Below, one piece after another: positions 1 through 64,000 of a stretch of DNA of 64,000 nt (position 1 is the first letter of the stretch; each line of letters begins with the position of its first letter). The notes below the pieces were generated by a model that saw only the letters and a program-made list of their open reading frames with translations, searched no databases and was not told where the DNA came from. A program made the position numbers and the translations under genes. The stretch is from an uncultured delta proteobacterium (GTDB taxonomy: Bacteria; Myxococcota_A; Polyangia; Fen-1088), in contig CAWCMR010000008.1 in NCBI GenBank assembly GCA_963796685.1, forward strand, positions 320,001 to 384,000, in the 5' to 3' direction.

Positions 1-259
1 CGAGAAGGGCGTGCCCGCCTCGAAGGTGCCGGCCGAGGTCGTCGATCCCCTCGTGCAGAAGGTGATGGGCGCTCCCGACGGCAAGCTGCTCTCGGTGGGC
101 GAGATCTTCAAGCACGACGTCAAGCCGCGCGCGCCAGTCTTCGCCAGCTTCCCGTGCGAAGGCTGCGGCGAGATGGTGGTGGAGGGGTACACACGCATGG
201 TCGGTGACAAGAAGGTCTGCATCCCGTGCCAGGCGCGACTGACCGAGGGCAAGGGATGA
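1..259 (+). CDS. FmdE-family protein, C-terminal zinc-finger part (5' end outside window)
   Basis: C-terminal CEGCGEMVVE...CIPC four-Cys motif preceded by APVFAS, as in FmdE/TraR-type zinc fingers; the frame runs off the left edge. Confidence 0.65.
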   Translation, partial: EKGVPASKVPAEVVDPLVQKVMGAPDGKLLSVGEIFKHDVKPRAPVFASFPCEGCGEMVVEGYTRMVGDKKVCIPCQARLTEGKG

Positions 260-305
260 CGACGGTGTTCAGCCCAGCGGGCACCAGCGAACCTCGAGGC
301 TTGCG

Positions 306-1071
306 ATGAACAGGGCGACCGTCATCGCGTTCTTCGTGGTGCTGGCGATCTCGGTCGTGTTCTCCATGTTTGGGAAGGGCGGGGGATCGCTCTACACCCC
401 CGTCCTCGTCATGCTCGGGTGGGATCTCACCACATCGATCTCCACCGCGCTCTTCCTCAACCTGGTGACCGCCGTGGTGGCAGACCATCGTTTTTGCGCG
501 CAACCGCTTGGTGGACTTCAAGTCTTCATCGGTCTTTCTCCCCGGGACTGTGGCGGGCTCGCTGGTCGGAGCCCTGCTCAGCAGCAGGGCTCCCAAGGAT
601 CTCCTCCTCGGCCTGTTTTCCGTGTTTCTGCTTGGCGCCGGCATCCTGATGATCCGCTCGAACAAAGGCGAGGCCCACCAGCAGGCGCGACCGCTGACCT
701 CGGGGCTGGTGGTGGTCATGGTGGCTTTCTCCTTCGGGGTGGGTGTGCTCGGGAGCCTCATCGGGGTGGGCGGCGGCCTGGTCATCTTCCCGTTCCTCGT
801 CCTCTATCTGAAGTACCAGGCGCAAAAGGCTGCGGGCGCGAACGCCTACATCGTCACCGTCAGCTCGCTGGTCGGATCCCTCGGTCACCTGTCAGTCGGC
901 CACGTCGATTACTTCCTGATCGGCGTCACCGCGATCGCGGCCATAATCGGCTCGGCGATCGGCTCGCACGTCACCGTCAAAGCAAGCCCCAAGTTCGTCA
1001 AGGTCGCATTCGCCTTCATCATGTGGTTCTTCTCGGGCGAGATCGCACTTCACCTTCTCAAGGTCATCTGA
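306..1071 (+). pseudogene. Sulfite exporter TauE/SafE family membrane protein, frameshifted near 483
   Basis: The N-terminal half (MFGKGGGSLYTPVL) is in ORF 306+ and the C-terminal half (LIGVGGGLVIFP) in ORF 508..1071. One extra base in gtggcagaccatc joins them. May be a sequencing indel. Confidence 0.75.
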
Positions 1072-1162
1072 GGGATGCGCCACCTCAAAGCTCCTTCGTG
1101 GCGTCGGCGAGCGCGCATCGGTTTGGCTCTGGCCGTGACCGCGCTGGCTTGCACCACCGCGC

Positions 1163-1354
1163 GTGGCGAGGTTGCAGACGCCTCCGGGATTCACGACGGC
1201 GCTCAACCGCATGAGCGTGGGTACGATCTCTATTCCGATCGCAGTCGGGGTTATCCTCATGATGTTCCCGCCGCTCGCGAAGGTGCGCTACGAAGAGATC
1301 GGCAAGGTCTTCCGCAACAAGCGCGTACTTATTCTCTCCCTCGTACAAAGCTGA
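1163..1354 (+). pseudogene. acr3: ACR3-family arsenite efflux transporter fragment
   Basis: [40 protein letters not shown] matches the ACR3 N-terminal signature; truncated at both ends. Confidence 0.75.
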
Positions 1355-1526
1355 GAAGTCCCTCCACGCCCCGCTTGAGTTCGTACAAGCTTACTGCAGA
1401 AATGCACAACCCTTCGCGCGGTATCAGATCGTCCAGCCAGTTGACGAGTGATGGGTGTCTGGCCCTCGCGTGACGATCCAGGTACCAGGACACCACGCTG
1501 GTGTCGACCAAGAAGCCTGCGCTCAT
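1350..1526 (-). pseudogene. PIN-domain (VapC-like) toxin, N-terminal fragment
   Basis: MSAGFLVDTSVVSWYL...LCISAVSLYELKRG has the PIN DT motif and the conserved Glu. It breaks off where the ACR3 fragment ends. ATGA overlap with the upstream ORF. Confidence 0.7.
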
Positions 1527-2200
1527 CGCAGCTCGCGCAGACGCGCCTGAACCAGAACCGTCACATCCTCGGGCGCCAACGCTGCCCTCGCCTCCTCCAC
1601 ACATTCCAAAACGCGAGAGCCGCGGTTGACGGACGGAGCATCTGCCTCAAGCTCGACGGAAAGGCCGAGTCGTGCCAGATGATCCACGCCACGAGAAGCT
1701 TCCAGAAATGCGCGGTCCGCCAATTCGGCAGCGCGTTCCTTGTCTCCGTCGCGCTCGGAGAGAGAGACTGCGGCCATGAGGAGAACGACGGCCCGAATCA
1801 CTCCGGCCGCGTCGTCCTTGAATGCCTCGGCCAGATCCGGCTGCGCTAGCAGGCCGGGGTCCAGACTCGCTTCTTGGATCTCGGAACCAAACGGTATCGC
1901 CTCAAGAAAACCCACGAACGCTCGCATCGCCCAGCGAGCCGAACGGCGGGCGCCTGGGTCCGGCAGGAATCGGTCGAGACGCTCGCCCTCGGAGTGATAG
2001 ATGCCCTTGAGCTCTGCCAGAAAGCCCGGTGCCCCAAGCCCCTGAATGATCACGGTGAGCGCCTTGCCGAACTGGGTGAAGATGGCCAACGTGGTCTCGT
2101 TTACCAAATGCGTGTTGAGCGGCTCTTCTCGAAGGCGTTTCAGTTCCGCCTCGATCACCGCTGGCGCCCATGCAAGCGCGGCCCTCTCGGCGGGCGCCAA
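1523..2200 (-). CDS. Hypothetical protein translationally coupled to the PIN gene (possible antitoxin)
   Basis: 225-aa ORF with plausible composition; its stop overlaps the PIN start. Confidence 0.55.
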   Translation of the reverse strand: MAPAERAALAWAPAVIEAELKRLREEPLNTHLVNETTLAIFTQFGKALTVIIQGLGAPGFLAELKGIYHSEGERLDRFLPDPGARRSARWAMRAFVGFLEAIPFGSEIQEASLDPGLLAQPDLAEAFKDDAAGVIRAVVLLMAAVSLSERDGDKERAAELADRAFLEASRGVDHLARLGLSVELEADAPSVNRGSRVLECVEEARAALAPEDVTVLVQARLRELR

Positions 2201-2556
2201 CTGCCCACCAACGCGGTTAGATCTCGCACTGACAGTGGGGGAAGCCCCATCGCCAGGTTGTCGATTTTCGCCTTGGCTGCCGCAGTCATGGTGTTTGCTC
2301 CGTTCGCAGCATTGTACCTAGCAAGAGGCCAGAATACGCGCCTTAGTGACCACGGTCTTGCCTAGGCCTGGGACGGGTCGTCCTGGATTACCGACGAGCG
2401 CAACGCGCACCGCGCCATTGACCATCCCTCGAAGAGACTCGGTCTGGATCCTTGGCGCGCCAGTTTGAGTCATCTGGTGACGCGATCCTCAACGCGAATC
2501 CTAAGTCTCGACGAACATAGCAAAATCAATAGTAAAATTAACTAGTTACAGCCGAC

Positions 2557-2628
2557 AGGGAGCAAAAAGAAAGGGTTACCCACGCCGCTGCATCCCCCCT
2601 CGATTTCACAAAGGAATTTGGGGTAACT
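2557..2628. repeat. ~70-bp dispersed repeat copy 1 bounded by GTTACCC...GGGTAAC (putative recombination site)
   Basis: Shares gttacccacgccgctgcatc exactly and cgatttyacaaagga...ggggtaact with 5624-5690. Confidence 0.75.
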
Positions 2629-2724
2629 CAGCCTCTGGCGTAGCGAATCTGTGCCTAATTCAGTCTCTATACGATACAGTTTTAAGACTTGAATTCAGAC
2701 CTGTATGCGCCCATCATTTCGAGC

Positions 2725-3012
2725 ATGCGGGCCATCAAAGTTGCCGAAGACATCGTCCCGGTAGGTGAGTTCAAAGGCCAAGCAGCGCGCTGGCTCCGGC
2801 ATGCCGCTGAAACCGGACAGCCCGTGGTCATCACCCAGAATGGCAAGCCGGCTGGCGTCCTGGTCTCGCCGACCGAGTACGACCGTCTGACCGAGCGGGA
2901 ACGGTTCCTGGAGTCGGTCGCGCTAGGGCTGGCGGATGCCGAAGCCGGTCGAACCATGGACACAAAAGAGCTTCTGCGCCGTCTTGAAGAACAGCGGTCC
3001 GCGGGGCGGTAG
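2725..3012 (+). CDS. Phd/YefM-family antitoxin
   Basis: DIVPVGEFKGQA...PVVITQNGKPAGVLVSPTEY is the Phd/YefM motif; ATG at 2725 preferred over the longer ORF start. Confidence 0.9.
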   Translation: MRAIKVAEDIVPVGEFKGQAARWLRHAAETGQPVVITQNGKPAGVLVSPTEYDRLTERERFLESVALGLADAEAGRTMDTKELLRRLEEQRSAGR

Positions 3013-3014
3013 CA

Positions 3015-3311
3015 TTGAAAGTCATCTGGACTGAACAGGCGCTCGTGCGCCTCGCCGAGATCCAAGACTTCATCGCCCGGGCCAACCCCGACGCGGCCGA
3101 ACGTCTTGTCCACCGAATTGTCGAGCGCGGTGATGGATTGTCGAAGTTCCCCGAGATGGGCAGGATTGTGCCCGAGCTTCCAGGAACCGGCATTCGCGAA
3201 ATCATCGAGGGACGTTACAGGATCGTCTATCGGGTCCAGACGAAGGCGATCCAGGTTCTCACGGTCTTCGAAGGGCATCGCCAGTTTCCTTCGGGGGATA
3301 TCGTCGGATAG
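3015..3311 (+). CDS. RelE/ParE-family toxin
   Basis: KVIWTEQA..RLAEIQDFIA..NP.AA...FPEMGRIVPE...REII...YRIVYR; directly downstream of the antitoxin. Confidence 0.9.
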   Translation: MKVIWTEQALVRLAEIQDFIARANPDAAERLVHRIVERGDGLSKFPEMGRIVPELPGTGIREIIEGRYRIVYRVQTKAIQVLTVFEGHRQFPSGDIVG

Positions 3312-3803
3312 TCACCAGTTTTGCCTTTCAAGCAGGCGCGCTGTCTTTCCAGACGCCGCTTTGGAGACGGACTGGCAAACGCGCGGAGGTTCCATCGCGC
3401 CTTGCGTGATCGCTTCTTGTCGTCAAGTCGAGCGATCCCGATGACCTTTGCGAAAAAACTGCCGCGCTCAGCCAGATCGGCGGCCCGCGCCTGTCCAAAG
3501 TTGTCTCCACTCGACCGTTTCAACCAGGAGATGGGGCAAGGCGAGATCGATGAGCGTAGATTCAACCCAAGGGACCTCGACCTCGTATCCAGCCACCCAA
3601 TTCAGGCGTCCCCTCGCAGCGGCGAGGATCTCGTCAAGGTCGCGTCCAATCTCGCATGCTCCGAGCAGGAGCCCGCGCTTATGCTCTCAGAATGTCCCAC
3701 GTTAACGACTTTGTGGTCGCTGCCCGCTTTGCTCACCGCACTGATAGGGACCGATCCCCCGGTGTCGCCCTACCCCGCCCTGAGCTAATCGCCATTGCCA
3801 GGG

Positions 3804-4430
3804 TCATGGATCGCCCCGCGGCAAGAGAACCAATTTGGCGGCTTCCTCAGCCTCTTTGAGGAGCGTCTTGCGCGGCGTGCCTAGCAGCGCACGCATGGTC
3901 AGCCCACGCACCAAATCCGTGACTTGGATTGCGCGCGCGGCTACGGGAAAGTCAGATGGGATTTCTCCCGCGCTGATCCCGTCCCGGAAGCGGCGCTCCA
4001 CCAGCGCCGTTCCGCCCGCGACCGCGCTCTGCAGGAACCGCTGAACCTCGGCGTCGTTCACAAGCGGCGCGACGCATATCATAAGGCAGCCCCGAGCGGA
4101 CCCTTTCTCTGTCGCACTTTCGACGGCGTACCTAAGAAAGCTCGCGATCGAGTCGCGAAGACTTTGTGGCGAGAGGAGTGCCTTCGCGGCTGATGCGCCC
4201 TTTCTCTCTGCATACGCCTTGAGGGCGCGCAAGAATATCGCCCGCTTGTCCCCGAAGACGGCATACAGGCTCGGCCGTCCCACCCCCATCCCGGCGACGA
4301 GATCGTCAATCGTCACTCCGTCGTAGCCTTTCGACCAGAACACCTGAGTCGCCTTTTCCAGCGCCCCCGTCTCGTCGAAGCTGCGTGGTCGACCCCGCGG
4401 CCTAGCGGTATTTTGAATCATTTGGTTCAA
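3804..4430 (-). CDS. TetR/AcrR-family transcriptional regulator
   Basis: RGRPRSFD...FWSKGYDGVTIDDLVAGMGVGRPSLYAVFGDK helix-turn-helix; GCLM motif in the C-terminal domain. Confidence 0.92.
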   Translation of the reverse strand: MNQMIQNTARPRGRPRSFDETGALEKATQVFWSKGYDGVTIDDLVAGMGVGRPSLYAVFGDKRAIFLRALKAYAERKGASAAKALLSPQSLRDSIASFLRYAVESATEKGSARGCLMICVAPLVNDAEVQRFLQSAVAGGTALVERRFRDGISAGEIPSDFPVAARAIQVTDLVRGLTMRALLGTPRKTLLKEAEEAAKLVLLPRGDP

Positions 4431-4535
4431 AACTCATTGACAGTTTCTCGCACCAATATATAACTGAATAGTTCTAAATTAGCAAGCCGGTTACTGGCCT
4501 CGCGGGGCCTCACGACTCGGCTTTCACCCTTCACC

Positions 4536-5522
4536 ATGGAGACGGTTATGGAACATTCGATCGCTCTCGTCACCGGCGCCACTTCCGGGCTCGGCCATGC
4601 GGCAGCCCGCCTGCTCGCCGGAGAGGGCTGGCACGAGATCATCGTCACCGGGCGCACCCTGGCCGGGGCCCAGCAAGCGGCCGCTCAACTCGCGGCTGAG
4701 AACAAAACAGTGATCTTCACGCCGCTGGAGTTGGATCTGGACAAGCCGTCCAGCGTTCAGTTCGCCGTTGCCGAGTTGGTCAAGCGAGGTCGGCCGGTCG
4801 AGTTCCTACTGCTCAATGCAGGGATGGTCCCAGGTAAGAAGCGCGTGATCACCGCAGCGGGCATCGAGGAAGCTCAGGCCCCGCTGATCGGCCATCATCA
4901 ACTGACTATCGGGTTGCTCCGCGCCAACCTGCTGAGCCCGAACGCGCGGATTGTCATCGCCGGCGCGGAACCTGCCCGTGGGGGCGTGCCGATGTTCAGA
5001 TACACCGATGTGCCAGCCTTCGCGGCCAAATACTTCCGGGGAGACCGGACCGCGGCTATCGAAGCCCTGATTCGCAACGGGCCAAACGTGAAGTACGTGC
5101 CCAACAATACGTATGCCGACGCGAAGCTCATTATCGCTTGGTGGGTCGCGGCGCTGGCGCGCCGGCTACCCTCCGGCATGGCCGTGTACGCTGTCTCGCC
5201 CGGTGGGGCGACCGCCACCAAGGTGGTGCGAAACGCTGGCCCGTTGTTGAAGTATCTGTTTATCCCAATCGTGAACCTCATTCCCGGCATGAATCAGACG
5301 CCGGAGACCGCGACCCGTCGGTACCTCCAGGCGTCGGAGCTCGGAACCGACGTCTCAGGGCAATTCTTCGCCTCGGCTAAAGGGAAGTTCTCAGGCCCAA
5401 TTGAGGTGCAGCGCCAGCCACACCTCTACGATCGCGCCAGCCAGGAAGCCGCGTGGCAGGCCGTCGTCAAGGTCTCTGGCGTCGACTTCTCCTCCGCAGC
5501 AACCTTGAGCGCCGTGTCCTGA
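4536..5522 (+). CDS. Short-chain dehydrogenase/reductase
   Basis: TGATSGLG Rossmann motif, LNAG and YADAK (YxxxK); divergent from the TetR gene. Confidence 0.9.
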   Translation: METVMEHSIALVTGATSGLGHAAARLLAGEGWHEIIVTGRTLAGAQQAAAQLAAENKTVIFTPLELDLDKPSSVQFAVAELVKRGRPVEFLLLNAGMVPGKKRVITAAGIEEAQAPLIGHHQLTIGLLRANLLSPNARIVIAGAEPARGGVPMFRYTDVPAFAAKYFRGDRTAAIEALIRNGPNVKYVPNNTYADAKLIIAWWVAALARRLPSGMAVYAVSPGGATATKVVRNAGPLLKYLFIPIVNLIPGMNQTPETATRRYLQASELGTDVSGQFFASAKGKFSGPIEVQRQPHLYDRASQEAAWQAVVKVSGVDFSSAATLSAVS

Positions 5523-5623
5523 AGGAGCGCGCCCCCTGCCCGCCCAGGCGGTCACTCGTCGCACGCACGGATGCGCTCATGTTCTTGATCGGCTTCGTGG
5601 TCATGTCGTCAGCGCTTCCAGGT

Positions 5624-5690
5624 AGGGAGCAGAAAAAAGTTACCCACGCCGCTGCATCGCTGCGATTTTACAAAGGATTTGGGGGTAACT
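5624..5690. repeat. ~70-bp dispersed repeat copy 2 bounded by AGTTACCC...GGGTAACT
   Basis: Direct-orientation homolog of 2557-2628 with a perfect 8-bp internal inverted repeat. Confidence 0.75.
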
Positions 5691-5729
5691 GCGGGCCTTC
5701 AGAAGCGTTCTTTCATTGTTTTCCATAGA

Positions 5730-5817
5730 TTCAGCATCTGCTGAAAATGTCATCTTTAGTGAAATGTCCTTGACACCGCAGTTTCACTAGATAGAACGTT
5801 TTCAGCGTCTGCTGAAA
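5730..5817 (+). promoter_or_regulatory. Putative promoter with two palindromic operators for the AbiE-like operon
   Basis: TTCAGCatctGCTGAA (5730-5745) and TTCAGCgtctGCTGAA (5801-5816) flank TTGACA (5770-5775). Confidence 0.6.
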
Positions 5818-5829
5818 GTTAGTGATGCC

Positions 5830-6876
5830 GTGAAAGCACAGGACATAGAGAGACGAGCCGCTGCGGCACTCACGGCGTGTCTGCAGGAAGCACCCTTCAT
5901 CCGGGTCAAGTCCGCGCGGTGGCGTCGACGCGATGATGAGGCAGACATCGTGCTCAACCTTCGGACCAAGGCCGGTTCGTTCAGCCTAATCGCCGAGGTC
6001 AAGACCACAGGCCAACCCCGCGTGGCAAGAGAAGCGGTCAACCATCTGCTGTGCCTCCGCCGCGAACACCCGGACGCCTACGGCGTGTTCGTGGCCCCGT
6101 ATGTGTCCCCGGAAGCCGCCGAGATCTGCAGGAAGCACGACATCGGGTATCTCGACCTTGCCGGGAACTGCCGCCTGTCTTTTGACCAGGTCTTCATCTC
6201 CAGGGAGGGCTTCCGCAACAAATTCACGCAGAGGCGGGATCTCCGATCGCTGTACGCGCCGAAGGCCACGCGGGTGCTTCGTGCGCTGCTGATGAGCAAG
6301 TCCAAGTGGTGGAAGACCCAGGTGTTGGCCGACGAGGCGGGGGTGAGCATTGGGCAGGTCGCCAACGTGAAGAAGAACCTGCGTGACCGGGAGTGGGTTG
6401 TCGATGGGAAGGAAGGTTTTCGTCTTGCGAATCCCCAGGCCCTGCTCCGGGAATGGGCGGACAACTACACGTATCGGAAGAACACCGTTCGTGACTTCTA
6501 CGCCATGGGCGAGACCGACGATGTCGAGGCCGCTATCGCAAGGGAATGCCGTGAGCTTGGGATTGAATATGCGTTCACCGGTTTCTCGGCGGCGCGCCGG
6601 ATCGCCCCTGCGGTCCGAGGACAACGCGCCATGGCCTACGTGAGCGTGGTCTCCGAGGCCCTGCTGAAGCGGGCAGGGTTGAAGGAGGTGTCGAGCGGCG
6701 CGAACGTCAGCCTCCTGGTCCCTTACGACGAGGGTGTCTACTACCTGGCCAACGATGTCGACTCGATGAGGACTGTGTGTCCTGTCCAACTCTACCTCGA
6801 CCTCAAGGGCTACAAAGGCCGTGGCGATGAAGCGGCCGAGGCCGTCTGGCAGCAGGAGGTCTCGAAGCTGTGGTGA
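5830..6876 (+). CDS. Type IV TA (AbiEi-like) antitoxin / transcriptional regulator
   Basis: Central HTH, LLREWA..Y, YAFTGFSAA, GANV.LLVPYD.GVYY and PVQLYLDL....GRGDEAAE, typical of AbiEi-2-type proteins paired with nucleotidyltransferases. Confidence 0.75.
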   Translation: MKAQDIERRAAAALTACLQEAPFIRVKSARWRRRDDEADIVLNLRTKAGSFSLIAEVKTTGQPRVAREAVNHLLCLRREHPDAYGVFVAPYVSPEAAEICRKHDIGYLDLAGNCRLSFDQVFISREGFRNKFTQRRDLRSLYAPKATRVLRALLMSKSKWWKTQVLADEAGVSIGQVANVKKNLRDREWVVDGKEGFRLANPQALLREWADNYTYRKNTVRDFYAMGETDDVEAAIARECRELGIEYAFTGFSAARRIAPAVRGQRAMAYVSVVSEALLKRAGLKEVSSGANVSLLVPYDEGVYYLANDVDSMRTVCPVQLYLDLKGYKGRGDEAAEAVWQQEVSKLW

Positions 6877-7697
6877 CCAAGAAGGATTACGACGCCATCC
6901 AGGTCGACGCGGCCCGTTCCGTGATGTTGGAACTCGTCAGGTTGCTCGCGGAGTACCGCGACGACATCGTGGTTGTGGGCGGCTGGGTGCCAGCACTCCT
7001 CATCCCGCAGGATCGGAAGCCGCACATCGGCAGCACCGACGTCGATCTCGCCCTGAACCACCGAACCTTGACCGGGCCTGGGTACAAGACGATCTGCCGG
7101 CTGCTGGAGGGTCGGGGCTACACGCAGGACAAGAAGCAGCCCTTCATTTTCTGGCGCACGGTCACGGTGGGCGACAAGGAGATCGTCGTGGAAGTCGACC
7201 TCCTTGCGGGGGAATACGAGGGAACCGGCAAGAGCCATCGAACCCAGACCGTGCAGGATGTTCGTGCACGCAAAGCTCGCGGTTGCGACCTAGCCTTCGA
7301 GTTCCCTGCGACGATTGCCATCGAAGGCAACCTGCCCGGCGGCGCCAGGGACTCGACAACGGTGCGCATCGCTTCGATTGTCCCCTTCCTGGCGATGAAA
7401 GGCATGGCCCTGGCCACCCGCTTGAAGGAGAAGGATGCCTGGGACATCTACTATTGCGTGAGGTGGTACCCAGGCGAACCCGAAGCCTTGGTCAATGTCT
7501 GCCGCGAGCACATCAAGAACGGTCTGGTGAGGGAAGGGTTCAAGAACATCGGCGAGAAATTTGCTTCCCCTGATCACGTTGGCCCAACTTTCGTCGCCGA
7601 CTTCGAGGAGATCTCTAATCCCGAAGCGCGAGCGGTCACCAAGCGGGACGCCTACGAGCGCGTCCAGTACCTACTCCGGGGGATTGGTCTCGCCTGA
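6870..7697 (+). CDS. Nucleotidyltransferase toxin (AbiEii-like)
   Basis: VVVGGWVP...HIGSTDVDLAL (GG..DxD) and KEKDAWDIYY (KDxxD) motifs; overlaps the upstream gene. Confidence 0.8.
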   Translation: MVTKKDYDAIQVDAARSVMLELVRLLAEYRDDIVVVGGWVPALLIPQDRKPHIGSTDVDLALNHRTLTGPGYKTICRLLEGRGYTQDKKQPFIFWRTVTVGDKEIVVEVDLLAGEYEGTGKSHRTQTVQDVRARKARGCDLAFEFPATIAIEGNLPGGARDSTTVRIASIVPFLAMKGMALATRLKEKDAWDIYYCVRWYPGEPEALVNVCREHIKNGLVREGFKNIGEKFASPDHVGPTFVADFEEISNPEARAVTKRDAYERVQYLLRGIGLA

Positions 7698-7882
7698 GCG
7701 GCGAGGTTCAGGTAGCCGGTCCAGGTGTAGACAATCTTTGAAAAGCGCGACTTGGCAATCTCGGTGAGCGCGTCGCTATCTCCATCTACCAGGTTGACTT
7801 CGTTGGTCCTGGCCAGCCTGGTCGACCGCGCCAAGCGCGATCGGAAACCCGCGCTCTCGAGCGATTCTCTCCAGCCAGCCAT

Positions 7883-8557
7883 TCAATTCTTAAGGAAGTG
7901 AACCTCTACGCGGCGGTTTCTCGCCTCTGACGCATCGGCGCCGGGGAGAGGCCGAGACTCCCCAAAACCTGCGACAACAACCCGCCCCGCTAGAACAACA
8001 TCGCCAAGTGTATCAATTAGGGCCTTTCGCGCCTCACGGGCACGGGCTGCAGAGAGAGTGTAGTTGTCATCATAGACGCCGCAGTGTACCGGTCGTTCGT
8101 TCTTATCCAGGTCACAAACCACATGATTAACAGGCGTGCTGTCCGTATGCCCTTCCATTGCAATATGCGTCCGAGGGTCGCACTTGAGGAAAACCGTAAT
8201 GTCTCGCCTCACCTTGTCGATCCAGGAATTCACGCTTCGATCGAGGCAAGCGTCGCCCTGTTTGAAGACACCTTCGCGGAGCGTAAGCCGGCCAGATGAC
8301 TTGTCTATTGCCATCAGATCCTGTCTACCATCGTCGTGAATCGTTTGATCCAGCTTCGCCATTAGCTCGCCAACACAATCCCGCTCTGCGCCAGATCCGG
8401 CGTGCATCCCTGCAGACTCTGGCCCTGGTTGCTGAATATCTTCCCTGCCCGGAGATTGAATCCTCAACACACTGACGACCAGCAGTAGCATGACGACGGC
8501 CATCACGCCGGCCATTAGGTCAGAGATGGCAATCCACTCACTGGGCTTTTCTCTCAT
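7883..8557 (-). CDS. OmpA/MotB-family protein, ZorB-like
   Basis: N-terminal WIAISDLMAG TM helix with the conserved Asp; C-terminal EGHTD...NYTLSAARA...GFGESRP...RNRRVEV peptidoglycan-binding domain. Confidence 0.8.
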   Translation of the reverse strand: MREKPSEWIAISDLMAGVMAVVMLLLVVSVLRIQSPGREDIQQPGPESAGMHAGSGAERDCVGELMAKLDQTIHDDGRQDLMAIDKSSGRLTLREGVFKQGDACLDRSVNSWIDKVRRDITVFLKCDPRTHIAMEGHTDSTPVNHVVCDLDKNERPVHCGVYDDNYTLSAARAREARKALIDTLGDVVLAGRVVVAGFGESRPLPGADASEARNRRVEVHFLKN

Positions 8558-8582
8558 CGACAGCTATCCATTTGACGGCAGA

Positions 8583-8849
8583 CTAGGACCGTTTCAATTT
8601 CTCCGATCGTGGTTCGGGCACGATTCCTCTCAAATCGCCACGCATTCCACGAATCTCACCCAGGAGCCGTCCCTGATTCTCCTGAATCGCGTCCAGGGAT
8701 TGCAACGCGACGAGAACCTTCTCCTGCCCAGCAACAAACGCCGCGAGGGACCCCAGCGCAACAGACAACTTGTGCAGCTCCGCCACAACCTTACTCACAA
8801 CGACTGGCTGTTCTTTCAATTGAGCAACCACCTTGTTCTCGCCACGAAT
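8583..8849 (-). pseudogene. Helical C-terminal fragment, probable ZorA/MotA-like tail remnant
   Basis: Amphipathic helical ORF ending 25 bp before the ZorB-like gene; its 5' part is replaced by an opposite-strand Ubl fragment. Family assignment is by position only. Confidence 0.4.
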
Positions 8850-8945
8850 CCCGGCGAACCCCTGCAGCCTGAACGGCCGCTCGTTTCCTACCACGTCGAA
8901 GATGGGACGGTGCTGATCCTGACCGCCATCGGCGGCGGGGTCTAG
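8850..8945 (+). pseudogene. Ubiquitin-like (beta-grasp) protein, C-terminal fragment ending GGGV
   Basis: PGEPLQPERPLVSYHVEDGTVLILTAIGGGV* parallels the ubiquitin C-terminus ([27 protein letters not shown]) and lies 5 bp upstream of an E2-like gene. Confidence 0.6.
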
Positions 8946-8950
8946 GCGCT

Positions 8951-9442
8951 ATGGCCGTCGACAAGGAAATCACGAGACAGCATCTCCGCGAGGAGCTCGC
9001 CCTAGTCGAGGCGCTTGCCAAGACCTACGGCTGGGACGTGACCGTCGACTACGAGACGCTGACCGTGACCGTGAAGATGGGCGCGCCCAACGGCGACCGC
9101 TACATCGTAGAGATGGTCTGCGACGACTACGAAGAGAAGCCGCCCTACATCGAGTTCATCGACCCCGACACGCAGGAAAGGGGAATTCCGCAGGCCTACC
9201 CGAAAGGGAAGAAGGACTCGTTCTTCCATCAGTCGGGACCGTGCATCTGCGCGCCGTTCAGCCGCAAAGCCTACAAATCGATCTGCCCAGCCGCGCCTCA
9301 TGAGGACTGGAGCTTCGGAAACTGGCAAACGTCGACGGTGAACAACGTGTCCTGGGCGGACTACTCCAAGCTTGGTGACATGCTGGGGCTCATCTACACT
9401 CGTATCAGCCGCGCCGACCACTACGCCGGCCGGATGGCTTAG
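8951..9442 (+). CDS. Prokaryotic E2/UBC-like protein (BilB/Bub-type)
   Basis: YIVEMVCDDYEEKPPYIEFIDP (UBC-like YxxxPPxxxFxD) followed by CICAPFSRKAY...PHEDW with a candidate catalytic Cys. Confidence 0.65.
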   Translation: MAVDKEITRQHLREELALVEALAKTYGWDVTVDYETLTVTVKMGAPNGDRYIVEMVCDDYEEKPPYIEFIDPDTQERGIPQAYPKGKKDSFFHQSGPCICAPFSRKAYKSICPAAPHEDWSFGNWQTSTVNNVSWADYSKLGDMLGLIYTRISRADHYAGRMA

Positions 9443-9632
9443 TTATGTGGCATCCCTTCCGGCCACGAGCGACGGGAATGTCCTCGGCGCCATCGCGGCC
9501 TGCTGCCTAGGGGTTGGGCAGCTGTTCAAGCTGGCTACGCGCCTCCCCGACGAACGGCTGATACGCGATGGCGTGTTTGACCTCTTCACTCTTGACTGGT
9601 CGCAGTCACAGGAAACCCGGCATCCGGGCGAC
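9443..9632 (+). pseudogene. ThiF/E1-like protein internal fragment
   Basis: GNVLGAIAACCLGVGQLFK...VFDLFTLDW resembles the N-terminal pseudo-adenylation segment of bacterial E1-like ThiF proteins; no proper start. Confidence 0.45.
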
Positions 9633-9869
9633 CTTCACGGCTTGCGTGGAACCCACACCGACCTTGCACTCTTGGCGGCGGCGACGCCGCTCTCGGTGAG
9701 CAAGGCACTCGGGCACGAATCACTAACCACCACGTATCGACACTACGCCGACGAAGGAATCACCCAGAGACGAGAACACGAGAGGGCGGTTGAATTCCTC
9801 GCTCCGCAAAAACCACCAGAGATCGAGCCGGCGGCGCCCGCCGGCTCTGCCTCCCGTCTCCCGAACTAG
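9633..9869 (+). pseudogene. Tyrosine recombinase/integrase C-terminal fragment
   Basis: LHGLRGT...VSKALGHESLTTTYRHY holds HxLR, LGH and the catalytic Tyr; next to the tRNA 3' end. Confidence 0.8.
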
Positions 9870-9870
9870 C

Positions 9871-9904
9871 GGGTAACTGAAAAATAGTTACCCCGGAGTT
9901 ACCC
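9871..9904. other. Cluster of three AGTTACCC/GGGTAACT motifs (putative integrase arm-type sites)
   Basis: gggtaact 9871-9878, agttaccc 9886-9893 and agttaccc 9897-9904, between the integrase relic and the tRNA. Confidence 0.55.
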
Positions 9905-9953
9905 GCCCCAATTTAGGGGTGATTTTGGGAAGCAACGAGCCAGAGCCAAGAAG

Positions 9954-9980
9954 AAAAAGCCTTACAAAACAAGGGCTTTT
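9954..9980 (-). terminator. Rho-independent terminator-like hairpin after tRNA-Leu
   Basis: Minus strand reads aaaagccctt-gttttgt-aaggcttttt. Confidence 0.5.
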
Positions 9981-9983
9981 GAG

Positions 9984-10065
9984 TGCGGGAAGGGGGACTC
10001 GAACCCCCACTTCTTTCGAAACCAGATCCTAAGTCTGGCGCGTCTACCAGTTCCGCCATCCCCGC
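9984..10065 (-). tRNA. tRNA-Leu (anticodon TAG), CCA not encoded
   Basis: Minus strand GCGGGGATGGCGGAACTGGTAGACGCG-CCAGA CT TAG GA TCTGG-variable arm-GGGGGTTCGAGTCCCCC-TTCCCGCA; acceptor, D, anticodon and T arms all pair. Confidence 0.95.
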
Positions 10066-10212
10066 GTCATGGGTGTGCTCCAGCGGACCCGATAGTGCCA
10101 AGGTCCGCCGTGGCAAACAAGTCCGATTCCGCTCAGGCCATGTCTGACAAGTGCAGAACGCCCGTGCTGAACCGACTCGCCTCGACACACTCGGCGGTGC
10201 TAGAAAATCACC

Positions 10213-12882
10213 ATGCTCAGCACTGCACCCGTCACCTTCACACCCACCCAAGACACTGAGGCATTCGAGACCCTCGTTCATCTGGCGGGACGGCGAACGC
10301 TGCCCGTTTCCGCGGAGCTGCTGGCGGAGCACGCGATGGCCTTGCCGGGAGGTTGGGACTGGCCCGTCAGGCGGGCGGCGTTCGAGGCGATCTTGCGCCG
10401 GCTCGCCTCGGCGCGCGGGCAGGAGCTGACCGTCGTGAAGTCGCCCCGGGGCGGGCCATTCGGCGACTACACCCTGCGTAGCCGCCAGACCGCTGGCGAT
10501 CTTCGCTACGCCGTTCGCCTGTATGCCGTGGCCCCCCTGCAGGGAAGCTGCGACTGCCCGGACTTTCTGCGTGGCGCCCTTGGGCTGTGCAAGCACTTGC
10601 TGGCGGTCGTCGATCACCTCGCGGCAAAGCCGCGGCTCTGGCGAGAGGCCCAAGATGCCACAAACCACCCGGCTGCGCTGCTGCCGCGCCTGCGTTGGGA
10701 TGCGACGCTGGCTCCGGCTGGCGCCTTCGATCCGTTGCGTGCACTTTGCCTGCAGACCGTCGGCGCCTCGGCGCGCGCTCGACCGCCGGCCGGACTGCTG
10801 CGCCTCTTTCGGCCCACCAAATCCGGGCTCTTGCACCTCGATGAAACCCACGATGAAGATCCCGAAGCGCGCTTGCAGCTGGTCGCCGAGCTGCAAAGGT
10901 ACCAACGCCTTGCCGGATCCGGGGCGGATCCCGCGGTGGGGGCGGTCCTCGGCGACGAGCGCAATCGCCTGGAACGCATTCTGCGCCTGCTCGCGAATGC
11001 GCGAGGGCTGCGGGGAGCCAGCAGCCACGGCAAGCGCCGCCTCTATGACTATCAGAAGGCGGGCGTCGAGTGCTTCCTGACCCGGGGTCGGTTGGTGCTC
11101 GCCGATGACATGGGGCTGGGCAAGACCACGCAGGCCATCGTGGCCGCGGCGGCACTTCAGGAAGTCGGGTTGGTGCGCCGCGGACTGTTCATTGTTCCGG
11201 CGTCGCTGAAATCGCAGTGGCAGCGCGAGTGGCAGGCCGTGAGCTCGGCTCCGTTGGTGATCGTGGAAGGCGGCCCGGAGGCCCGACGCGAGGTCTACGC
11301 CAAGACACGCCGTGGATTTCTGGTGACCAACTACGAGCAGGTCGTGCGCGATCTCGACGCCATTGCGGCCTGGGGCGCCGATCTGGTCGTGCTCGACGAG
11401 GCCCAGCGGATCAAGAACTGGTCCACACGCACGGCGCTCACCATCAAGCACCTTCGTCCCGCCTATCGCCTGGTGCTGACCGGCACGCCGATGGAAAATC
11501 GCCTGGAAGAGCTGGCATCGATCGTCGAGTGGGTCGATGACCGCGCGCTCGAACCCAAATGGCGGCTTCTGCCCTTGCACTCCGCCTATGCCGATGGCTC
11601 GCGCGAGGTGACCGGTGCACGCAACCTGACGGCCTTGCGGGCCCGCCTCGCGCCGGTGCTGTTGCGCCGGCTGCGCTCCGAGGTGCTGGCCCAGCTCCCG
11701 CTCCGCCAGGACACCGTGGTGCCGGTGGCGCTGACGGAAGAGCAGCGAGCTGCCCATGACGATCTCAACCTTCCCATCGCGAAGCTTCTTGCCATGGGCA
11801 AGCGTCGGCCGCTCTCCCCACCCGAATTCCTGCGGCTCATGAGCCTGCTTACCACCCAGCGCGTGATCGCGAACGGGATGGCTCAGCTCAACTTCAAGGA
11901 GACGTGGCCGGACCTACGACTGCGCGTGCCCACGCCCAAGTTGCTCGAGTCGCTGGCCACGCCCAAGCTCAACGAGCTGCGCGAGCTGGTCGGCAGCCTG
12001 GTCGTCACCCAAAAACGCAAGGTCGTGGTCTTCAGCCAGTGGCGGCGCATGCTCGAGCTTGCGGCGTGGGCCGTTTCGGATCTGCTCGCGCCCGAGGGGC
12101 TACGCGCCATGTTCTTTACCGGCCAAGAGGGACTGCGGCGACGAACGCAAAACCTCGTCGATTTTCACGACGATCCCAAAGCCGCGATCCTGTTTCTCAG
12201 CGATGCGGGTGGCGTGGGGTTGAATCTGCAGAAGGCGGCCAACGCCTGCATCAACCTGGAGCTGCCCTGGAATCCCGCCGTGCTCGAGCAGCGCATCGGG
12301 CGCATCCACCGCCTGGGACAAAAGCGGCCGATTGATGTCTACAATCTGGTCAGCCAGCAATGCATCGAGGAACGCATCGCCGGCATCGTTTCGGACAAAC
12401 GAGCCCTCTTCAAGGGACTCTTCGAGGGCGGCAGCGACCAGATCGCCTTCGAGCGCTCCTCGTCGTTCATGACCCTGCTGGAGCGCCTGATCGAACCGCC
12501 CTCCGTCCCGGCGCCGGACGCCGTCGCGGAAACCGTGGACACCGCCGCGACCGACGAGAGCGAGGCTCCCGCCATCGAGGTGGAAGAGATGATCGATGCC
12601 GCAAACGCGGCGGGACAGGAAACTCCCGCGCTGCAGCCGGAGGGGTCGCTCCTGTCTTCCATTTCTTCTTCGCCCCCGATTGCCGGAGACGCCCCGGTTG
12701 CGCGCCTGTTCGAGGCGATCAGGGTCGAGCGCGGCAGCGACGGCAGCCTGCGCATCGAGGCGCCTCCAGCCGCCGCCGGTGCGCTCGCCGCGCTCTTCGA
12801 CGGCATGGCGCGATTGCTGACCGACGTCGCGGCGCCCCCTCCCGCAGCACCAGAGGCGCATCCTCCTTCGTTGCCATCGTAA
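10213..12882 (+). CDS. SNF2-family helicase with N-terminal SWIM zinc finger
   Basis: CDCPDF....GLCKH (SWIM); LADDMGLGKT, LDEAQRIKN, LTGTPMEN, GGVGLNLQ and WNPAVLEQRIGRIHRLGQ motifs. Confidence 0.93.
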   Translation: MLSTAPVTFTPTQDTEAFETLVHLAGRRTLPVSAELLAEHAMALPGGWDWPVRRAAFEAILRRLASARGQELTVVKSPRGGPFGDYTLRSRQTAGDLRYAVRLYAVAPLQGSCDCPDFLRGALGLCKHLLAVVDHLAAKPRLWREAQDATNHPAALLPRLRWDATLAPAGAFDPLRALCLQTVGASARARPPAGLLRLFRPTKSGLLHLDETHDEDPEARLQLVAELQRYQRLAGSGADPAVGAVLGDERNRLERILRLLANARGLRGASSHGKRRLYDYQKAGVECFLTRGRLVLADDMGLGKTTQAIVAAAALQEVGLVRRGLFIVPASLKSQWQREWQAVSSAPLVIVEGGPEARREVYAKTRRGFLVTNYEQVVRDLDAIAAWGADLVVLDEAQRIKNWSTRTALTIKHLRPAYRLVLTGTPMENRLEELASIVEWVDDRALEPKWRLLPLHSAYADGSREVTGARNLTALRARLAPVLLRRLRSEVLAQLPLRQDTVVPVALTEEQRAAHDDLNLPIAKLLAMGKRRPLSPPEFLRLMSLLTTQRVIANGMAQLNFKETWPDLRLRVPTPKLLESLATPKLNELRELVGSLVVTQKRKVVVFSQWRRMLELAAWAVSDLLAPEGLRAMFFTGQEGLRRRTQNLVDFHDDPKAAILFLSDAGGVGLNLQKAANACINLELPWNPAVLEQRIGRIHRLGQKRPIDVYNLVSQQCIEERIAGIVSDKRALFKGLFEGGSDQIAFERSSSFMTLLERLIEPPSVPAPDAVAETVDTAATDESEAPAIEVEEMIDAANAAGQETPALQPEGSLLSSISSSPPIAGDAPVARLFEAIRVERGSDGSLRIEAPPAAAGALAALFDGMARLLTDVAAPPPAAPEAHPPSLPS

Positions 12883-12883
12883 C

Positions 12884-13067
12884 AGTCAGGCGAGAACCGT
12901 GAGACCAAGCGCGCGAAAGTCGCGGTCGAAGGCCGGGCAGGCCATGTCACCCAGCCGTTGCCTACGATGACGAACGAGACCGCATCGCAGTAAGAGAGGC
13001 GGCGCCTGGGTGCCAGACGTCGAAAGACCTCCAGCGCGGCGGCGTGGTCGGTCGATATCCCTGGCAA
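12884..13067 (-). pseudogene. PIN-domain toxin C-terminal remnant, frameshifted
   Basis: RLSYCDAVSFVIV, then after a frameshift LGDMACPAFDRDFRALGLTVLA*, matching the VapC C-terminus (S..D..SF....FD.DF). Confidence 0.6.
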
Positions 13068-13256
13068 ACAGCTACGCTATCTCCTGGTGAAGCGAATCTT
13101 CAAAAAGCGCCGGCCGCGAAGAAGCATCGAACTGGCCACGTGCATACCCAGCTCACGGTCCGATAATCGCAATTGCCTCGTCGGAGAAGGTGAGCTGCTC
13201 GACGTGGTCTGCCATGACCAGGAAGGTGTTTTCGATTCGGACTCCCTGGGATCAGC

Positions 13257-15041
13257 TTACCGCGGTGGCGGGCCGTAGAGAGTCTTGCGTTTCTGGATAT
13301 AGCCGAAGGACGCGCCAATCGGCCACGTCCACTCTTGCAGCAGATTCCCGTTGGCGTCGACCTCGTCCAGCACACCCTGGGTCGAGTAGCCGATGACGGT
13401 GTTGCCGTTCTCCATGCGCTGCAGGTCGCCCATGATGTCGTTCTGTACGTCGGTCTTGTACGACCACACCTTCGAGACCTTCTTGGCGGTCAGGTCCAGC
13501 TTGATCTCCAAAGCGATCGAGCCCGAGCCGTCTCCATTCGACGAGCCGGTGCCGCCCATCGAGATCCGGCTGTTGTTGTTGAAAATCATCAGGTGATCGA
13601 CCCCGAGGACGTGGATACCGTGCTCGCTGCCCTGCCAGGTGTCTCCCGTGAAGGTGGCGTGAGCGCCGTTCAGGATCCACACCGTCGAGCCGTCGCTCCG
13701 CTTGACCTTGACGACAACCTGGTTGTCGAGGTCGGAGAAGACCAGGGTATCGTCGTCCTTCGAGTACTGGATGTTGTTCAGGTGACAGGCGCTGGCTCCG
13801 CCTTCGGCGGCGCCCGAATTGACGATGGTCTTCACGGTACCGCTCGGCGAGTACTCCTTGATGTCCTCGCAGTTCTTGCTCGTGTTGTAGGCATAGAAGG
13901 CCACGGTCTCGTCAGGAAGGACGGTCACTTGGTGATTCATCCCGTCGAACTCCTTGGACTTGTCCTGGACGGTAAGCCCGTCCATCGACACCCGTTGGAC
14001 GACCGTGGTCTGTTCCGGCACGTTGGAATTGTTGATCCATACCCACTGTCCGTCGTAGCTCATGACCAGGTTGTTCGCGTCCTTGGGGAACTTGTAGGCC
14101 CACACCATATCGCCGTCGGCGTCGACGATGTAGGCCGGGATGCCTCCGCTGCCACCCATGCTGACGAACTGACCGGTCAGCAGGAACCCGCCATAGAGCT
14201 TGCTCTTGTCCTTCGTCGTGACGGCGATCTTGGGCAGGCCGTTCATCAACGCGCCGGTCTGGATGGTGGCATCCGGTCCGACGCAGTCACCGTCGCTTCC
14301 GGTGGCGGTGATGCGGTAGTGGTAGGTCTTCGATTGCTTCATGCCGAGGAGCAGGCTCGTGTTGTTCCCGCTCGCAGGTTTGTCCACGGGCGCGGTCATG
14401 CCATAGCTTGTGTCCAGCCCGAAGTCGATCTTGGCCGACTTCAAACCGGAGATGGTCGACGACCACGTGACGATGCCCACGGTGGCGATGGCCGAGCTAG
14501 TCTTGGCCGATTGGGTGATGCAGTCTCCTGCGACGGTGGTGCCGGTACCGCCGGCACCACTGCCAGAGCCACCACTGCCTGCGACCCCGCCCTGCCCCGC
14601 GCTGCCGCCGTTGCCGGTCCTTCCCCCCGTGCCAGCCCCGCCGCCGTTTCCGGTCGTGCCCCCGCCAGCCCCGGCTCCACCTGAGCCGGTGCCGCCTGCG
14701 GCTCCACCTGAACCACCGGAACCCGCTCTGCCCCCCGAACCTTGCCGCCCGCCGGACCCCTGCTCCCCGCCCGTTGCATCGCTCCCCGAGCTGATGCCAC
14801 CGGAACCACCTCTGCCACCGCTGCCCTTCCCACCGGACCCCTGGGCGCCGGCCGAGCCCTGCCCGCCCCCGGATCCTTGTCCCCCGGCCGTTGCCCCTCC
14901 GCTGTTCTGAGCGCGGTTGCCGCTGGTCTCGGCACGGCAACCCGTGAGCATGGCGACGGCAAGGACCACGCAGAATAGCCGTGGCCACGTGAAGACTCGG
15001 TCACCAAGGATGCATGCTTCGTTCGCTTCGAGTGTTGACAT
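13257..15041 (-). CDS. Lipoprotein with Gly-rich linker and arylsulfotransferase(ASST)-like beta-propeller
   Basis: Lipobox MLTGC, long G/S/A linker, FN3-like LLGMKQSKTYHYRI, then HLNNIQY, EHGIH, IFNNN and GDLQRMENGNTVIGY, typical of ASST-like proteins. True start probably downstream of 15041. Confidence 0.7.
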   Translation of the reverse strand: MSTLEANEACILGDRVFTWPRLFCVVLAVAMLTGCRAETSGNRAQNSGGATAGGQGSGGGQGSAGAQGSGGKGSGGRGGSGGISSGSDATGGEQGSGGRQGSGGRAGSGGSGGAAGGTGSGGAGAGGGTTGNGGGAGTGGRTGNGGSAGQGGVAGSGGSGSGAGGTGTTVAGDCITQSAKTSSAIATVGIVTWSSTISGLKSAKIDFGLDTSYGMTAPVDKPASGNNTSLLLGMKQSKTYHYRITATGSDGDCVGPDATIQTGALMNGLPKIAVTTKDKSKLYGGFLLTGQFVSMGGSGGIPAYIVDADGDMVWAYKFPKDANNLVMSYDGQWVWINNSNVPEQTTVVQRVSMDGLTVQDKSKEFDGMNHQVTVLPDETVAFYAYNTSKNCEDIKEYSPSGTVKTIVNSGAAEGGASACHLNNIQYSKDDDTLVFSDLDNQVVVKVKRSDGSTVWILNGAHATFTGDTWQGSEHGIHVLGVDHLMIFNNNSRISMGGTGSSNGDGSGSIALEIKLDLTAKKVSKVWSYKTDVQNDIMGDLQRMENGNTVIGYSTQGVLDEVDANGNLLQEWTWPIGASFGYIQKRKTLYGPPPR

Positions 15042-15213
15042 TGCCTTGTCCGTTCTGCTTCAACTGGCCGCGGCAGTCGCCATGGCGAGGAGCTTGGTCC
15101 GAAGTTCCCTGAAATCCGGTGCAGAGTACGCAGAGTACAGTGATTTCGTGCGCCCTACAATGAGCGCACGTGGGCACAGTGAAGCAGTTGTTATTGTGGA
15201 CCTTTTTGTGCGG

Positions 15214-15285
15214 GCAGCGCATCGGCCGCATCCACCTCCTGGGGCAGAAGCTGCCAATTGATGTCTACAATCTGGTCAGCCAGCA
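15214..15285 (+). repeat. 72-bp diverged duplicate of helicase motif VI coding sequence (12288-12359)
   Basis: Aligns without gaps with 6 mismatches, 4 of them at synonymous third positions. Confidence 0.85.
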
Positions 15286-15291
15286 GATCGC

Positions 15292-15894
15292 CTACTTGGC
15301 GTCTTCCGGACGCGTCACGCTGCGGATCGTTGCCCGCACCACCGTCTCGAAGCCGAGCTTCATCGGGTTGTAGACGCGCATCTCGATCTGCACCGGACCC
15401 GATCCCTTGCAATAGGTCGTGCGTGTGACCCGGTCGGGCTGGCTGCGTACTTCCTCGACGACGGCACAGTCGTGGTAGCTACCCGACGGCAGCGTGACAT
15501 CTCGCCCGGCCTCGACCACGGTGGCATGGCCGCTCGATACCGGCCAGGTGGCGCCGACGAGCACGGGGAGCTTCACGAGATAGTCGCCAGGCTGCCCGCC
15601 CTGGTCGCGGGCGATCCCGTCGGGCTGGATGAGGTATTCGATGGTGGCGTCGCCGTTCTTGACCACGGCCACGTTTCCTCGCCGCTCGCTCACGGAGTAG
15701 AGCGCGAGAACCTTCCCGCCGTCGCTCTCGACGTCGTAGGCCCAGCCCCAGTTGGGCAGCAGCGGGTAGTAGTCGAGCGCGGGGTTGCCGGTCAGGCTAG
15801 CCGAGCTCGCCGTGTGCGAGGTCGCGCACCCGGGCGCGGCCATCGCCAGCAGCGCGAGAACGGTAGAGAGTCGTCGCGTGGAAAGGAGGCGCAT
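15292..15894 (-). CDS. Hypothetical lipoprotein
   Basis: Signal peptide with APGC lipobox; YYPL...W.Y and VTLPSGSYHDC motifs of a common beta-rich family. Confidence 0.7.
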   Translation of the reverse strand: MRLLSTRRLSTVLALLAMAAPGCATSHTASSASLTGNPALDYYPLLPNWGWAYDVESDGGKVLALYSVSERRGNVAVVKNGDATIEYLIQPDGIARDQGGQPGDYLVKLPVLVGATWPVSSGHATVVEAGRDVTLPSGSYHDCAVVEEVRSQPDRVTRTTYCKGSGPVQIEMRVYNPMKLGFETVVRATIRSVTRPEDAK

Positions 15895-16035
15895 CGCTTG
15901 AGTAGACCGCAGAAGCGCCGTCTTGGATAGTTACCAGGCCGTGGAATCCGTTCCGGGGCACGACCTTGGCGGGAGCTCTCTCAGAAAACTGAGGTGGCGG
16001 AGCGCTAACCACGCAGTTTCCAGGGTCGAAGCGAT

Positions 16036-16051
16036 TGGCGCGGGCCTTGCT
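16036..16051 (+). promoter_or_regulatory. Putative sigma-54 (-24/-12) promoter
   Basis: TGGCGC-GGGCC-TTGCT matches TGGCAC-N5-TTGCW spacing, 14 nt before the ATG at 16066. Confidence 0.45.
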
Positions 16052-16065
16052 ACAATTGGAAACGC

Positions 16066-17055
16066 ATGCGGTATGTCCTCAGATTCCTCGGTGCGGCCTC
16101 CTTGGCCGCGCTGCTGGCCACTTGGCCGGGGCAAGCCGCCGCGCAAGGCCCCGACTCGCCCGCGCTACGCCGGGCAGTTTCGGAATTCGCCCGCCTGCGG
16201 GCCGACCTGGACCGCATCAACGCCGAGGTCGCGCAGCTCAAGCGAGCCGATCCGACGGTTCGCAACGACTACCGACTACGCGAACGGATGGCCGACGCGG
16301 AAGCCTTGGCACTGAAGGTGACCCAAGCCGAGGCGAAGTTACGCGCTCAAGGCTGGGTGGGAGGCGCGGTCTCCGACCAGGCCGCACTCGTGGCCCCTCC
16401 GCAAGCGCTGCCCCAGGACGGCAGCGTCGAGCTGGAGGCCAAGGCAGGCCTCTTCGCGGACCAGGCCAGAAAGCTCGATCGGCAAGCGAGCCTCTTGGCC
16501 AAGGCGGCGGGCGAGCTGCGCATCCGAAGGACGCTGCGCCGACGGGCAGGCGCCTGGGATCGGGACCCTTTCTCCGGGCTCGAAACCTCGAAACGCAGCC
16601 TCGCGGTTTCGGCGCCGACGCAAAAGATAGGTACAGCGGGCCCAGGCACGGACTCGCCCCTGCGCGGCGGTAACGGCGCCAGCACCACGCAGACCGCCGC
16701 GGTGGGAGGCGGTGCGAGCACGACGGGAGGCGCCTCTGCCAGCTCTTCCACTCTGCCCCCGGTCTTAGGCCCGGCCGCGACGAGCGATAGCGCGACCAAG
16801 GAAGCCACCGTCGCTTCCGAAGCCGCCACGTCCGCGAAGACGTCTCCTTTGACCCAGAGCTTGGACCGCCCATCCTTCGAGCAGCACCTCTACCTGGATT
16901 CCGCCACCGTGGCGGAGCTGCGCCACACGCTCGGCGCACCAGGGGCTGCCTCGGATCCCGACGCGCTCGATCGCGCCGCCGCGACGTTGCACGCCCGCGC
17001 GCGCGCCTTGAACGCACAGGCGCAGGCCTTACTGGTCAGGAGCCGGGCACCGTGA
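16066..17055 (+). CDS. Secreted coiled-coil hypothetical protein
   Basis: Signal peptide ending AAA-Q, helical segments and a low-complexity linker. Confidence 0.7.
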   Translation: MRYVLRFLGAASLAALLATWPGQAAAQGPDSPALRRAVSEFARLRADLDRINAEVAQLKRADPTVRNDYRLRERMADAEALALKVTQAEAKLRAQGWVGGAVSDQAALVAPPQALPQDGSVELEAKAGLFADQARKLDRQASLLAKAAGELRIRRTLRRRAGAWDRDPFSGLETSKRSLAVSAPTQKIGTAGPGTDSPLRGGNGASTTQTAAVGGGASTTGGASASSSTLPPVLGPAATSDSATKEATVASEAATSAKTSPLTQSLDRPSFEQHLYLDSATVAELRHTLGAPGAASDPDALDRAAATLHARARALNAQAQALLVRSRAP

Positions 17056-17091
17056 CCACGATCGACAATTCCTCCGTCAAGATACGCGTTC

Positions 17092-18246
17092 GTGCCTGAG
17101 TTCAGGCTAGTATCGCGCGGGATGCGTCTGCGCATCGTCGCCATATTCGGATTCTACTTGTGTAGCCTTGGCTCGCGAGCTCGTGCCGATCAGGTCCGCT
17201 ACGACTGGCGTATCGAAGACGGCCTCGAATACGACACCAACCCGTCTCGTGCCGAGAGCATCGCAGGGGGCGACTTGCAGCCGGCCTCGCCAGCCTCGCT
17301 TCTGACGCGACTCGTGGCCTCGGGGAGCCTCTCGACCCCGCTCGGCGAAAGAAACGTTCTGGCCGCCTCGGGCGCTCTCGGTGGCAAGTGGTTCATCGAT
17401 GGCGCCGCGCGGGCCGACAACGTGTCGGTTGTGCAAGGCACGGCCACCGACAGCTTGCGGCTCGGCCAGCGCACACAGGTGGACTTGACCGGCGCCTACT
17501 ACGATGTCTACCAACGGCGATCGTTCGACTTGCCCGATTTCCGCTCGACCGCGCCCTCGCTGCGACTGGACCAGGGTCTTGGCAAGTCCATTCTCGCCTC
17601 GCTCGGCGCGGGCTACCGCTGGTTCACCTTCAAACCCGACGGCGACTACACCTTTGCGGCCCCCACCGCGTTCGTCGCGATTCGACAGACGCTACCCGGC
17701 GACCTTCTCTCCGGTGGTGCGGACTGGGAATGGAGCGCGGGCGGGAGTGTGGAAGAGCGCAACTTCGACGGACCCGCTTGTACGGCCACCGGCTGCGGCG
17801 ACCAAGCAGGCGTTTCGCGCCACCGCGATCGATTCTGGATTGGGCACGCCGAATTCAGCCGCACGGGAAGTTGGCTGTTCGGCTTGGGAGCGGCGATGCA
17901 CATCAACCAGTCGAACAGCTACGGCGAAGCCCTCCTGCGCGGGCTCTTCCACGCGCGCGCCGTGATTCCCCTGCCGTGGGGCTTGTCGCTGTCTGCCCGC
18001 GGCGAGGTGGTGGCCACCCGCTACGCCGATCCCCTGACCTTCGTACAGCCCGTGGTGGGACTGCCCAGCACCAGCATCGAGGACGAGGCCCGCAGCACCT
18101 TCCGCGTCGATCTGGCGCGTCTTGTCGAGGGGCGACTCGAGCTCGGCGCACGCTATGTCTACTACACCAGCGCGCCGACCTCGGGCGCACTGGGATACCG
18201 CCGCCAGACTGTGCTTCTTTACCTCGCATTTCTCGACGAAAGTTAG
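17092..18246 (+). CDS. Putative outer-membrane beta-barrel protein
   Basis: Signal peptide (ARA-D), GLEYDTN motif near the N-terminus and alternating aromatic beta-strands. Confidence 0.65.
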   Translation: MPEFRLVSRGMRLRIVAIFGFYLCSLGSRARADQVRYDWRIEDGLEYDTNPSRAESIAGGDLQPASPASLLTRLVASGSLSTPLGERNVLAASGALGGKWFIDGAARADNVSVVQGTATDSLRLGQRTQVDLTGAYYDVYQRRSFDLPDFRSTAPSLRLDQGLGKSILASLGAGYRWFTFKPDGDYTFAAPTAFVAIRQTLPGDLLSGGADWEWSAGGSVEERNFDGPACTATGCGDQAGVSRHRDRFWIGHAEFSRTGSWLFGLGAAMHINQSNSYGEALLRGLFHARAVIPLPWGLSLSARGEVVATRYADPLTFVQPVVGLPSTSIEDEARSTFRVDLARLVEGRLELGARYVYYTSAPTSGALGYRRQTVLLYLAFLDES

Positions 18247-18358
18247 GTTTCTTCGCAGGCCAAGTTTTCGACCTTCGTCGTTGACTTCCCGGGTTCGGAG
18301 GCAAAGAATGACTGCCCGAGTTGAGGTACGAACGCATGATCGCAACTCGGGTACTTGA

Positions 18359-20074
<1,716 letters not shown>

Positions 20075-20267
20075 CCAGACAGCTCGGGCCAGGAGCCAGG
20101 CTCAGATGTCACGAATTCCGTGCTTCCACAGGCGATTTGCGTCTTTTTCTCTTGACCCTAGCAATCTGCGTACCACAGGAGGCTTTTGCTTTTCCCAATC
20201 GGTGCACGGTGCTATCAAATAGTAGGGAAATCAGCCGATGGTTTGATAGTCCGAGTCCGGTGACGCG

Positions 20268-21779
20268 ATGTCCATGGAGATCAAACAGCACCTGAAGCTT
20301 TCGCAGCAGCTCGTCATGACGCCGCAGCTGCAGCAGGCGATCAAGCTGCTGCAACTCTCGCGCGTCGAGCTTGTAGACATGGTGCGTGATGAGCTCCTCG
20401 AGAACCCGGTTCTCGAGGATTCGATCGACGTCGCGGCGGAGCAAGCCAAGCCCGGTAGCACCGAAGAGCAAGGCGTTGGGGCGGTTCGGGAGGCCGAAAC
20501 CGAGCGCATCGGCGAAACCGAAACCCCGGTGGCACAGATTTCCAGCGACAAGGCCGACTCCACGTCCGAGGTCAAGGCCGACTCCCGCTCGGATGAGGCC
20601 GTGGCCGATTTCGACTGGGACACCTACCTCGAAAACCAGTCCAACGCAGCCCCGATGCCATCGTTCCGGGCCAACTCGGAGGAGATGCCTTCCATCGAGG
20701 CGACGCTGACGCGTGGCACCTCGCTGTTCGACCACCTGGAGTGGCAGCTCAAGCTGACGCGTGGCTTTTCCAAGGAAGAAGAAGGGGTCGCCCTGCTCAT
20801 CATCGGCAACCTGACCCCTGACGGGTACGTCGACGTGCCCTTGGAGGAATTGGCCGAGGAGGCGAGCGTCGACGTCTCGTTCGTGGAGAAGGTGCTCGCG
20901 CGCGTGCAGGAATTCGACCCGCCCGGGGTGGCCGCGCGCGACCTGCAAGAATGCCTTCTCATCCAGGCGCGCCACGTGGGAGCCGACGACGATCTGGTCA
21001 TCGGCATCATCAGCAAGCACCTGCACAACCTGGAGAAACGCAACTACGCCGCCATCGCCAAGGATCTCAACCAGCCGCTCGAAGAGGTCTACGAGGCGAC
21101 CAAGGTGGTCCTGGCCTTCGATCCCAAGCCGGGACGCGCCTACTCCGACGAGGAATCGAACTACATCACGCCCGACGTCCACATCCAGAAGGTGGGCGAC
21201 AAATACTTCGTGGTGGCCAACGACGACGGTCTGCCCAAGTTGAAGATCTCCGACTTCTACCGGGTCGCCCTGTCGAAAGGCCCCAAGGCGCGCGAGTACA
21301 TCCAGGAGCGCCTGCGTAGCGCCCAGTGGCTCATCCGATCCATCCAGCAGCGCCAGCGCACCATCGTGCGCGTGACCGAATCGATCCTGCGCTTTCAGCG
21401 TGAGTTCTTCGAGAAGGGCTCGGCCTATCTCAAGCCCCTCATTCTGCGCGACGTGGCCGACGACATCGGCATGCACGAATCGACGGTGTCGCGCGTGACC
21501 ACCAACAAGTATGTTCACACCCCGCAGGGGATTTTCGAGCTGAAGTACTTCTTCAACTCGGGTATCACCCGCAGCGATGGCGACGACCTGGCCTCCGAGG
21601 CGGTCAAGCTCAAGATCAAACAAATCGTCGCCAACGAAGACCCCAAGCATCCGCATTCCGACCAACGAATCGTCGAGCTGCTTCTTGAACAGAACATCGA
21701 GATAGCCCGACGAACCGTGGCCAAGTACCGAGAGCAATTGCGGATTCAACCCAGCAGCAAACGCAAGCAAGTGTTCTAG
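20268..21779 (+). CDS. rpoN: RNA polymerase sigma-54 factor
   Basis: N-terminal QQLVMTPQLQQAIKLLQL, HESTVSR and the RpoN box ARRTVAKYRE. Confidence 0.98.
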   Translation: MSMEIKQHLKLSQQLVMTPQLQQAIKLLQLSRVELVDMVRDELLENPVLEDSIDVAAEQAKPGSTEEQGVGAVREAETERIGETETPVAQISSDKADSTSEVKADSRSDEAVADFDWDTYLENQSNAAPMPSFRANSEEMPSIEATLTRGTSLFDHLEWQLKLTRGFSKEEEGVALLIIGNLTPDGYVDVPLEELAEEASVDVSFVEKVLARVQEFDPPGVAARDLQECLLIQARHVGADDDLVIGIISKHLHNLEKRNYAAIAKDLNQPLEEVYEATKVVLAFDPKPGRAYSDEESNYITPDVHIQKVGDKYFVVANDDGLPKLKISDFYRVALSKGPKAREYIQERLRSAQWLIRSIQQRQRTIVRVTESILRFQREFFEKGSAYLKPLILRDVADDIGMHESTVSRVTTNKYVHTPQGIFELKYFFNSGITRSDGDDLASEAVKLKIKQIVANEDPKHPHSDQRIVELLLEQNIEIARRTVAKYREQLRIQPSSKRKQVF

Positions 21780-21822
21780 CCGACCCCGTCCTCTCTTCAC
21801 AACGTCCCTGGAGGCCCATTCG

Positions 21823-22419
21823 ATGCAGCTTTCAACCACCTTCCGCCATATGGAAGCTTCCCCCGCCGTCAAAGACTACGCCGAGGAACGCCTGGAGAAG
21901 ATCAAGAAGTACTTCAGTCGCGATCCCATCGCCGCGCATGGGACGTTTTCCGTCGAGCGCAATCACAACCACACCGCCGAGTTCTCGCTGACCCTGCCCA
22001 ACGGCATCGCCATCCAGGCGCGCGAAACGACGGAGGACATGTACTCGTCCATCGATCTGTCGGTGGCGCGCATCGAGCGCCAGGTGCGCAAGTGGAAGGA
22101 GAAGATCCGCACCCACAAGCCGCACGGCGGGCCACGCCTGCAGGTTCGTCAGACGGTTCTCGCCGCGGAGAACCTCGAGCCACAGCCTGGCGCCGCACCC
22201 GATGCCAAACCCGCGATGGGGGAGATCCCGGTCATCCGCGACGCCACCGAAGACGTGCGCACCCTGCACGTGCGCGACGCCGCCATGCAGCTCAACCTGG
22301 TCGAGCGAGACGTGTTGGTGTTCGTGGACGCGGAGAAGAGCTCCATCTCGGTCATCTACCGGCGCAAGGACGGCAACTACGGCCTCATCGAGACCGGCGT
22401 GGTCGCACCCACCGGTTAG
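21823..22419 (+). CDS. hpf: Ribosome hibernation promoting factor (long HPF/RaiA)
   Basis: TFRHMEASPAVKDYAEERLEK, DMYSSID and C-terminal VIYRRKDGNYGLIE. Confidence 0.95.
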   Translation: MQLSTTFRHMEASPAVKDYAEERLEKIKKYFSRDPIAAHGTFSVERNHNHTAEFSLTLPNGIAIQARETTEDMYSSIDLSVARIERQVRKWKEKIRTHKPHGGPRLQVRQTVLAAENLEPQPGAAPDAKPAMGEIPVIRDATEDVRTLHVRDAAMQLNLVERDVLVFVDAEKSSISVIYRRKDGNYGLIETGVVAPTG

Positions 22420-22450
22420 CCCCAGGGTTGAAGCAGCACAAGGTCATGCC

Positions 22451-22930
22451 ATGAAGGTGGTCGATTTTCTTGCTCCCGACGCCATCATCCCCGCCCTGGC
22501 GGGCGCGACCAAGGGCGAGGTATTGGCGGAAATGGCGGCCTTTCTCTGCGCGCGCCAGACGGCCCTCATCGGCCAAAACGCGCTCGAGGCGCAAGGGCTC
22601 TGCCGCGTGCTCGAGGAACGCGAGCTCTTGGCCTCGACCGCCATCGGCGATGGCATCGCGATCCCGCATGGAAAGGTCGATACCATCGATCGCTTGGTGG
22701 GCGTGCTTGGACGATCGGTGCCGGGGCTTGCCTTCGACTCCATCGATGGCAAGCCAACCCACATCGTGTTCATGCTGGTGGCGCCGTCGAGCTCGGCCGG
22801 GGCGCACCTCAAGGCCCTGGCGCGCCTCTCGCGTCTGTTTCGCGACGCCGGTTTCCGGCATCGTCTACTCGACGCCCCCGACGGCCCCAGCATGTACCAA
22901 ATCATCGCCGAGGAGGATGGCAAGTATTGA
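22451..22930 (+). CDS. ptsN: PTS IIA(Ntr)-like protein
   Basis: ERELLASTAIGDGIAIPHGK, FDSIDGKP and HLKALARLSR; ATG at 22451. Confidence 0.92.
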   Translation: MKVVDFLAPDAIIPALAGATKGEVLAEMAAFLCARQTALIGQNALEAQGLCRVLEERELLASTAIGDGIAIPHGKVDTIDRLVGVLGRSVPGLAFDSIDGKPTHIVFMLVAPSSSAGAHLKALARLSRLFRDAGFRHRLLDAPDGPSMYQIIAEEDGKY

Positions 22931-23907
22931 GTGACCACGGTGGACTGGCGACAACCCTCACGGTTCGTTCCCTGTTGAGCGAGGCCGCGGCCCTGAGGCT
23001 TGTCCTCCTGGCGGGCGAATCGGGCCTCGGCCGCCGTGTCACGTTCCACCGCGTACAAAAACCCGGCCTGGCCCTCGCGGGTTTCGTTCGCCAGGTCCAA
23101 CCCGAGCGCGTTCAGATCCTGGGCGCCACCGAGCTCGCGTACCTGGCCAGTCTGCCTGTCGAGGAGGCCCGCCACGGCATCGAAACCTTCATGGCGCTCG
23201 AACCGGCCTGCATCGTGGTGACCAAGGGGCTCGACGTTCCCTCGGAGCTGTTCGAGGCCGCCGACCGCCTGGGCGTGCCGCTCTTGCGAACTCCCCTGCG
23301 CTCGTCGGTCGCCATCCAGTCGATTCAGAACTACATCGAGCGCGAGCTCGCGCCCACCGCCAGCATCCACGGCGTGCTCATGGACGTGCTCGGGGTCGGC
23401 ATCCTTCTGCTCGGCAAGAGCGGCATCGGAAAGTCCGAGGCCGCCCTCGAGCTCGTCATGCGCGGTCACCGCATGGTTGCCGACGATCTGGTCGAGGTCC
23501 GCCGCAGCGCTCACGACTTGCTGGTGGGCTGGTCGGCCGAGCTCATCAAGCATCACATGGAGGTGCGCGGGATCGGCATCATCAACATCAAGGACATGTT
23601 CGGCGTGGCCTCGGTGCGCGACGAGAAGCGCATCGAGCTCGTCATGGAACTGGTGCGCTGGGAGGAATCGGAAGCCGCGGATCGCGTGGGTCTCGACGAC
23701 CAGACGTATCCCATCCTCGACGTGCCGGTGCCCATGTTGCGCATCCCGGTCAGCCCCGGCCGCAACGTCAGCTCGCTGGTCGAGGTGGCCGCGCGCAACC
23801 GGCTGCTCCAGGTGCGCGGCCACCACGCCGCCCGCGAGTTTCAGGAACGCCTGGACCAAGCCCTGGCCGAGGCCAGACAGCGCCGCTTCCGCGGTGACGT
23901 GGAGTAG
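22927..23907 (+). CDS. hprK: HPr kinase/phosphorylase
   Basis: IHGVLMDVLGVGILLLGKSGIGKSEAALEL..RGHRMVADD, MEVRGIGII and PGRN. Confidence 0.97.
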   Translation: MSDHGGLATTLTVRSLLSEAAALRLVLLAGESGLGRRVTFHRVQKPGLALAGFVRQVQPERVQILGATELAYLASLPVEEARHGIETFMALEPACIVVTKGLDVPSELFEAADRLGVPLLRTPLRSSVAIQSIQNYIERELAPTASIHGVLMDVLGVGILLLGKSGIGKSEAALELVMRGHRMVADDLVEVRRSAHDLLVGWSAELIKHHMEVRGIGIINIKDMFGVASVRDEKRIELVMELVRWEESEAADRVGLDDQTYPILDVPVPMLRIPVSPGRNVSSLVEVAARNRLLQVRGHHAAREFQERLDQALAEARQRRFRGDVE

Positions 23908-23909
23908 CC

Positions 23910-24779
23910 ATGAAGCTGGTCGTGATCACGGGCGTTTCCGGGGCGGGCAAGACCACGGTCAAGAGCGCGCTGGAGGATCTCGGCTTTTACTGCGTGGACA
24001 ACCTACCCATCGCGCTTCTGCCCAAGTTCATCGAGCTTTTGGCCGGCCGCGACGAGGTCACGCGGGCCGGACTGGTGGTGGATGCGCGCAGCGGCGATTT
24101 TCTCACCGACACCTCGCGCGTGCTCTCCGACCTGCGGGCAGCAGGACATTCCATCGATGTCCTCTTCCTCGACGCGCCAAGCGAAATCATTCTGCGGCGG
24201 TTCTCCGAGACGCGCCGCCGTCACCCCTTGCTCGGCAAGGACATCCGGTCGGACATCGAGGCCGAACGCACCCGCCTTGCGGCCTTACGCGCCGAGGCCA
24301 CCGCGGTCATCGACACCGGCGAGCTCAACGTGCATAGCCTGCGCGCCATCGTGCTCGGCCGCTACGGCCGCGCCGAGGGCAACCTGGCCGTCACGGTCAT
24401 GTCCTTCGGGTTCAAGTACGGCCTGCCAACCGAGGCCGATATCGTGCTCGACGTCCGCTTCCTGCCCAACCCCTTCTTCGTCAGCACCCTGTCGGCCCTG
24501 TCGGGCGAGGCCGAGGCCGTGCGCGCGTATGTCATGGAAAGCCAGGAGACCAAGCTCTTCCTGGAAAAGGCCGAGGAATTGCTCACCCTGTGCGTGGCGG
24601 CCTTCGAGCGCGAGGGCAAGACGTACGCCACCATCGCCATCGGATGCACCGGCGGGCGGCACCGCTCGGTGGTCATCGCCAATGAGCTCGGCCAGCGGCT
24701 GGGTGCCTTCCAGGTCGAGGTTAAACACCGTGACATCCTGCGCGGACGAACCATGCCGGGAATCGAGGTCCAGAAGTGA
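23910..24779 (+). CDS. rapZ: RNase adapter RapZ
   Basis: ITGVSGAGKT...EDLGFYCVDNLP, SFGFKYG, DVRFLPNP and GCTGGRHRSV. Confidence 0.97.
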   Translation: MKLVVITGVSGAGKTTVKSALEDLGFYCVDNLPIALLPKFIELLAGRDEVTRAGLVVDARSGDFLTDTSRVLSDLRAAGHSIDVLFLDAPSEIILRRFSETRRRHPLLGKDIRSDIEAERTRLAALRAEATAVIDTGELNVHSLRAIVLGRYGRAEGNLAVTVMSFGFKYGLPTEADIVLDVRFLPNPFFVSTLSALSGEAEAVRAYVMESQETKLFLEKAEELLTLCVAAFEREGKTYATIAIGCTGGRHRSVVIANELGQRLGAFQVEVKHRDILRGRTMPGIEVQK

Positions 24780-24874
24780 ATTCCCACAAGCGAAGAACCT
24801 CGCTATCGCTATATCGGTTGAAAGATGTAATCTATCCGAGGCACCGATCCTCGAGCGCGGGCGGTTGAAATACG

Positions 24875-25333
24875 ATGGCTTCCACAGGGAATAGGACGAT
24901 TGAACCTATGGTGGGCGTTGTCGTCGTCTCCCACGAGCAGGTTGCCTTTGCGCTAATCGAGGCCGCGCGGCGTGTAGTGGGAACCATCCCCAACATCGCT
25001 GCCGCCTGCGTCTCCGCGGGCGAGGACAGCGCCTCGATCATGCACAAGGTGGCGCAGGCGTGCGGCCAAGTGGACGACGGGGCCGGTGTGCTCTTGCTCG
25101 TGGATGTCTTCGGTTCAACGCCCTTCAACGTGTCCATGACCATGGCCGACGGTACCCGTGCGGCCGAGGTGGTGTGCGGCGTGAACCTGCCCATGCTGCT
25201 CAAGCTGGCCACGCTCGACCGGTGCAAGCTGTCACCGGCGATGTTGGCCATGGAGATGCAGGAGTGCGGCAGGCGTTCCATTCGCATCGGATCCGAATTG
25301 ACCGGCAAAGTGACCGTAGCGGGGAAGCTCTGA
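24875..25333 (+). CDS. PTS IIA mannose/fructose-type component
   Basis: VGVVVVSH, GVLLLVDVFGSTPFN and GVNLPMLLK; start may be 24908. Confidence 0.9.
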   Translation: MASTGNRTIEPMVGVVVVSHEQVAFALIEAARRVVGTIPNIAAACVSAGEDSASIMHKVAQACGQVDDGAGVLLLVDVFGSTPFNVSMTMADGTRAAEVVCGVNLPMLLKLATLDRCKLSPAMLAMEMQECGRRSIRIGSELTGKVTVAGKL

Positions 25334-25334
25334 C

Positions 25335-25634
25335 GTGGCAGAGTCCGAACAGCTCGTCGCACGCCAAGAACGAAGAATACGCAATCGCGCCGGAATGCAC
25401 GCGAGAGCGGCGGTAAAGTTCGTCCAGCTCGCCGCCCACTTCAAGTCCGAGATCAGGGTCATCAAGGACGGCAACAGCGTCAACGGCAAGAGCATCATGG
25501 GCCTTTTGACCCTGGTGGCCGCTTGCGGGCTAAGCATCGTCGTCGAGGCCGAAGGCCCGGACGCCGAGGACGCGGTGGCGGCCCTGGGAGCGCTGGTCGA
25601 CAACGGCTTCGGCGAGGGCGTGGTCGATGATTAG
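25335..25634 (+). CDS. ptsH: Phosphocarrier protein HPr
   Basis: NRAGMHARAA (His15) and NGKSIMGLLTL (Ser46). Confidence 0.95.
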   Translation: MAESEQLVARQERRIRNRAGMHARAAVKFVQLAAHFKSEIRVIKDGNSVNGKSIMGLLTLVAACGLSIVVEAEGPDAEDAVAALGALVDNGFGEGVVDD

Positions 25635-27378
25635 GTTGGCCGGTGTGGGCGCATCGCCCGGCATCGCCATGGGCGTGGCGCACTTCCTCGGCGGTCGTGT
25701 CGAGGTGCAGGAACGACGCATCTTCACCGACGAGGTCGACCAGGAGCTGCGCCGCTTCGAGGACGCGCTGGCGCGCAGCGACGCCCAGCTTCGCCGTATC
25801 CAGCAGCAGATCGCCGAGCAGGTGGGCGACGGCCAGGAATACCGGATCCTCGAAGCGCACCGCATGATGCTGGCCGACGTCCACCTCGTGGAGGAGACCA
25901 GCAAGATCATTCGCAACGACCAGGTTTCGGCAGAATGGGCCCTGCGCCGCGCGCTGGACCAGATCCAGGTCGTCTTCGCCAGCATCGAGGATCCCTACTT
26001 CCGCGAGCGCCGCAGCGACATCGACATGATCGGCGAGCGCATCCTGCGCAACCTGCTCGGCATGACCCCGCCCGGACACGAAGGCGTGCCCAAGGGCGCC
26101 GTGGTCTTCGCCCACGATCTGTCCCCGGCGGACATCACGCAGCTCGGCCGGGCAGGCGTCAGCGGGTTCTTCACCGAAGGCGGGGGCAAGACCTCGCACG
26201 CGGCTTTGGTCGCACGTGCCCTCGGTCTGCCGCTCGTGGCTGGGGTCCAGGATTTCATCAAACACATCCGCACCGGCATGACCGTCATCGTCGACGGCGG
26301 ACGCGGCGAGGTGATTCTGGAACCCGATTTCGGTATCCAAGAGCGCTTCGCGGATCGAGCGGCGCGGGATCTCGTGCAAGCCGAGCGCCTGGCCAAGGCG
26401 CGCGAGGCGCCCGCGACCACGCTCGACAACGTCCGCGTGCAGCTCGCGGCCAACGTCGAATTGCTCGAAGAGATCCCGGTTTCCGTCGAGCTCGGCGCCG
26501 ACGCCGTGGGCCTGTTCCGTACCGAGTTCCTCTATCTCGAACGCTCGACCCTGCCCACCGAGGAAGAGCAATACCAGCACGCGGTGGCCGCGCTCAAAGC
26601 CATGGAAGGGCGCAGCGTGATCTTCCGAACCCTGGACCTGGGTGGTGACAAGTTGCCCATGTCGGTGCGTATTCCCGCGGGCAACAACCCGGCCCTCGGC
26701 CTGCGCTCGATCCGCTATTCCCTGTGGCGCCGCGATCTCTTCCGCTCGCAGCTGCGCGCCTTCTATCGGGCGGCAGCGGTGGGACCGTTGCGCATCATGT
26801 TTCCCCTCATCTCCGGCGTGGCCGAGTGGCGCGTCGTGCGCGAGGTCTGCGCCGACGTGTGCGACGAGCTGGCCAGGGAAGGATTGGAGCACGATCGCCA
26901 CGTCCCGCTCGGTGCCATGGTCGAGACCCCGAGCGCAGCCATCATCGCCGACTTCCTCTCGGATGAAAGCGAGTTCCTGTCCATCGGCACCAACGACCTC
27001 ATCCAATACTCCCTGGCCGCCGATCGCCAGGATGAACATGTCGGCTACCTCTACCACCCTCTCCATCCGGCCATCTTGCGTTCCATCCGGACCGTGGTGG
27101 TGGCCGCGAACAAATGCGGCAAGCCCGTCGCCATGTGCGGCGACATGGCCGGGGATCCGCGATTCACGTGGGTGCTGCTTGGGCTCGGCTTGCGCTCGCT
27201 GTCCATGGCGCCGCGCCAGATCCCGATGGTCAAGTCCATCATCCGCTCGACGCGTCTTGGCGAGGCGCAGAAGCTGACCGAGGAAATCATGGCCCTGCGA
27301 ACCGAGGACGAGATCGAAGATGCTGTGAATCGCACGATGCGGCAGCGGTTCCCGCTGGAATTCAGCGAAGAAGCGTAG
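25627..27378 (+). CDS. ptsI: PEP-protein phosphotransferase (enzyme I)
   Basis: GGKTSHAAL, GLFRTEFLY, RTLDLGGDK, SIGTNDLIQY and MCGDMAG. Confidence 0.97.
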   Translation: MIRLAGVGASPGIAMGVAHFLGGRVEVQERRIFTDEVDQELRRFEDALARSDAQLRRIQQQIAEQVGDGQEYRILEAHRMMLADVHLVEETSKIIRNDQVSAEWALRRALDQIQVVFASIEDPYFRERRSDIDMIGERILRNLLGMTPPGHEGVPKGAVVFAHDLSPADITQLGRAGVSGFFTEGGGKTSHAALVARALGLPLVAGVQDFIKHIRTGMTVIVDGGRGEVILEPDFGIQERFADRAARDLVQAERLAKAREAPATTLDNVRVQLAANVELLEEIPVSVELGADAVGLFRTEFLYLERSTLPTEEEQYQHAVAALKAMEGRSVIFRTLDLGGDKLPMSVRIPAGNNPALGLRSIRYSLWRRDLFRSQLRAFYRAAAVGPLRIMFPLISGVAEWRVVREVCADVCDELAREGLEHDRHVPLGAMVETPSAAIIADFLSDESEFLSIGTNDLIQYSLAADRQDEHVGYLYHPLHPAILRSIRTVVVAANKCGKPVAMCGDMAGDPRFTWVLLGLGLRSLSMAPRQIPMVKSIIRSTRLGEAQKLTEEIMALRTEDEIEDAVNRTMRQRFPLEFSEEA

Positions 27379-27653
27379 GAGTCGGGCCACTTCGCCGTTC
27401 CTGGATGGGCGAGGCGAAGCCCACCACGCAGGTACCGCCACGAAGCCTGTCCATTGTGACATGGTTCATCATTCGGGCGCAACCCCGGGCGCAACCGCCC
27501 GCAGACGGAAGCGCGTCTGCGGAATTTGCCGATTCGCGGAAAGATTGTGTTCATCGCGCTGACGATTCGCGAAGCCTCCATGCCCTTATATGTGGAAGTT
27601 TGGATCCGTTTCGCCTACAGCCTCCCCCCCTCTACAACCGTAGGAACAACAAC

Positions 27654-30600
27654 ATGCGTAGAATCAACATCCTTGTCCTTGCGCTCCTGGTAGGAACCCT
27701 CGTCGCGTGTGGAGGTCGCAGCGCCCTCAAGGTCACGTACGACGGTGGAGACGCCGGCGACAGTCTCAACCCCGGCGACGTCAAATCGGACGCCCGGAGC
27801 GATGGCAAGCTCGACAGTCTCGGCACATTCGGCGACGCCCCAGCGGATTTGCTCGCGCGCGACGCCGCGCCCGACGGAGCGACGGAGAGCGACTCCGCGC
27901 GGAGCGACCTCGCGCCCGACGCCTCTCGAACCGATGCGCCCATCGCTGCGGACACGCGCGATGCAGGCGTGCGCGATGGCAGCGTGAGCGACGGCACGAG
28001 CACGGACGGCGGCGTCGATGCTGCCCCAGTCCTGGCCAGCATCGAAGTCACTCCGCCCAGTCCAACCATTGCGGTCGGAATTCCCTACACCGGCCTCGTG
28101 GTCACGGCCCTCATGTCCGATGGCACGACCTCGGATGTGACCGCGTCCTCGACCTACGCGTCCAGCGACACGACCGTGGTCCAAGTCTCGGGACACGCCC
28201 TGAGCGGCCTCAAGGCCGGCTCTGCCACCTTGACCGCAACCTACCAAGGAAAGACCGCCACGGCGAAAGTCACGGTCACGGCTTCGCCCTTGCAAAGCAT
28301 TTCCATCGACGGCGTGGCTCCGGTTTCGGTCGGGCAATCCATCCTCATCACCGCCACCGGCATCTTTGCCGACGGGACAAAACAAGACGTCACGGCGCAG
28401 GCAACATGGACGTCGGGGGACACCACGCTTGCCGCGGTCGCCCTCGACGCCGCCAGCTCGAAGGAGAAGGTCACCGGCATCAAGGCTGGTACGCTGTCCG
28501 TTGTCGCTGTTCTTTCCGGAGTCACGGGCAAGGCCTCGATCACCGTGACCGCGGCGACCTTGACCGCCATCAATGTCACGCCAGCACAAGCCATCATCCA
28601 GCGAGGCGTCTCGCAGCAGTTCCAGGCCACGGGCACCTATTCCGATGGAACGACCGGCGACGTGACCGCGCAGGCGACCTGGGCATCGAGCAACACGACC
28701 GTCGCAACCGTCACGGCGAGCAGCACCGGCGTGGTGGTGCATGCGGTTGCCGCCGGGGGCACGACGATTTCCGCCACCGTCGGAACCGTCGTGGGCTCGA
28801 CCTCGGTTACGGTGACCTCGCCGACTCTCCTGTCGATTGCGCTCTTGCCGGCAACGTGGTCGCCCAACGTGGGCGCTACGCAAAGCTTCACCGCGACCGG
28901 CTCCTATTCGGACAACACCACCGCGGACGTGACGCTTTCGGCGACCTGGTCATCGACCAATGCGACCGCGTTCTCGGTCTCGAACGCCGCCGGGCAAAAG
29001 GGACAAGCCACGGCCTTGGCGATTGGCACCGGACAGGTTCAAGCAGCGCTCTCGGGTGTGACCGCAAGCGCGACGGTGACGGTCTCGGCGTCGCCCCTCG
29101 CCAGTATCGCGGTCTCGCCGAACCCTCTCGCCCTGGTGCTTGGGCTCAATGGATCGCTGGTTGCGACCGGAACGTACCAGAATGGAACCACGCAGGATAT
29201 CACCACCCAGGTGGCGTGGGCGGTGACGGATCCGAGCGTCGCCAGCGTGTCCAACGCGGCGGCCACCGCGGGCCGCGTGTCGACCATCGCCGTGGGATCC
29301 ACAACCGTTACGGCAACTCTTGCGGGTATCAGCGGCAAGGGGACCATTACGATTTCCCAGGCCAAGCTAACGGCCATCACCGTGACCCCCGCCAGCGCCG
29401 ACGTCACGGCGGGAACCAAGCAGCCCTTCACCGCGACCGGCACGTACGACAACGGGGCTACTCCTGACGTCACGACGCAAGTAACCTGGTCGTCCAGCGA
29501 CATCACGGTGGCCCAGATCTCCAACGCCGCGGGCAGCAACGGAATCGCGACGTCCTTGGTCGCCGGCACGTCGACCATCAGCGCGAGCCTGACGGGCATC
29601 TCCGGCACCGCAACCCTGACCGTCGGGGCGCCGCTGTTGTCATCGATCATGATCGCGCCAACCGACGCAACCATCGAGGTCGGCAACACGCAAGCCTTCA
29701 CCGTGACCGCGGTCTACCAAAACGGCACGACCGCTCAGGTTGCCGGCACCTGGACCTCCTCTGACACGGCTGTGGCCACCATCGCCGCCACGGGCGGCGG
29801 CGGTGGACGTCGCGCAGTCGTGACGGGCGTGGCCGCAGGCACGACCAGCATCACGGTCACCTACCAGGGCCTGACCGACAGTGCCACCTTGACTGTCACT
29901 GCCGCGCCGACCCTGGTGGGACTGACGGTCACCCCGGCCTCCCCCGCAAGCATCCTCGTCGGCGCCACGCAGCAGTTCCAGGCCACCGCGGTGTTCAGCA
30001 ACGGCACCACCACCACGGTCACGGGTACCGCTAGCTGGACCACCTCCGATGGCAACATCGCCTCGGTTTCGAGCGGTGGCGGCGGGCCCGGGGGCGGTGG
30101 ACCGGGTGGCGGGGGTCGTGGATTGGCCACAGGCATCGGAGCCGGAACCGCCACCATCACGGCCACCTACAACGGCTTCACCGCATCCGCCTCCCTCACC
30201 GTGCGCAATCCGACCCCGACCGGGCTGCTGGTCACGCCGTCCGCAGCGTCGATCGTGGTCAACGGGACGCAGCAGTTCGTCGCCGTCGTCACCCTGGACG
30301 ATGGCACCACCCAGACGGTCACCAACGCTACCTCGTGGACCACATCCAACGGGGCCATGGCCAGTATCACCACGGGCGGCGGCGGTGGTCCGGGCGGTGG
30401 CGGCGGGCGAGGCCTCGCAACCGGCATCGCCGCAGGCACCGTCACCGTCACGGCGACCTATGGCGGGTTCACCGCGACCGCATCTCTCACCGTTTCCGCC
30501 GCGACGCCCACCGCGCTCGTGGTCACGCCTGCCGCGCCCTCCGTTCAGGTGGGTCTGACCCAGGCCTTCGTGGCCACGCTGATCTACAGCGACAACACCA

Positions 30601-31584
30601 CCGCTGTCGTCACCGCCCAAGCGAGCTGGAGCTCTTCGGACGCATCGGTGGCCACCATCACGAATGCGGGAGGCGGGCCAGGCGGCGGCGGCCGTGGGAC
30701 CGCCACCGCCATCGCCTCGGGCACGGCCACCATCACCGCGACTTATGGCGGTCTGTCGGGAACGGCCACGCTGACCGTCACGGATCCGCCCCTTGCCTAC
30801 GTCCAGGTGACGCCGACGAATCCGAGCATTCCGGTGCAAGCCTTCGCCCAACTCACCGCGACCGCGGTCTTCACCGACAACTCGACCCGCAACGTGACCG
30901 CCCTGGCAACCTGGAGCTCTTCCGACGCTTCCGTCGCGGTCGTGGCGAGCTCCGGCGGCACCATCGGACGCGCAACCGCGCTGGCCGAAGGCACCGCGAC
31001 CATCACGGCGACCTACCAGGGCTCGTCGGGCTCGACGGTGGTCACCGTCGCCGGCAGCGTGCAATCCATCGCCGTGACACCGGCCTCCCCGACCACCTCG
31101 CTCGGGCTCCCGGTCACATTCGTGGCCACCGCCATCCTCTCCAACAATGCCACGTTGGTCGTCACCAACAACGCTTCCTGGGTTACCTCGGATCCCACAG
31201 TCGCGACCGTGACGGCAGCAGGTGTGGCGACGCCGGTCAAGGCTGGTTCGGCCACCATCACGGCCACCTTCCTCGGCAAGTCCGGCACCAGCACCTTGAC
31301 CGTGAGTCCGGCCACGCTGTCCTCCATCGCCATTGTTCCCAATCCGCTCTCGCTGACGAGTGGCGGCAGCCAGCAGCTGAGCGCGACCGGAACCTACAGC
31401 GACGCCACGACTCGCGATTCTGACGACCGTGGCGACCTGGAATTCCTCCTCGCCCGCCGTCGCGGTGGTATCGAATGCCAACGGCTCCCATGGCTTGCTG
31501 ACCGCTGTCGGCAGCGGCTCTACCACGGTGACGGCCGCATTCCAGGGTGTCACCTCCGCGGCCGACACGGTGACCGTCCCCTGA
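27654..31584 (+). CDS. Large surface lipoprotein with ~13 tandem bacterial Ig-like (Big_2) repeats; +1 frameshift near 31419
   Basis: ATG 27654 and lipobox LVAC; repeated I.VTP...QF.ATG.YSDGT..DVT..ATW.SS units. Removing one T in cgcgattctgacg restores the last repeat, which ends at TGA 31584. Confidence 0.85.
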
Positions 31585-31760
31585 TCTTGCCTCCGAAGCC
31601 GGCCACTGTCCGAGGTTCTCTCCTCTCAGACGGTTGCCGGCCTCGGAGTTCTTTTGCCCTCCGAAGCCGGTGGCGGTCGACAAGCTCCTCCCTCCTACCG
31701 TTGCCGGCTTCGGACGGTCCTTTCCGCCCGCAAGTCTCTGCGTCCCACCAGGCTTGCTGC

Positions 31761-32567
31761 TCAGAGGCGCAGGATGAATCCGACCGACTGTCCCGTGGAT
31801 CGTCCCGCCCCTCTGAAGGAATAGAAGCGGCGGCGCGCGTCGCACCTCGTGCAGTCGTCGCTGACGTCGATGTTCTCGCGCAGGACGCCGGCGGCCTCCA
31901 GCTCGAGTCGCTGGAATCGACGCAGATCGATGCGCGTCTTGCGGCCCAAAGTTCTGACCAGAACGCCGCTTCTCCCGGCCAGCGGCGTGGCCGCGACGAA
32001 CGCCACCTCGACCTCGCCGCCGACTTCGAAACAACACGGGCCGATGCAGGGCCCAAGCGCCACGTGCACATCATCCGGTCTGCATCCGAACCGTGCGACC
32101 ATGGCCTCGACGCCAGCCCGCGCCATCCCCGCCACCGTGCCCCGCCACCCTGCGTGCAAGGCCGCGCAGGCTCCCGTGCGCGGGCAAGCCATCACGATCG
32201 GCGTGCAGTCGGCCACATGGACGGAAAGGCCCAAGCCGGACGCGTCGGTGCATAGCCCATCCGCCTGCTCGGCGGCGACGCCGGCAGGGTCGTCGTCTCT
32301 GCCAACCCGAACGATGCGAACGCCGTGGACCTGCGAGGCGCGCCACATCGACGAGGCGCCGGAAGCGACCAAGAGGCGGCGATGGTTTTCGCCCACGTGA
32401 GCCGGCTCGTCACCCCATTTCCAGCCCAGATTCAACGTATCGAAGGGTGGCAGGCTCACGCCGCCCGCGCGCGTGGTGAAGCCGTGGCAAAAGCCAGCAG
32501 GAATCCGTGCCGAGACCAGGAGCGGCACCCCCACGCCGTCAGCGATTGGAACGACCTGCATGTCCAT
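31761..32567 (-). CDS. pgeF: Peptidoglycan editing factor / polyphenol oxidase-like YfiH
   Basis: HGFTTRAGGVS, QVHG, ADCTPI, HAGWRG, GPCIGPCCFEVG and FYSFR. Confidence 0.95.
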   Translation of the reverse strand: MDMQVVPIADGVGVPLLVSARIPAGFCHGFTTRAGGVSLPPFDTLNLGWKWGDEPAHVGENHRRLLVASGASSMWRASQVHGVRIVRVGRDDDPAGVAAEQADGLCTDASGLGLSVHVADCTPIVMACPRTGACAALHAGWRGTVAGMARAGVEAMVARFGCRPDDVHVALGPCIGPCCFEVGGEVEVAFVAATPLAGRSGVLVRTLGRKTRIDLRRFQRLELEAAGVLRENIDVSDDCTRCDARRRFYSFRGAGRSTGQSVGFILRL

Positions 32568-33556
32568 CAGCGTACAAGCTGCCGCAGGGCCGCGAGCGCG
32601 GCCATGAAATCTTCAGGAGGCGCGGCCTCGAATTCCATCCACTTGCCGGACTTTGGGTGATGGAAGCCGAGGACACGCGCGTGCAAGGCCTGGCGGCCGA
32701 GCTGCTTTCCGATGGCGCGCAGGTTCTCGTCGCGCGGCGAGCGGCCGTAGGTCGCGTCGCCGAGCAAGGGACATCCCATGGCGGCGAAATGGACGCGCAC
32801 CTGATGCGTGCGCCCGGTTTCGAGCTCCGCCTCCATGCGCGAGACCCCGCCCACGGGTTCGATCAAGCGCCAGTTGGTCACCGCGCGCTTGCCGGTCCGG
32901 ACCTTGATGCTGAATTTCTTGCGGTCATGCGGATCGCGCCCGATGAGGGTGTCGATCTTCCCCGACGCTTGGGCGGGACGGCCCACCGCCAGCGCTTCGT
33001 AGACGCGCTTGATGCGATGGATTTTGAAATCGGCGCCAAGCCCCGTCATGGTCGCATCGTCCTTGGCCACCACCAGCAGACCCGAGGTGTCCTTGTCGAT
33101 GCGGTGAACGATGCCCGGCCGAAGCTCGCCGCCAATGCCGCGCAAGTCATGGCAGTGCGCCAGCAGGGCGTTGACGAGGGTGCCGTCGTCGTGCCCGGCC
33201 GCCGGGTGAACCACCAAACCGGGCGGCTTGTCCACGACCACCAGGTGCTCGTCCTCGAAGACCACGCGCAAGGGAATGTCCTCGGCGACCAGCTCGACCT
33301 CGCGCACGCGCGGAGGCGTCCACACCACCCTGTCGCCCGCGCGAACCTTCTGCGAAGGCGACGCCGCCTTGCCGTTCAGGGTGACCGCGCCCTCGCCGAT
33401 GTGGCGCGAAAGCTGCGTACGCGACACGCCCTCGACGTGTTCGGCCAGCACCACATCAAGCCGCCGGCCCGCCTCTGCGCTGCCCAGCGTGAACGTACGC
33501 GGCGGCTCGGGAGCGGCCGTCGGCGCTGCAACCCCTACCTGCCGCGCGCCCGTCAC
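32567..33556 (-). CDS. rluD: RluA-family 23S rRNA pseudouridine synthase with S4 domain
   Basis: S4 domain, KPPGLVVHP, RPGIVHRIDKDTSG, ETGRTHQVRVH and RQALHA. Confidence 0.93.
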   Translation of the reverse strand: MTGARQVGVAAPTAAPEPPRTFTLGSAEAGRRLDVVLAEHVEGVSRTQLSRHIGEGAVTLNGKAASPSQKVRAGDRVVWTPPRVREVELVAEDIPLRVVFEDEHLVVVDKPPGLVVHPAAGHDDGTLVNALLAHCHDLRGIGGELRPGIVHRIDKDTSGLLVVAKDDATMTGLGADFKIHRIKRVYEALAVGRPAQASGKIDTLIGRDPHDRKKFSIKVRTGKRAVTNWRLIEPVGGVSRMEAELETGRTHQVRVHFAAMGCPLLGDATYGRSPRDENLRAIGKQLGRQALHARVLGFHHPKSGKWMEFEAAPPEDFMAALAALRQLVR

Positions 33557-33822
33557 CAGATCTTGGACTTGATGTTCTGTCCGCGCTGCTTGAGCAGGAT
33601 ATCCACCAGGGCGCGATCGAAAAGGTTGGTGGCCGCGATTTCGGTCGTCACGCGGGACCTGAAGTGCTGACGGCCTTCCTCGATCTCTTCCTTCATCGAA
33701 TCGAACAAGGTGTCGTTCTGAATGCCCTGAACCAGCTTGGCTTCGTTGTACATGGCCAGGTCCGAAGCGATCGCGCGGGCGAACTGACGCGCCCTTTCCG
33801 GCTTGTCGATCAACGGTGGCAT
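33553..33822 (-). CDS. Small conserved hypothetical protein
   Basis: RARQFARAIASDLAMYN helical protein coupled to rluD. Confidence 0.75.
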   Translation of the reverse strand: MPPLIDKPERARQFARAIASDLAMYNEAKLVQGIQNDTLFDSMKEEIEEGRQHFRSRVTTEIAATNLFDRALVDILLKQRGQNIKSKIW

Positions 33823-33905
33823 GATGCTAAAGTACCCGATTCCGGGACAACGTGCGAATGAGTTTGCAGGTTGGCGCCCTCGTTTCTAGACTGGGAAACA
33901 AGCCC

Positions 33906-34379
33906 ATGAGCAAAATTGCCCTCCCCACCGCCATTGCCCTGACGCTGTGCCTGGCCGGTTCGACCCGCGCCCTCTGCGCCAACGACGACAGCTACGAGGT
34001 CAGCAAGACCGACGCCAGTCTGACCGCAGGAGGCAAGGGCCAGGCCAGCGTGACCATCTCGGCCAAGAAGGGCTGGCATCTCAACGCCGAAGCCCCCCTC
34101 ACCCTCAAGCTCGTGCCCCCAGCGGGCGTGGAAGTGGACAAGGCGAAGCTCGGGCGCGGCGATCTGGCCATGTCTAACGACAAGTCGGCGCGCTTCGAGG
34201 TGGGCGTGACCGCCAGCGAACCGGGCAAGAAGGTCGTCGAGGCCGAGGCCGGATTCGTACTGTGTCAAGAAGACTCGTGCCGCCCGGTCAAGCAGAAGAT
34301 CGCACTGGCCGTGGACGTGGAGGCGCCCAAGTCAACCAGAGGCAAACAGCCGGCCAAGCGGCCAACCAAGAAGAGATAG
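33906..34379 (+). CDS. Secreted DsbD-N-like domain protein
   Basis: Signal peptide, KGWHLNAEAP and LCQEDSCRP (CxxxxC). Confidence 0.65.
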   Translation: MSKIALPTAIALTLCLAGSTRALCANDDSYEVSKTDASLTAGGKGQASVTISAKKGWHLNAEAPLTLKLVPPAGVEVDKAKLGRGDLAMSNDKSARFEVGVTASEPGKKVVEAEAGFVLCQEDSCRPVKQKIALAVDVEAPKSTRGKQPAKRPTKKR

Positions 34380-34380
34380 T

Positions 34381-35784
34381 TCAGCCGAAGGCGCGAATGA
34401 TTGCCTCGGTCTTGCGCGCGAGCGCGGGCGTAAAGGTACCCACGATGGTTGCCACCAGCCGTTCTGGACGCAGGATTTCCTGGGCCACAGCTTGTACCTC
34501 GGCCGCGTCGACTCTGGCCATCCGGCGATAGCGCTCGGCTGGGCTGCGCAGCGGGCGGCCGAAGAGCATGCTGTCGCCAAACCAGGCGCACAGTCCCTCG
34601 ACATCGTCGAACCCGGCCTCGAGGTCGCGCGCGTATCGGCGCTTGGCTTTGTCGAGCTCGGCGGTGGAGGCGGTCGTGTCGCGCAACTCGGAGAGAATGG
34701 CCAAGACCTCTCGGACCAACTCGGGAAGCTTTGCCGCCCCGCAGGCGGCGGAGATTTCGACGAGAGACGTGTCCCCGAGCGGGTCCAGCCCGGCATTGAC
34801 CTGGTAGGCCAGGCCCTTGCGATCGCACACACGGTAGTGCAGCGGCGTCGACATGCCGTCGTCGAGCAGGCGCAGCAGTGCGACCAACGCCGGGTAGCGC
34901 GCATGATGGTCGGCAAGAGCGCGAAACAGGAGCTGAACCTCCACCTGCGCAGAGTCGGTACGGACGCCGTGAAACAGGAGGCCGGGCAGCTTCTTCGGCG
35001 CGGGACGAGAAGCTTCACGCTGCCCCGCGGGCAACCCGCCAAAGGCGCGCCCGGCCATGGCCATGACCTGGCCGTGCTCGACAGGCCCCGCCACGGCCAG
35101 CACCAAGTTGCGTGCGCCGTGGAAGCGGTGGAAGTGCGCGATCACGTCGTCGCGGGTGAAGCGCCGGATGTTCTCCTCGGGGCCGGTGATGGGAAAGCCG
35201 AGGGGATGACCGCCCCAAGCGTAGCTGCGACCGACGTCATCGAGGTTCACGCGCTGGCCCCGCTCGTCGAAGTCCTCGAGGATCTCCTCGAGCACCATGG
35301 CGCGTTCGAGCTCGATATCCGAGAAGAGGGGTGCGGTGAAGAGATCGCCGAGGATGCGCAGAACCTCGCCAAGCTCGCGCGGATGGAGCTGCACCTGGTA
35401 GAGCGAATAGTCTCGGCCGGTTTCTCCGCACAGCATTCCGCAGCGCTCTTCGATGGCGCGGTTGAGCGCGAAGGAAGAAGGGAACCCCGCCGAGCCGCGA
35501 AAGAGCATGTGCTCGACGAAGTGGGACAGCCCGTTCGTCCGCGCGGTCTCGTAGCGTGAACCGGTGCGCACATAGAGCCCGACCGCGGCGGCGTGCAGGT
35601 GCGGGGTCTCGATGTCCACCACGCAGAGGCCGTTGCGCAGACGCCCCTTCGACACCTGGGCGGGAAAGGGAATCAAATCCGCGGGCGTAAGCTCGCGACG
35701 GGCGTGGGCGTGGAACGGCATGGTTTGCAGGCAGTCTACACGCTGGTACGGTCGAACGCCGGGGGGAGTGTTTTCTCGCCGCAC
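34381..35784 (-). CDS. M16 family zinc peptidase
   Basis: GSRYE...GLSHFVEHMLFRG (HxxEH); real start probably near 35721. Confidence 0.93.
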   Translation of the reverse strand: MRRENTPPGVRPYQRVDCLQTMPFHAHARRELTPADLIPFPAQVSKGRLRNGLCVVDIETPHLHAAAVGLYVRTGSRYETARTNGLSHFVEHMLFRGSAGFPSSFALNRAIEERCGMLCGETGRDYSLYQVQLHPRELGEVLRILGDLFTAPLFSDIELERAMVLEEILEDFDERGQRVNLDDVGRSYAWGGHPLGFPITGPEENIRRFTRDDVIAHFHRFHGARNLVLAVAGPVEHGQVMAMAGRAFGGLPAGQREASRPAPKKLPGLLFHGVRTDSAQVEVQLLFRALADHHARYPALVALLRLLDDGMSTPLHYRVCDRKGLAYQVNAGLDPLGDTSLVEISAACGAAKLPELVREVLAILSELRDTTASTAELDKAKRRYARDLEAGFDDVEGLCAWFGDSMLFGRPLRSPAERYRRMARVDAAEVQAVAQEILRPERLVATIVGTFTPALARKTEAIIRAFG

Positions 35785-35831
35785 GAGCGGATGGAGAGGG
35801 TCCGCTGTCTCCTCCGTCCCCTCGCTCAGCT

Positions 35832-36683
35832 GTGCTAGAAAGCGCCGTGGATTCGAGCAGCGCCAGCATCCGTCTCGTGGTCAACGCCGATGGCTTCGGG
35901 CTGTCGGCCGCGCGGACGCGCGGGATCCTCGCTGCCCACCGAAGCGGGATCGTGACCAGCACCTCGGTGCTCGGCATCGCCGGCGATCTCGAAGCCATCA
36001 AGGCCGAGCTGGGCGAAAGCCCCACCCTTGGCGTCGGCGTCCTGCTGACACTGGAGGATGGCGAGCCGGTGTCCAAGCCCGCGGCGGTGGCGTCCCTGCT
36101 CGATGAACATGGCCGGTTCCCCTCGCGAGAACGCGACCTCCTCCTCAACTGGGCCAAGGTCGCCATGCAACCCGCGCACGTCGAGCAGGAATTCGACGCC
36201 CAGGTGGCGCGCTTGCGCGATCTCGGGTTGGTCATCGACCACCTGTGCGCACGGGGCAGCGTCGGGTTTCTGCCCATGGTCGCGCAGGCCATGGAGAAGG
36301 TGGCGCGCCGCCACGCCATCGCGGGCCTGCGCACGACGGTCGAGCGGCCAACCCTGGCGTGGACCGCCGATCTGCCGCGTGGCCTGGCCACGGCCGCGCT
36401 GGGCGCGCTGGCCTGGTACGGCCGTCGCCAGCTCGGGGCGCGCCGCCATGGTCCGCAAAGCTGGGGCTACTTCGAGCGCGGTCGCCTCGACGAGATCCGC
36501 ATTCTGGAAATCCTTGGCCGCCTGAGTCCGGGCAGCCACGAGCTCATCTGCCAACCCGATCTCGATCCGTCAGGACAAGAGCCGCCACGACGCGGCGAGG
36601 TCGATGCCCTCGGCGCCTCCCGCGTGCGCGAAGCCCTGGCCAGCCGCCATATCGAGCTGTGCCGTTGGGCGGATCTCTTCTGA
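35832..36683 (+). CDS. ChbG/HpnK (YdjC) family deacetylase-like protein, metal ligands partly degenerate
   Basis: LVVNADGFG...GIVTSTS; the usual His ligands look replaced (GVLL, DHLCAR, ELICQP). Confidence 0.8.
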   Translation: MLESAVDSSSASIRLVVNADGFGLSAARTRGILAAHRSGIVTSTSVLGIAGDLEAIKAELGESPTLGVGVLLTLEDGEPVSKPAAVASLLDEHGRFPSRERDLLLNWAKVAMQPAHVEQEFDAQVARLRDLGLVIDHLCARGSVGFLPMVAQAMEKVARRHAIAGLRTTVERPTLAWTADLPRGLATAALGALAWYGRRQLGARRHGPQSWGYFERGRLDEIRILEILGRLSPGSHELICQPDLDPSGQEPPRRGEVDALGASRVREALASRHIELCRWADLF

Positions 36684-36738
36684 GCTGGCGAAAGACTCTC
36701 GCGTCTTTGCGGCGCTGACCGCATAATCAGGTCAGGAT

Positions 36739-37473
36739 ATGGAGCAGCAGGACGATCTCCGCTCGACGCAGAGCTACTACGACCGCTTTTCGCCCAGCTA
36801 TGAGCGGGAACGCCACCACGGCTACCACCGCCTCATCGACGAGCTCGAGCTGGAATGGGTCAGGCGATACGGCAGCGGACGGGATATTCTGGAGGCCGGC
36901 TGCGGAACGGGGTTGCTGCTGGCCGAGGCCGCCCGCATCGGGCGTTCGGCCATCGGGCTCGACCTTTCGCGCGGTATGCTGACGCACGCCAAAGACCGCG
37001 GCTTGCGCGTGGTCCAGGGATCGCTCACCGCCCTGCCGCTCCCGGATGCCTCGGTGGATCTCGTGTACAGCATGAAGGTCCTGGCACACATCCCGCCCAT
37101 CCGAGAAGCCGTCGCCGAGATGGCTCGCGTGACCCGGCCGGGCGGTCACCTCCTCCTCGAGTTCTACAATCCCCGCTCTCTGCGCTACCTGGCCAAGGCG
37201 CTGGGCGGCGCAGCTCCCATCGCCGAGGGCACGACGGATCGCGATGTCTTCACACGCTACGACACCTTGGAGAGCGCGCGCGCCTACCTGCCGCCCGACG
37301 TGGAATACGTTACCATGCGCGGCGTGCGCGTGGTTACGCCCACCTCCCGCGTGTTCGACATGCCGATGGTTTCCGGGCTCTTCGATCGCGCCGAACGCGT
37401 GGCCTGCGATTTGCCGTGGATCCGCAACTTCGGCGGCTTCCTCATCCTCGTGGCGCGCAAACGCACACCATGA
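36739..37473 (+). CDS. Class I SAM-dependent methyltransferase
   Basis: ILEAGCGTG, GLDLSRGML, LPLPDASVD and RVTRPGG. Confidence 0.9.
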   Translation: MEQQDDLRSTQSYYDRFSPSYERERHHGYHRLIDELELEWVRRYGSGRDILEAGCGTGLLLAEAARIGRSAIGLDLSRGMLTHAKDRGLRVVQGSLTALPLPDASVDLVYSMKVLAHIPPIREAVAEMARVTRPGGHLLLEFYNPRSLRYLAKALGGAAPIAEGTTDRDVFTRYDTLESARAYLPPDVEYVTMRGVRVVTPTSRVFDMPMVSGLFDRAERVACDLPWIRNFGGFLILVARKRTP

Positions 37474-38903
37474 CCAACCACACCGGGGATATCCTCATCG
37501 TCGACGACGAGCGCTCGATGCGCGAGTTCCTGGGCATCTACTTGCGTCGCGAGGGCTATCGCATCGAAGCAGCTTCGGGCGGGAACGAGGCCATCGCGTC
37601 CCTCAAGGCCCGCGCCTTCGATGTGATCATCACCGATCTGCGCATGCCGGATGTGGATGGACTGACCATCCTGGCCGAAGCCAAGCGCACCCGGCCCGAT
37701 ACCGAGGTCATCGTCGTGACGGCCTTCTCCACGACCGAGACCGCCATCGCCGCCATGAAGGCCGGCGCGCATGACTACCTGACCAAGCCTTTCAAGATCG
37801 ACGAGGTTGGATTGGTCGTCGACCGTGCCATGGAGAAGCGCCGCCTGTCGCGCGAGAACGTGGCTCTGCGCGACGAGATCAAGGGGCGCTACAAGCTCGA
37901 CCGGCTGCTGGGAAAATCGCCCGCCATGCAGCGGGTCTTCGACATCCTACGCAAGGTCGCGTCGACGAGAACCAGCGTGCTGCTCATCGGCGAATCCGGC
38001 ACGGGCAAGGAGCTGGCCGCGCACGCTTTGCACGAGCTCTCTCCGCGCACGGATCAGCCCTTCGTGGCCGTCAACTGCGGCGCCATCCCGGAAACCCTGC
38101 TCGAATCGGAGTTTTTCGGGCACGTCCGTGGCTCGTTCACCGGTGCCAACGCGGACAAGCAAGGGTTGTTCGAGGCGGCCCACGGCGGAACCTTGCTGCT
38201 CGACGAGATCGCCGAGTTGCCGGTCGCCATGCAGGTCAAGCTCCTACGCGTCCTGCAGGAGCGCAAGGTGAAGCCGGTCGGCGGGGTCAGCGAGCGCGAG
38301 GTGGATGTCCGCATCGTGGCCGCTACCAACCGCGACCTGGAAGCCGAGGTGGAGAAATCCACTTTCCGCCAGGATCTCTACTACCGCCTGAACGTCATCC
38401 AGCTGCGCTTGCCTCCGCTGCGCGAGCGACGCGAGGATTTGCCCCTGCTCGTCGATCACTTCATCCGCAAGTTCTCCGCCGAGCACGGACGCAACGTGGT
38501 CGGAGCCGCGCCCGAAGTCATGTCCGCGCTCATGCTGTACCACTTCCCGGGAAACGTGCGCGAGCTGGAAAACATGATCGAGCGCGCGGTCACCCTGTCC
38601 GCCACGGATTGGCTCGCCATCGACGCATTTCCCAACCTCGCGGGGCTGCAGGGCGAACAGCAGAGCCAGAGCACGGTCGGTCATCTGCCCGAGAGTGGCC
38701 TCGATCTGGAACACCACCTCGAGGAATACGAACGATCCATCCTCATCAAGGCCCTGGAACGAACGGGAGGCAACCGTACCGAGGCCGCGCGCCTGCTCGG
38801 TGTTTCGTTCCGCTCCATGCGCTATCGGTTGTCCAAGCTCGGCGTGACCGGGGTCGATACCGGCGTCGAGCTCACCGAGCCGCCACCCGCGCCCGATCCC
38901 TGA
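37470..38903 (+). CDS. pilR: Sigma-54-dependent response regulator, PilR-like
   Basis: REC domain (ILIVDDE, TDLRMP), AAA+ GESGTGKE, GSFTGA, FRQDLYYRLNV, and Fis HTH LLGVSFRSMRYRL. Confidence 0.8.
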   Translation: MTNHTGDILIVDDERSMREFLGIYLRREGYRIEAASGGNEAIASLKARAFDVIITDLRMPDVDGLTILAEAKRTRPDTEVIVVTAFSTTETAIAAMKAGAHDYLTKPFKIDEVGLVVDRAMEKRRLSRENVALRDEIKGRYKLDRLLGKSPAMQRVFDILRKVASTRTSVLLIGESGTGKELAAHALHELSPRTDQPFVAVNCGAIPETLLESEFFGHVRGSFTGANADKQGLFEAAHGGTLLLDEIAELPVAMQVKLLRVLQERKVKPVGGVSEREVDVRIVAATNRDLEAEVEKSTFRQDLYYRLNVIQLRLPPLRERREDLPLLVDHFIRKFSAEHGRNVVGAAPEVMSALMLYHFPGNVRELENMIERAVTLSATDWLAIDAFPNLAGLQGEQQSQSTVGHLPESGLDLEHHLEEYERSILIKALERTGGNRTEAARLLGVSFRSMRYRLSKLGVTGVDTGVELTEPPPAPDP

Positions 38904-38907
38904 CGTC

Positions 38908-39816
38908 ATGGATGTGCCGCCCCAGAAGAAAAATCGCGGCTCTGGCGCAATCCTGGTCGTCGGAGTGCTCGCCGGACTGGCCGGCCTTGGCGCCCTCGCC
39001 TTCGGCTGCCTCGAACGCACGACGCGCCTGCGAGCGACCTGGCCGCCCGAGGCCGACACCTTCTACCTGCCCCCTTCCTCCGCCTTGCGCGTCGTCGGTC
39101 TTCGGCACAACGAGCTGCTGGCGGATCTGATCCATGCCCGCGCCAACGTGTACTTCGGCACGCAACTGCACGCCCGGGTGCCGACGAAGTGGCTGGCGCA
39201 ATACCTGGACACCGCCATCGATCTGGACCCGAAGTTCCAGCGCCTCTACCTCGCGGGGGCGGCCATGCTGATCTACAACGGTCAGAAGATATCGCCCGAG
39301 ATGGTGCTGGCGGCCATCCACGTGCTCGCGCGAGGACACAAGGCGTTTCCCTTCGAGTGGGAATTTCCCTTCCAGATGGGTTTCAACTACCTCTTCGAGC
39401 TGCCTCAAGATGCAGGCGAAGACGATCCCCGGGTGCCGGGCTGGCGCCAGCAAGGTGTGGAGATGCTGAGACAGGCGGCGCTGTACGAAGGCATCCCCTA
39501 TTACATCCCCAATCTGGTCGCACGCATGCTGACCAAGAGCGGCGCCGACGATTTGGCCATCCGCCAACTCGAACAATCCTACGCCGTGGCCACCAACCCG
39601 GAGGCGCGCGACCAAATCAAGAACAAGCTGTTCGCTCTTCGCGGCAAGCTCTTCTCGGCGCAGCTGGAGGAGAATCTGCGCAACTTCAACCGCATGATCG
39701 AGCGACGCTTCCCCGAGGCGCCCGAAGCCTTCTCGCTGGTCGTGGGACCGCGCACCACCGCCCTCGGCATCCTCTCGCCGCCTGCCCCCCCTGCGCGGTC
39801 GAGAGACGCGCGATGA
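38908..39816 (+). CDS. Membrane-anchored helical protein resembling the deltaproteobacterial pilus-associated PilG/XapA family
   Basis: LADL...YFG...LD.AIDLDPKF..LY...L.RG...FP..WEFPFQMGFNYLFEL pattern recalled from this family; position after the pilR-like gene. Confidence 0.5.
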   Translation: MDVPPQKKNRGSGAILVVGVLAGLAGLGALAFGCLERTTRLRATWPPEADTFYLPPSSALRVVGLRHNELLADLIHARANVYFGTQLHARVPTKWLAQYLDTAIDLDPKFQRLYLAGAAMLIYNGQKISPEMVLAAIHVLARGHKAFPFEWEFPFQMGFNYLFELPQDAGEDDPRVPGWRQQGVEMLRQAALYEGIPYYIPNLVARMLTKSGADDLAIRQLEQSYAVATNPEARDQIKNKLFALRGKLFSAQLEENLRNFNRMIERRFPEAPEAFSLVVGPRTTALGILSPPAPPARSRDAR

Positions 39817-40448
39817 AGCTCATCCTTCCGCCGGCTGGCACCCTCAGCGCGAACGATGAGCACGATCCCCTTCCCTATTACTATCGGCCATGCGTGGGCT
39901 GGCTCTATCGCAAGCGGCTGCGCATGGGGCTCGACCTTGTTCCCCACGATGGCACGAGGGTTCTCGAGGTCGGCGTGGGCAGCGGCATCCTGATCCCAAC
40001 CCTGTCCTCGCACTTTCCCCGCTACACCGGCACCGATTTGATTCTCGGCGACAGGCTCGAACGCCTCGTCGCGCCTTCCTGCCAGGCCAACTTCGTGCAG
40101 GCCGATCTGCTGCGAGAATCGAGCCTGCCGGAGGCGAGCTACGACGTGGTCATTTGCCTGTCCGTCCTCGAACACATTGCGGACGCGGACGGCGCCGCGT
40201 CTGCCCTGGCGCGAACCCTGGTCAAGGGCGGTACGCTCGTCGCAGGCTATCCCATGGTGAACGGGCTGATGGCCGGCCTTTTCCGGGCCATCGGCTTCCA
40301 CAATATCGAAGATCACCACGTCACCGCGCCCGCCGCCATCGATAGGGCACTCCGGCGTGTCCTGCGCCCTGGTCGACGCCACGCCATGCCCGCCTTCGCT
40401 CCCGTTGCGATGGCGCTCTACCAGTGCGCGGCCTGGGTCAAGGTCTAG
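39813..40448 (+). CDS. Class I SAM-dependent methyltransferase
   Basis: VLEVGVGSG and YDVVICLSVLEHI; ATG 39813 overlaps the upstream stop. Confidence 0.85.
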   Translation: MKLILPPAGTLSANDEHDPLPYYYRPCVGWLYRKRLRMGLDLVPHDGTRVLEVGVGSGILIPTLSSHFPRYTGTDLILGDRLERLVAPSCQANFVQADLLRESSLPEASYDVVICLSVLEHIADADGAASALARTLVKGGTLVAGYPMVNGLMAGLFRAIGFHNIEDHHVTAPAAIDRALRRVLRPGRRHAMPAFAPVAMALYQCAAWVKV

Positions 40449-41238
40449 CAGCCCGACGCTCGACGACGACGAGGACGCGGAAACCAAATCCGTGAAAGAG
40501 AGAGCCCGGCAGCAGGTTCTCGAAGGCAAACCAAGCGCGCCACAGAGAAACGGGCAGAAACGGGGGGTGGGAAAAGCCGCCGGTCGCAGGATAGGCCAGA
40601 CCAGCCATTCGTTCGACGCGAACCACGTCGAGCAAGGGAAACATACGTGCGAAGACTCGGCCGTGGTCGCGAGCGAAGATGAGTGTCGGGATTGCCTGGT
40701 TGGAGGCGAAGGGATCCCTGGCGGCCTCGGGGGTGTGTACCGCCGCGACCAAGGGATCGACCGACATATCCACCGGTTCGGGGTGAAAACGGCCATACAC
40801 CCAGCGGGACACCGGGCTGATGTAAGGTTCGCACAGCACGATGCGGCCTCCCGGCCGCAAAACGCGGACCGCCTCGTGAAAGAAGCGCGCGGGGGCTGCC
40901 ACGTGGTGGAGGACGTCGAACAGCACCAGAGCCCCCACGCTGCCGTCATCGAGGTCAAGCGCCTCGGCGGACATCTGGCGCGCGTGCCACGGCGCCTTGA
41001 CCACGTCGGTCAATTCCAATTCGGGAATGAACTCGCGCGCAAAGCCGGGACCCGATCCAATCTCGATCCACGGCCCAAGCTCGCGCGGCGGCAAGGCCCG
41101 GCGTAGCCGGCCATACCAGTGACCGTAACTCGCACGCAGGGTCGGATTGGCTTGCCATACGCGACGATGTTCCTCGAAACGCACCAAGGTGCGCTCGCGC
41201 AAGGCGGCGGGAAGCTCGGACGATGCCGGGTCAGACAT
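40438..41238 (-). CDS. Class I SAM-dependent methyltransferase
   Basis: IEIGSGPG, FDVLHHV and RVLRPGG...EPY. Confidence 0.88.
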   Translation of the reverse strand: MSDPASSELPAALRERTLVRFEEHRRVWQANPTLRASYGHWYGRLRRALPPRELGPWIEIGSGPGFAREFIPELELTDVVKAPWHARQMSAEALDLDDGSVGALVLFDVLHHVAAPARFFHEAVRVLRPGGRIVLCEPYISPVSRWVYGRFHPEPVDMSVDPLVAAVHTPEAARDPFASNQAIPTLIFARDHGRVFARMFPLLDVVRVERMAGLAYPATGGFSHPPFLPVSLWRAWFAFENLLPGSLFHGFGFRVLVVVERRAARP

Positions 41239-42679
41239 AGCGTAGCTTGCGGGCCGCCACGCCGGACATCTTGAGCAAGAGCCACCCGTGCTTCCAGCGC
41301 GAGATGTTGGTCTCGCCGTACACGCGCTCGCGGTAGCGAACCGGTATCTCGACGATCTTCAGATTCAACCTGGCCGCCCCGAAGATGAGATCGAAGTCGC
41401 CGAAGGGATCGAAGTCGCCGAACAGATCGCGCCCGGCCGCGATGCGCTCGTAGTCGCGCCGCCACAGGACCTTGGTGCCGCACAAGGTGTCTTTGATGGG
41501 CTGGCCGAGCAGATAGGTAAAGAGCTGGGAAAAGGCGATGTTGCCCAGCTTGTTGATGAAGCGCATGGCGCCGGGATCCATGGGATACACCAGGCGCGTG
41601 CCCTGCGCGTAGTCGCCGAGACCGCTTGCCAGTACGTCGTAGAAGACGGGCAGCTCCTCGGGCGGAACGGTCAGGTCGGCATCGAGGATCATGAGAATGT
41701 CCCCGGTGGCCTTGGAGAACCCCAACCGGACAGCGTCGGCCTTGCCCGTGCCCTGCTGCCGGTAGGCGCGAAGCTCGAGCGGGCCGCGGTAGTCCTTGAT
41801 GGCCGCGGCGATGTTTTGCCAAGTTCCATCCGTCGAGCCACCTTCGACAAAGATCAGCTCGGTTCGCGAGCCAAGCATCGGCGTGCGCGCGATGGCGCCC
41901 GCCACATTGCCCGCCTCGTTGCGCGTCGGCACGATGACGCTGACGCTGGCCAGGCGTGGCTCCGGCAGCATGTCCCGCCTGCGCAAGGCGTAGATTCGAT
42001 ACATCGACATGCGCTGCCAGCCCGGAAGCTTGCCCAGGTAGCGATTGAGCAAGGGCGCCAGCCCTGGGACCTCGGCGGGAAAGAGCATGCGGTCCTCGAA
42101 ACGGACCGACTCGAGCCCGACGATCCCGAACATGTTCTCGAAGTCGCTGTGCGAGAGCCAGTTCGAGGTCGGAGAGGGAAGCTTGAGCCCCGCCACCTCC
42201 GCCAGCCGGGTCGGCACCTCCCACAGATAGTTGTAGGCAATGAGGTACAGTCGTCCGCGCTCGCTCAGGCACGCGCGCAGCTTGACCAGCAAATCGCGCA
42301 CGTCGGCCACGCTGTGGCAAAGGCGGTTACAGATGACCGCATCGAACCGGCGGTGGGCTGGAAGACTGTCGAGGTCACCGTCTTCGATGACCAGGTCGGG
42401 AAAACGGCGACGCGCCTCCACGGCCACCTCGGGCAGCTGGGCGATGCCGACGCGTTCGCGGTTCGGCAGCGCCGCCAAGATCTCGCCGGTGCCACACCCC
42501 ACGTCGAGAACCGAGGCGTCGGGGGGGATGATTCGCGCAAGGGCTTCGCGCAAATCGCGCTCGAGGAAATCGCGCGCCTGGGGATGGGTCGGATTCTCGA
42601 AGGCCGCCCTGCGAAAATACGCCCGCCACTCCTCGGTAAGCCCGCGCATCCGCGGGTCGTTGGTTGGTTCCGAGCTCAC
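41231..42679 (-). CDS. Bifunctional methyltransferase / family 2 glycosyltransferase
   Basis: N-terminal VLDVGCGTG; C-terminal SVIVPTRNEAGN, ILDADLTVPPE, DTLCGTK and DPFGDFDL. Confidence 0.9.
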   Translation of the reverse strand: MSSEPTNDPRMRGLTEEWRAYFRRAAFENPTHPQARDFLERDLREALARIIPPDASVLDVGCGTGEILAALPNRERVGIAQLPEVAVEARRRFPDLVIEDGDLDSLPAHRRFDAVICNRLCHSVADVRDLLVKLRACLSERGRLYLIAYNYLWEVPTRLAEVAGLKLPSPTSNWLSHSDFENMFGIVGLESVRFEDRMLFPAEVPGLAPLLNRYLGKLPGWQRMSMYRIYALRRRDMLPEPRLASVSVIVPTRNEAGNVAGAIARTPMLGSRTELIFVEGGSTDGTWQNIAAAIKDYRGPLELRAYRQQGTGKADAVRLGFSKATGDILMILDADLTVPPEELPVFYDVLASGLGDYAQGTRLVYPMDPGAMRFINKLGNIAFSQLFTYLLGQPIKDTLCGTKVLWRRDYERIAAGRDLFGDFDPFGDFDLIFGAARLNLKIVEIPVRYRERVYGETNISRWKHGWLLLKMSGVAARKLRYV

Positions 42680-42688
42680 CCGGCGATT

Positions 42689-45430
<2,742 letters not shown>

Positions 45431-45555
45431 GCGGCTTCCGTACGCAGCGTCGAATCCACAGCGCTCGCCTTTCCGTTATCGACTACCCTGGTTGTCCAAG
45501 TCAAGCAAGTGAGTCCTGGCATAACATGGTTGGAACACGCGAGATTCCAGACATT

Positions 45556-45681
45556 CTCGTCTTGCTCGTCTTGCTCGTCTTGCTCGTCTTGCTCGTCTTG
45601 CTCGTCTTGCTCGTCTTGCTCGTCTTGCTCGTCTTGCTCGTCTTGCTCGTCTTGCTCGTCTTGCTCGTCTTGCTCGTCTTG
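45556..45681. repeat. Perfect 9-bp tandem repeat (CTCGTCTTG)x14
   Basis: 126 bp of uninterrupted units between the cyclophilin and kinase genes. Confidence 0.95.
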
Positions 45682-45703
45682 GGTCTTCTCGCCCTCCCTG
45701 CCG

Positions 45704-46186
45704 TTAGCCCTCTATCCAAACCCGCGTCATCTTGTCGCCCTTGCGGATCTTGTCCACGACCTCGATGCCGGAAATGACCTGGCCGAACACGGTGTGCTTG
45801 CGATCGAGGTGCGATTGCGGGCTGTGACAGATGAAAAACTGCGAACCGCCGGAGTCCGGCGCTGCAGTCTTCGCCATGGACAGCGATCCACGCAAGTGCA
45901 CTTGACGCTTTCCGGCAAGCTCGTCTTTGATGGTAAATCCGGGACCGCCCGAGCCATTGCCGAGCGGACAGCCACCCTGGATCATGAAATCGTCTATGAC
46001 CCGGTGGAAGGTCAGCCCGTCATAGTAGGGACGCTTCACCTTCTGGCCGCTCTTGGGATCCTTCCACTCCTTGGTTCCCTGAGCAAGGCCGACGAAATTG
46101 GCCACCGTACCTGGGGCGTCGTCCTCGAAGAGCTCGACGACGATCTCACCTGCGCTGGTTTCGAAATGTGCTTTCTTCATGGTCAC
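45704..46186 (-). CDS. Cyclophilin-type peptidyl-prolyl isomerase
   Basis: [35 protein letters not shown] and [12 protein letters not shown]. Confidence 0.96.
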
Positions 46187-46378
46187 ACCTTAACCTGGAA
46201 AAGGCTCCGGCTGTAGGGCCGGAGGCTACTTTGCACGCTGGCATTGCACCCCTGGGTCACGCAACCAAAATCGGCCGTGCTCCGATAAGAGGCAAGGGGG
46301 CAGCATGCCAACGGGTCTCGTTTCTGGATCGATGTCATCCACGGCCGCCGGCGGCTGTGCTAAGCTGGAGCGCGGTCC

Positions 46379-46759
46379 ATGAAGATTTCGCGAACTTCAC
46401 CGCTCGATCGGGCCGGCTTGCCGGGCAAGGCAGGGGTCGACGGCGCCGCCGGGAAGAGCTTCGAGGCCAAGCTCGGGGCCGCAAAGGCCGAGGGCGCATC
46501 CAAGGCGCCTGTCGCGGCCGGTAAATCCGCGCAGACGGGAAGAGCGCTTCCGGTTTCGGACATCGGGGCCGATCTCAAAGCCGGCAAGCTGACGCCCCAG
46601 GCTGCCCTCGACAAGGTGATAGAGCGCGTGCTTGACCGTCAGGTGGGTCGCAAGGCAGGGGCCGAAGTCAGGCAGAAGATCGGGACCGCGCTGCGCGAGA
46701 GCCTGGCCGACGATCCCTTCCTGGCGGCCAAAATCCGCGCCCTCGGCCAAGAAGAGTAG
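46379..46759 (+). CDS. Hypothetical protein
   Basis: 126-aa ORF with GC3-rich codons; low-complexity N-terminus and helical C-terminus. Confidence 0.6.
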   Translation: MKISRTSPLDRAGLPGKAGVDGAAGKSFEAKLGAAKAEGASKAPVAAGKSAQTGRALPVSDIGADLKAGKLTPQAALDKVIERVLDRQVGRKAGAEVRQKIGTALRESLADDPFLAAKIRALGQEE

Positions 46760-46762
46760 CGA

Positions 46763-47047
46763 CTACACCAGCTTGGTCAGGGTGGCGCGACGTTGCGAGA
46801 CCATCTCGCGCACCTTGGGTGGCAGGAAGATGGCGTCCGTGTCCATGGTCGCGAGCGCATCGCACAAGATGGAGGCGCGTTCGGACGGCGCGGTTTTCTT
46901 GTCGATGATCACGCACCAGTCGCCTTTGATCTTGCACAATCCGCCGCCGCCGGTCGGGCCCGACGCGACCAGGGTCTCGTAGCGAACCTTGACGCCAAGC
47001 TGTTGGGCCGCGGTTTCCAGGATCTCGGTGAGTTGCTCTGCTTTCAT
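46763..47047 (-). CDS. Small conserved hypothetical protein
   Basis: LGVKVRYE...GGLCKIKG...IIDK...IFLPPKVRE; coupled to the upstream kinase. Confidence 0.75.
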   Translation of the reverse strand: MKAEQLTEILETAAQQLGVKVRYETLVASGPTGGGGLCKIKGDWCVIIDKKTAPSERASILCDALATMDTDAIFLPPKVREMVSQRRATLTKLV

Positions 47048-48186
47048 CGCGTTTGCTTCTCTGTCTTCTCGGAGCCAGTCGATGCGACGCCGCCGACATT
47101 GCCGATCTTGCCGACCCCGCCGGTGCCGAGCGGGAGCGAGACCACGAAGGTCGTGCCGCCGCCGGGTTTCGATTCGAAGGTGATGTCCCCACCGTGGGCG
47201 AGAACGATGTTCTTTACCACGGGAAGGCCCAGGCCTGTGCCTCTACCCGCTGGCTTGGTGGTGAAGAAGGGCTCGAACACCCGCCCCCGATCCTCCTCGC
47301 GGATGCCTTCGCCGTCGTCCGACACCGCCAATCCAACGCGCCCCGGTGCATCGCTGAACGTCCGCACCACGACGCATCCACCTTCGTCGGCCAGCGCTTG
47401 TGCGGCATTGCTGACCAGGTTCGTCACCACCTGCATGATGTGGTCGCGCACCACGCGAACACGTGGCAGGTCGGGCGCCAGCTCGCGCGTCAGGTTCGCC
47501 TTTGCCTCGTAAAGGACGTGCTCGCAGAAGGACATCGCGTGCTCCACGACCTCGTTCAGGTTGACTTCCTCGATTTCGCGGCCGGATGGACGTGCGTAGG
47601 TGGTGAGGTCGCGCGAAAATTTGCGGATGCGTTCGGCGCCCTCGCGGATCTTCTTCAGCCGCTCCACGTCGGTCGGCTCGTACTGGTTGGGCACCCTGCC
47701 CTCGAGCGCGAGGGTCGCTTTGCGTAGCACGGCCTCTACGCACATCTGGACCGAGGTCAGAGGGTTGTTGATTTCGTGTGCCACGCCCGCGGCAATCTGC
47801 CCGACGGTGGCCAGTTTCTCCGCGTGGAGGACCTGGCTTTGCAATGCGCGCAAGGAAGTCAGATCGTGCCCCGCCGCCATGACGGCCAGGGGAGCTCCGT
47901 CGTCGCCGTGCACGGGAAGCACGCTGAAGGCAGCCGCGGCCATCGACCCCGAGACGCCAGGCAAACGGACCTCGCAGCGAAGCGGCTCGCGTCGGATTGC
48001 GACCTGTCCCATGATGTCCGCCAAATCGCGGACTCCGAACCCGGTGAGCCACTCGGACAAGTTCCTGCCCACGCCGTCGGAGCCGGCACATCCGGTCAAC
48101 GTGTCCAGGGCGCGATTCCAAACCACGAGCCGGCCTTCGAGATCGGTCATGGCGATGAGGACGTCGGCCTCGGCCATCATCTGCAC
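47044..48186 (-). CDS. PAS-domain sensor histidine kinase
   Basis: PAS domain, EKLATVGQIAAGVAHEINNP, QVVTNLVSNA and FEPFFTTK..GRGTGLGL; start uncertain. Confidence 0.92.
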   Translation of the reverse strand: MQMMAEADVLIAMTDLEGRLVVWNRALDTLTGCAGSDGVGRNLSEWLTGFGVRDLADIMGQVAIRREPLRCEVRLPGVSGSMAAAAFSVLPVHGDDGAPLAVMAAGHDLTSLRALQSQVLHAEKLATVGQIAAGVAHEINNPLTSVQMCVEAVLRKATLALEGRVPNQYEPTDVERLKKIREGAERIRKFSRDLTTYARPSGREIEEVNLNEVVEHAMSFCEHVLYEAKANLTRELAPDLPRVRVVRDHIMQVVTNLVSNAAQALADEGGCVVVRTFSDAPGRVGLAVSDDGEGIREEDRGRVFEPFFTTKPAGRGTGLGLPVVKNIVLAHGGDITFESKPGGGTTFVVSLPLGTGGVGKIGNVGGVASTGSEKTEKQTR

Positions 48187-48267
48187 CAGGCCCGCCGCGA
48201 GAATCCGGGCCCGCGGCTCTGTCGCGCCCCGACTTCGTGGAGTTGGCCTTCGGCTTGTGCGCTGGCA

Positions 48268-49701
48268 TCAGGTCCGATTTCCACGCCTCGCACGGGTGCG
48301 AACCCGCGAGGGGCTCTTGCGAGCTCCCGGCTCGCCCCCAGTCGGCCGAAACCCGCCTGGGCTCGCCCGTCCCTGCAGCAGCGCCAGGGTCGCCGCACCG
48401 GCCTCGTCAACGACCCTTCGCACCGCCACCTTGGCGCGCAGGGCGAGCTTGCGACAATCCTCGAATTCCGGGGTGGCGCCCAAGATCTCGCCCGACCGCG
48501 ATGCCACCTTCACCCGCACCTCGCCAAAGGAAGTCCTGACCGAGGCCTGGGCGCGTTCGAGCACGGTTCGCTGCATGACCTGGCGGCGCAAACCGATGGT
48601 CGTGGAATTGGCGAAGAAAGCTTCCTCGATGGCGGACAAGGCTGCCCGCGCGCAAAGCGCCGACACCTCGATGGCCGGGCGCCCCTTCTTCATCTGGATG
48701 GGCGAAAGCCACGCGTCGAGCGCGCCCGCGGCAAACAGAGCGGTCATGAGCGGATCGGCGAGTTGCGGATTCATGTCGTCGATGTTGGCGGCGACCAGCA
48801 CGACCTCGCCCTCGGACGCGGGCAACGCCTGTCCCAAGGGTTCGCCCAGGATCACGCGCAGCACATTCGGCCGGTCGGCGTGCTCGCGCGTGCCCGCGCC
48901 AAAGCCCTGCGCACGGATACGCATGGGCGGCGGCGGACCGAAGGACTGCACGACGGCCGCGAGAATCGCGGCACCTGTCGGCGTGGTCAATTCGCCCGAC
49001 CCTTCGGCGAGAACCGGCAGCCCACGCAAGATCGCGACTGTCGCTGGCGCCGGCACCGGCATGACCCCGTGGGCCGTGTGGATCGTTCCCGATCCGAGGG
49101 TGGGCGGCGACGCCGTGATCGCCGACGGCGCCAGCCAGGCCAGCGCCGCCGAAGCCCCCACGATGTCGGCGATGGAGTCCCACGCCCCAACCTCGTGAAA
49201 CGCCACTTCGTCTACGGTCATTCCATGCAGCGCCGCCTCGGCCACCGCGATGCGCTCGAAGATGTCCTCCGCCAACTTCCTCGCCTTGACATCCAACCCC
49301 GCGCGCCTGAGCAAGCGTCGAATCTCGGCATAATCGCGGTGCTCATGTGCATGCTCGTGGCCGTGGTCGTGGCCGTGCTCATGCTCGTGGCCGTTGCCGT
49401 GGCCGTGGCCGTGGTCGTGGCCGTGGCCGTGGTCGTGGCCGTGGCCGTGGCCGTGGTCGTGCCCGTGCCCAACCACCCTCCCAGGGAAATCCACATCGAA
49501 CCCCAACCCGACAAAAGCGCCCCTCTTCCTCCGCTCGAGCCCGACCTTCAGCCCCTTCAATCCCACCGCGCGGACGGCATCCAGCACGACGTTCTCAGGC
49601 ACCCCGGCGTCGACCAACGCCGCCACGGTCATGTCGCCCGCCACGCCCGAGCATGGATCGAAGTGAAGGTGCAGCCCTTGGACGATTGGCGCGGCCGTCA
49701 C
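48268..49701 (-). CDS. larC: Nickel insertase LarC with His-rich insert
   Basis: FDPCSGVAGDM, AEAALHG....VAFHEVGAWDSIADIVG, HGVMPVPAPAT, ELTTPTGAA, MKKGRP and PEFED; GTG start at 49701. Confidence 0.95.
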   Translation of the reverse strand: MTAAPIVQGLHLHFDPCSGVAGDMTVAALVDAGVPENVVLDAVRAVGLKGLKVGLERRKRGAFVGLGFDVDFPGRVVGHGHDHGHGHGHDHGHGHDHGHGHGNGHEHEHGHDHGHEHAHEHRDYAEIRRLLRRAGLDVKARKLAEDIFERIAVAEAALHGMTVDEVAFHEVGAWDSIADIVGASAALAWLAPSAITASPPTLGSGTIHTAHGVMPVPAPATVAILRGLPVLAEGSGELTTPTGAAILAAVVQSFGPPPPMRIRAQGFGAGTREHADRPNVLRVILGEPLGQALPASEGEVVLVAANIDDMNPQLADPLMTALFAAGALDAWLSPIQMKKGRPAIEVSALCARAALSAIEEAFFANSTTIGLRRQVMQRTVLERAQASVRTSFGEVRVKVASRSGEILGATPEFEDCRKLALRAKVAVRRVVDEAGAATLALLQGRASPGGFRPTGGEPGARKSPSRVRTRARRGNRT

Positions 49702-50453
49702 GCGCGCTCCCGGTTGAGCAGGGATGCCATGCGACCGGCACCGAAGCCATTGTCGATGTTCACCACCGCCACGCCCGTGGCGCACGAATTGAGCATGGTG
49801 AGCAGCGCCGAAATTCCACCCATCGATGCGCCGTAGCCGATGCTGGTGGGCACGGCAATCACGGGACGCGAAAACAGGCCCGCCACCACGGTGGGAAGAA
49901 CCCCATCCATGCCTGCCACGACCACCAGCACTTCCGCCTTTTCGACGGTCTCGCGATGCGCGAGCAAGCGATGCAAGCCCGACACACCGACATCGAAGAT
50001 CCGCACCACGCGGTTGCCGTCGAGCTCGGCCGTGACCGCCGCTTCCTCGGCGACGGGAATGTCCGCCGTGCCCGCCGAGAGCACGGCAATGGCGCCACGA
50101 CCCCGCGTCGGCACTGTCTCCGGCCCCAACGCCACGATGCGGGCCCCTTCCAGGTAGCGCGCCGCGGGGACCAGCGCAAGCACCTCCGCCGCGACCTCGC
50201 GGGATATCCGGGTCGCCATGACCATGGCTCCGTCCCGGCCGAGCTCGCCAAGCAGGCTGGCGATCTGGGAGGGCGTCTTGCCGGTGCCGAAGATCACCTC
50301 GGGAAATCCGGTGCGCAAATGGCGATGGGTATCCGCGTGGGCGAAACCGAGCGAACGAAAGGGCAGATCGCGCAACTCGGCCATGGCTTGGTCCACGCCG
50401 GTTTGACCACCTTGCACGGATTCGAGCAGGGCACGTAGGTGTTCTGGATTCAC
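49698..50453 (-). CDS. larB: NPN cofactor biosynthesis protein LarB
   Basis: DTHRHLRTGFPEVIF, AGTADIPVAEEA, DVGVSGLHRL, AVPTSIGYG and VVNIDNGFGA. Confidence 0.95.
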   Translation of the reverse strand: MNPEHLRALLESVQGGQTGVDQAMAELRDLPFRSLGFAHADTHRHLRTGFPEVIFGTGKTPSQIASLLGELGRDGAMVMATRISREVAAEVLALVPAARYLEGARIVALGPETVPTRGRGAIAVLSAGTADIPVAEEAAVTAELDGNRVVRIFDVGVSGLHRLLAHRETVEKAEVLVVVAGMDGVLPTVVAGLFSRPVIAVPTSIGYGASMGGISALLTMLNSCATGVAVVNIDNGFGAGRMASLLNRERA

Positions 50454-50500
50454 GGGGTCACCTTATCAGACTTGGGGGCACCATCCATCCATCGCGGTCG

Positions 50501-52015
50501 TCAACCGCCTGCGCTCTTTCCCTCGTCGTCGAGCGCGCGGGCCTCGTAAATGACCCGCGTCCTGGCGGCGTGGTCGTGTAGAGCCTGCCGGTCGCGGTCC
50601 ACGAGGGCGAACAGGAATCCCGCCAGCCATGGAATGGCGACGATGAGATTGGGCACCAGCATGGTACGCAGAAGCGCGTTCACGCTGCGATCCCAAAGTG
50701 GCATGGGGCTCGCCCCAAGACCTCCCATCACCCGCTCCTTGACCTCCACAAGGTTGGTCACGGCCCCGATCTGTAGACTGATGATGGCCAGCGCCGCAAG
50801 AGGGCCCCAAAACTCGACGACGAAGCGCAGAAGCAGTCCGGGCACGCGCACACGCCGGGTGGTTCCCACCACGTGCAGCCCGAGCAATCGCTTGCCGAGG
50901 GTCTTGCCCCACAGGCGGTGCGTGAGGATGTAATAGCTGCCGAAGAGCGCCAGCCAGATCTGGGTGGCCGCCTGCTGCGACCACGACAGCGTCGCGGCGA
51001 TGATCTGCCCGAGCGGCGCGAAGATCATCAAATCGATGGCCAACGCCACCCCGCGCGGCAAGAGACCGCCTGCCACGCGCGGCCGGGGCCGCACCGATTC
51101 CAATCGCGTGAGGAGCGTGTCGTAGCTCTGCGGTCGCTTGTGCGGGTCGGGATCCATCATCTCGGCAATGAGCTGGCGCAAGCGCCAGGGCGCGACCTCG
51201 TCGCCTATCTCGGGCCGCGCGGCCGTGCGATGCAACTCGGACATGGCGTCGAGGTTGTCGGCCTTGAAGGGCACTTTGCCGGTCAGAAGCTCGTAGAAGG
51301 TGATGGCCAGGGTATAGATATCGCTGCGCAGGTCGGGCGCGGCGCCAGCGATTTGTTCGGGCGCCGCATAGTACGGCGTGCCCACGAATCTGCCCGCCGC
51401 CTTCTCGTCGGACGTGGCCAAGCCGAAGTCCGCGACCTTGACCTCGGCCCGCTGGGCGCCCGCGGGAATGTCGCCCAGCAAGATATTCGAGGGCTTGATG
51501 TCACGGTGGATCATCCCCCGCGCATGAGCCGTGGCCAGGGCGCGCGCGGTCTGGATTACATATTCGAGGGCATCTCCCCAATCGAGAGGACCGTGCTCCT
51601 CGAGCACCTCCGCCAGAGTCCGGCCGTGCACGTACTCCATCACGAAGTAGGAGGCGCCTTCGAAATTGCCGATATAGTAGATGGTGACGACGTTGGGGTG
51701 CTGCAGGCGCGCCTGAGCCCGGCCTTCGTCCACCAGGCGCGACATCAAGGTCGGGTTGTCGGCCAGCTCGTGGCGCAAGAGCTTGAGCGCCACCGGTCGG
51801 TTGAGCGACAAATCGTGGGCTAGGTACACGCGGCCCATGCCGCCTTCGCCCAGCAGTCCGCGCACCTCGAAGTGGTCGATATGCTTGCCGATGAGAGGGT
51901 CTTGGCCCTCATCCTTGCTGGCCACGGGCGGACGTTCGGCATCGTAGGCCGTGGCGGCAAACGCGCGCCCGGCGCTCGGCGTCTCTTGCACGGTTTTGGC
52001 CTCGGACCATGCCAT
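50501..52015 (-). CDS. Ser/Thr protein kinase fused to an RDD domain
   Basis: LGEGGMGRVY, HRDIKPSN, DFGLA and GTPYYAAPEQ; C-terminal R..A..ID, GKTLGKRLLGL and RQALHDHAARTRV (RDD). Confidence 0.9.
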   Translation of the reverse strand: MAWSEAKTVQETPSAGRAFAATAYDAERPPVASKDEGQDPLIGKHIDHFEVRGLLGEGGMGRVYLAHDLSLNRPVALKLLRHELADNPTLMSRLVDEGRAQARLQHPNVVTIYYIGNFEGASYFVMEYVHGRTLAEVLEEHGPLDWGDALEYVIQTARALATAHARGMIHRDIKPSNILLGDIPAGAQRAEVKVADFGLATSDEKAAGRFVGTPYYAAPEQIAGAAPDLRSDIYTLAITFYELLTGKVPFKADNLDAMSELHRTAARPEIGDEVAPWRLRQLIAEMMDPDPHKRPQSYDTLLTRLESVRPRPRVAGGLLPRGVALAIDLMIFAPLGQIIAATLSWSQQAATQIWLALFGSYYILTHRLWGKTLGKRLLGLHVVGTTRRVRVPGLLLRFVVEFWGPLAALAIISLQIGAVTNLVEVKERVMGGLGASPMPLWDRSVNALLRTMLVPNLIVAIPWLAGFLFALVDRDRQALHDHAARTRVIYEARALDDEGKSAGG

Positions 52016-52172
52016 CGGACGCCGAGCATATCCCCACCGGCCGCGCGGCGCACGTCCATCGTCAGGTCCGGGCTTTGGTCGCCGGTTCCGGCTGACAGGA
52101 CCGAGTGCACCAAGCGCGGCGGCGAATCGCGCCGGCCTTGACCGGCATCAAACTGACCTGGAGGCCCATGGA

Positions 52173-52862
52173 ATGAGGGTTCTGGTCATCGATATCGGCG
52201 GAACCCACGTGAAGGTCCTGGCCACCGGCCGCCGGCAGCGGGTCGAGTTCCCATCCGGGCCGACCATGACCCCCGCGAAGATGGTGACCGAGGTGCGAAC
52301 CGCGACCAGCGACTGGAAGTACGAGGCAGTATCGATCGGATACCCTGGGCCCGTCGTCCATGGTCGTATCTTGGCCGAGCCGCACAACCTCGGGTACGGA
52401 TGGGTCGGCTTCGACTTCAAGAAAGCCTTTGGCCAGCGGCCGACCAAAATCATCAACGACGCCGCGATGCAGGCACTGGCAAGCTACCAAGGGGGCAGGA
52501 TGCTCTTTCTCGGTTTGGGAACCGGCCTTGGCTCCGCGCTCATCGTCGACGGCGTTCTCGAGCCGATGGAGCTGGCGCACCTCCCGTACAAGAAGGGCCT
52601 GACCTACGAAGACTACGTTGGGCTGGCCGGACTCAAGCGCCTGGGAAAGAAGAAATGGCGCCACCACGTAGGCGAGGTCGTCAAGCTGCTCAGGAACGCC
52701 CTGGAGGTGGACGACATCGTGCTTGGTGGCGGCAACGCCAGGTTGCTCAAGGAGCTGCCCCCCGGTTCTCGTCTGGGCAGCAACGCCAACGCGTTTCTGG
52801 GCGGGTATCGCCTTTGGTCAAAGGCAGGTGCAGTGTCGACGAAGGAGCGCTTTGTCCACTAA
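52173..52862 (+). CDS. ROK-family kinase (polyphosphate glucokinase-like)
   Basis: VIDIGGTHVK, SIGYPG, INDAAMQA, LGLGTGLGSA and MELAHL. Confidence 0.88.
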   Translation: MRVLVIDIGGTHVKVLATGRRQRVEFPSGPTMTPAKMVTEVRTATSDWKYEAVSIGYPGPVVHGRILAEPHNLGYGWVGFDFKKAFGQRPTKIINDAAMQALASYQGGRMLFLGLGTGLGSALIVDGVLEPMELAHLPYKKGLTYEDYVGLAGLKRLGKKKWRHHVGEVVKLLRNALEVDDIVLGGGNARLLKELPPGSRLGSNANAFLGGYRLWSKAGAVSTKERFVH

Positions 52863-55251
52863 CTACCCGGTCGCATTCGGAGCGCCGGGTATCGAGCCGC
52901 GCTGGACGTCGAGCGCCAAGCAAGGCCTGGGTACCGCCTACCACACGAGCTGTCGGGTATGGTTCACCCTCAGCCATGGCATCGTGAACGAGATCTACTA
53001 CCCCACCGTCGACCAACCCAACACGCGCGACCTGCAGTTTCTCATCACCGACGGGAAGACCTTTTGCCACGAAGAAAAACGGGATCTCGAGCACCAGGTC
53101 GATTACCCGGAACGCGATTGCATCTTCTATCGCATCACGAATACGGAACCGGGTGGCCGCTACCGTCTCGTCAAACACATCCTCGCCGACCCGCACCGCT
53201 CGGTGGTGCTCATACGCACGCAACTCGAGGTGGTCGACAAGTCGCTGGCTGGGAAATTGCGTCTTTACGCCCTGCTGGCCCCGCACCTGGCGCGTGCCGG
53301 CGCGGGCAACTTTGGTTGGTGTTCCGAAATAAGCGGCAACAACCTTCTCCACGCGCAGCGCAAGAACGTTCATCTGGTGATGGGGTGCAGCGGAAGCTTC
53401 GCGCGGCGATCCGTCGGCTATGTCGGCGCCAGCGACGGCTGGCAGGATCTGATGAAGGGCTTCGAGATGGACTGGGAATTCCGTGCGGCAGGGCCAGGCA
53501 ACCTCGCGCTGACGGGCGAAATCGTCGTGCGAGATGGGCAGCCCTTTACCGTCGCGATCGCCCTTGGAAATAGCTGTCAGAGCACGGTGACCAAGTTGCT
53601 GCACTCCCTGGCAGAGCCGTTCGAGGCGCACCATGCAGCCTACATTCGTCAATGGCAGCGCACGGTGGCCAAGTCGGAGTTCGACTTCAGCGCGCACACG
53701 ACGGACGGCGGACACCTGTATCGGCTCAGCCGCTGCATCCTGCTCGCTCACGAGGACAAGACTTTCCAAGGCGCCCTGGTGGCGTCCATGAGCATCCCAT
53801 GGGGCGAGACGAAGAGCGACGACGACCTCGGCGGCTATCACCTGGTATGGATCCGCGATCTGGTGCAAAGCGCGACCGCGCTCCTGGCGGGCGGGCAGAC
53901 CGGGACGGCGCTCGGCGCCTTGGTCTGGCTGGCCGCCATTCAGGGCGAAGACGGCGCGTTCCCACAAAACAGTTGGATCGATGGCAACGCGTACTGGCCG
54001 GGCGTTCAGCTCGATGAAATCGCCGCGCCTGTCCTGCTGGCGTGGCGCTTGCGCCGCGAAGGCGTCTCACTGGGCAGCTTCGATCCTTGGGTCATGATCC
54101 TGCGTGCGGCAGGCTACCTCATTCGACAGGGCCCGGTGACCTCCCAGGAGCGCTGGGAGGAGAATGCCGGCTTTTCGCCATCGACGCTGGCCACGGTCAT
54201 TGCCGGGCTGGTTTGTGCCGCGGAGCTCGCCAAGGAACGCCATGAAGCGACCATCGCCGCGTTTCTCCTGCAGCATGCGGACTGGCTGGCAGCCCACGTG
54301 GAAGAGTGGACGGTCACGACCAAAGGGGAGATGGTCGAGGGTTTTCCGCGCCACTACATCCGCATCAACCCCACCGATTCGAAGAGCCCCGATCCGCATG
54401 CCGACCCGAACCTCACCATGCTCTCGGTCCTCAACGGCGGGGGCAGCCATCCGGCCAGAAACGTCGTGGGCGGTGATTTCCTTCACCTTGTGCGGCTTGG
54501 CATTCGCGCGGCGGACGATCCTACCGTGTGTGATTCCATCGTGGTCGCAGATCGCTTGCTCAAGGTCGAGCTGCCGCAAGGCCCGTGCTGGCGCCGCTAC
54601 AATCACGATGGCTACGGACAGAAAGAGGATGGCGGTGCCTTCGACGGTACGGGCACCGGCCGCTGCTGGCCGATCCTGACGGGAGAACGTGGCCACTACG
54701 AGCTCGCCGCCGGGCGCGATGCCAAGCCCTTCATTGCCGCCATGGAGAGCTTCGCCAATGAAGGGGGCATGCTCAGCGAGCAGGTGTGGGACGGCGCGGA
54801 CTTGCCGGAGAAGGGGATGAAGCGCGGGCGGCCCACCGGCGCGGCCATGCCGCTTTGCTGGTCGCATGCGGAATATGTCTCGCTCGTGCGCAGTGCCCAC
54901 GATGGCGTGTGTTTCGATCGCGTCGAGCCGGCCTTCCAGCGCTACGTCACCCAGCGCACCACCCATTCGCACGAGATGTGGAGCGCTCGCCATCCCATTC
55001 GCCGCATGGCATGTGGCCGAATTCTGCGCCTCATCGTTGTGGAAGACGCGGACATCGTGTGGACTGCCAACAACTGGGCCAGCATGAACACGACGAAGAC
55101 GACGGCGATGGAAGAGCTCGGCCTGTGGTTCGCCGATCTTCCCACCGAGAGCTGCCCGGAAGGCTCCTCCATCGAATTCACGCTCTTTTGGAAAGAGGTC
55201 GGGCGCTGGGAGGGCAGAAACTATACCGTCGCTGTCGGCAAAGCGACATGA
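52852..55251 (+). CDS. Glucoamylase / glucodextranase (GH15)
   Basis: AFGAPGIEPRW, VWFTLSHG, ASMSIPWG, GGYHLVW.RD, QERWEE and AMPLCWSHAEY; TTG start after AAGGAG. Confidence 0.93.
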   Translation: MSTNYPVAFGAPGIEPRWTSSAKQGLGTAYHTSCRVWFTLSHGIVNEIYYPTVDQPNTRDLQFLITDGKTFCHEEKRDLEHQVDYPERDCIFYRITNTEPGGRYRLVKHILADPHRSVVLIRTQLEVVDKSLAGKLRLYALLAPHLARAGAGNFGWCSEISGNNLLHAQRKNVHLVMGCSGSFARRSVGYVGASDGWQDLMKGFEMDWEFRAAGPGNLALTGEIVVRDGQPFTVAIALGNSCQSTVTKLLHSLAEPFEAHHAAYIRQWQRTVAKSEFDFSAHTTDGGHLYRLSRCILLAHEDKTFQGALVASMSIPWGETKSDDDLGGYHLVWIRDLVQSATALLAGGQTGTALGALVWLAAIQGEDGAFPQNSWIDGNAYWPGVQLDEIAAPVLLAWRLRREGVSLGSFDPWVMILRAAGYLIRQGPVTSQERWEENAGFSPSTLATVIAGLVCAAELAKERHEATIAAFLLQHADWLAAHVEEWTVTTKGEMVEGFPRHYIRINPTDSKSPDPHADPNLTMLSVLNGGGSHPARNVVGGDFLHLVRLGIRAADDPTVCDSIVVADRLLKVELPQGPCWRRYNHDGYGQKEDGGAFDGTGTGRCWPILTGERGHYELAAGRDAKPFIAAMESFANEGGMLSEQVWDGADLPEKGMKRGRPTGAAMPLCWSHAEYVSLVRSAHDGVCFDRVEPAFQRYVTQRTTHSHEMWSARHPIRRMACGRILRLIVVEDADIVWTANNWASMNTTKTTAMEELGLWFADLPTESCPEGSSIEFTLFWKEVGRWEGRNYTVAVGKAT

Positions 55252-55261
55252 CGCCTACGGC

Positions 55262-56206
55262 TCAGGTCGCTCCGAAATGCTCCGCGGCCTTGGCAAGCGT
55301 CATGAAGGTCGCGCCGGCATTGCGCGCCTCGGTCAGAGTGGCCTCCAGCGCCGCGAGCTTGCGCTCGAGCGACACGCGCAGATCCGGCTGTCGCGCTACC
55401 AGCGCGGGCGAGAGCCCGTCCGCGGACGCGTCGCAAAGGTCGATGCCGTGCAGTTCCAGATTGAAGTGCCGGGTGGTCAGGGCCGCCGCCACCAACCGGC
55501 GGCGCAACCACTCGGGCGAGATGACGAGGGTCGTGCCGATGACGTGCAGACGAAGCCAGGGCGTCACGGTGACCGGCAGCTCGATGATGGGCAGGCTCCC
55601 CCGGCGGTAGGGCGCCCCGGCGGCCGGTCGATACGGCGCGCACGGGGCAACGAGAACACGCGGACTGCCGAGGATGCTGCCCGACCTGCGCCCGGCCAAG
55701 CGCAAGCCTGCCATGACGGCGGCCTTGGCCAGATAGTAAGGAATGGCGGGGAACGCCGACGAGTCGTAGCGGTAGCCGCGCTGGCAAAGCACATCGACCA
55801 GCTCCGCGGATATCTCGTACCCGGGCGCGCGGAAACCCACAGGGGCAACGCCGCTCGTGTTCCCGATGGCAGCGTGGGCTCGCTCGATCTCGGCGGCGAT
55901 CTTGTCCCGTCCCAGGCGAACGAGGTCGTAGGGGTGGGAGTAGGAATGGCTGGCGATCTCGTGTCCCGCCCTGGCCAGGCCCGCGACGATGCTCCTGCCC
56001 TCCGAATCTTCCTCCAAATCGCGTCCCACCGTGAACAAGGTCGCGGCGATGCCGTGGCGGGCAAACAGCTCGCCGAGCCGCGGCAGCGCCCGCCGCAGGA
56101 TCGCGAAGCGTGCCTCGCCCGACGGTCCGTCCCCCAGAGCGTGAATACGGTGGTAGCACTCGACCGCGTCGAGGTCGACGGAAACCGAAACCAGCGAAGA
56201 CGTCAC
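55262..56206 (-). CDS. Polysaccharide deacetylase family protein
   Basis: SVDLD, GHEIASHSYSH, GFRAPGY and YRYDSS; GTG start ~56206. Confidence 0.88.
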   Translation of the reverse strand: MTSSLVSVSVDLDAVECYHRIHALGDGPSGEARFAILRRALPRLGELFARHGIAATLFTVGRDLEEDSEGRSIVAGLARAGHEIASHSYSHPYDLVRLGRDKIAAEIERAHAAIGNTSGVAPVGFRAPGYEISAELVDVLCQRGYRYDSSAFPAIPYYLAKAAVMAGLRLAGRRSGSILGSPRVLVAPCAPYRPAAGAPYRRGSLPIIELPVTVTPWLRLHVIGTTLVISPEWLRRRLVAAALTTRHFNLELHGIDLCDASADGLSPALVARQPDLRVSLERKLAALEATLTEARNAGATFMTLAKAAEHFGAT

Positions 56207-56237
56207 GCCCGAATCGTAGACGGCGGCCGGGCAAAGC

Positions 56238-57734
56238 TCAAGGCATGGAAATCCCGATGTCCGCCGCAGAGGCCTTCGCCGCCGGCAGCAGAATCGTGAA
56301 CGTGGTGCCGTCCCCGGGTGGGCAGTCGACCTCGATGCGCCCGCCGTGCTCGTTGACAATCTGTTGAACCAGCGCCAGCCCAAGACCGGTGCCCTTCGCC
56401 TTGGTGGAAAAGAACGGCTCGAAGATGTTGGCCAGGTTTTCGGGCGGGATGCCGGGACCGCTGTCAGCGAGAGCCAAGCGTACCTGCCCGTCCGTGGCCT
56501 TGCCCACCTCGAGGCGAATGCGGCCGCCTCCCGGCATCGCCTCCTTGGCGTTGCGCACGAGGTTCAGCAACGCCTGCCGAAGCTGGCTCTCGTCCACCAC
56601 CACCTCGGGCAAGTCGGGCTCGACGTCGACGGTCCAGGTGATTCCTGCCAGGGCGAGCTCGCCGCCGGCGAACTCCAACACCGACGTCGCGATGGCGCCC
56701 AGGTCCTCGCGTTCGAGCTTGGGCTTGGGCAGGCGAACGAAGCGCAGGTAGGTTTCCGTGATCTCGCTCAACCGGTCTACCTCCTTGCCGATGGATGTGA
56801 CCAGCTTGTGTGCCTCCTGATTGTCGGCCCCGACCTCGTCGCCCAGCAGCTCGACGTTGAGCCCGAGCGAGGCCAACGGATTGCGAATCTCGTGCGTGAT
56901 GTGCGCCGCCATGCGGCCGACGGTGGCCAGGCGCTCGGAGCGGATCAGCCGGTGCTCGCGTTCCTCGATGGCCGCGGCCATCGCATCGAATTCGCGCGCC
57001 AGATCGCCGATCTCGTCGCGCGAGGAGATCCCGGTGCGCCGGACGTAGTCGCCGCCGCCAATCTGTCTCGTATGTTCGCGCAGCACGCTCAAGGGGCGCA
57101 AAGTTCGCACCATTACCAAAGCCGCCCCCACGGCGACGAGCAAGCCGAGCCCGCTCAGCGCGAAGGCAATCTCCACCGCCCGACGCTCGCTGTCCGAGAG
57201 CTGCTCGGCGACGTGCTTGCCCTGGCCGCGCAGATTGTTCTTGAGCCCGTGAAACCGGCTGAGCAGGTTGGCCAGGCTGCGGTCGGCTTCCGCGCTGTCG
57301 CCCGCAGCGATCTCGCTGCTGCCAAGCGCCGCCGCGGCACCCACCACGCGCGCATCGAGATCGGCGATGTCGCGTTTGTAGCCGGCAAACTCGTCGCGAC
57401 GGGAGGGGTTGGCCTCCTCCTTGAAGTAGCGGTCGATGGCGTCGAGCGCGTCCTTCAGATTTTGCCGCGCCGACGCGATGCCGTTCTGCGCGGCCACGCG
57501 ACTGGTCAGTCCCAGCGTCGAGCCCGTTCCCTCCGCGGCGCGCATCTTGGCAAAGTCCTCGAGGGATCGTAGCGAGGCATCGACCGCCACCTGAACCTCC
57601 AATCGACGTTGATTGGCCGCGAGCTCCTGCCGCCCTCTGCGGAGATAGAGCAGCGTGAACAGGCTGCTCGCCGCAAGCATTCCGAGGAGAACGGCATACG
57701 CAATGAGGATTTTGGCAGACACGCCGAGGCGCAT
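56238..57734 (-). CDS. HAMP-domain sensor histidine kinase
   Basis: Two TM helices, HAMP (DEIGDLAREFD.M), ITHEIRNP, QALLNLVRNA and GTGLGL. Confidence 0.93.
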   Translation of the reverse strand: MRLGVSAKILIAYAVLLGMLAASSLFTLLYLRRGRQELAANQRRLEVQVAVDASLRSLEDFAKMRAAEGTGSTLGLTSRVAAQNGIASARQNLKDALDAIDRYFKEEANPSRRDEFAGYKRDIADLDARVVGAAAALGSSEIAAGDSAEADRSLANLLSRFHGLKNNLRGQGKHVAEQLSDSERRAVEIAFALSGLGLLVAVGAALVMVRTLRPLSVLREHTRQIGGGDYVRRTGISSRDEIGDLAREFDAMAAAIEEREHRLIRSERLATVGRMAAHITHEIRNPLASLGLNVELLGDEVGADNQEAHKLVTSIGKEVDRLSEITETYLRFVRLPKPKLEREDLGAIATSVLEFAGGELALAGITWTVDVEPDLPEVVVDESQLRQALLNLVRNAKEAMPGGGRIRLEVGKATDGQVRLALADSGPGIPPENLANIFEPFFSTKAKGTGLGLALVQQIVNEHGGRIEVDCPPGDGTTFTILLPAAKASAADIGISMP

Positions 57735-57844
57735 GGAGCGGATACGCTAACACAGGCACAGCGCGCCAGGCGGCGCGAGCTACGCAAACAAGATCGTGCC
57801 TACATTGACATTACCCAAGGGGTGGGAAAACATCGTCGGAAGTC

Positions 57845-59086
57845 ATGGAACACACTGCTCACCGGGTATCCTCATTGTCGGCACTGGGTCTGTTTGCCGG
57901 CTTGCTCCTCATGAGCCCAGCGGTCCTGGCTGGCGACGTGACCCTTTCGGTCCTCGGGTTGGAGCCCGCGGCGGGTGCGCCCGAGGCGGTTGCGACCGCG
58001 GTGACGGAAGCCCTGCGACAGCGCGTGGCCGGGGCGCCCGGCTATCGACTGGTCCCGGGCAAGGATCTGGTCGAGGTGAAGCTCGTGTTCAGCTGCGCCG
58101 ACGAGGCGCCGGCCTGCATGACCCAGGCAGCGCAGAGTATCGGCTCGGCCAAGATCATCTTTGGCAACGTGCAGCCGGTAGGCACGGACGCCTATCTGGT
58201 CACGCTCAAGCTTCTCGACGCCGCGCGCGGCGTGGTCGAGTCGTGGACGTCCGAGCAAATCACCAAGGCACAGGCGACGCCCATAGGGCTGCGGGCGCCG
58301 GTGCAAAAGTGGTTCGCCGCGCTCACCGGACAGGCTCAGCCAGGGACGATCAAGGTGGTGGGCGGCGTGATCGGCGGGTCGGTTTGGCTCGATGGAGCGC
58401 AGGCAGGTCTGCTCGGCACCGACGGCCTGACCTTGGCCGGCGTCGGCGCCGGACCGCACCAAATCACCGTCAGCAAGAGCGGCTACGAGAAGTGGGAACG
58501 GACCGTGAACCTGGCCTCGGGCGCGACCGAAAAGGTGCAGGTGCAGCTCAAGGCCATCGAGGGAGCCACGGGCGCGTCGCCCGCAGCCGAGGTCGTGGCC
58601 GCCCCCGCCGCCCCCGTCGAGAGCGAGCCCGTGGCCACGGTCGAACCCTTCAACCAGGGCTCGCGCATCGGCGCCTGGGCGACCATGGGTCTGGGGCTCG
58701 TCGCCGTGGGCCTGGGTGGCTATTCGAGCTACAAGGTGACCAGCATCAACAGCAATCTCGACAAATTTCGCCGCTATCCGTGCGCAAGTGGCGGCGCCCC
58801 GAACTGCGCGGCGGACGGCAAGACCGGCCTGCAGCCGTTGGACCAGATACCGGGAGCCACCGAGTACGTGAGCAGCCAGAAAAGCACGGGCGATACCTAC
58901 ACCAAGCTGCAGTGGGTGGGTTACGGCGTGGGCGGCGCACTGCTGGTTACCTCGGGCGTGCTCATCTATCGTGGCTATTTCGCCCAGCCGACAACCGTGG
59001 CCTCGCGCAAGAGCCGCAGCACCTTCGTCGTGCTCCCTGCCGTCGCGCCGGGCAACATCGGTGCCCTCGCGTACGTGTCATTTTGA
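57845..59086 (+). CDS. PEGA-domain secreted/membrane protein
   Basis: Signal peptide, PEGA (GSVWLDG...GPHQITVSKSGY) and C-terminal hydrophobic segments; the stop TGA lies inside repeat unit 1. Confidence 0.85.
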   Translation: MEHTAHRVSSLSALGLFAGLLLMSPAVLAGDVTLSVLGLEPAAGAPEAVATAVTEALRQRVAGAPGYRLVPGKDLVEVKLVFSCADEAPACMTQAAQSIGSAKIIFGNVQPVGTDAYLVTLKLLDAARGVVESWTSEQITKAQATPIGLRAPVQKWFAALTGQAQPGTIKVVGGVIGGSVWLDGAQAGLLGTDGLTLAGVGAGPHQITVSKSGYEKWERTVNLASGATEKVQVQLKAIEGATGASPAAEVVAAPAAPVESEPVATVEPFNQGSRIGAWATMGLGLVAVGLGGYSSYKVTSINSNLDKFRRYPCASGGAPNCAADGKTGLQPLDQIPGATEYVSSQKSTGDTYTKLQWVGYGVGGALLVTSGVLIYRGYFAQPTTVASRKSRSTFVVLPAVAPGNIGALAYVSF

Positions 59087-59443
59087 AAAGGACCCTCGGA
59101 GGGTCCTTTAAATCCCCCGCGAAGAGCTCCGTCGGGCTTAGCCCGACTGCGCTCACGCGTTTTGAAAAGAACCCTCGGAGGGTCCTTTAAATCCCCCGCG
59201 AAGAGCTCCGTCGGGCTTAGCCCGACTGCGCTCACGCGTTTTGAAAAGAACCCTCGGAGGGTCCTTTAGATCCCCCGCGAAGAGCCTCCGTCGGGCTTAG
59301 CCCGACTGCGCTCACGCGTTTTGAAAAGAACCCTCGGAGGGTCCTTTAGATCCCCCGCGAAGAGCTCCGTCGGGCTTAGCCCGACTGCGCTCACGCGTTT
59401 TGAAAAGAACCCTCGGAGGGTCCTTTAGATCCCCCGCGAAGAG

Positions 59444-61518
59444 GTCGAGTAGCCAGGGGAGGTTACCCTCCCCCAGCTCTCACAGAACCGGACTTGTGGG
59501 CCTCACATCCGGCTCTTCGGGACGCTGGCGTTCGGGAGCGACCCGTAGTCCAGCGCCGGCATTGCTGCCCGCAGCTATCCTGGCTCCAGGGCCGGGTCCA
59601 TGAAGTCCAAGGCGTGATGGTCCTTCCACCGCTCGGCCAGGCTGACAAGCCCGCGTTCGGCAAAATATGCGTTGCGCAGTCCTCGTTCAACTACCGATGT
59701 GTGGCTCAGCGCCCACCAGGAGCGATGCCCCTTGTAGACCCCTTGCCACGCGGTTTTCGGTCTCACCCCCAGGCTGATGAGGTGTCGTGCGATGAAGCGT
59801 CTGCGTTTCCAGTGCCGTAGCACTATCGCTCGCAGCCGCCGCCTGATGTGTGCGTCGAGTGCCTGCAGCGTCCGCTCTTCCGCGGCCGTGCAGATACAGA
59901 AGAAGCCGATCCATCCGAGCAAATACGCGTTGACCTGTTTGATGCAGCCCTTGAGGGACTGCCCAAGGTTTCGCGGCGTCAGCTCTCGGACCTTCTCGTC
60001 AATGCGGCTTTTGCTCCGCGCCGACAGCAGCACCTCCGCTTCCCCCGTCAGCGGCTCGCGCCGCAGCCGGAATCCCAGAAAGTGCCGCTCTTCCGGTCGG
60101 GCCACCGCGCTCTTGGCCAAGTTCACCTTCAACCGCATCCGGCCTTCGATGAACTTGACCACGCTGGCCATCACACGCTGACCCGAGCGCTCGCTTCCGA
60201 CGTAGATGTTGCAGTCGTCCGCATAGCGCACGAAGCGGTGACCGCGTTGGGCAAGCTCGCGGTCGAGCTCGTCCAGCACGATATTGCTCAGTAACGGCGA
60301 AAGCGGACCACCTTGTGGCACTCCTTCTTCCGTCGCCACCACCACTCCGTCGGGCATCACCACCTTGGCTTTCAGCATCTGCCAGATGAGCTCGATGAGC
60401 CGCCGGTCCTTAACCCTCTGTTCTAGCCGCGCCACCAGCCGTTGCCAGTGGACCCGGTCAAAGAACTTTTCCAGGTCGAGGTCGACCACCCATTCGTACC
60501 CTTCCTCCAGATACTGCTTGGCCTCGGCGATGGCCGTGTGACAGCTGCGCCCAGGTCGGAAACCGTGGCTCGACGGGTGAAACGTCGGCTCATAATGCGG
60601 ACCGAGCACTTGGTGCACGGCCTGCTGAACCACGCGGTCCACCACGTTCGGTATGCCAAGGCCCCGCCGCCCGCCACCGCTCTTCGGTATCCATACCCGC
60701 CGGATGTCTCCGACTCGGTATGTCCCGTCGAGCAGCGACCGCGACAGCGCCGGTATCAGCGTCCCCAACCCCTTCGCCACTTCCCCCACGCTTTGCCGGT
60801 CCGGTCCAGGTGCGCCTTTGTTGGCCTTCACTTGCTCGAACGCTCTTTTCAGGTTTCCTTCGCTCGCTACCTCCTCCATCGTCATGGGCGGCAAGGTCCT
60901 CTCTTCCTCGTTCCCCGACTTCGGCACCTCGCTCCGCGCAGGCACGGGTTGGCCCGGATCCGCTTGGGCGGTGGTCCCTTTCGGGTTGTCGGCTGTCTCG
61001 GGAAACAGTCCGAGCTGCCTTGCCTCTTTGCTGGCCGTGGTCGCCTTCCCTCCCCGCCTTCTGGCGGTTGGAACCGGCTTTCGCCGGCCTTCCGGTATTA
61101 CGCGACCATCCGACTCCTCTTGTCCCTTCTTCATCTCGTCCTTTCGTTCTCGATGAATTCCGCTTGCGATTCCTCGCCGCGGAGGCCAAGAGGTCTCTCC
61201 GGGTAAGAACGCAGAACTTCGCACCGACTCCGTCGCCACTACGCGGGCCGCCCGACGAATATTGGGCTTTGCCGCCGAAGGCCAGCTTGCCCAGCGGTAC
61301 CCACGCCTTACGGCGCTTCACTTTCGTTCGGTTCGGCGCTGCACCATAGACTTCCACCAGACACCTCCTCGCGGGAGACGGGCCTTGCGGCCCGTCTGGC
61401 CTGGTGCTCCAGACCGGCGCCCTTGTCTCGTAGGTGGGAGGTTCCCTCCGTCAGGGTCCCCAGAGGACTTGGCTATTTCATGGCTTCACCTCTTGTTCTG
61501 CGTCCATGCCGGACGCAC
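59444..61518 (-). mobile_element. Group II intron, class C-like, copy 1 (2075 bp)
   Basis: 5' GTGCGTCCGGCATGGACGCAG; domain V GAGCCGGATGTGAGGCCCACAAGTCCGGTTC; domain VI with bulged A at -7 and terminal AC. Removal restores the repeat unit exactly. Confidence 0.96.
59575..60885 (-). CDS. ltrA: Group II intron reverse transcriptase/maturase (no endonuclease domain)
   Basis: NKGAPGPD, RRVWIPK, LGIPNVVDR, SHGFRPGRS, DLDLEKFFD, GVPQGGPLSPLLSN, RYADD and domain X. The open frame extends to 61239, but that part overlaps ribozyme domains. Confidence 0.96.
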   Translation of the reverse strand: MTMEEVASEGNLKRAFEQVKANKGAPGPDRQSVGEVAKGLGTLIPALSRSLLDGTYRVGDIRRVWIPKSGGGRRGLGIPNVVDRVVQQAVHQVLGPHYEPTFHPSSHGFRPGRSCHTAIAEAKQYLEEGYEWVVDLDLEKFFDRVHWQRLVARLEQRVKDRRLIELIWQMLKAKVVMPDGVVVATEEGVPQGGPLSPLLSNIVLDELDRELAQRGHRFVRYADDCNIYVGSERSGQRVMASVVKFIEGRMRLKVNLAKSAVARPEERHFLGFRLRREPLTGEAEVLLSARSKSRIDEKVRELTPRNLGQSLKGCIKQVNAYLLGWIGFFCICTAAEERTLQALDAHIRRRLRAIVLRHWKRRRFIARHLISLGVRPKTAWQGVYKGHRSWWALSHTSVVERGLRNAYFAERGLVSLAERWKDHHALDFMDPALEPG

Positions 61519-61597
61519 CTCCGTCGGGCTTAGCCCGACTGCGCTCACGCGTTTTGAAAAGAACCCTCGGAGGGTCCTTTAAATCCCCCGCGAAGAG

Positions 61598-63672
61598 GTC
61601 GAGTAGCCAGGGGAGGTTACCCTCCCCCAGCTCTCACAGAACCGGACTTGTGGGCCTCACATCCGGCTCTTCGGGACGCTGGCGTTCGGGAGCGACCCGT
61701 AGTCCAGCGCCGGCATTGCTGCCCGCAGCTATCCTGGCTCCAGGGCCGGGTCCATGAAGTCCAAGGCGTGATGGTCCTTCCACCGCTCGGCCAGGCTGAC
61801 AAGCCCGCGTTCGGCAAAATATGCGTTGCGCAGTCCTCGTTCAACTACCGATGTGTGGCTCAGCGCCCACCAGGAGCGATGCCCCTTGTAGACCCCTTGC
61901 CACGCGGTTTTCGGTCTCACCCCCAGGCTGATGAGGTGTCGTGCGATGAAGCGTCTGCGTTTCCAGTGCCGTAGCACTATCGCTCGCAGCCGCCGCCTGA
62001 TGTGTGCGTCGAGTGCCTGCAGCGTCCGCTCTTCCGCGGCCGTGCAGATACAGAAGAAGCCGATCCATCCGAGCAAATACGCGTTGACCTGTTTGATGCA
62101 GCCCTTGAGGGACTGCCCAAGGTTTCGCGGCGTCAGCTCTCGGACCTTCTCGTCAATGCGGCTTTTGCTCCGCGCCGACAGCAGCACCTCCGCTTCCCCC
62201 GTCAGCGGCTCGCGCCGCAGCCGGAATCCCAGAAAGTGCCGCTCTTCCGGTCGGGCCACCGCGCTCTTGGCCAAGTTCACCTTCAACCGCATCCGGCCTT
62301 CGATGAACTTGACCACGCTGGCCATCACACGCTGACCCGAGCGCTCGCTTCCGACGTAGATGTTGCAGTCGTCCGCATAGCGCACGAAGCGGTGACCGCG
62401 TTGGGCAAGCTCGCGGTCGAGCTCGTCCAGCACGATATTGCTCAGTAACGGCGAAAGCGGACCACCTTGTGGCACTCCTTCTTCCGTCGCCACCACCACT
62501 CCGTCGGGCATCACCACCTTGGCTTTCAGCATCTGCCAGATGAGCTCGATGAGCCGCCGGTCCTTAACCCTCTGTTCTAGCCGCGCCACCAGCCGTTGCC
62601 AGTGGACCCGGTCAAAGAACTTTTCCAGGTCGAGGTCGACCACCCATTCGTACCCTTCCTCCAGATACTGCTTGGCCTCGGCGATGGCCGTGTGACAGCT
62701 GCGCCCAGGTCGGAAACCGTGGCTCGACGGGTGAAACGTCGGCTCATAATGCGGACCGAGCACTTGGTGCACGGCCTGCTGAACCACGCGGTCCACCACG
62801 TTCGGTATGCCAAGGCCCCGCCGCCCGCCACCGCTCTTCGGTATCCATACCCGCCGGATGTCTCCGACTCGGTATGTCCCGTCGAGCAGCGACCGCGACA
62901 GCGCCGGTATCAGCGTCCCCAACCCCTTCGCCACTTCCCCCACGCTTTGCCGGTCCGGTCCAGGTGCGCCTTTGTTGGCCTTCACTTGCTCGAACGCTCT
63001 TTTCAGGTTTCCTTCGCTCGCTACCTCCTCCATCGTCATGGGCGGCAAGGTCCTCTCTTCCTCGTTCCCCGACTTCGGCACCTCGCTCCGCGCAGGCACG
63101 GGTTGGCCCGGATCCGCTTGGGCGGTGGTCCCTTTCGGGTTGTCGGCTGTCTCGGGAAACAGTCCGAGCTGCCTTGCCTCTTTGCTGGCCGTGGTCGCCT
63201 TCCCTCCCCGCCTTCTGGCGGTTGGAACCGGCTTTCGCCGGCCTTCCGGTATTACGCGACCATCCGACTCCTCTTGTCCCTTCTTCATCTCGTCCTTTCG
63301 TTCTCGATGAATTCCGCTTGCGATTCCTCGCCGCGGAGGCCAAGAGGTCTCTCCGGGTAAGAACGCAGAACTTCGCACCGACTCCGTCGCCACTACGCGG
63401 GCCGCCCGACGAATATTGGGCTTTGCCGCCGAAGGCCAGCTTGCCCAGCGGTACCCACGCCTTACGGCGCTTCACTTTCGTTCGGTTCGGCGCTGCACCA
63501 TAGACTTCCACCAGACACCTCCTCGCGGGAGACGGGCCTTGCGGCCCGTCTGGCCTGGTGCTCCAGACCGGCGCCCTTGTCTCGTAGGTGGGAGGTTCCC
63601 TCCGTCAGGGTCCCCAGAGGACTTGGCTATTTCATGGCTTCACCTCTTGTTCTGCGTCCATGCCGGACGCAC
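61598..63672 (-). mobile_element. Group II intron, class C-like, copy 2 (2075 bp, apparently identical)
   Basis: Same termini and identical ORF translations at an offset of 2154 bp (2075+79). Confidence 0.96.
61729..63039 (-). CDS. ltrA: Group II intron reverse transcriptase/maturase, copy 2
   Basis: Identical translation to copy 1; the open frame extends to 63393. Confidence 0.96.
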   Translation of the reverse strand: MTMEEVASEGNLKRAFEQVKANKGAPGPDRQSVGEVAKGLGTLIPALSRSLLDGTYRVGDIRRVWIPKSGGGRRGLGIPNVVDRVVQQAVHQVLGPHYEPTFHPSSHGFRPGRSCHTAIAEAKQYLEEGYEWVVDLDLEKFFDRVHWQRLVARLEQRVKDRRLIELIWQMLKAKVVMPDGVVVATEEGVPQGGPLSPLLSNIVLDELDRELAQRGHRFVRYADDCNIYVGSERSGQRVMASVVKFIEGRMRLKVNLAKSAVARPEERHFLGFRLRREPLTGEAEVLLSARSKSRIDEKVRELTPRNLGQSLKGCIKQVNAYLLGWIGFFCICTAAEERTLQALDAHIRRRLRAIVLRHWKRRRFIARHLISLGVRPKTAWQGVYKGHRSWWALSHTSVVERGLRNAYFAERGLVSLAERWKDHHALDFMDPALEPG

Positions 63673-63912
63673 CTCCGTCGGGCTTAGCCCGACTGCGCTC
63701 ACGCGTTTTGAAAAGAACCCTCGGAGGGTCCTTTAAATCCCCCGCGAAGAGCTCCGTCGGGCTTAGCCCGACTGCGCTCACGCGTTTTGAAAAGAACCCT
63801 CGGAGGGTCCTTTAAATCCCCCGCGAAGAGCTTCCGTCGGGCTTAGCCCGACTGCGCCCACGCGTTTTGAAAAGAACCCTCGGAGGGTCCTTTAGATCCG
63901 GGGTCCTTTGGG

Positions 63913-64000
63913 TCACCGCTTCATGAGGATGCGAACGAGCACGGTCGCCAAGATGCCCCACGCAACGGTGGCGATGGGCCAGTAGGGCGCGGCCCGGCGG
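63913..64000 (-). CDS. 3' end of a membrane-protein gene converging on the array (partial)
   Basis: Minus frame ...RAAPYWPIATVAWGILATVLVRILMKR* with the stop at 63913-63915. Confidence 0.55.
   Translation of the reverse strand, partial: RRAAPYWPIATVAWGILATVLVRILMKR

Follow-up and report, generated by a model that had tools for sequence, protein, structure and literature searches.

The 64,000-nucleotide stretch of DNA analysed here (the window) very probably carries a class C (IIC) group II intron, recently proliferated and present here as two copies, whose target is a stem-loop followed by a short IBS1, the 79-bp tandem array that they interrupt being an incidental rather than a specialised target. 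The intron would be a retroelement combining a compact ribozyme with a reverse transcriptase (RT)/maturase devoid of an endonuclease domain. It would recognise a DNA stem-loop, then an IBS1 of 3-4 nt (GRAG) pairing with an EBS1 CUUC, then one IBS3 base, mostly C, without a long homing site, and would reverse-splice into the target bond, presumably in single-stranded DNA at the replication fork, as known for the family. The host genome, probably that of a member of the Myxococcota, is rich in hairpin-bearing intergenic repeats, among which a two-hairpin superfamily of about 80 bp forms many tandem arrays; since each array unit is a potential site, the array would be hit incidentally. Such behaviour is normal for class C introns in a repeat-rich genome.

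Two identical introns in one array

The sequence-only reading had described two identical introns inserted at the same bond in adjacent units 5 and 6 of the array, six full units remaining empty, and this is confirmed by TRF, by removal of the introns and by comparison of the two copies, which differ at 0 of 2075 positions (100% identity). As it also stated, no target duplication accompanies the insertions, since excision of both introns restores eight full units (79, 79, 80, 79, 79, 79, 79 and 80 nt) followed by a partial ninth. The 80 nt of units 3 and 8 are due to a single additional base in the GAGCTC straddling the insertion bond. On the intron strand, the 5' exons of both copies end with GTCGGGC-TAA-GCCCGAC-GGAG and the 3' exons begin with CTCTTC, the insertion thus lying in both cases 4 nt behind a 7-bp hairpin, again as described. 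This hairpin has no T-run directly behind it and an attC core (GTTRRRY) is not visible in the unit on direct reading, in agreement with the initial description; a terminator scan of positions 58800-64000 returned no site. Each unit contains two hairpins, the second of which is followed by TTTT on the intron strand and is unused by the intron.

The array sits between two convergent genes (Table 1), a PEGA-domain protein gene, converging on the array with its 3' end within unit 1, and a conserved 123-aa reading frame without Pfam match. The latter lies on the intron strand, so that both introns follow it in the sense direction. In a sister species (G002), the orthologous intergenic region harbours three repeat units and no intron, on which basis the array appears to be older than the intron at this locus.

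Table 1. Coordinates of the features in the window
Feature	Position	Strand	Remarks
PEGA-domain protein gene	57845..59086	+	Pfam PEGA 4.7e-08; GC3 0.84; G002 ortholog 88% aa
79-bp tandem array, left part	59081..59443		units 1-4 and first 46 nt of unit 5; TRF 4.6 copies, 98% matches
Group IIC intron (probable), copy 1, 2075 nt	59444..61518	-	5' end GUGCG at 61518; 3' end ...CUCGAC at 59444; Rfam
Spacer, one array unit, 79 nt	61519..61597	-	3' exon of intron copy 2 and 5' exon of copy 1
IBS1 GGAG of copy 1	61519-61522	-	in the 79-nt spacer
Target hairpin of copy 1	61523-61539	-	DNA fold; 48-nt 5' exon -11.3 kcal/mol
Group IIC intron (probable), copy 2, 2075 nt	61598..63672	-	Rfam; identical to copy 1
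IBS1 GGAG of copy 2	63673-63676	-	right part of array
Target hairpin of copy 2	63677-63693	-	right part of array
79-bp tandem array, right part	63673..63899		last 33 nt of unit 6, units 7 and 8, partial unit 9; TRF 2.9 copies, 97%
Domain I to IV core (Rfam group-II-D1D4-3)	copy 1 61208..61378; copy 2 63362-63532	-	RF02001
Proposed EBS1 5'-CUUC-3' (intron positions 239-242)	copy 1 61277..61280; copy 2 63431-63434	-	domain I terminal loop; covariation
Intron-encoded protein (IEP) frame	copy 1 59575..61134; copy 2 61729-63288	-	RT and maturase (X) domains
Domains V and VI	copy 1 59444..59517; copy 2 61598-61671	-	RF00029; bulged A seven nt from the 3' end
Conserved 123-aa reading frame, 3' end	63913..64000	-	leaves the window (to C8:384284); GC3 0.78; G002 orthologous locus 93% aa

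Both insertions match, on the minus strand, the Rfam model of domains I to IV (RF02001, 79.7 bits for a gathering score of 32) and that of domains V and VI (RF00029, 46.6 bits for a gathering score of 40), the end of the latter model coinciding with the last intron base. Only 384 nt precede the open reading frame in the intron and domain I is compact. The IEP counts 519 aa from its ATG, with YADD at residue 304, a basic N-terminal extension of about 85 residues and a C-terminus reaching about 40 residues past the maturase domain. Pfam matches on the 554-aa frame are limited to RVT_1 (residues 184-392, 5.6e-43) and GIIM (residues 412-481, 2.7e-15), with no HNH endonuclease domain among them.

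The introns probably belong to class C, an assignment supported by the ranking of PDB matches, Pfam and Rfam, and the earlier proposal of a class C intron without endonuclease holds in this respect: the best solved relative is the GsI-IIC RT, only RVT_1 and GIIM are matched and domain I is compact. The GsI-IIC RT (6ar1, 5e-110, 372 bits) aligns over residues 4-415 of its 428-residue chain with residues 87-505 of the query, and is followed by 7uim (3.5e-87, 297 bits) and, as third and fourth best matches, by 5hhj (5e-70, 240 bits) and 5hhl (3.4e-69, 237 bits), all three of which we take to be IIC proteins; LtrA (9.9e-38, 133 bits) and 6me0 (4.7e-23, 85 bits) score far lower. The nearest cultured relatives of the IEP include Geobacillus, Anoxybacillus and Bacillus (45-47% aa identity), and RF02001 scores 144-146 bits on introns of Bacillales, relatives of GsI-IIC located behind classical terminators. 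The ribozyme presents domains I-VI, a 5' end of the GUGYG type (GUGCG) and a bulged branch A, and insertion takes place directly downstream of a DNA hairpin in 10 of the 10 flanked copies of the genome. The remaining trait of the class, an intrinsic terminator with a T-run behind the stem-loop, was found at 0 of these 10 target hairpins, and the nearest upstream host frame is on the intron strand in only 6 of the 10 copies according to a crude GC3-based gene call. The terminator with T-run is a usual trait of IIC introns and not a defining one, because published descriptions include a passage allowing "other inverted repeats" as targets (PMC1702495).

Copies and targets in the genome and in relatives

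The genome contains 11 full copies of the intron, at least 99.8% identical, nine of which lie outside the window array, where the GC-rich hairpins preceding them are of five other kinds. Among the 10 flanked copies, the insertion is found 0-4 nt past a GC-rich hairpin, one copy being 10 nt from the inner stem, and the 5' exon ends with GGAG (four copies), GAAG (two), AGAG, ATAG, GAGG or TAGG. The first base of the 3' exon is C in six of these copies, A in two and T in none, and the 3' exon of the eleventh copy, situated at a contig end, begins with T. Only 1.0% of the GRRG positions of the genome carry a strict hairpin, as against two of the four GRRG-ending site families (P = 6e-4), and upstream of the hairpin the six site families have nothing in common in their 5' exons. 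In three pairs of copies the two members have flanks of one family and yet differ inside the intron, and they are therefore independent insertions into one kind of repeat.

The tetranucleotide CUUC at intron positions 239-242 is proposed as a putative EBS1, as it covaries with the target in four lineages when columns 301-304 of a MAFFT alignment (A1) are compared with the final 3-4 nt of the 5' exon: CUUC:GRAG in the present intron, GUC:GAC in G037, CUC:GAG in Gemmatimonadales and CAUC:GAUG or GGUG in Planctomycetota. CUUC pairs with GGAG, GAAG and GAGG, the two GGAG|A sites and the ATAG site fitting the proposed EBS1/EBS3 rule poorly; EBS3 was not located in the intron. EBS2 and IBS2 seem to be absent, and recognition would rely only on a short IBS1-EBS1 pairing of 3-4 bp.

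Related introns occur behind unrelated hairpins in G037 and in metagenome-assembled genomes (MAGs) of Gemmatimonadales, Planctomycetota and Bdellovibrionota, and behind classical terminators with a T-run in Heyndrickxia and Anoxybacillus. At an identity of at least 99%, the intron was found in this genome only, whereas the repeat family occurs, without this intron, in 11 of 12 genomes of the same genus.

Specialisation on the repeat and origin of the adjacent pair

From the local picture, the intron lineage had been thought to be specialised on the 79-bp tandem repeat, used as a dedicated and renewable landing pad. Two of the 11 copies indeed share one array and the same bond, two further copies sit in solo units of the approximately 80-bp superfamily, and all 10 flanked copies lie in sequence recurring elsewhere in the genome. 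This last observation is the weaker form in which the claim survives. Specialisation itself is extremely unlikely: only two of the 11 copies are in the array, the other nine following hairpins of five other contexts, six of the 10 flanked copies do not belong to the superfamily, relatives use unrelated hairpins and terminators, and the repeat family is far more widespread in the genus than the intron. The sequence-only reading had itself named flanks of this kind as evidence against its claim, and they are what the survey of the copies in the genome and of related introns recovered. The repeat family yielded 392 nhmmer hits, corresponding to 234 non-overlapping units, and the genome has 17 arrays whose period is 79-84 bp, intron-free ones reaching up to 11 units. 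Within the superfamily (n = 199 units), 61 hairpin+GRAG|C sites are empty and two occupied. With a crude GC3 filter that labels 86% of the genome as coding, about 59% of the non-coding hairpin+GRRG sites are repeats, and the chance of finding at least five of six site families in repeats is 0.22; landing in repeats is therefore expected, and no preference beyond the hairpin plus IBS1 is apparent. A claim of specialisation drawn from the striking sight of an intron in its "own" repeat thus requires a genome-wide list of copies first. The description of the unit as REP-like stands for its shape only: it is a short, intergenic, hairpin-forming and multi-copy element, and no cognate RAYT (Y1 transposase, PF01797) was matched in the host genome (G000, 88.6% complete) by a search that matched six of 14 control genomes.

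The pair in the window would result from a local event, either renewed retrohoming into the neighbouring unit or duplication of 2154 bp, between which the sequence does not discriminate; we lean towards a second insertion. The caveat raised at the outset, that a perfect tandem duplication spans the pair, is justified: positions 59429-61597 and 61583-63751 match perfectly over 2169 nt with a period of 2154, a sequence that fits insertion, duplication or artefact. Both window copies match the consensus derived from the full set of 11, and their identity is thus uninformative on their origin. A single insertion followed by tandem duplication of unit plus intron, through unequal crossing-over or replication slippage, is possible but rather unlikely. 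It would directly explain the perfect match, and the number of units varies (three in G002, nine here and up to 11 elsewhere in the genome), indicating that unit-level recombination happens; but a G/A unit variant (59428 versus 61582) confines any duplication junction to 15 nt of the 79-nt unit, for a likelihood ratio which, by our own reasoning, is only about 5. Moreover, a Planctomycetota MAG holds two tandem copies of a related intron that resemble separate insertions, their 5' flanks (6/182 differences) having diverged more than the introns (2/2033 nt; Fisher P = 7e-6), which makes a local insertion plausible for the window pair as well.

It is improbable that the second copy is an artefact, the long-read assembler having written one intron-bearing unit twice. 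In its favour, the genome is a bin of 26 contigs, 88.6% complete, one of which (C11) is interrupted at an intron copy (position 2), and uncorrected long-read errors are suggested by indels at the palindromes GAGCTC and CAGCTG; the 1-nt insertion that four of the 11 copies carry at one CAGCTG of the RT frame may be a read error or a genuine frameshift. The 79-bp spacer is not bridged by any public contig, those available stopping at the intron ends, so that the copy number at this locus is as given by the assembly. Against an artefact, ten other copies are resolved within contigs, among them two on C25 that form another close pair, separated by 368 bp, and self-comparison revealed three other direct repeats of at least 800 bp (offsets 1249, 1418 and 2130 bp, on C2 and C25) with identities of 99.3-99.8%; as none of these is perfect, spurious perfect duplication is no habit of this assembly.

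A further route, which we consider highly unlikely, would make the array a ladder of identical stem-loop/IBS1 5' splice sites (-79, -158...) by which the intron amplifies its own landing pad. The IIC intron B.h.I1 is described as using cryptic stem-loop/IBS1 sites, located upstream at -76 and -72, for splicing in vitro (PMC1702495). Splicing from the -79 site would likewise give an RNA of one unit plus intron, 2154 nt in length, which is the observed period, and if this longer RNA then retrohomed into the neighbouring unit, the array would gain an intron and a target unit at once. The sequence is fully compatible with such a ladder and equally with plain homing or recombination, and the intron-free arrays of up to 11 units indicate that arrays grow without the intron. 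If real, it would constitute a retroelement-driven route of tandem-repeat growth, and the array offers a natural test bed for the in-vitro use of upstream stem-loop/IBS1 motifs as alternative 5' splice sites.

Comparison with known systems

With the array taken as an incidental target, the window provides a case of hairpin-seeking IIC introns in a GC-rich genome where the intergenic hairpins are mostly repeats and not T-run terminators. The intron would have retained the "stem-loop plus 4 nt" rule and merely retuned its EBS1, and the related introns form a natural series of EBS1/IBS1 covariation over four phyla-level hosts. Eleven occupied and more than 100 empty sites could serve to calibrate the target rules of IIC introns.

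The literature on the IIC family includes insertion after a terminator stem-loop "or other inverted repeats", with a short IBS1-EBS1 pairing and IBS3 (PMC4424553; Toor 2006, PMC1702495). The window introns resemble B.h.I1 of Bacillus halodurans and GsI-IIC of Geobacillus stearothermophilus in their IEP clade, lack of endonuclease and compact domain I, as well as in their insertion right behind a stem-loop, a 3-4 bp IBS1-EBS1 plus IBS3, an intergenic location and many near-identical copies. Unlike in terminator-targeting IIC introns, the stem-loop has no T-run, IBS1 is GRAG and not U-rich, and almost every target hairpin is part of a repeat family; unlike the GsI-IIC RT, the IEP carries an N-terminal extension of about 85 aa.

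RmInt1, a class D intron, homes into the copies of ISRm2011-2, a multi-copy and dispensable element of Sinorhizobium meliloti, and the idea of a neutral multi-copy landing pad is therefore not new. RmInt1 reads a long specific homing site in an insertion sequence, whereas the window intron would read a hairpin plus 4 nt. The core motif of attC sites is of the GTTRRRY type, and to our knowledge the nearest IEP relatives are not known as attC introns. Unlike at the targets of IIC-attC introns, no such core is seen in the 79-bp unit, and the flanking genes, one for a PEGA protein and the other a small conserved ORF, give no integron context. The likeness with the IIC-attC introns of the S.ma.I2 lineage, as far as these are described in PMC4424553, is that of a IIC intron whose target is not a terminator but an imperfect inverted repeat that recurs along an array-like structure. 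An association of a bacterial group II intron with repetitive extragenic palindromes is also recorded in Pseudomonas putida KT2440, for two of nine copies (Tobes and Pareja 2006, PMC1525189), whereas here all 10 flanked copies are in repeats, tandem arrays are involved, two adjacent units are occupied and no RAYT was matched in the genome. Finally, for the IIB1 intron EcKTE56.groEL, two head-to-tail copies at one locus are attributed to successive retrohoming, the second directly abutting the first through a U:G wobble of EBS3 with the first intron base (PMC12584367). The window copies, of a different intron class, each have instead their own 79-bp target unit.

Structure and class of the intron pair

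In-silico excision of both introns gives back eight full units of the 79-bp array and a partial ninth, so that in both unit 5 and unit 6 the intron sits at one and the same bond, without target duplication (coordinates in the table). The two copies are identical at every base over 2075 bp, share the ends GUGCG (5') and CUCGAC (3') on the minus strand and follow the same 5' exon terminus, GTCGGGC-TAA-GCCCGAC-GGAG. The sequence-only reading, which had described two identical introns at one bond of adjacent units, is therefore confirmed by comparison and excision, as is its caveat of a perfect 2154-bp tandem duplication, visible as a perfect period-2154 match between 59429-61597 and 61583-63751. 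The array lies between two convergent genes, a PEGA gene and a small ORF to which the introns are in sense and whose stop codon lies two to three units away from them; on the strand of this ORF, every unit carries a hairpin followed by TTTT. This position is in keeping with what is usual for IIC introns, a low-expression place behind a terminator. A simple terminator scan at the array locus found nothing.

Coordinates of the array, the introns and related loci (window positions unless a contig or accession is given; C, contigs of the window's own genome)
Feature	Position	Strand	Remark
79-bp tandem array, left part	59081-59443		Tandem Repeats Finder
79-bp tandem array, right part	63673-63899		Tandem Repeats Finder
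Intron copy 1	59444-61518	minus	2075 bp
Intron copy 2	61598-63672	minus	2075 bp
Repeat superfamily locus	59081-63899		window
Repeat superfamily locus	C6:15671-16555
Repeat superfamily locus	C25:2111416-2112072
Repeat superfamily locus	C25:1799238-1799674
Repeat superfamily locus	C13:272733-273068
Repeat superfamily locus	C15:358152-358641
Planctomycetota MAG locus (L019)	OZ245006.1:6350380-6356320		three related intron copies
L019 tandem intron copy	1524-3556 of the locus
L019 tandem intron copy	3829-5861 of the locus
L019 third intron copy	ends at 1286 of the locus	minus	head to head with the tandem two

Each intron is matched by the Rfam families RF02001 (domains I-IV, 79.7 bits) and RF00029 (domains V-VI, 46.6 bits), the latter match ending at the last intron base, and the ribozyme part 5' of the ORF measures only 384 nt. 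Both copies encode a protein (IEP) with RVT_1 and GIIM domains, which in copy 1 is 519 aa long from an ATG at 61134, with an intact YADD motif; a 554-aa frame from a GTG was dropped for this one, and the queries used in homologue and structure searches began at 61137, one residue further N-terminal, without effect on the results. The best solved relative is the GsI-IIC RT of Geobacillus stearothermophilus (6ar1, 5e-110), followed by 7uim, 5hhj and 5hhl, which we take to be IIC proteins, LtrA and the 6me0 maturase scoring far lower. Pfam detected no endonuclease domain in the IEP. RF02001 also matches introns of Heyndrickxia and Anoxybacillus (144-146 bits), whose proteins are 45-46% identical to the window IEP and which lie directly 3' of textbook terminators with T-runs. 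The window introns are thus of class C (IIC); the earlier assignment to this class, without endonuclease, is borne out by the best solved relative, the Pfam result and the Rfam family common to the terminator-associated introns of Bacillales.

At its N terminus the IEP is longer than the GsI-IIC RT by a basic stretch of about 85 aa (residues 1-85; 60880-61134, minus strand). This extension is probably disordered, and is partly common to relatives in other phyla, several loci giving matches that begin at query residues 1-30.

Insertion sites and the repeat superfamily

The window's own genome (26 contigs, 7.3 Mb, 88.6% complete) contains 11 full-length intron copies of 99.8-100% identity, which vary in seven alignment columns only. 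The host probably belongs to Myxococcota, a lead given by the taxa of those clusters that come nearest to a flanking protein. A 5' flank is available for 10 of the copies, and each of these is preceded by a hairpin, GC-rich and 6-9 bp long, whose end lies 0-4 nt from the intron, one copy lying 10 nt from the inner stem. The 5' exons end in GGAG (4 copies), GAAG (2), AGAG, ATAG, GAGG or TAGG, and the first base of the 3' exon is C in 6 of the 10. A CUUC at intron positions 239-242, in a terminal loop of domain I, is taken as EBS1, the intron element pairing with the exon end IBS1, on the basis of an alignment with three other lineages in which the homologous positions covary with the last 5' exon bases: GUC with GAC in the related genome G037, CUC with GAG in a Gemmatimonadales MAG, and CAUC with GAUG or GGUG in a Planctomycetota MAG. 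A 200-nt 5' fragment in another related genome (L094 in G009), which has no clear GUGYG, was excluded from this count. Flanks of relatives were tabulated for few loci only (L093, L014, L094, L016-L019, L015, L043, L053), because nhmmer matches to the intron ends were few, 15 for the first 340 nt among 103 related loci and 13 for the last 150 nt. A strict site rule (perfect 6-bp stem containing 4 or more GC pairs, loop of 3-6 nt, spacer of 0-4 nt, then GRRG) is satisfied at 1.0% of GRRG positions genome-wide. Four site families end in GRRG, and two of them satisfy it (P = 6e-4); of the 10 sites that are occupied, it captures only 4.

The array belongs to a superfamily of ~80-bp units with two hairpins each, of the GGGAACCCT...AGGGTTCCC type and of the GCCGGGC-AAA-GCCCGGC type. 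It gives 392 nhmmer hits in this genome, corresponding to 234 non-overlapping units, with arrays of period 79-84 bp in 17 places and many solo units besides; a search for a RAYT in the same genome found none. The array unit is present in 11 of 12 genomes of the same genus and in three other genera of the family, and was found in none of the 16 genomes of other families searched, while the intron has only one near-full-length relative among 40 relatives (G037, 78% identity). The repeats are older and more widespread than the intron. In the sister species, the orthologous spacer (L119, G002:C17:287434-290665, 1504-1763), flanked by the PEGA gene (88% aa identity) and the small ORF (93%), holds exactly three units and no intron, so the unit number differs between the species, three against nine. 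Its units present the site GGAA^CTCTTC (the caret marks the insertion bond), with GGAA where the window's genome has the IBS1 GGAG.

The sequence-only reading had further proposed that this intron lineage is specialised on the tandem repeat, and this claim was not supported. The insertion sites of the 10 flanked copies are of six kinds, namely the window array (two copies), three repeat families (two copies each) and two single sites; copies with a common flank family differ inside the intron and hence represent separate insertions into like repeats. Two copies outside the array lie in solo units of its superfamily. Among 199 superfamily units with the second hairpin aligned, the hairpin+GRAG^C site is empty in 61 and occupied in two, the window pair, and a second site, 10 nt past the stem, is empty in 64 and occupied in two. 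The tabulated flanks of relatives agree, these introns lying behind unrelated hairpins or classical terminators. Each of the 10 flanks is repeated elsewhere in the genome, the number of related empty sites ranging from 1 to ~120. A preference for repeats was also considered and rejected as unproven: of the 824 hairpin+GRRG sites classed as non-coding-like, 486 (59%) fall in sequence that the genome contains three times or more, so that for five of the six site families to fall in repeats P = 0.22 ("non-coding-like" relies on a crude GC3 gene mask, an earlier mask calling 52% of the genome coding having been dropped as too strict). No preference beyond the IIC site rule emerges from these comparisons.

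Several other loci were recorded. A second close pair (L128, C25:481403-485921) consists of same-strand copies 368 bp apart in two different site types, differing at four alignment columns; between them lies a mosaic spacer made up of repeat units, in which one GAAG^CC site stands empty. A 141-nt intron 3' fragment (C25:1550098-1550238, 88% identity), without 5' part, lies 4.6 kb from the full copy C25:1543397-1545471. In a wetland metagenome of independent origin (run X2, at window 61597), a nearly identical intron 3' end is joined to a different 3' exon, resembling a solo superfamily unit cut 4 nt past its hairpin. An IS91-family element (Y2_Tnp and Zn_Tnp_IS91, 501-aa frame; for example L127) is present in many copies of 99% identity, crowded on C9:6306-130906 around two CRISPR-like arrays, with 33 and 69 repeats (C9:89584-100538); a third such array, of 72 repeats, is located at C5:381453-386740.

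Origin of the tandem pair

Four routes yield the same pair sequence: retrohoming into a neighbouring unit, unequal crossing-over or slippage, retrohoming of an extended intron, and assembly error. Both copies equal the consensus of all copies; that they are identical therefore carries no information on their origin and was rejected as evidence of duplication. We give slightly better than even weight to a second insertion of either kind. By the plain route, a second retrohoming event would have targeted the next array unit; by the extended route, the intron would have been spliced from the identical stem-loop and IBS1 site of the upstream unit, giving an RNA of 79 + 2075 = 2154 nt that would then have retrohomed. 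A unit variant, G at 59428 versus A at 61582, is free under insertion but limits the junction of a duplication to 15 of the 79 positions. Recombination by unequal crossing-over or slippage is considered a less likely source of the pair.

A parallel for the second insertion is provided by the Planctomycetota MAG locus L019, which holds three related IIC introns (54% aa identity; 5' end UUGCG) within 6 kb. Its two tandem copies, of period 2305, differ at 2 of 2033 nt in the introns and at 6 of 182 nt in the 5' flanks (Fisher P = 7e-6), flanks more diverged than introns, an indication that the two copies inserted separately into repeat units next to each other. Each L019 copy lies 3' of a long-range hairpin in a repeated element, with stem changes that compensate between copies. 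Concerning an assembly artefact, which we hold to be improbable, the public read data comprise 20 runs, all as Logan contigs, four of which (X1, X2, X3, X6) were compared with 61150-61950: their contigs all stop at the intron ends (61519-61521, 61597) and none bridges the 79-bp spacer.

At the level of single bases, array units 3 and 8 carry one extra base each (near 59285 and 63795). One-base insertions recur there and in the intron alignment (columns 975 and 1133), the sites being GAGCTC and CAGCTG palindromes; one CAGCTG has an inserted base, of two different kinds, in 4 of the 11 intron copies. These insertions look like a systematic long-read error at methylated sites; if those at CAGCTG were real, the RT frame would be broken in 4 of the 11 copies.

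Comparison with known group II introns

No description of a IIC intron in adjacent units of a tandem array, nor of a genome with every intron copy in a hairpin repeat, was found in the searched literature, most subscription journals being outside its scope. IIC introns are reported to insert behind terminator motifs "or other inverted repeats" (PMC1702495) and also at attC sites (PMC4424553), and a IIB1 intron has been documented to integrate in tandem through successive rounds of retrohoming (PMC12584367). For a group II intron of P. putida, 2 of 9 copies are located at REP elements (PMC1525189), whereas all 10 flanks of the window intron lie in recurrent sequence. The window pair is a neat local arrangement of a known kind of intron and not a new mechanism.
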